In this document: positions 1 through 64,000 of the stretch, one piece after another | How positions within the stretch are numbered: position 1 is the stretch's first letter | Layout: each line of letters opens with the position of its first letter | DNA from: Selaginella moellendorffii | Taxonomy: Eukaryota > Plantae > Lycopodiophyta | Assembly: GCF_000143415.4 (NCBI RefSeq) | Contig: NW_003314263.1 | Location: 1,180,165 to 1,244,164 of the forward strand | Length of the DNA stretch: 64,000 bases | Direction: 5' to 3' | The notes under the pieces: generated by a model | The model's input: the letters and a program-made list of their open reading frames with translations, nothing else | Database searches by the model: none | Told to the model about the DNA's origin: nothing | Translations under genes and position numbers: made by a program

Positions 1-585
1 CGCGCCGGCCCGGATGATCTTCTCGATCAGCCGAGTAGCCCCCGAGAGCTCCTCCTGCGTGCTTAGAAACCACACCGAGTCGAGCGCGATGCAAAGCCCA
101 TCGTTGAGCCGCTGCGTGTCGGCGCGCTGGATGTAACTCTCGGCCAGATCCCAGCTGTGAGCGCTCACCGCCTGCTGGAAGCTCCGGCCGAGCTCCACTC
201 GCTCGCGCTTGTGGACTCTCCGTCCTCTATCCTGTTCTTCCACAGCCTCTTCTTCTACTTGTTCGTCCTCGTCCTGGTAGAGCTGCGCGCTACACCGGCT
301 GCAAGTCCCTCGATCCTGTCCAGAGCTGCTGCTAGCACTAGAGATCTTCCGCTTCTCGGGGCTTCTCACGAGAGGAAGAACGTCTCCCGCATTCTCTCCT
401 TGCGGGTTTCCTCCGCCATGAAAGACGTGGGAGTGAGAAGCTTGGTGGTGGTGATAGACTTGATGGTGGTGGTGGTGGTGATCGTGGCCAAGTTGGTCGC
501 TGGAACCCGGCTCCAAATCCATGGAGACCACCTCCACCGATTCCAATTCCTCCTGGCTACACCCATCCGAGCCTGCCCTCTTCAT
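1..585 (-). CDS. SKIP35: Ankyrin-repeat protein SKIP35-like, 5' part (runs off window start)
   Basis: Hand translation of the minus frame from ATG at 585: MKRAGSDG...HHHHHH...ERVELGRSFQQAVSAHSWDLAESYIQRADTQRLNDGLCIALDSVWFLSTQEELSGATRLIEKIIRAGA, matching the SKIP35 family motif LNDALCIALDSIWFL. In-frame TGA at 604-606 upstream. Confidence 0.8.
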   Translation of the reverse strand, partial: MKRAGSDGCSQEELESVEVVSMDLEPGSSDQLGHDHHHHHHQVYHHHQASHSHVFHGGGNPQGENAGDVLPLVRSPEKRKISSASSSSGQDRGTCSRCSAQLYQDEDEQVEEEAVEEQDRGRRVHKRERVELGRSFQQAVSAHSWDLAESYIQRADTQRLNDGLCIALDSVWFLSTQEELSGATRLIEKIIRAGA

Positions 586-1161
586 CTCCAAGGATGGAGT
601 CTTTCACCTTCCACTCTCTGGAAAACTGATACCCTAGCTACTCCTCGATTCGTCCTGTCTACAAACTCACATAGTTCCAGCCGAGTGTGATCTTCGCGAA
701 TTTCATGACCCCGAGCTCTGGATTTGGAGACAAAAAAGAGAGTGCTCATCAGGAACCAAGAGAAAGTATTTAAGAGAAAAAGAAGGAATGGAAATCGAAG
801 AACACTACCTTTGTAGATAGATCGCTCCTCCAGCCCTCCAGGGAGAGAGTGAGAATGGAGCCCTTTTGCTCGATGGAGAGAGATACGCGACTGTAGCGCG
901 AGCGCTACCTAGGCATTTTGGATTTTCTCAGTTATGGGGATTGAGCTACTTGGACAGCCATACCGTACCGGTACGGCGGGCATAGAATATGTGGGATATA
1001 TGCCCAGAATGGGCATATGCGCCACCTTTTGGGAGGCTCGCAACTATGGTGTTTTATTACTTCCTGGAACGAGCAAGAGAGCGGGCCTGTGAAAACGAAA
1101 GGCTTTTTGATTTCACTTATCTCTTTCGATTTGTACTGCTATCGAGCGAGTCGCTGGATCA

Positions 1162-2114
1162 TCACTTTGGCCGGCGACGATCCGGATAGAAGATGTCGTC
1201 CAGGCCCGTCTTGATGGATCCGGCCACTCTTGACAAGTTGTGCCCAACGGCTGTTGCTATCAATCCCGCGGTTCGGAAAAACCTGCGAGGAAAAAGAGAA
1301 GTTTTGCCGATCGAAACGAGAAGAGCAAAGATCCAGTGCTAACCTCGTCGCAAATTCATCGCTCCGAGTTGGTCCAGCAATTTGAGGACGGTGGCTGGGA
1401 GGAGGAGGGGGAGGAGTCTGTGGTACTGCTACACGAGGACCTGTGACAACAACAGAAGAAAAACGCAAGAATCAGTCTCTCAGCACGAAACGTTTCTCCT
1501 TTCCTGACCTTCTTCGTGAGCATCGGCTTGGTCCGAAAGTTGGCCTGGCATTTGTCCAGGAACTGTTTGATGAGCATGCTGTGGAGCTTTTCTGGGATCC
1601 AAGAGTTGCATCTATGGCACAAGAACTCGCGAGGAAGAGAAACAAGAACAAAGCGAAACAAAACTCACCTCAATTCCCAGGCAAGCAGGCAATTCAACCC
1701 GTCTATCCTGGCCAGCTCCAGAAGGAGTGCTTTGCTTGTACACGGAGTATCCAAGGCACGCGTACTTAAACTCGAAGAGTCTCTTCTCATCGTTGAGCGC
1801 TTCTAAGTGAGGATTATTTCCCTTGTAAGCTGGGAGAACAAAACAAGGAGGAAGAAAAACACAGGAGGAGATAAGTCGCTAGAAATAAGCTCTCACTCAC
1901 CTTGCTTCTCGGAGCGCGACAACCCCACACAGAGTGGATTCCGGCCATTCTCCTTGCGATAGCTCGAGTGATACAAGCATCCAGTGCAGCTTTTCCCGCT
2001 CCTAATCACCGCCGGGCGATCGATTGGCCTGTCCAGAGAAGAGGATGTAGACGAAGCGCTGTTGCTATTGCTATTGGTGCTAGTGCTGCTCTCGGTGTCC
2101 TCATCCCTCATCAT
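1162..2114 (-). CDS. Conserved uncharacterised plant protein (At3g51100-like), ~5 exons
   Basis: Exon peptides GKSCTGCLYHSSYRKENGRNPLCVGL, FKYACLGYSVY...ELPACLGIE, SDEFATR and FFRTAGLIATAVGHNLSRVAGSIKTGLDDIFYPDRRRPK* (TGA at 1162-1164); GT-AG introns. Confidence 0.8.
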
Positions 2115-2266
2115 CTTGCTCGGCGCCCTGGCGAGGGCATACTCCCGATGGATCGATCGCTTACCTCATCCCTACTGCGCTAGCCCGCGCCTCTCGCATT
2201 CCGGGCAAAACAGGAAGACCTAAATTCCGTCGTAGAGGTTCGAACTCCAGTTTGGTTGTGTAATTA

Positions 2267-4426
2267 TCTTAGTCTTTTAGTGCCCTTTGTGAAACATGAG
2301 ACAGAAGATAAAAGCTAGATAGTTGCAGCCTTTGGCATCTTTCTTTGTTGTTAATATCATTGCCTTTGCTTTGATTTTGTGGCTGTGATTGTGAACTTGC
2401 ATTGTGTGATGTGTAGTTTCCATGTGGAACTCTCTAGCAATGCAATGTTGGAGGTGTTTTTCCTCCAGCTAGCAGAAGTTTTAGTAGCTCTAAAGTAAAA
2501 GAAACTGTGAAGAACTAATGCATTGCTACTGTTTTTTACTCTAGACCCTTCAAAAAGTCTATCAACATTATTGTTCCTTTACCAAAAGAAGAAACCATCT
2601 TAAATTATTAACAATACTTATGTCTTATAGAAATACCTAAATATTTAAATATAATATAACTATAGTTTAATAAAAATCAGACATCTGTTAATATGAAACT
2701 GTTTTTAAGACACTAATATAAGATGAGGTTTAATTTTATATTTTCTATCAATGTTTATTTTATTTTTTTATTTTATCATTGTTTTCTCTCAAATAGCCTA
2801 TGCACCTAATGTATTTCATTATGAAGATTATGGAACATCTAATGCTCTTCCAAATACAATAGGGTATTTAAATATTCTGATAAGCCTAACAACATTTATA
2901 GGTCAAACGCTACCATCACATAGAACTACACCAGAACGTTCTTTTTTCCATTCATCTTTTTCGGCTGGTCTTTCAAATGGTGAAGCAGTTACAATTGATA
3001 TGGTATTAGCCATTTTTTCCGCTAGTGTTAATTGTCCAATAAATGATCATGGAATTCGTGAAGTTAATAATGATGCTGTTAGTCATTTATTAATGACCGT
3101 TGCTGGAGAAATATATCATACTGCTAATAACTTAAGAGCATCATATCTTGTAACTGTTATTGTTCAACATGATCTTGGTGTTTTCTCAGTAATTTATAGA
3201 ATACGTAACTATGCACTTTTGGTAACATCTTCTTCTAATATTCATTTGTTTTCTTTTCCTTTTAAATTTTGTGACGTTTTTAAAAGTATACTACTTAGTG
3301 GATATAAAGGGATGCATATATCCACTCGTCGTTCAGGTGAGTTTTTAATACATCTGTATAAAGCGTATGTGTTTATAATACAAGAGGATTGTAATACTGT
3401 TTTATATTATAAAACTATAGTTTTATGGTTTACCGGAACTAATGGATTAAGTTTTGATTGTAAATTAAGATTACAGGAGGATGGAAATCTAGTTCTTTAT
3501 TCTGCATTTGATTCTAAAGCTTTATTTTCAACAGGAACATATTGTAGAAAATTTAAATGTGTTGAACCATCAATACTTGTTCTCCAAATAGATTGTAACC
3601 TTGTTCTTTCTAAAGATGGAAAACCACCTATAAGTGTATGGTCAACTAAAACAACATGCTATTATTAAGTTTGTAAAATCTATATATTACTCTTTTGCTC
3701 TCAACTATATTACAAAGGAGAGATAGTGTTTTAAATTTTAATAAAATTACCTTCTAAATCTTATGGTCATTCAACTTTAAATTATGTGTTTTGCAATCAC
3801 AAAAAGTTTAATTATTGTTTGATAAGGCAATTTCGTAAACACATTGCTCAAGATCACATGGATATGATATTAGTATCACAATGACTTAATAATTTCAATT
3901 TGATATGGAATTGAAACAAATACAATCTTCAAATTTTGCAAGCTTTTGCAAATTATGGTAATCCAATGTTTTTTTGGATGGCATATTTTCTATTATTATT
4001 CTAGCACTAGACTATTTGAATTGAAATTGTAATTAGAGCAGTTATAAATACATAATTTTCAGTGTTTTTAATGGTTATCCTATATACACTGTTGATAATT
4101 CTTAATTCATCCAACTTTGAGGATTGTATAAAAGAAATTGACCAAGGAGCTTGTGGAGAATCTCTAGCAGCTGAGCTTAGTGTATTTATTAGGACTACTC
4201 ACCTTGAGGCTATATTAAATATTTTGAATGGTTTATTTTTGTCTGGTCAGCAAGCTTATATTAGATAGGATATACAAGGATATTCAGGTTTTTCCTAGCT
4301 ATATCAGTAAAATTTTAAAATTAATTTAATAAATAATAATACTTTCAAGAAAAAAATTATTTTTAAATAAATTAATATAAATACTAATAATAATACTTGC
4401 AAAAGTGATATAGTGAATTTACCTAG
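2267..4426 (+). mobile_element. AT-rich insertion island, possible non-autonomous Helitron carrying a lectin-chimera gene
   Basis: Abrupt AT-rich, CpG-poor block between two GC-rich genes; candidate A|TC at 2266/2267 and CTAG|T at 4423-4427 (only a weak hairpin ACTT-GCAA-AAGT upstream); 3831-3887 is homologous (inverted) to ~30050-30106 in the large island. Confidence 0.4.
2751..3668 (+). CDS. Secreted protein: signal peptide + unknown N-terminal domain + bulb-type (GNA/B-lectin) mannose-binding domain
   Basis: Intact intronless 305 aa ORF; hydrophobic N-terminus MFILFFYFIIVFSQIAYA; three QxDxNxVxY-type repeats QEDCNTVLY, QEDGNLVLY, QIDCNLVLS; VWSTKT strand typical of B-lectins. Confidence 0.8.
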   Translation: MFILFFYFIIVFSQIAYAPNVFHYEDYGTSNALPNTIGYLNILISLTTFIGQTLPSHRTTPERSFFHSSFSAGLSNGEAVTIDMVLAIFSASVNCPINDHGIREVNNDAVSHLLMTVAGEIYHTANNLRASYLVTVIVQHDLGVFSVIYRIRNYALLVTSSSNIHLFSFPFKFCDVFKSILLSGYKGMHISTRRSGEFLIHLYKAYVFIIQEDCNTVLYYKTIVLWFTGTNGLSFDCKLRLQEDGNLVLYSAFDSKALFSTGTYCRKFKCVEPSILVLQIDCNLVLSKDGKPPISVWSTKTTCYY

Positions 4427-4438
4427 TTTCTAAATTTG

Positions 4439-6697
4439 ATGCTAAGGCTCCACCCGGGTCTCAAGCACGCGATCGATCGACTGGAGGCGGCACAAGCTCC
4501 ATTCCAACGAGATCTCTGTGCCAATCTTCTCCGGGAATGCTGCCGGCTGCGAGCGCTCAACGAAGGCCGGCGTCTCCACGCGCTAATTGCCAGGGCCGGC
4601 CAGACCCAAGACAATCTCCTGGTGAATTCCCTCATCCAGCTCTATGGTTACCATGGATGTCTCCACGAGTCACAATCCCTCTTCCAGAGCCTGCGCAATC
4701 GCAACGTCTTCTCCTGGAACATGATCATCTCGGCCTACATCCACAGCGGCCATCTGTACGAATCACAGAAACTCTTCCACTCGATGGGAGAGAGGAACGT
4801 TTTCAGCTGGAATCTACTAATCAGTGCGTTTATACGCGGCGGGGATACCACCACCGCCGAGAAACTCTTCAACAAAATGCCACAGCGCAGCGTAGTCTCT
4901 TGTAATATAATTCTCGCAGCATATGCCTGGTCTGGGCATTTTTTCCACATTCACGAACTGTTTCTTGCTATGCCCGAGAGGAGCATAGTGTCGTGGAACA
5001 CCATTCTCGATATACACATTACCATCGGAGAAGTGGCCACCGCCAAGCTTGTGTTTGAGAGGCTCCCCAGTTGGGACGTGGTGTCGTGCACCACCATGCT
5101 CGCGGGATTTGCCCAAACCGGGGACTTGGGCACCGCTTGGGCCCTCTTCAAGCGGATCCCCGAGCCCAATGTGGTGTCATGGAACGCGCTACTCGAAGCC
5201 CACGCAGCCAGCGGCGACCTCTGTGGCGCACGGCGGATATTCGACGTGATGCCCGTGCGCTCGATCGTGTCGTGGAACGAGATCCTCCAGCCAAGCGCGG
5301 TGTTGGGCGGGGATCTTGGCTTGGTGCGCGAGATCTTCGGCAGGATCCCGCAGCACAGCATCGTCTCCTGGAACATCTTCCTCCACGCCTGCGCTGCGAA
5401 TTGCCGCTGCCAGTCCGAGTACGAGGAGTTCAAGACAATTGCCGCAGCGGTGCCGGAGGAGGACGTGGTCACGAGCACGCTGGCGATTGCGGCGGCTGCA
5501 AAAGCATGGAATCTGGAAGATGCCGAGGGTATATTTCACTCCATGACATCGCCCAAGAATCTCGTCTGCTGGAACTGCATGCTCCAGGTATATGCCGAAA
5601 CCAGGCATTTGCAGGAATCAGAAGAGTTATTTGACAAGATGCCGGGACACGACACGTTTTCATGGAACACGATGGTGACGGTGTACGCGGAACAAAAGAA
5701 TATACACTCTGCGCAACGGATATTCTCCTCTATGCCGCAACGCAGCCATGTCTCCTGGAACGCTCTGGCTTTCGCGAATGCCCAAGCGGGGCATTTGGAG
5801 GAATCGCGGCGGATATTCGACCTCACCCCCATGACGAACCTCTGCTCGTGGAATGGGATGATGACCGGATACATTGCGAGCCTCGACCTAGATTCCGCGC
5901 GCGCGATCTTCGATGCCTCGCCGGATCGCCCGCTCTGCCTGTGGGCGGCGATGATCCTGGCCTACGCCCAGGACGGCCGATCCAAGCACGCGATCCAGCT
6001 CTTCCGTCTGATGGATCTCGAGGGGACGGAGCCGGATCCGGAAACCCTAGCGGCGATCCTCGACGCGTGCGCGGTGGTCTCGGATCTCCAGGTCGGGAAG
6101 ATCGTGGTGGAGTACCTGGGCGGCGGCGGCGGCGGCGGCGTGGATCTCGTGCTGGGCGGCGCGGTCGTCAACATGTATGCCAAATGCGGCTGCGTGGGCG
6201 ACGCCGAGAGGAGCTTCCTCGCCATGCCCGCGAGGAATTTGATCGCGTGGAACACGATGATCGCGGCCTATGCGCACAGCGGGCGCATCGCGAGCTGCCT
6301 GGCGTCCTTCCAATCCATGCTGCTCGATGGGATCGATCCCGACGGGGTGAGCTTCCTCACGATCCTCAGCGCTTGCAGCCACGCCGGGGCGCTCCAGTCG
6401 GCGATCGAGATCTTCCTCTCGTCCGCCCAGGACCACGGCCTCTCGCCCACGGCGTGGCACTACTGCTGCGTGATTGATCTCCTGGGCAGGGCGGGCAAGC
6501 TGGGCGACGCGGAGGATCTCATCCGGGGCATGCCGTTTAAATCCGACGAGGGCGCGCTGTGGCAATCGTTGCTGAGCTCGTGCCGGAGCCACGGCGACGC
6601 GCAGCGCGGCGCGCTGGCGGCGCGGAGGGCGGCGGCGTTGGAGCCGCGCGAATCGTCCTCATACGTGACGCTGGCCGGCGTTCTCGATGGGAGCTAA
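4439..6697 (+). CDS. PLS-class pentatricopeptide repeat protein with (partial) E domain, no DYW
   Basis: Intronless ~752 aa ORF (first ATG 4439) with many RNVFSWN/RSIVSWN repeats, PDGVSFLTILSACSHAG, HYCCVIDLLGRAGKL, WQSLLSSCRSHGD; ends at SSYVTLAGVLDGS*. Confidence 0.93.
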   Translation: MLRLHPGLKHAIDRLEAAQAPFQRDLCANLLRECCRLRALNEGRRLHALIARAGQTQDNLLVNSLIQLYGYHGCLHESQSLFQSLRNRNVFSWNMIISAYIHSGHLYESQKLFHSMGERNVFSWNLLISAFIRGGDTTTAEKLFNKMPQRSVVSCNIILAAYAWSGHFFHIHELFLAMPERSIVSWNTILDIHITIGEVATAKLVFERLPSWDVVSCTTMLAGFAQTGDLGTAWALFKRIPEPNVVSWNALLEAHAASGDLCGARRIFDVMPVRSIVSWNEILQPSAVLGGDLGLVREIFGRIPQHSIVSWNIFLHACAANCRCQSEYEEFKTIAAAVPEEDVVTSTLAIAAAAKAWNLEDAEGIFHSMTSPKNLVCWNCMLQVYAETRHLQESEELFDKMPGHDTFSWNTMVTVYAEQKNIHSAQRIFSSMPQRSHVSWNALAFANAQAGHLEESRRIFDLTPMTNLCSWNGMMTGYIASLDLDSARAIFDASPDRPLCLWAAMILAYAQDGRSKHAIQLFRLMDLEGTEPDPETLAAILDACAVVSDLQVGKIVVEYLGGGGGGGVDLVLGGAVVNMYAKCGCVGDAERSFLAMPARNLIAWNTMIAAYAHSGRIASCLASFQSMLLDGIDPDGVSFLTILSACSHAGALQSAIEIFLSSAQDHGLSPTAWHYCCVIDLLGRAGKLGDAEDLIRGMPFKSDEGALWQSLLSSCRSHGDAQRGALAARRAAALEPRESSSYVTLAGVLDGS

Positions 6698-6804
6698 GAA
6701 GTTAGGGTTTTTATGTGAGGCCTCGTCGAGTTCCTGATTTTACCCTAAAACCACAAGTCAATCTTCCTTTTCCAAGTCTTGGCTCTTGAATTCTTCAAAT
6801 GTAA

Positions 6805-7508
6805 CTATCAGCTGACAGCAACTTTCGACGAAGACAAATCACTTCTCTCCTCGACTGCCTTGAGAAAAAAAATCCAAATCGATGAGCCCTCGTCAACTCT
6901 TTGAAGGCACAGAGAGATAATGTGAGGTATGGAGGACCTCATGCATGCCGTTTTCGATACTTTACAAGGCCAAGGGGTGGCACTCGAACAATTGAGAGAC
7001 TGTCGAATTACAGGTATGCGCCGCAAGGAGGGGCGAAGTCCTGTTTATGTCATGTATTTCAACTGGTATCGACGGGTTTGTTGATGTGAAAGATGGAGCT
7101 CTCGTGGACATGTTGCAGCGGGATCCAAATTGTAAGTTTGCGGCCAGCTTCATGAAAGCACAAATCCGACACCATTTTGCGAAGTGGGAGATCAACATGA
7201 TATCCCCGATGAGTGGGAAAGCTCGGAAGGTTTGCAATTCAATCTATTGCTGGCTTTCGCGAGCGCTGGTGTGCTTAGCGCAGCATGACTTCCCCAGTTT
7301 TGTACACGTATGGGATGCGAGCCGGACCAAGGGGAAGCGTATCTTTGGCGAAAGATCCTCGTTGGCCAAGATGTTGCTTCTTGGGACTGTGACAAGGTAC
7401 TTCCGGTTTTGTGAAGTGGTTTTGATGCTTTCGAGAGCTTTACGAAAGGAAGAGTCCTTGGTCATCAGGAAAGAAAGTCCTTGCGAGAGTCTCGATCGAG
7501 AGATTTAA
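6805..7508 (+). pseudogene. Fragmented coding-like sequence of unknown family
   Basis: 153 aa ORF 7047-7508 with protein-like composition, preceded by a stop-interrupted frame (MEDLMHAVFDTLQGQGVALEQLRDC...). No family recognised. Confidence 0.25.
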
Positions 7509-7811
7509 ATCTGTCAATCGCACAAGAAGTTCTAAAATGTCGTCATCGTTCTGTCACAAGCGCGGAACCCACAGTGAGGATAAAATAGACAAGCGCTTTA
7601 GGGCTTTAGGGTTTTATGCGTCTCTTGTGGCGGCGCGCCGCCTTGACGGTGACAAATTAGCCACTTGCATTCTTCCACTCGCAGTGCAGATGGTCAGTCT
7701 CGTCACCCAAATCAAGCGCTCGGGCCGGTCGCGTTCCCATGGGGCTCGATCCAATCGCCCACTGGAACTCGACGAGGCCCCACATTTTTCTTCTTTCTCA
7801 AGAGCCCTAAA

Positions 7812-8101
7812 AGTGCAAAGAAAAACTCTTCCTTTTACTAGTCTTCGTTTTCTTTTTTCTTGGCTTCGAATGCATGATGTTTGAATCTTAGATGGAATTC
7901 CCCGTAATTTCTAGGCTTCTTCTTCCCGGCTTTCTGGATTTCTGGGTTTGTTCCGAGTGCAAAGAAAACTCTTCCTTTTACTAGTCTTTGTTTTCTTTTT
8001 TCTTGGCTCGCATGATTGAGCATCGACCTGGAGAGTTTGAATCTTAGATCGATGGAGGTCTCCGTAAGTTCTAGGCTTCTTCTTCCCGACTTTCTGGATT
8101 T
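7812..8101 (+). repeat. Imperfect tandem duplication of ~130-145 bp
   Basis: AGTGCAAAGAAAA(A)CTCTTCCTTTTACTAGTCTT...TTTGAATCTTAGAT...TTCTAGGCTTCTTCTTCCCG.CTTTCTGGATTT occurs at ~7812-7940 and ~7956-8101. Confidence 0.85.
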
Positions 8102-8872
8102 CTTGTCAAATTTATCAGCTGACAACAGCTTTAGTGGCAAGCGACTGATATAGTGACGCGTGACAAACACTTTGTTCAAAGAAATGGTCCTGCTCGAGGA
8201 TTGAAATTTCTTTGTTTTGTATCCAAATTTTCAAACAAAACCACTTCTGACTTCCACCTTGACAATATGATCTAAGATCGCTTGTAGAAACCAAGTTTCC
8301 AAATCAAATCACTTCTCTCCTAGGATCTAAGATCGCTCGTAGAAACCATTTCCTGGGATTCTCCTTCCACATGATGTGATTAATTTAATACCAAGCTAAC
8401 TAAGCCCACCTCTCAAGCAAAGTTTTGCGTGGCTGGATTTTTGTTGGCAAGTCGGTATTGCTCCACACGATCGTATGTGAAAGGATCTCTTTGTTGACCC
8501 CAATTTCACGTATACAATACGACAGTCAACAATGGAGACCGTAGAAAAAAGTGTCCAGCGCAGATTCAATTCAATGAGGACCGAGTTTAAGAGATGGACA
8601 GGTTTCGACTTATTTGATATCCTGAATGACAAAACACGCCCATCTTGGACTTTATGCTTGTAATCAGAGAGCAAATTTACTATAGAAGTACCAATCGAAG
8701 TGGTAAAGCGTTTGGATCTTAAATACCCCATCTTGGTAAAAGGGTGTGTTTTGTTCTTGGGCTGTGTCGCCGGCGATGATCTTATAGTGGGATTGGACAA
8801 GAAACCATTCTTCTTCTTCCTCCAATTGTTCTTCTTGTTCTTCATCGTTTATAGTGCGTCATTTCCAAGAAA

Positions 8873-10932
8873 ATGGGAAGTGAAGCGTCGTACTATGACC
8901 ATGAGAACAATGCGAGCACCACCACTCCGGATTACTCCTCCCCGATTCCCATCCTCCACGGCAAAGCCGGCAATCAATCAACCGGGAATGACCAGCAAGA
9001 ACAACACCACCAAGATCACGCGATTCTTTCCAGGGATGATTCATGGTTTGGGACTTTCAAGTCGATCTTCTGGCACGGTGGCTCTGCTTTTGATGCGTGG
9101 TTGAATGCTACTTCCACCCAGGTGAGTTTCAGCTCAATCACAAAATCATTCTGGAAGAGTTTTTCACTGTTGAATCTTGCGAACTTTTTCTTTTTCCCTT
9201 TCTTTTTTCTTCCCTCCGAAGATCGCTCAAGTTCTTCTCACTTTCCCCTATTCCTTCGCTCAACTCGGGCTAGCCTCCGGAATCGTGTTCCAGCTCCTCT
9301 ATGGATTCATGGGCTGCTGGACATGCTACATGATCACATCGCTCTACGCGGACTACAGAGCAGCCAAAGAGAAGGAGAATCCAAAAGCGTTCGAAAAACA
9401 CACCATCCAGGTATTTATAAAATCACCATAGCCGGCTGCGCATTTTTTCTAAGGATCTTTCGTCCCCTTTCTAGTGGTACGAAGTTCTCGGAGGATTGCT
9501 GGGACCCTACTGGAGAGCCGCGGGGATCTTCTTCAACACCGCGCTGCTATTTTGCACTGCCACCATCCAAGTGATCGCTTGCGGGAGGTAAAACACAGAT
9601 CCAAATCTTCTCCGCGACCCATGAGACCCAATGCCCAGATCTCTCTGAATCGCTTCTCTTCTTGATCGCCCACAGCACCGTCTACTACATCAACGATTCT
9701 CTCCCCAAGCGGACATGGACCATAATCTTTGGAGCTTGCTGCATCATTACCGTGCTCATCCCCACCGCTCACAACTACAGAGTTTTATCCTTCACGGGGA
9801 TCCTCATGACCACCTACACGGCCTGGTATCTCACCATAGCCGCCGGAATTCACGACAAGGTTGGCCATTTTCTTGCTTGTTCTCGTCATTTTCTTCGCTT
9901 CTCCTGGATTTTTGTCCGATTTTCTTCGATTCAATCGAGACTTACGCGCTGCTTCTCTTCTTTTCCTGGTCAGGTTCCGAATGTGACTCACTCTGGACCC
10001 AAGAATATCGTGCAGTACTTCACGGGTGCGACTAACATCCTCTACGCGTTTGGCGGTCACGCTGTGACAGTGTAAGTTGTGGAAAAAGCTTCGAAGCCAT
10101 TGATTGAATGATCTGATTGTTTGGTGGAACTTTTTCTTCCAGGGAGATCATGCATGCGATGTGGAAGCCACGCAAATTCAAGCTCGTCTACCTCTACGCC
10201 ATCCTCTACATCTTCACGCTCACGCTCCCGTCCGCCATCACCGTCTACTGGCGATTTGGCGATACGATGCTCCACAGCGCAAACGCGTTTGGGGTGTTCC
10301 CGAAAAACAAGTTCCGAGATGCTGCCGTCATCCTCATGCTCATGCACCAGGTGAGTCTTGCTCGATCGATGCGCGAACTCTGGAGTAATTTCTGTGTGAT
10401 CGATTGGACTTTGTGCAGTTCATAGAGTTTGGGCTGATTGGCCTTCCGGTCTTTCTCATCTGGGAGAAGTTTTTGGGTGTCCATCACTCCAAGTACTACA
10501 TTCTCCGAGCCATTGCAAGAATTCCCGTCGTTCTCGCGATCTGGTTCATTGCGATCATGATCCCGTTTTTCGGGCCGATCAACTCCGCCGTTGGATCTTT
10601 GCTCGTAACTTTCAGCGTATATCTTATACCCTGCGCCGCTCATATGGTTGTGAACTCCAAATCCACGGCCAGAAAGGTCTGACTTCGTGGACTTTTTCGT
10701 CTTTTTTTGCCAGACTTTGACCGTGCGTTTGACTTTTCAGGCCGCCATAGAACAGCCGCCCAGGTGGATCAGAAGCTGGACAGTGGTGTATGTTCTCAAT
10801 TCTTTGATAATTGTGTGGGTGGTGATTGTTGGATTTGGGTTTGGAGTGTATGCAAGTGTGAAGAATCTGGTGGATCAGATCGATACGTTTGGATTGTTTG
10901 CCAGATGCTACCAATGCCCCAAAAAACACTAA
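8873..10932 (+). CDS. LAX: AUX1/LAX-family auxin influx carrier-like permease, copy 1 (8 exons)
   Basis: Exons approx 8873-9121, 9222-9410, 9475-9586, 9676-9858, 9974-10071, 10144-10350, 10419-10676, 10741-10932; motifs WHGGSAFDAW, AQVLLTFPYSF, YFTGATNILYAFGGHAVTVEIMHAMWKP, PFFGPINS, GLFARCYQC. Confidence 0.93.
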
Positions 10933-22801: not shown

Positions 22802-23448
22802 ATGGCGGAGGCGGATTCTGGCGGCGCTGGAGGAGGCGCTGGCGGCGCTAGCACTGGCGCTGGCGGAGGGAGAAAGAATAGAATCCAGGTCTCCAACACG
22901 AAGAAGCCGCTGTTCTTCTATGTCAATCTCTCCAAGGTGCGTCCGCGGGCCGGGGTTTCTCTCCTTTTTCGCTGATTCTATGTTTTCCTGGGGCGCTCGG
23001 CAGCGATTCATGCAGCAGTACGGGGAAGTGGAGCTCTCAGGGCTTGGAATGGGTAAAACTTTCGTTGCAATCGATTTGCCGGTTTCTTATGGATTTGGAG
23101 ATGTGAACAGCGATCGCGACCGTCGTGACAGTGGTGGAAATACTCAAGAACAACGGTTTGGCGCTCGAGAAGAGTAAGAGACTTTGATAAAAGATTTCTC
23201 CTTTCATTGCGGCCTTTTTCTCTGTAGAGATCTACACCTCGACGATTGAAATCCAGGACGAGCTTCGGGGGCGCCCAGTCCAGAAAGCAAAGGTAGCTTG
23301 CGTCCACTTCTCTTCTCAATTGGGAAAACCAAATCGTGTGCTCCAGATCGAGATTGTGCTCAAGAAGTCGGACAAATTCGACGAGCTCATGGAGAGTGCC
23401 GCGGAAGAGAATGGTCCTGGTGCCAATCACCAGCAAACGGAAGCGTAG
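22802..23448 (+). CDS. ALBA: Alba DNA/RNA-binding protein (At2g34160-like), 5 exons
   Basis: MAEADSGGAGG...RKNRIQVSNTKKPLFFYVNLSK|RFMQQYGEVELSGLGM|AIATVVTVVEILKNNGLALEE|KIYTSTIEIQDELRGRPVQKAK|IEIVLKKSDKFDELM...QTEA*. Confidence 0.92.
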
Positions 23449-25199
23449 CTAGCGATTTTCATCAACCGAGTGAGTAGCTAGCAAGCACGAAACGAATGTT
23501 GAGTACCTCCTTTTCCAAAGTGGTAAATTTTCTCCCAACTCAAATGTCGATCCGCGTTGTTCCATGAGGAAAACATCGTAGCGTTTCTGTCAGTCTTTAG
23601 GAAACGATCATGTCTAGGATAATGTTAGGAGACAGCCGGAGTCAACTAGCGACCCAAATGCTCTACCATAGAGCTATGCCTCCATTCCCATCTTACATGT
23701 TTCATAATTTGAATGACCACTATCCTTCTGGGATGCATTACATTTTATCAACGTATGAATATACTATAAAATAAATTATGACATTAATTTAGTTAAGAAA
23801 TAGTTCTGGTTTGTTTTAGAAAATCTATAAAGGTATAAAAAAAAATATATTTAGAATATTTAGACCATCTTCTAGGATATTCTTTAATTCAATTGTGATA
23901 TTCTCTTCTTTAACTTTTTTCTAATAAAAGTTTAACATTAATATTCTAACATATCACTAATATAAACCATATTTACCACTCTCTTTCCTTAAACAAAGAT
24001 CGAGAGATGTGATTGTGATGAGAAGATTAACAATTATATCTAGACTTTGGCATTTGATGTTTATTATGCTATCTTTGGAAAGCAGTCTCCACACTCATAT
24101 ATAACTTTTGGAGAAAGAATAGAGTAATTGCAATATTTTTAGCTACCAAAGCCTAGGTTAGAGTTGTAACCACTTGCATCTATGAGCACTATAATCGGGG
24201 AGCTAAAACAATTGATTAAAAATATTCTAAATACTACTTTTAAAAATGTTATATTATAAAATGTTTTATAAATTTAAATTATAGTTTTATATGTATGGTT
24301 ACAATGCCATATACTAATATTAGCATAGTGAGATTTTGGTAGCTATTGAATTAATTTTAATTCAGACAACTTACTTATGGATATAAGCTAGGGTTTTTGG
24401 GCTATATATTCACATTGGTGGAGATGAGGCGCAATATTAATTGTTCTTGAGGAGTGCTTGGATTTAGAATTCTACTTTAAATTTAGCTTTTAAATTGTCT
24501 AAATTTTCCTTTCCTTATAACTTTTTCAATTTCTTCTCTTTTGCTTTTTTCTTTTTTATTCATTTTTATGGCAAAGTAGTAGCCTCCTCCTCCTTTGACT
24601 CTAAAGTAACAATTGGTGCAATTGTTCAATGTTATATGGTTGCAGTAGAACAATCAAACTTAGTTGATAGTGGTATTCATGACGTTTAGTACAACTCTTT
24701 TTGCTCTTGCTGCCAATCCTCGAGTTCAATCGAAGTCCTTCTATGGGAATGGAATGATGTTTGGTATTTGTGTAAATTTCCTATGTATCTCCAAAAGACA
24801 GCACTGCAATGGTACAATGGTTTGAGTGTAGCTATTCATAAGGATTGGAGCATTCCCCTGGACGTCTTCAAACATGCATTTGGATATGTTGACAATTGTG
24901 ATGATGCCTTTTAACAATTGCATTGTTTTTGTCAAGAGCCATTTAAATCCGTGATGCAATTGACATTCGTTTCTGAAGCTTCTTGCTTTGTGCGAAGCTT
25001 AATATGTTAGAGCAAATTAAGTTGGGAATGTTGTGGGTAGCACTTCATCAAAATCTTGTAAGATTTGTGCATGTATTTGCTCCAAACATCCTTAACAATG
25101 CTCTTTTCTTGGCATAACTTTATGAGGCATTGCCTCTTCCATTTCTCGCCACATGTCTTTCAACTCCACTTCCTATGGGAGATGGTCTTGTTTCAATAA

Positions 25200-26430
25200 A
25201 GGTTGATGCTACTGCTGCCCGAATTCAAGGACAAAGGTGAGGACATGGTCGTGGCCATGATATCCATTGTTGGGCATGTGATGAAGTTGGTTATACTTAT
25301 TGGTGTTTTCTAGATTAGCAACTTCCATTTCTTGGGTAGAGATCTTAGCGTTAATAATGTCTTATTGGTGCTACTATAATGGAAGGTCTAAACATTGAGG
25401 TAACCCTTCCATTTTTCTTTCGGGAGTATCATCAAGGGGTTCACTTGGCACCAATTTATTTAATGTTTACTTTCCAAGCTCATTTTTATAACAAGAGGTC
25501 TCCTATTATTCTCTTTGTGTTGGCTGATATAGGCTTGAGTTTATCTTTTATTGCTTGGCTTATTGTTATATGTTATTATCTACATTTACATTGTGTGGTA
25601 GAGCTCGTTTCATTTTATATGGCAACAACTGTACACACGCATGTGCACAAGACTTAGTTGTGCATGTGGGCAATCTTGAACTTGAGTTGCAGTCATTGTG
25701 GGTGGTGCCAAGTCAAGCTTTTGACCTCATCCTTAGTATAGATTAATTACAGCGTAATCATATCAAATGTGACTTTGAGGTTTCTCCCCCTTATCTCATA
25801 TTTCCTTATATTTCTTCAATTTCTCTTACTTTTGTTCCTCTTTATCCTTCTGCTTTTACCTTTACATCTATCACTTTTGTCTCCCCATTACTTCTTCTTA
25901 CATTTCCATTTTGTTCTTTTATTCCCTCTTCTAATCCTTCTGACGATCTTTGTGTTGTAGTAATTGATCAACTCATGAAGGAGTATGTTGATCTTTTTGA
26001 ATTTGACCTATTGTCTAGGGCTAAGATTGCAATATGTCATCCTATTCCAACTGGGGATGCTCATCTAATCAAAGTTTCTATTTGTCATTGGTTGCCAAAA
26101 GAGATCAAGATTTTATATACAAACGTCAAAGAGATGTTAGAAAAGGGTGTTATTCAAAAGTCACAGAGTCCTTGGATATTTAAACCTCATCTTATGACAA
26201 AACCTAATGGAAGTATTCATTTCTATATCAACTATCATCTGTTAAACAAAGTGATGGTCTTGGGAGTGTACCCTCTTCCTCACACTGCTGATATCTTGGA
26301 TTGTCTAAGAAGAAGTCATTGGTTTACCAAGTTAGATCTTGTTTTTGGGTATTGGCAAGTGTTAAGGAAGATATTCTTAAAACTATTTTTCATACACTAT
26401 TTGGTTTGTACGAGTTGTTGATGATGTTGT
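25200..26430 (+). pseudogene. Decayed Ty3/gypsy gag-protease-RT fragment
   Basis: ORF 25975-26421: EMLEKGVIQKSQSPW...KPNGSIHFYINYHLLNK...YPLPHTADILDCL...FTKLDLVFGYWQV; protease-like VLADIG upstream. Confidence 0.85.
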
Positions 26431-26939
26431 TTGGTTTGACCCAACCTCGGACTTAGTCTTAGACTTGATCTTGAACTTGATTTTATCTAATGAAGTCTTT
26501 ATCATTTTAATTATAGTTTCAGAGATCCTTTAGTGTATGACACTTTGGGGAGTTGGTTCCTTGCAACTCCACCACCTATAAAAAAAATTTGATATTCATA
26601 TTAAACGTCTTTATTTAATCATATGACTTGCTGACCATGTCTCTGGGGGGATCCCTCCACGTCTAAGTCACCCTCCCCAGCTAAGAGCCCATAACAATGG
26701 GATATACCCCTCACCTCACCAAACTCTAGTATAGGGTTGGGACTTGAACCCAACCTTGCTTTACTAGAGGGTTACAATTCAAATTCAAGTTCTGTAAAAT
26801 ACATCTGCGGGGAGTCGAGTGTAGGCTCTTACACTTAGTCAACTTAGCTAACCCATGCTAATTAACTTACCTTTGGCACACCTTTAGGTCCCAACATATG
26901 ATATTGCTCAATTTCACAAATGGATACTTTAATTAAACT

Positions 26940-27275
26940 TTGCATAAGTACATAAAGTTTTACCTTGCAAAATTCTTCCTTTAGATCTTATATGTTTGCT
27001 AAATTCTCCTTCGGTTCCCATGTTGTTTTGCAAAGTGGAAATCCTTTCCACTTCATATAGAACTCCCTCACCTTACATCCTTGTCATTTGCTCTTGTGCA
27101 CATTAAGGATGGCCTCTACGTCGTATTCCTCTTCCCCTTAAATAGCCTTGGGTAAAGGTCTTACTTGGTTTTTGCGAAGTAGATCCTCAAAATACGGTTT
27201 GAGTAAGTTCACATAAAACATATAATGCATCTTCCCCACCGAGGAAGTCAAAGACAATAAACCACTTTACCAATT
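26940..27275 (-). pseudogene. Chromovirus integrase C-terminus with chromodomain remnant
   Basis: Minus frame KMHYMFYVNLLKPYFED...EEEYDVEAILNVHKSK*...EFYMKWKGFPLCKTTWEPKENL. Confidence 0.75.
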
Positions 27276-27285
27276 CGAATCTCAA

Positions 27286-27880
27286 TCTAAGCTCTTGAAT
27301 TTAGACTTTTGGAGAGGTCACCTAGCCCAGTATTATTCAAACCCAAGGACACTTAACCCTAAGTATCCCAAAACCCTTAACCAATTGGAAAAAGAGGTGC
27401 ATTCTTATTCATGGGCCCTTTCCCTTTATATTTGACCCCTTATGGATCATCTTTCGAGTTGTTCCCTTTTATTGCTTATAATTCACCACGCTTCCCTGCA
27501 AGTTCATACCATCATGAACGAAAGCTGAGAGCCACAACTCTCTCAAGAGCCCTACTCTTTTGACACCCTACCCCTTGAGTCGAGCCTAGCTTGAGCAAAT
27601 TAAACCTACCAAATATCAATTAATATGTGGTGTGATTCCCCTAACCAATCAATAGAATCAAACCCAAGACCCCTCTAATACCAAATCTAAGCTCTTGAAT
27701 TTAGACTTCCTAAGAAGTCATCTAGCTTAGTACTATTCAAACCCAAGGATGCTTAATCTTAAGTATCCCAAAATCTTTAACTGATTGGAAAAGGAGGTGC
27801 ACTTTTATTCATGAACCCTTTCCCTCTATATTTAAACTCTTATGGATTGTCTCTCGAATCGTTCCCTTTAGTAGTTTATA
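27286..27880 (-). mobile_element. Degenerate Cassandra TRIM
   Basis: Reverse-complement homolog of 33905-34499: two ~195 bp LTRs, PBS complement CTCTAATACCAAA at ~27673-27685; many C>T/G>A changes. Confidence 0.85.
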
Positions 27881-27882
27881 GT

Positions 27883-28498
27883 AAATTGACTTGAGATTGA
27901 ACTTGGGGGTTAGGGGCCTCAAGTGGGAGTGAGCATGGAGTTAGGTGGTGCCAGAAAGGCCACTCAAAGAAGTGCTTAAAAGTAGCTCCCACTCTCGAAA
28001 GGGAAACCAACTGTAGTGCTCCTAACTCATGTCGAGTGGTGCCCCACATGAATACCACTCCTTCCTAAGGGTTTAGGCATTCCCTTTAAGATGGAAGTGG
28101 GGGAGTAAGGGTACCCATACTCCCCCACTTAGGCCATGGTGTTTTCCCCCAAAGTCCCAAAGTAAGTGATGCACTTAAACCTTAAAATTTAGAGGGTCCC
28201 ATGATTAAGTCTTGATGTACCAAGGGATTTTAGGAATCTGGAGGTTTGGTGTGCTTGATTGCTTGTGCTTGCAAGGAGTGTAGCCAAACTTTAAGTCTAG
28301 TTTAACCCAAAAAGGGGGATTGGGAGAGAATTTAGGAATCTGTGGATGGATGGCTAACACTCTTCTACTTGTGTAGTGAGTAGTTAAATCTATGTAGGAG
28401 CTGGTACAATAAGTGGGATTTTAACTAAGCCCAAGGTGGTGGTGGTCGGATAAATAAGGTAAGTTGGCAAATTGGAAAAGAAAAATTTATGGCTTACA
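27883..28498 (+). mobile_element. Decayed 3' part of the LTR of the gypsy element at 39889-46312
   Basis: Colinear with 41284-41939 (GGGAGTGAGCATGG...GAAAGGGAAACC...AAAAATTT.TGGCTTACA). Confidence 0.8.
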
Positions 28499-28601
28499 AC
28501 TGATTTAGGCATATCATTAAGTGAGGGGATATCCTTATGGCTATGGTCAACAAGTCGTAAGGTTAATTAGGTTCATTCGATGTGGGCATCGAATTTCTTT
28601 T

Positions 28602-29775
28602 TGTAAGCAATTAAATTTTCCTTTCTATTTAAGTTAACCAAACTTTTGATCATTTGGAAGAGTCTCACTCACAACCTTTATGAGTTATATTCCTAACTTG
28701 GGTATATGCTAACTTCGTAAATGACATTTATACCACTCAGCCTTTACACTTGGTCCAAGTGCTCCACATGTCCAATCCAATAATAGACACTCCAAAGGTA
28801 CCACTCACATCTTAGTCTGTTACACTAAAGCTATGTCTATTTACCTTTATCTCATTAGTAGTCCAAAACCACTTATACCATAGTCTCGTAACCCTAAACC
28901 CTAAACCCAAATCTTTCCATGAGTGGTTATCTTAGGACCATATCTTGGCATCCTTAAAATGCTTGAAGATATGAGGAACACCCTTCCCTAATATTTTTTT
29001 TTCAGTCCCTACCAAGTCCCTCTCCATCTACGGCCATGCTCACTGACACTGCCATTAGGTTAGAGCCCAAAGGCCCAATTATTAAGTTCTATTGACCTCT
29101 AAGACTTCCACACCATGTGATTGTATTGTAGCACTCTCTCCCTTTAAGCCAATTGGAAAATGGGCAATTGCTTGATGAGAGAGCCTTTAATGGCTATTTT
29201 ATCCCCATTTATCCCCTAAAGTTCCAAAGATTTATAATGACAGTATATCCAAATTTCATCCATGATCACATATGCTACACTCACCCCCTCTTTAGAGATG
29301 TCAATATCCTCATTAATTATTGACTAACAACCCCTATTGAGCCAAAGGGAACTAACACTTGTACCGTAGTCTTATGGTGGATACTTTCATTTGTAGATAC
29401 CCCATAAGAGAAAGGACATATGTATGGATGCCCAATACATATAATTTCAAATTTTAGGGGTAGAAATATACTTTGCTCAAAGGTATATTATATTTTAAGT
29501 AATCATTAATCAATGGGAATTGAACTCATGCTAATTCACTCATATACCATATATAGCACACTTTATCCTTTCCCTTTAAGCCAATTGAAAAAGGGGTAAT
29601 TGTTTAATGAGATAGTGGCTATTTTATCCCTATTTATCCCCCTAAGGTTCCAAGGATTTATAGTAATACCAAATTATCTCATGATCATATGCGCTACACA
29701 TATCCTTGGTCACAACACAAGAGGATTGTTCCTCTTCCTTTCTACAGTCCAAGACTTTGGGATAACATTTCGAAG
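28602..29775 (-). mobile_element. Partial LTR (same family as 35421-36916), interrupted by a TRIM
   Basis: Starts TGTAAGCAAT...GAGTCTCACTCACAACC, colinear with 35421-36015; resumes after 29698. Confidence 0.75.
29127..29698 (-). mobile_element. Second TRIM family (non-Cassandra), ~150 bp LTRs
   Basis: Direct repeats 29127-29279 and 29552-29698 (T[G/A]TAGCAC...GCTACA); PPT complement CTCACCCCCTCTTT after the left LTR; PBS-like TACCA before the right LTR; flanks TGTAT/CATAT consistent with a decayed CGTAT TSD. Confidence 0.75.
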
Positions 29776-31829
29776 GCTTGAGTTATAATGCTCAATTCTT
29801 TTCTTAAGATCTTTATTATTGCTCTTTGAGTAGCTTGGTATTAGATTAGTTTTGAGTTTGGTTGAAAAACAAGTGGTATGAACTTGTTTATATTATGAAT
29901 AAAGTTGGTGGTGTTTGTTGTTGTAAATCTCTATCGGTGAGGTGTAACATTTATGTCACATTTTGTCAAATAGAGTTGGCATTTGATATTTATATAAAGT
30001 TTTGAAGTAATAATGTGTATTTGCTCATGGTGTTGCTCGATTGATGATCAAGTCATTGTGATTTTTATATCATATCCATGTGATAATGAGCAATATGTTT
30101 ACGAAATTTCTTGATTAAACGATGATCAACCCCAAAGTGGTTAATAGTGAAGCTAATCTATTTGCAAATAGTAATATTGAAGTAGCTTTAACTTGGTTCT
30201 CCATGGTGGTCCATTATATTAAGCTTGAGTTGGTACCTTAGTCCTTGAGAATTTGCCCATTAGGTTTTGGAAAGGGATTATAACATTCACTTACTATGGC
30301 TTGTTAATTTATCCATTAGCACTTGAAGTAAATTATTGGATGGAGAAAGTGTGTAGCTAAACCATTGACATTGATATTGACATGTTAGTGAAAGTGGCAT
30401 TATTGTTTCAAGTGATAAGGAATTTTCTTTAAACCTTGAATTTTTATATTATTTTTTTCTTAGTGTTTTGGCTTTATATTGGAACTTGAAAATGATTGAA
30501 GAAGGGTGTAAATGCAATGTAAATATTTGAAAATATAGTCTTCACGATCAAATAGGGTATTCATTTGCAATTTGCAGATAACAGTGTCGAATATAAATTA
30601 ATTAAGAATGATATTTGATTCTTAAGCATATTGTTAAGTCATAAAAATTTATGTTGAGGTGAACCTATGTGAAGTTGTAGGTAGGAGGAAGTTGGTTGAG
30701 TCTTGAAAATTTATATTCTTAGATTGAAAGTCATTCTTTTTCTAGGATGGAAAATTTGCCACAAATTTTTGTAGACTTTTCCAATAGTTAATCTATTGAT
30801 CATTTTGCCCAAAAACCATTCTGTTTTCGTAAGCCATTATAAACTAGTGAAAAATTGGAATTGACTTCAGTTAGCTTAAACTTTAGTATATAATTTGTAT
30901 AATATAGCCCAAAAAAGATGCTGACTTTTGGGGATAAGGTAATTGAGTTGGATAGAGTCTAGAGTTAGTATAAAAAAGTGGTCAATATGCTTTTCTAGAA
31001 AGGTGACTCTTATACCTTTTTTCTATAATATTATGTTTGGTGACAAATTGTACTTTGCATTTCATTAAATTCTATAAGAGTAATGAGCTCTCATTGATCT
31101 TAACTTAGTCTTGGTAGCTTGTGCTTTGCCTAAGGATAGTGATGTCTAACTTAGTTATTTTAAGTTGAGGTGTTAGTACCCATATTATAGCTTTGTCTAT
31201 AAGGTTGTATTTTATGATCTTCACTTTAGTTACAACTGAGTGTTGATCAAGTATAGCTAGCATCTTCAAGGCATGTTGAGAACTGTTAGCTAAACATGTT
31301 AGTGAGCTTATTGTGGTTCGATTAGATTTGAGTAATCATTTAATATGTACTTGTTCATATTCCTATATCTCGAACCTAGGGTATTACCTTCATGTAGGAT
31401 AAGTATATGACTCGATGGTATGAATTTAATGTTTGGGTCTTATGAAAGACAAGTTGAGTGATTGTTGGTTGCTTTGTGACTAGTGATTGTTTGTAGACTT
31501 TGTTGAGGACTTTTGACACCTGCTTTGCTCGATAATGATTTAGTAGTGATAGCCTTACTTTACCAAATGGTGTTGCAAAGGATCGTGTTGTTAAATTTGC
31601 ATGGTTTTTCTATATTAGCATATCAATTCCATCTCTGTTGATATCATTTAGTTCATGCTATTGGATTACATTCAATCTTAGATGTAATGATTCACTCTTT
31701 GATGATGTGTTATCTATAACTAAGTATTGTTGAAGAATTGGTCCTGGATACTAAGTAGAGAATCTTTGACTTTAGATAGCTTGGTTGCAAGAAAGTTTTG
31801 AGTGGTGATTCACTCTTGCTTTCTTTTAG

Positions 31830-34800
31830 TTTTGTTCTAGCGTTGATAATATTCAAGTAATGTCCTGTCATTGATATTACTGATGTTTAGATTCAAGTGA
31901 AATGAGATGTCTCTTGATTTGGCTACTTTGTCACTCTCTCCCTTGAAGCTTTCATCTTTGCCAAATTGAAGTATTTGGGAATCCATCTTTGGATATACAC
32001 TTCCTTTCCCACAATTTGCTAGCATTTAACACATTAGTGTTCTTTGTCTAACTTTGTCATTTGGATTCTTTCTAATGAATTTCATAGCCCAAACTTGGCC
32101 ACTAGTCTTTTGCTCCTATTTGTTGATTGTTGCACCAAACAATATAAGATCACTACTTCCATCTTCGAAGTATTCTTTCAGTTCCATAGCAAAGGTTCTA
32201 CTTTGCCAAATCTAGAGAGTACTCACCCCTAGTAGGTATCTTTAGCATTTTTTACTATGGGCTCTATCCATAGCCTAATTTTATAACCCTCCCATGGGTT
32301 TTTCCTAGAGACTACTTTCTTGGACTCACTATACCATCCCATTGACATAATTGATTTCCCTTTTGGTTTCCTTCCCACTTAGTCACCTTGACCAAGCTAC
32401 ACCATTATCAATAGTTCAAATCAATATTTTGAACTAAGGACGTTATTCCTTAACTTCACAAAGATCTCATCTTTGTTTAACCGCTGATCTAACCTTTGAC
32501 ACCTTAACAGGTTTGCCAATAGGTACTAGGTCTTTTAGACCTTTAACTTGTTGACCATAACCCTGAGGGCATCCCCCACACTTGGCAGTGCACTCGAGCC
32601 AACTCTTCTAAACAAGGGTCCATAACAACTAAGATTGGGTGTTTCTATCTTATTCACCACATCCTTGGTGCCACGTGTTCAAGTTAAATATGTCGAGCTT
32701 TTACACTAAACAATCTAACCATGCATTACGACTCTGGGGCATCCCCCCGCTTGGCATTATGCCCAAGCCAGTCTCCTTATTGAGAGTCCATGACCACCAA
32801 AAAATAAATATCTTCATATTCCAAACCATCACTACGCCCTAATGAGTTGAGAAGCATTAAAGGATTGGGACTTGAACTCAACCTCTATATATACATCTAT
32901 GGATGGCATCCCCTAGGATGCTTAGCGTGACTCCCCATGCTAGTGCATGAACTTATATTTAAAGTGCGCTATGGATTATAGATTAGAAACCTAATTCCTC
33001 CGCACTGCCAAGTCCTCTCACTTAACAAGTTTGTGATCATGCATGGATTCCTCTATGCTTTGCCCCATGAACCACCCCTTTTTGAAGTCAACACTTTCAA
33101 CTAGAGTTTTTGTTCCCCCCGACTTGCCAATCTCACTTAGCAAGTCCCTCAACTAGCGTAATATGGTTTCATGTATAAGTGTGAAAGTTTTTAACCATCA
33201 ACTTTTGTTCAAAGTCATCTCTTTGAACACTCAAAGGCTACTTCCCCAACCTTGATAGCCTCACCTCATGGCAAGTTTCAAGACCACGCTTTTGCTGTGA
33301 CATTTTGATTTCATACGTTCGATGAACCATTTATACATAACTTTCTAAGTACTAAATTAATGTCGTTATGCATGGGCCTTTTTATACCCATTGCTAGCTA
33401 TACCAAAATCCCTTTTGTCTCTGTCTAATTTAGATAAACAAACTTCTCCCATCTGTGCAACCTTGGACATTGGATAATACCTTTTATCCAATATTTGCTA
33501 GGGACTTCGTCCCTTGGGCTTATCTAATGCCCTCATGATTCCAAACACCACTCCCTAGTGTTTTAAAGTGTTTTGGTGTTCCAATAATGACCTTCTATAA
33601 CAATAAACATTTCCTTTTACGACATTAACTTATTATATTTTAATATAAGCAATTTATCCCCTGGAGGGGTATATCTAACCTCTTTATCCTAATAAGAAAT
33701 TTTGGGTAATTAACTTTTACCAATTCAATCAATTATTTTGCACTTTTTGCTTAATTGCCTCATAGTTGTCAAGTTTTACAACTTATTGCTAATGCTTCCA
33801 TATTTCCATCATTATTTGGGTCACCACACTCTAACACTTCCTGTGTCTAAGTCTTTGTCAAGACTAATATAGTTGTTTTTCATGCCAACTATCCATTAAC
33901 ATTGTGTAAGCAACCAAAGGGAACGACTCGAGAGACGATCCATAGGGGTTCAAATATAAAGGGAAAGGGCCCATGAATAAGAGTGCACCCCCTTTTCCAA
34001 TCGGTTAAGGGTCTTGGGATAGTTGGGGTTAAGCGTCCTTGGGTTTGAATAGTACTGGGCTGGGTGACCTCCCGGGAAGTCCAAACTCAGGAGCTTACAT
34101 TTGGTATCAGAGCAGTCTCGGGTCCGACTCTGTTGGTTGGTTAAGGGAATTGCATCACATGTTGATTGACATCTGGCTGGTCCAGTTTGCTCCCGCTGGG
34201 CTCGACCCGAGGGGTAGGGTGTCAAGAGAGCGGGGCTCTCGGGAGAGCTGCGGCTCTCAGCTTCCGTTCACGAGGGCGTGAACTTGCAGGGAAGCGTGGT
34301 GGATTGTAAGCAACCAAAGGGAACGACTCGAGAGACGATCCATAGGGGTTCAAATATAGAGGGAAAGGGCCCATGAATAAGAGTGCACCCCCTTTTCCAA
34401 TCGGTTAAGGGTCTTGGGATAGTTGGGGTTAAGCGTCCTTGGGTTTGAATAGTACTGGGCTGGGTGACCTCCCGGGAAGTCCAAACTCAGGAGCTTACAC
34501 ATTGCACTATAATGTTCACACACAACTCTGTGACAAAGTTGTTTTTTTCTGGAAACACCTTTCCCATGACTTTAGTATAGCCCATTCTACCATTAATAAA
34601 ATACCCACTATTCTCATACTTGGATATTATGATCCTCCCCATCCTTCGTAAGGCACAACACACCTCAGTACAAATGCTTAAGACTATTCTTTGACTCTAT
34701 TTGAGTTATCCAACTTTTTAGACTTTGCTAATCTGATGGCCTGTAAAGTCCTACTTTTGAGGTGTCTGCTCGCTAGAATACAAGTTTTTATATTCGTGTC

Positions 34801-35420
34801 TTACTCATAAGGACCATCTTTGCAAGTGTTACTCCAACACTGGATTATTCTTTATTTCATATGGGTTACCTTTGCCCCTTAGGACTATCCGTCCATATCA
34901 TGAGAATGCTAACTCATCCTCTAACTATACCCCTAACTCCTTAGGTCTTTTTCAGCATTTATAAAAGGTAGCCTCGACTACCATTTCAATGACTTGTGTC
35001 CTCATCTGTATTTGACTTCCCATGGTCATTAATTCTAGTCTTAATTTCATGAGCACCAACTTCAACTGTATAAGGATAACCTTGCGACTACTTTATTGTT
35101 TTAGAGTCTCTATATTTTTGTGATCCCAACTATAATTGTTTACCACAACTACATTAGCCAGTTTGCTAAGTCAAACACTCATCTAGATCATGTCCTCAAC
35201 TCTCTGAGGAAAATCTTATATTATTCCCAAGATATTGGCCCTTTTCTATCCACCACCTTGCCTACAAGTTCACACATGAACTATAGTGGAGAGCTATGTC
35301 CTCCTGACCTACTACTCCTCAAAGATAACCCCACTTTTAAGACCTTCTAATGCCAACATAAGTGGTGATATACTTGAGTACCAATAAAAGTCAGACCAAG
35401 GAACAGCTCTAATACCAAAT
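31830..35420 (-). pseudogene. Heavily decayed internal region of an LTR retrotransposon whose 5' LTR is 35421-36916
   Basis: PBS complement GCTCTAATACCAAAT at 35406-35420 adjoining the LTR; strand-biased, stop-riddled coding-like sequence; interrupted by Cassandra. Confidence 0.55.
33905..34499 (+). mobile_element. Intact young Cassandra TRIM with 5S rRNA-like LTRs
   Basis: LTRs 33905-34099 and 34305-34499 (195 bp, TG...CA, one mismatch seen); PBS TGGTATCAGAGC at 34102-34113; purine-rich tract before the 3' LTR; TSD CATTG on both sides; each LTR has GTTAAGCGTCCTTGGGTTTGAATAGTACTGGGCTGGGTGACCTCCCGGGAAGTCC, matching 5S rRNA box A-IE-box C. Confidence 0.96.
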
Positions 35421-61166: not shown

Positions 61167-62345
61167 ATGGATGCCGATGACGCATTGCTCAAGGAGTTCT
61201 TCGCGGAGGTGAGCGAGGTGGAGCGTGACAACGAGGTGAATCGGTAAGAGTAGGCTCCGATGGATCGGCAAAACTGGATTTTGAGTGAATGGGATTGGAA
61301 TTTCCAGGGTTCTATCGTGTTTTAAGCTCAATCCTTTCGAGCATCTCAATCTTCCCGTGGATGCGACGCTAGAGGAGATTCGGAGGCAGTATAGGAAGGT
61401 GAGAGCCAGTCGATCGAGCTGCGAAATTTTAGAGCTGAAAGTTTTGCCCCACATTTTTGACAGCTTTCTCTTTTAGTGCATCCGGATAAGTGTAAGCATC
61501 CAAAATCCAAGGAGGCATTCGCTGGTAAGCTGTTGTGGTCTCTCCATTTGTTCCATTGACTTATCGTTTCTTTGATGTGTTCTAGCTTTGGCCAAAGCTC
61601 AGCAACTCTTGCTGGATCCTCAAGAGCGAGACTATCTCGTGGCTCAAATAAACATGGCAAGGGGTACGTAGGATCTTCTCTGTGTTCTTCATTTTAACGT
61701 TGTGGTCTCAAAAGATGAGCTGAGAAACGAGCGAAAGAAGCATCTAAAGAAGGACAATGCTTCCAAACTCAGGTCGATGGTCGATGAGGTATGCAGCCAT
61801 CACCAAAAGTTTTGTTTTTACTATTTTCATTCATTTCTTTCCAGAGCAAGTACGAGACAATGTACGAGGACTCGGAAGAGTTCAAGCAAAACTGGAAACT
61901 ACGGGTACGCACAATCCTGACAGATCAGGAGTGGCGGCGGCGGAAGATGCAAATGCGGGTGAGCTGCAATCTCTACTTTGAGTCGCATTGTTTTGACCAT
62001 CGGCTGGATTCATCCAGATATCGGAAGAAGAAGGTAGACTGAAAAAAGAGGAAGAGGAAGCTAGGGAGATGTGGAAGCGCAAGCGAGAAGACGAACAACA
62101 ATGGGAAGAAACGCGAGAGAATAGAGTAAGTACCTCTTTTCGTCGTGTGAATCTGATCGTTTGCTTGCTTTCCAGGTTAGTAACTGGAGAGACTTTATGA
62201 AAGGAGGCAAGAAGGTAATCGCCAAAGCCTTGATTCTACCTTTGTTACACTGACTTTTTTGCAGTCGAAGGGACAGCTGAAGCCACCGAAGCTAAAGACC
62301 GAGGATCCAAACAAGTCTTACGTCCAACGTCCAGTGAAGAAGTGA
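61167..62345 (+). CDS. DNAJC8: J-domain protein DNAJC8/SPF31-like, ~9 exons
   Basis: MDADDALLKEFFAEVSEVERDNEVNR|VLSCFKLNPFEHL...IRRQYRK|LSLLVHPDKCKHP...QWEETRENR|VSNWRDFMKGGKK|...KPPKLKTEDPNKSYVQRPVKK*. Confidence 0.93.
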
Positions 62346-62591
62346 AGAACTTGGTTACTTCATGCTCTCGATTGCCCGGGCTTGGAAAGATCTATGTTGT
62401 ACAGGTATGACCACCATCGTTTCACAGCGATAAAGAAGAAAAGAATGATTTTTGCAGTTCAAATTAAGAGCAATCAAAGTCGCAGCACAACAATTTGCTG
62501 CTTCTTCTCGTGTCTATGCCTATTTCTAAAGTACAAATGGGATGGAGAGGATTTTTTTTTTGTTCTCTACTCTAAAATACCAAGCACTCGA

Positions 62592-64000
62592 CTACGTACC
62601 ACCAGCTTGCACTCTTGACGAGCACCGCAAGCAGCTGCTTCCAACGAGCTTTCGCTGGAATCCATCCTTATCTCCATCGTCTTCCTGGATCATCTCCTCG
62701 GCCTCTATCCTGCTTAAGTTCTTGTCGACGGGTCCTCCCGGGACGCAGCAGCATGGTGGTGCTTGAGACGACACCGAAGATGTAATCGACGAGGCCTGTC
62801 CCGCCGCCGCTGCTTCCGGGAGCTCGTAGAGCTTGAGCTCTTCTTTGCTCGAACTTTTGCGACTGTCTCGCTCGTCGACGCTGTTGTCCGCTATACTCTT
62901 CGCCATCTTTTGCTGCCAGTCGAGGTGAACTGCGAGCACCAAGCTGATGATCTCCTTCCTGTAGAAGGCCACCTGAAACCGTTTGTAAAGAGCTTCCGCG
63001 ACGTTGGCTCGAGCTGACATCGTGCTTGGTCCGTATAAGCGCACGCTCTTGCCGTTGCCGAGGTAGTGCTTGATCATATTGTCTAGGAAGAAAGTCTTCG
63101 TTCTCGTTGGTTGAGCCGAGAAGCCAACCGCCGCTGCTACTCCACCTTGGAGCTGCAAGCTCGATGCGCTGTTGATCCTCTCCGAGAAGATATCGTAGCT
63201 TCTCTTTCTCGACGGCAGTACGTGCTGATAATCGCTCCTCCATCTCGTTAAAGTCTGTTCTTCGATCGAGGACCTGGTAGAGTCGCAGGACGAACCCGCC
63301 GGAGCCTTAAGATCAAACCGAGGTGCCGAAGAAGAACACACAAGCGTCGCAGTGGTCGTGGTTGTCATCGTCTCGCTCGTCGATTCGCTTCTACTTTCGC
63401 TGTTCTTCCCCTGCTCCGGATCGCCAGCGTCGGTGTTTCCAGTCCGACAATTCACTTCGAGCTGCTGCAGCTGCTTTGGAAGCGCCAGGAAAGTTGTGAT
63501 CAAGCCACCATCGTCGTTTCTCTCGGCAGCCGGTTCGTCCTTCTTCTCCTTTGGCGTGTCAACTTTCTTCTCTTTCGGGGTCTCGCCGTCCTTGTCCTCG
63601 TCACCTTGGTCGTCACCTTTCGCGAAAGCATGAGACGTTCCTTTGCTCAGCCACAGTGTCGGCCTGCGTTTGCGCTCGCTGACGACTCCATTAGTGTTGA
63701 TATCGTCCATTTTGCTGCTGCTGCTCACACCCCTCTTGTTATTTATCTCGCTCTGGCTCTTGGCCATCAACTCGTTGTCCAGCTCCGGAAGTTCCAGCAA
63801 GCTCGCATCAGTGGCTACGTGATTCAACACCTCGCTGATCGAGTCGAAGTAATCTTTGCCTTTGATCAAGGAGCGTTTCGAGTAGCGCTTGATGCCTGGG
63901 ACCATGTAAACCAGCGGCCCTTTCCCGCTTTGTTCCGAGCTCCAGTCCTTGGCAAGCAGCCGAGGCCACACTCCTTCCCAGAACAAGTCCTGTGCTCGGC
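62592..64000 (-). CDS. Plant SANT-domain family protein (At1g09040/At2g47820-like), 3' part
   Basis: RAQDLFWEGVWPRLLAKDWSSEQ...LVYMVPGIKRYSKRSLIKGKDYFDSISEVLNHVATDASLLEL matches the family's DLFWEAVWPRLLARGW...PGVKKFSR...YFDSVSDVL block; ORF is open to the window end; a short terminal exon after a GTACGT donor near 62597 is possible. Confidence 0.8.
   Translation of the reverse strand, partial: RAQDLFWEGVWPRLLAKDWSSEQSGKGPLVYMVPGIKRYSKRSLIKGKDYFDSISEVLNHVATDASLLELPELDNELMAKSQSEINNKRGVSSSSKMDDINTNGVVSERKRRPTLWLSKGTSHAFAKGDDQGDEDKDGETPKEKKVDTPKEKKDEPAAERNDDGGLITTFLALPKQLQQLEVNCRTGNTDAGDPEQGKNSESRSESTSETMTTTTTATLVCSSSAPRFDLKAPAGSSCDSTRSSIEEQTLTRWRSDYQHVLPSRKRSYDIFSERINSASSLQLQGGVAAAVGFSAQPTRTKTFFLDNMIKHYLGNGKSVRLYGPSTMSARANVAEALYKRFQVAFYRKEIISLVLAVHLDWQQKMAKSIADNSVDERDSRKSSSKEELKLYELPEAAAAGQASSITSSVSSQAPPCCCVPGGPVDKNLSRIEAEEMIQEDDGDKDGFQRKLVGSSCLRCSSRVQAGGT

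Follow-up and report, generated by a model that had tools for sequence, protein, structure and literature searches.

Two unannotated reading frames in AT-rich islands

Scaffold GL377567.1 of Selaginella moellendorffii carries, within the window (the whole 64,000-nucleotide stretch of DNA analysed here), two long open reading frames that each start with ATG and contain no internal stops. ORF1 (2751..3668, + strand; unannotated in GCA_000143415.2) encodes 305 aa, comprising a signal peptide, an N-terminal domain (N-domain) and a GNA-type lectin domain, followed by the stop. Its predicted signal peptide, read by eye, covers residues 1 to ~17 (2751..2801, + strand) and has a hydrophobic core and A-Y-A ahead of the likely cut. 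The N-domain (residues 18-177; 2802..3281, + strand), an orphan in sequence searches, contains conserved Cys 95 and 174, and the C-terminal GNA/B-lectin domain (residues 178-305; 3282..3665, + strand) contains six cysteines. ORF2 (55584..56453, + strand), also unannotated, encodes 289 aa with the same architecture: its N-domain (residues 17-166; 55632..56081, + strand) has no intact sugar motif, and its C-terminal GNA/B-lectin domain (56082..56450, + strand) is a β-prism II in the structural model (pLDDT 82-95). The coordinates, starts and open frames given for both ORFs in the first-pass annotation are confirmed, and so is the shared, intronless architecture, in the sense that one unbroken reading frame spans the signal peptide, the N-domain and the entire lectin domain in each ORF. 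An intron at the splice-donor-like CAGGTGAGT (3336-3344) was considered and rejected, because the sequence agrees with GNA at every residue when it is read in frame.

Both ORFs lie in AT-rich islands. The first island (2290..4440; GC 0.22-0.33, CpG o/e 0.31) is flanked on one side by a transcribed minus-strand gene, at its 5' end, and on the other by a PPR gene, while the left part of the second (53700..56540; GC 0.20-0.33, CpG o/e 0.18) consists of transposon fragments repeated elsewhere within the window. The surroundings are CpG-depleted and presumably methylated. The ORFs were described at first pass as far more AT-rich than neighbouring host genes, and this holds: their GC content is 0.25-0.30 and their GC3 0.11-0.12, against a GC3 of 0.78 in the adjacent PPR gene. 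Across the family, GC3 is 0.09-0.12 (synonymous sites are ~90% A/T), compared with 0.67-0.79 in neighbouring host genes, whose synonymous sites are thus 67-79% G/C, and with 0.37-0.55 in the ORFs of local retrotransposons; even the flanks have a higher GC content (0.18-0.35). In 500 base shuffles per AT island the longest ORF to arise by chance reached 117-123 aa, as against the 305 and 289 aa observed. The two islands of the window have no non-coding sequence and no other conserved ORFs in common; a search for terminal inverted repeats or other element ends brought up nothing convincing, and the island borders hold no tRNA gene, though T-arm-like strings are present there.

Three further full-length members (p3, p4 and p5; 300 aa each), all intact, were found on two other scaffolds (loci L002, L003 and L004 9401-10303), and p3 is 50% identical to ORF1 over its full length. 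All five copies examined, spanning 27-85% identity, retain an intact frame, and all have two plus six cysteines at equivalent positions; the precursors are 289-305 aa long, with signal peptides judged by eye. All members are intronless and are spread over at least three scaffolds. No additional family copy was found in the 5.5 kb upstream at locus L001. Paralogous loci are similar only over the ORF, ~230 nt upstream and ~100-230 nt downstream. When L003 is compared with L002/L004, homology seems to stop at the ORF, but this "ORF-only" boundary is an artefact, since the assembly of L003 has a gap directly ahead of the ATG. Existing gene models in three copies cover just the final 96 codons, and none is complete. 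The expectation of a real, fast-evolving, secreted-looking (by prediction) multigene family is borne out, and the annotation of a reference plant genome has missed an entire family of predicted secreted lectins, five intact members of which were verified.

The lectin domain and its N-terminal partner

Judged from sequence and model together, the last ~125 aa are a genuine GNA/B-lectin β-prism II domain. The C-terminal halves of ORF1 and ORF2 are homologous (BLASTP 5e-15, 35% identity); in phmmer searches plant lectins match this domain, the best being a Thalictrum lectin (E 3.6e-22), and among PDB sequences gastrodianin and GNA match it at E 1.6e-14. The Pfam B_lectin model (PF01453) scores 16.8 and 17.1 bits, below its gathering score of 32.4. 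AlphaFold predicts the domain with pLDDT 77-95 across ORF1 and ORF2, and in Foldseek the model is closest to gastrodianin 1xd5 (TM 0.89, rmsd 1.7), with a TM range of 0.81-0.89 to 1xd5, 1npl, 1msa and 2d04. The columns of the invariant disulfide (equivalents of GNA Cys29-Cys52) are aligned with Cys214/237 in ORF1 and Cys198/220 in ORF2. Every one of the five members keeps two of the three QxDxNxVxY sites, and the middle site is intact throughout: ORF1 has QEDCNTVLY and QEDGNLVLY, its third site being QIDCNLVLS (Y to S), and ORF2 has QIDGNIVLY and QNDCNLVLY after a degenerate first site (HLNCILALY). Few residues remain after the lectin domain, and there is no C-terminal extension. The analysis thus shows a putative sugar-binding module with two of three mannose-type pockets, which upholds the proposal of a GNA lectin half with mannose-type motifs, binding itself being predicted.

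The N-domain, 150-160 aa long against ~110 aa for the lectin domain, is far more elusive. Exhaustive phmmer comparison of ORF1 residues 18-180 with 1.84 billion representative proteins revealed no relative; word-index searches, both full-length and region-restricted, returned no N-domain relatives, and the same is true of two feature-based passes through the ESM Atlas. Pfam gave nothing significant for the N-domains, the PHROGs match was confined to the lectin part, and PDB sequences contained nothing relevant to the N-domain, whether it was used as single sequences or as a family profile. Sub-threshold hits to DUF2417 (E 0.016) and MASE9 (E 0.024), which differ between members, were dismissed as chance. 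AlphaFold2 models of the N-domain in ORF1 and ORF2 (pLDDT 33-71) contain low-confidence helices and no β-prism, the underlying alignments being deep over the lectin domain only. Its composition is β-favouring, as is that of the lectin domain.

The N-domains of ORF1 and ORF2 had been aligned by eye at first pass, and part of that claim stands. Smith-Waterman recovers the same block (score 41 versus 30.7±5.3), but 102 of 2000 shuffles reach 41, and the homology of ORF1-type to ORF2-type N-domains is marginal when taken alone (p 0.01-0.09). The BLASTP alignment of p3 with ORF2 extends through the N-domain (residues 49-286); because p3 bridges the two, and with the shared cysteines, their kinship is better supported than the pairwise comparison would suggest.

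Several comparisons relate the N-domain to the lectin fold. In ORF2 it displays the pattern SGExL..G..FxIQxD..W..G..C followed by two further degenerate sub-domains, and hhalign aligns it with the lectin alignment A3 over 45 columns (P 0.0039) with conserved positions matched; in the N-domain of ORF1 the match is to the third motif. Aligned semi-globally to a lectin profile of 107 columns, the N-domains scored z 4.14 for ORF2 (0 of 3000 shuffles), 3.26 for p3, 2.59 for p5, 1.88 for ORF1 and 1.31 for p4, the order of sub-domains being identical in all five members. Reversed sequences gave z of about -0.9 and clean unrelated natural segments at most 2.45, so that the values of ORF1 and p4 fall inside the negative-control range. 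The five-member family profile did not strengthen the signal (z 1.2), hhalign with this profile found nothing, and HMMER against the lectin HMM gave the N-domain p ~0.05 at best by shuffling. For the lectin domain, the top homologues are lectins with two domains in tandem and a total length of 258-303 aa (P0001, P0003, P0004, P0010 and P0016), in searches whose length window left S-domain kinases outside.

The first-pass annotation had proposed a new protein family in which the lectin delivers an undescribed, non-lectin effector or toxin to the glycosylated surfaces of pests or pathogens, in the manner of AB toxins. The N-domain of ORF1 is indeed without relatives among the representatives searched, and N-domains matched nothing in the word searches, Pfam or PDB sequences; the lectin-profile signal is weak in ORF1 and p4 and no better with the family profile, and the N-domain is under selection (see below) and exceeds the lectin domain in length. 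Against this, the N-domains of ORF2 and p3 are collinear with the whole lectin profile and score above all clean controls, the nearest homologues, tandem lectins, have the same length, and the composition is of the β-type like that of the lectin domain. Neither a toxin or enzyme family nor a catalytic motif was detected in Pfam, PHROGs, PDB sequences, the Atlas or the exhaustive HMMER search. With tandem lectins as nearest relatives and the ORF2 values (hhalign P 0.004, z 4.1), we consider the effector chimera unlikely.

The most likely reading of the N-terminal ~150 aa, suggested mainly by ORF2 and one paralogue, is that of a first B-lectin domain without any remaining sugar motif, too diverged for ordinary sequence searches to recognise; in ORF1 the N-domain is probably a decayed B-lectin domain too, the signal being weak for that copy alone. 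A match to an already described lectin architecture, the outcome named beforehand as speaking against a new family, is most likely because the nearest relatives are tandem lectins of equal length and the N-domain of ORF2 is collinear with the profile. On balance, we lean towards a lineage-specific family of (predicted) secreted tandem GNA-related lectins with a sugar-dead N-domain.

Selection, expression and origin

The family is under purifying selection, the N-domain included. Among three paralogues dN/dS is 0.49-0.56 (NG86) or 0.15-0.21 (YN00), and by domain (NG86) the N-domain has 0.54-0.65 and the C-domain 0.30-0.44, in every case below 1. Neutral simulation gave a probability of 0.001-0.005 per pair that no stop would arise, and of 3000 simulated runs all but 0-5 had more non-synonymous changes than were observed. 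The codon-position gradient is strong, with GC1 of 0.33-0.40 against the GC3 of 0.09-0.12. The neutral dN/dS named beforehand as speaking against the proposal is accordingly not seen.

Transcripts of ORF1, on the other hand, whose absence had likewise been named as counting against the proposal, did not appear: RNA depth is 0 over 2285-4057, which includes ORF1, in three RNA-seq libraries whose tissue is unrecorded, a result that concerns one gene and these three libraries. Words of ORF1 are also nearly absent from about 18 other probable RNA assemblies. Expression, if any, would presumably be limited to conditions or stages other than those sampled, such as stress, attack, or reproductive or gametophyte tissue.

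Could these genes be functionless relics in a transposon graveyard, still open by chance? The silence of ORF1, the CpG-depleted and presumably methylated surroundings, the absence of a complete gene model and the relatively high NG86 dN/dS of ~0.5 would agree with this. Opposed to it are 289-305 open codons at 25-30% GC, where shuffling yields at most 123 aa, the intactness of five of five copies across 27-85% identity, the low probability of stop-free frames together with the significant non-synonymous deficit, and the codon-position gradient. The relic reading is disfavoured, and we hold it to be highly improbable.

A different question is that of origin, and the answer to it would fit either reading of the N-domain. 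The ORFs might be foreign or mobile cargo, derived from an AT-rich virus, another donor or retrocopying, that spread into transposon islands as ~1.3-kb cassettes, with the frames reflecting donor constraint or recent arrival and not a function in the host. Consistent with this are the GC3 of 0.09-0.12, below that of host genes, local retrotransposon ORFs and flanks, the dispersal of intronless members on at least three scaffolds, the confinement of similarity between loci to the ORF and short flanks, and the lack of ORF1 reads in RNA-seq; moreover, dispersed, unannotated, horizontally acquired families have been reported in the S. moellendorffii genome (PMC4083422). Yet the best matches of the lectin domain are land-plant lectins, IMG/VR viral contigs contain no relative detectable by a scan sensitive to close relatives only, terminal inverted repeats or element ends were not found, and the islands share no other conserved ORFs. 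Members down to 27% identity are all intact, which implies long-term selection somewhere. We regard cargo of this kind as improbable.

Possible role and comparison with known lectins

In the tandem-lectin reading, the live C-domain would bind glycans on the surface of a foreign or partner cell, and the dead N-domain may serve as a scaffold or as a surface for recognition of proteins or targets, as in other tandem bulb-type lectins. Possible models for such a split of roles are the two-domain lectins of aroids and garlic and the bacterial LlpA, in which the divergent N-domain sets target specificity. The genes are fast-evolving and lie in CpG-poor, transposon-rich AT islands.

We think it rather doubtful, but worth stating, that the family goes beyond a divergent tandem lectin, either because its N-domain has a new fold or is a new effector, or because it comprises hidden recognition proteins, acting under attack or at gametophyte or reproductive stages and long selected in silenced, methylated AT islands. 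If hidden recognition were true, the codon usage, alien to the remainder of the genome with its GC3 of ~0.1, could point to an AT-rich donor or to a separate mutational or epigenetic compartment for conditionally used genes. What calls for attention is purifying selection alongside CpG-poor transposon islands and zero RNA reads for the one member tested. Should the genes be used, lycophyte defence or recognition in reproduction would be candidate roles, and the pairing of a dead with a live lectin domain would parallel, in a plant, the layout of LlpA; should they not be used, their persistence needs some other explanation.

Two-domain GNA-related lectins include the Araceae agglutinins (tarin/CEA, Remusatia RVL and Pinellia PTA), garlic ASA-I and the Scilla lectin SCAfet (1dlp). 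These proteins and the Thalictrum and Acorus homologues (P0001 and P0003) share with the spikemoss family a signal peptide followed by two tandem domains of bulb-lectin size (258-303 aa), and they are the best database matches of its C-domain. The spikemoss proteins differ from them in that their N-domain lacks any QxDxNxVxY, is invisible to Pfam and BLAST and is ~40-50 aa longer, in having two additional cysteines in the N-domain and four in the C-domain, and in having no C-terminal propeptide; they also differ in their lycophyte host, in extremely AT-rich codon usage and in the absence of RNA reads for ORF1 in three libraries. In two-domain plant lectins, too, point mutations have inactivated some of the sugar pockets (PMC6359319).

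Gastrodianin (GAFP-1, 1xd5) and GNA (1msa, 1jpc) are the best matches of the C-domain among solved structures and have the same layout of disulfide and motifs; however, both gastrodianin, which is monomeric and antifungal, and GNA are single-domain proteins of ~110 aa without the N-terminal partner domain that the spikemoss proteins possess. A precedent for a functional sugar-dead β-prism II is provided by curculin/neoculin (2d04), a GNA fold that has lost mannose binding and gained a role in protein recognition, although these monocot proteins are heterodimers of single domains and do not come from a tandem gene. A likeness to AB toxins such as type 2 RIPs would call for a toxic or enzymatic A domain recognisable by sequence or fold; none was found in the spikemoss proteins in Pfam, PHROGs, PDB sequences, the Atlas or the exhaustive HMMER search.

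The LlpA-type bacteriocins, such as LlpA and pyocin L1 (PDB 4le7), are tandem MMBL proteins in which a sugar-dead, divergent N-domain sets specificity and an intact C-domain pocket is needed for activity (PMC3585409; PMC3916391). The division of labour proposed for the spikemoss proteins would be the same. Their similarity to the spikemoss C-domain is weak but significant (E 5.5e-4; TMt 0.33). Unlike the plant proteins, which have no extension, they are bacterial, carry a C-terminal β-hairpin extension and kill related bacteria through LPS rhamnan; the resemblance to LlpA is one of layout, not of membership. For the unannotated genes for predicted secreted bulb lectins described here, the best reading is that they form a divergent branch within a known type of lectin.

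A family of lectin-bearing proteins absent from the annotation

The window lies on scaffold GL377567.1 of assembly GCA_000143415.2, its first position falling near 1,180,165 of the record. Both candidate genes are single open frames, ORF1 (2751-3668) encoding 305 aa and ORF2 (55584-56453) encoding 289 aa. Neither product is recorded in any public assembly annotation, and in the NCBI gene calls the position of ORF1 is a gap separating two called genes. The AT-rich islands that hold them (island 1, 2290-4440; island 2, 53700-56540) have a GC content of 25-30% and are rich in stop codons; in 500 base shuffles per island the longest ATG-initiated ORF had a mean length of 54-55 aa and a maximum of 123 aa, as against the observed 305 and 289 aa. 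The GC content of the two frames differs strongly between codon positions (GC1 0.33-0.40, GC2 0.30-0.37, GC3 0.11-0.12). ORF1 and ORF2 are not products of chance.

At its C-terminus, each protein carries a genuine bulb-type lectin domain. The final ~115 residues of the two proteins are 35% identical (E 5e-15), and ORF1 matches 67 proteins, mainly land-plant mannose-binding lectins, always via this domain, the top match being a Thalictrum lectin (E 3.6e-22). Among solved structures, the best matches to the lectin domain are gastrodianin (1xd5, 1.6e-14), GNA (1jpc) and daffodil lectin. The domain is modelled by AlphaFold with pLDDT of 77-95, and the ORF2 model superimposes on gastrodianin with a TM score of 0.89 and an rmsd of 1.7 Å (Foldseek). 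ORF1 keeps two sugar sites, QEDCNTVLY and QEDGNLVLY, the third reading QIDCNLVLS; in ORF2 the first site is degenerate and the other two are intact. The Pfam B_lectin model scores the domain at ~17 bits, under its threshold of 32.4 bits, which is probably part of the reason why the genes are missing from lectin censuses, such as PMC6362431, that select members by InterPro or Pfam identifier.

When only the 128-aa lectin domain of ORF1 served as the query, it retrieved SELMODRAFT_19150, an S. moellendorffii entry of 96 aa labelled "partial hypothetical protein" and 66% identical, which has two cluster mates, SELMODRAFT_19156 and 19142, also "partial" and of 96 aa. At all three loci (L002, L003 and L004, in this order; two places on scaffold GL377574.1 and one on GL377615.1) the annotated fragment, at 10001-10288, is the C-terminal third of an intact 300-aa ORF of the same architecture at 9401-10303, whose first 200 codons are missing from the annotation. 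The encoded paralogues are designated p3, p4 and p5. Protein p3 is 50% identical to ORF1 across the whole length (E 2e-109) and its BLASTP alignment with ORF2 extends over residues 49-286 at 27% identity, most of the N-terminal domain (N-domain) included. The N-domain has two cysteines and the lectin domain six, at positions that correspond in all five proteins. Given these ORFs, the p3 alignments and the shared cysteines, the family and its common architecture are real, and the first-pass observation of two similarly built ORFs is confirmed by the single open frames, the matching lectin halves and the additional members.

Origin of the N-terminal domain

The N-domain, ~150-160 aa following the signal peptide, was originally regarded as a new effector module fused to the lectin in the manner of AB toxins, and the two copies were aligned by eye. 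Direct comparison of ORF1 and ORF2 by BLASTP gave no alignment across it; Smith-Waterman recovered the same block as had been seen by eye, with a significance of just p ~0.05. The N-domains of the ORF1-type and ORF2-type branches are likely to be homologous, although for this domain alone the statistics are thin (p 0.01-0.09). No outside relatives were found in Pfam, PHROGs, PDB sequences, the ESM Atlas, word-index protein searches or an exhaustive phmmer search of 1.84 billion representative proteins with ORF1 residues 18-180. The AlphaFold models of the N-domain (low-confidence helices, pLDDT 33-71) were regarded as uninformative.

The closest homologues of the lectin domain are tandem two-domain lectins whose total length is that of ORF1 and ORF2 (291 aa in Thalictrum, 272 aa in Acorus, 258 aa in a metagenomic protein; also aroid agglutinins), and we therefore asked whether the N-domain might be a first lectin domain in decay. 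When 25 aligned lectin domains were compared with the ORF2 N-domain by hhalign, 45 columns matched (P 0.0039), at the conserved S-G-E-x-L, G, F-x-I-Q-x-D, W, G and C positions, while the ORF1 N-domain matched the third lectin motif (TVIVQHDLGVFSVIY against VLQKDRNVVIY). A purpose-written semi-global alignment, forcing the entire 107-column lectin profile onto the N-domain, gave z values of 4.14 for ORF2 (reached in 0 of 3000 shuffles), 3.26 for p3, 2.59 for p5, 1.88 for ORF1 and 1.31 for p4, with the three sub-domains in identical order in all five alignments. In the controls, reversed N-domains scored about -0.9, some 28 clean unrelated natural segments at most 2.45, and segments truly containing lectin domains 10-17. 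The N-domains and the lectin domain have a β-favouring composition in common. As a profile, the ORF1 and ORF2 pair reached z 3.0 and the five members together only 1.2.

Several results count against a lectin origin: the N-domain exceeds a lectin domain by 40-50 aa, its HMMER scores reach only p ~0.05 by shuffling, the five-member profile gave that low z and no hhalign match, and a PDB profile search returned nothing relevant. We lean towards a decayed lectin domain, which would make the protein a tandem lectin, and consider a truly new domain rather improbable. The notion of a new effector joined to a lectin finds only partial support, the N-domain being likelier a decayed lectin than a new domain.

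Genomic setting and expression

All five members have a GC3 of 0.09-0.12. The neighbouring host genes lie at 0.67-0.79 and the ORFs of local Ty3 retrotransposons at 0.37-0.55, and even the flanks have a higher GC content (0.18-0.35). CpG is depleted in the islands (observed/expected 0.18-0.31 versus 0.87-1.13 in neighbouring genic DNA). The paralogous loci are alike only over the ORF, ~230 nt upstream and ~100-230 nt downstream. An apparent homology boundary exactly at the ATG was rejected as an assembly gap in L003, where the N run stops two bases short of the p4 start codon and the promoter sequence is absent. The two islands share no non-coding sequence, no terminal inverted repeats were found, and a scan of viral contigs that picks up close relatives gave no match. 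An 86-nt fragment of island 1 (3808-3893) recurs on the opposite strand at 30044-30129 with 83% identity, and probably represents a small repeat family. Just downstream of ORF2, a 35-nt direct repeat (91% identical; 56511-56545 and 56648-56682) encloses ~100 nt containing a string that resembles a tRNA T-arm, in which ARAGORN detected no tRNA; the sole tRNA gene of the window is tRNA-Pro (AGG) at 14793-14864.

In three raw RNA-seq libraries of one study (~12% of each sampled), depth was zero over 2285-4057, whereas the upstream minus-strand DUF8204 gene (1162-2114) was covered 38-93× and the intronless PPR protein gene (4439-6694, an exact match on scaffold GL377567.1) ~1-8×. Next to no island 1 words occurred in ~18 further S. 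moellendorffii assemblies that are probably RNA-derived. Zero depth over ORF1 is no proof of silence, as gametophyte or induced states are probably outside these libraries. About 33 nt of island 1 (4140-4173) were covered 31-45×; because these reads continue on either side into long, consistent tails that do not match, this RNA stems from an expressed locus elsewhere with the same short string, and not from island transcription. In the DUF8204 gene the reads confirmed three introns. The first joint is spliced in two alternative ways (1437/1506 and 1440/1512), and at eight SNP positions the minor allele makes up ~15-50% of reads; the read-derived exon lengths disagree in sum with the annotated 231-aa product.

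Elsewhere in the window, a Ty3-type LTR retrotransposon (39800-47830; gag, zinc knuckle and aspartic protease at 42350-43771) contains an N gap at ~40.3-41.3 kb and is flanked by repeats translating to SDSISDS-like strings, also present at 37.2-38.0 and 52.3-52.7 kb. A decayed retrotransposon stretch (24000-34000, GC 0.29-0.43) includes a reverse-transcriptase-like ORF (25975-26421). The local transposon relics are AT-enriched, though less than the lectin genes. The extreme AT codon usage, the position within islands and the absence of RNA reads over the single gene examined stand out as the most interesting features that the analysis leaves unexplained.

Selection and proposed role

Pairwise, 79-106 nucleotide differences separate p3, p4 and p5, with 79-85% amino-acid identity and no indel. 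Their dN/dS is 0.49-0.56 by NG86 and 0.15-0.21 by YN00; per domain, the NG86 values are higher for the N-domain (0.54-0.65) than for the lectin domain (0.30-0.44). When an equal number of changes was simulated under neutrality with the substitution spectrum taken from the data, just 0.1-0.5% of runs left all frames open, and non-synonymous codon changes were as few as observed in 0-5 of 3000 runs. On these grounds, purifying selection maintains the family, N-domain included, despite its fast evolution; selection acts on both domains.

Sequence comparison and modelling show for the ORF1/ORF2 family a signal-peptide-like N-terminus, conserved cysteines and a predicted β-prism II in which two mannose pockets are canonical. 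The best classification for the family is among the tandem GNA-related lectins, as a divergent variant missing from the annotation. The protein would be secreted, as its N-terminus suggests, and bind mannose-type glycans through the C-terminal domain, while the N-domain, as a sugar-dead, lectin-derived module, may provide a second recognition surface or a scaffold. A role in defence or reproductive recognition would be plausible, given that the family evolves rapidly and is clustered. Plant two-domain lectins are a precedent for the proposed layout of one dead and one live domain, and the most explicit one is LlpA, in which a divergent N-domain sets target specificity and the pocket of the C-domain is required for activity (PMC3585409, PMC3916391).
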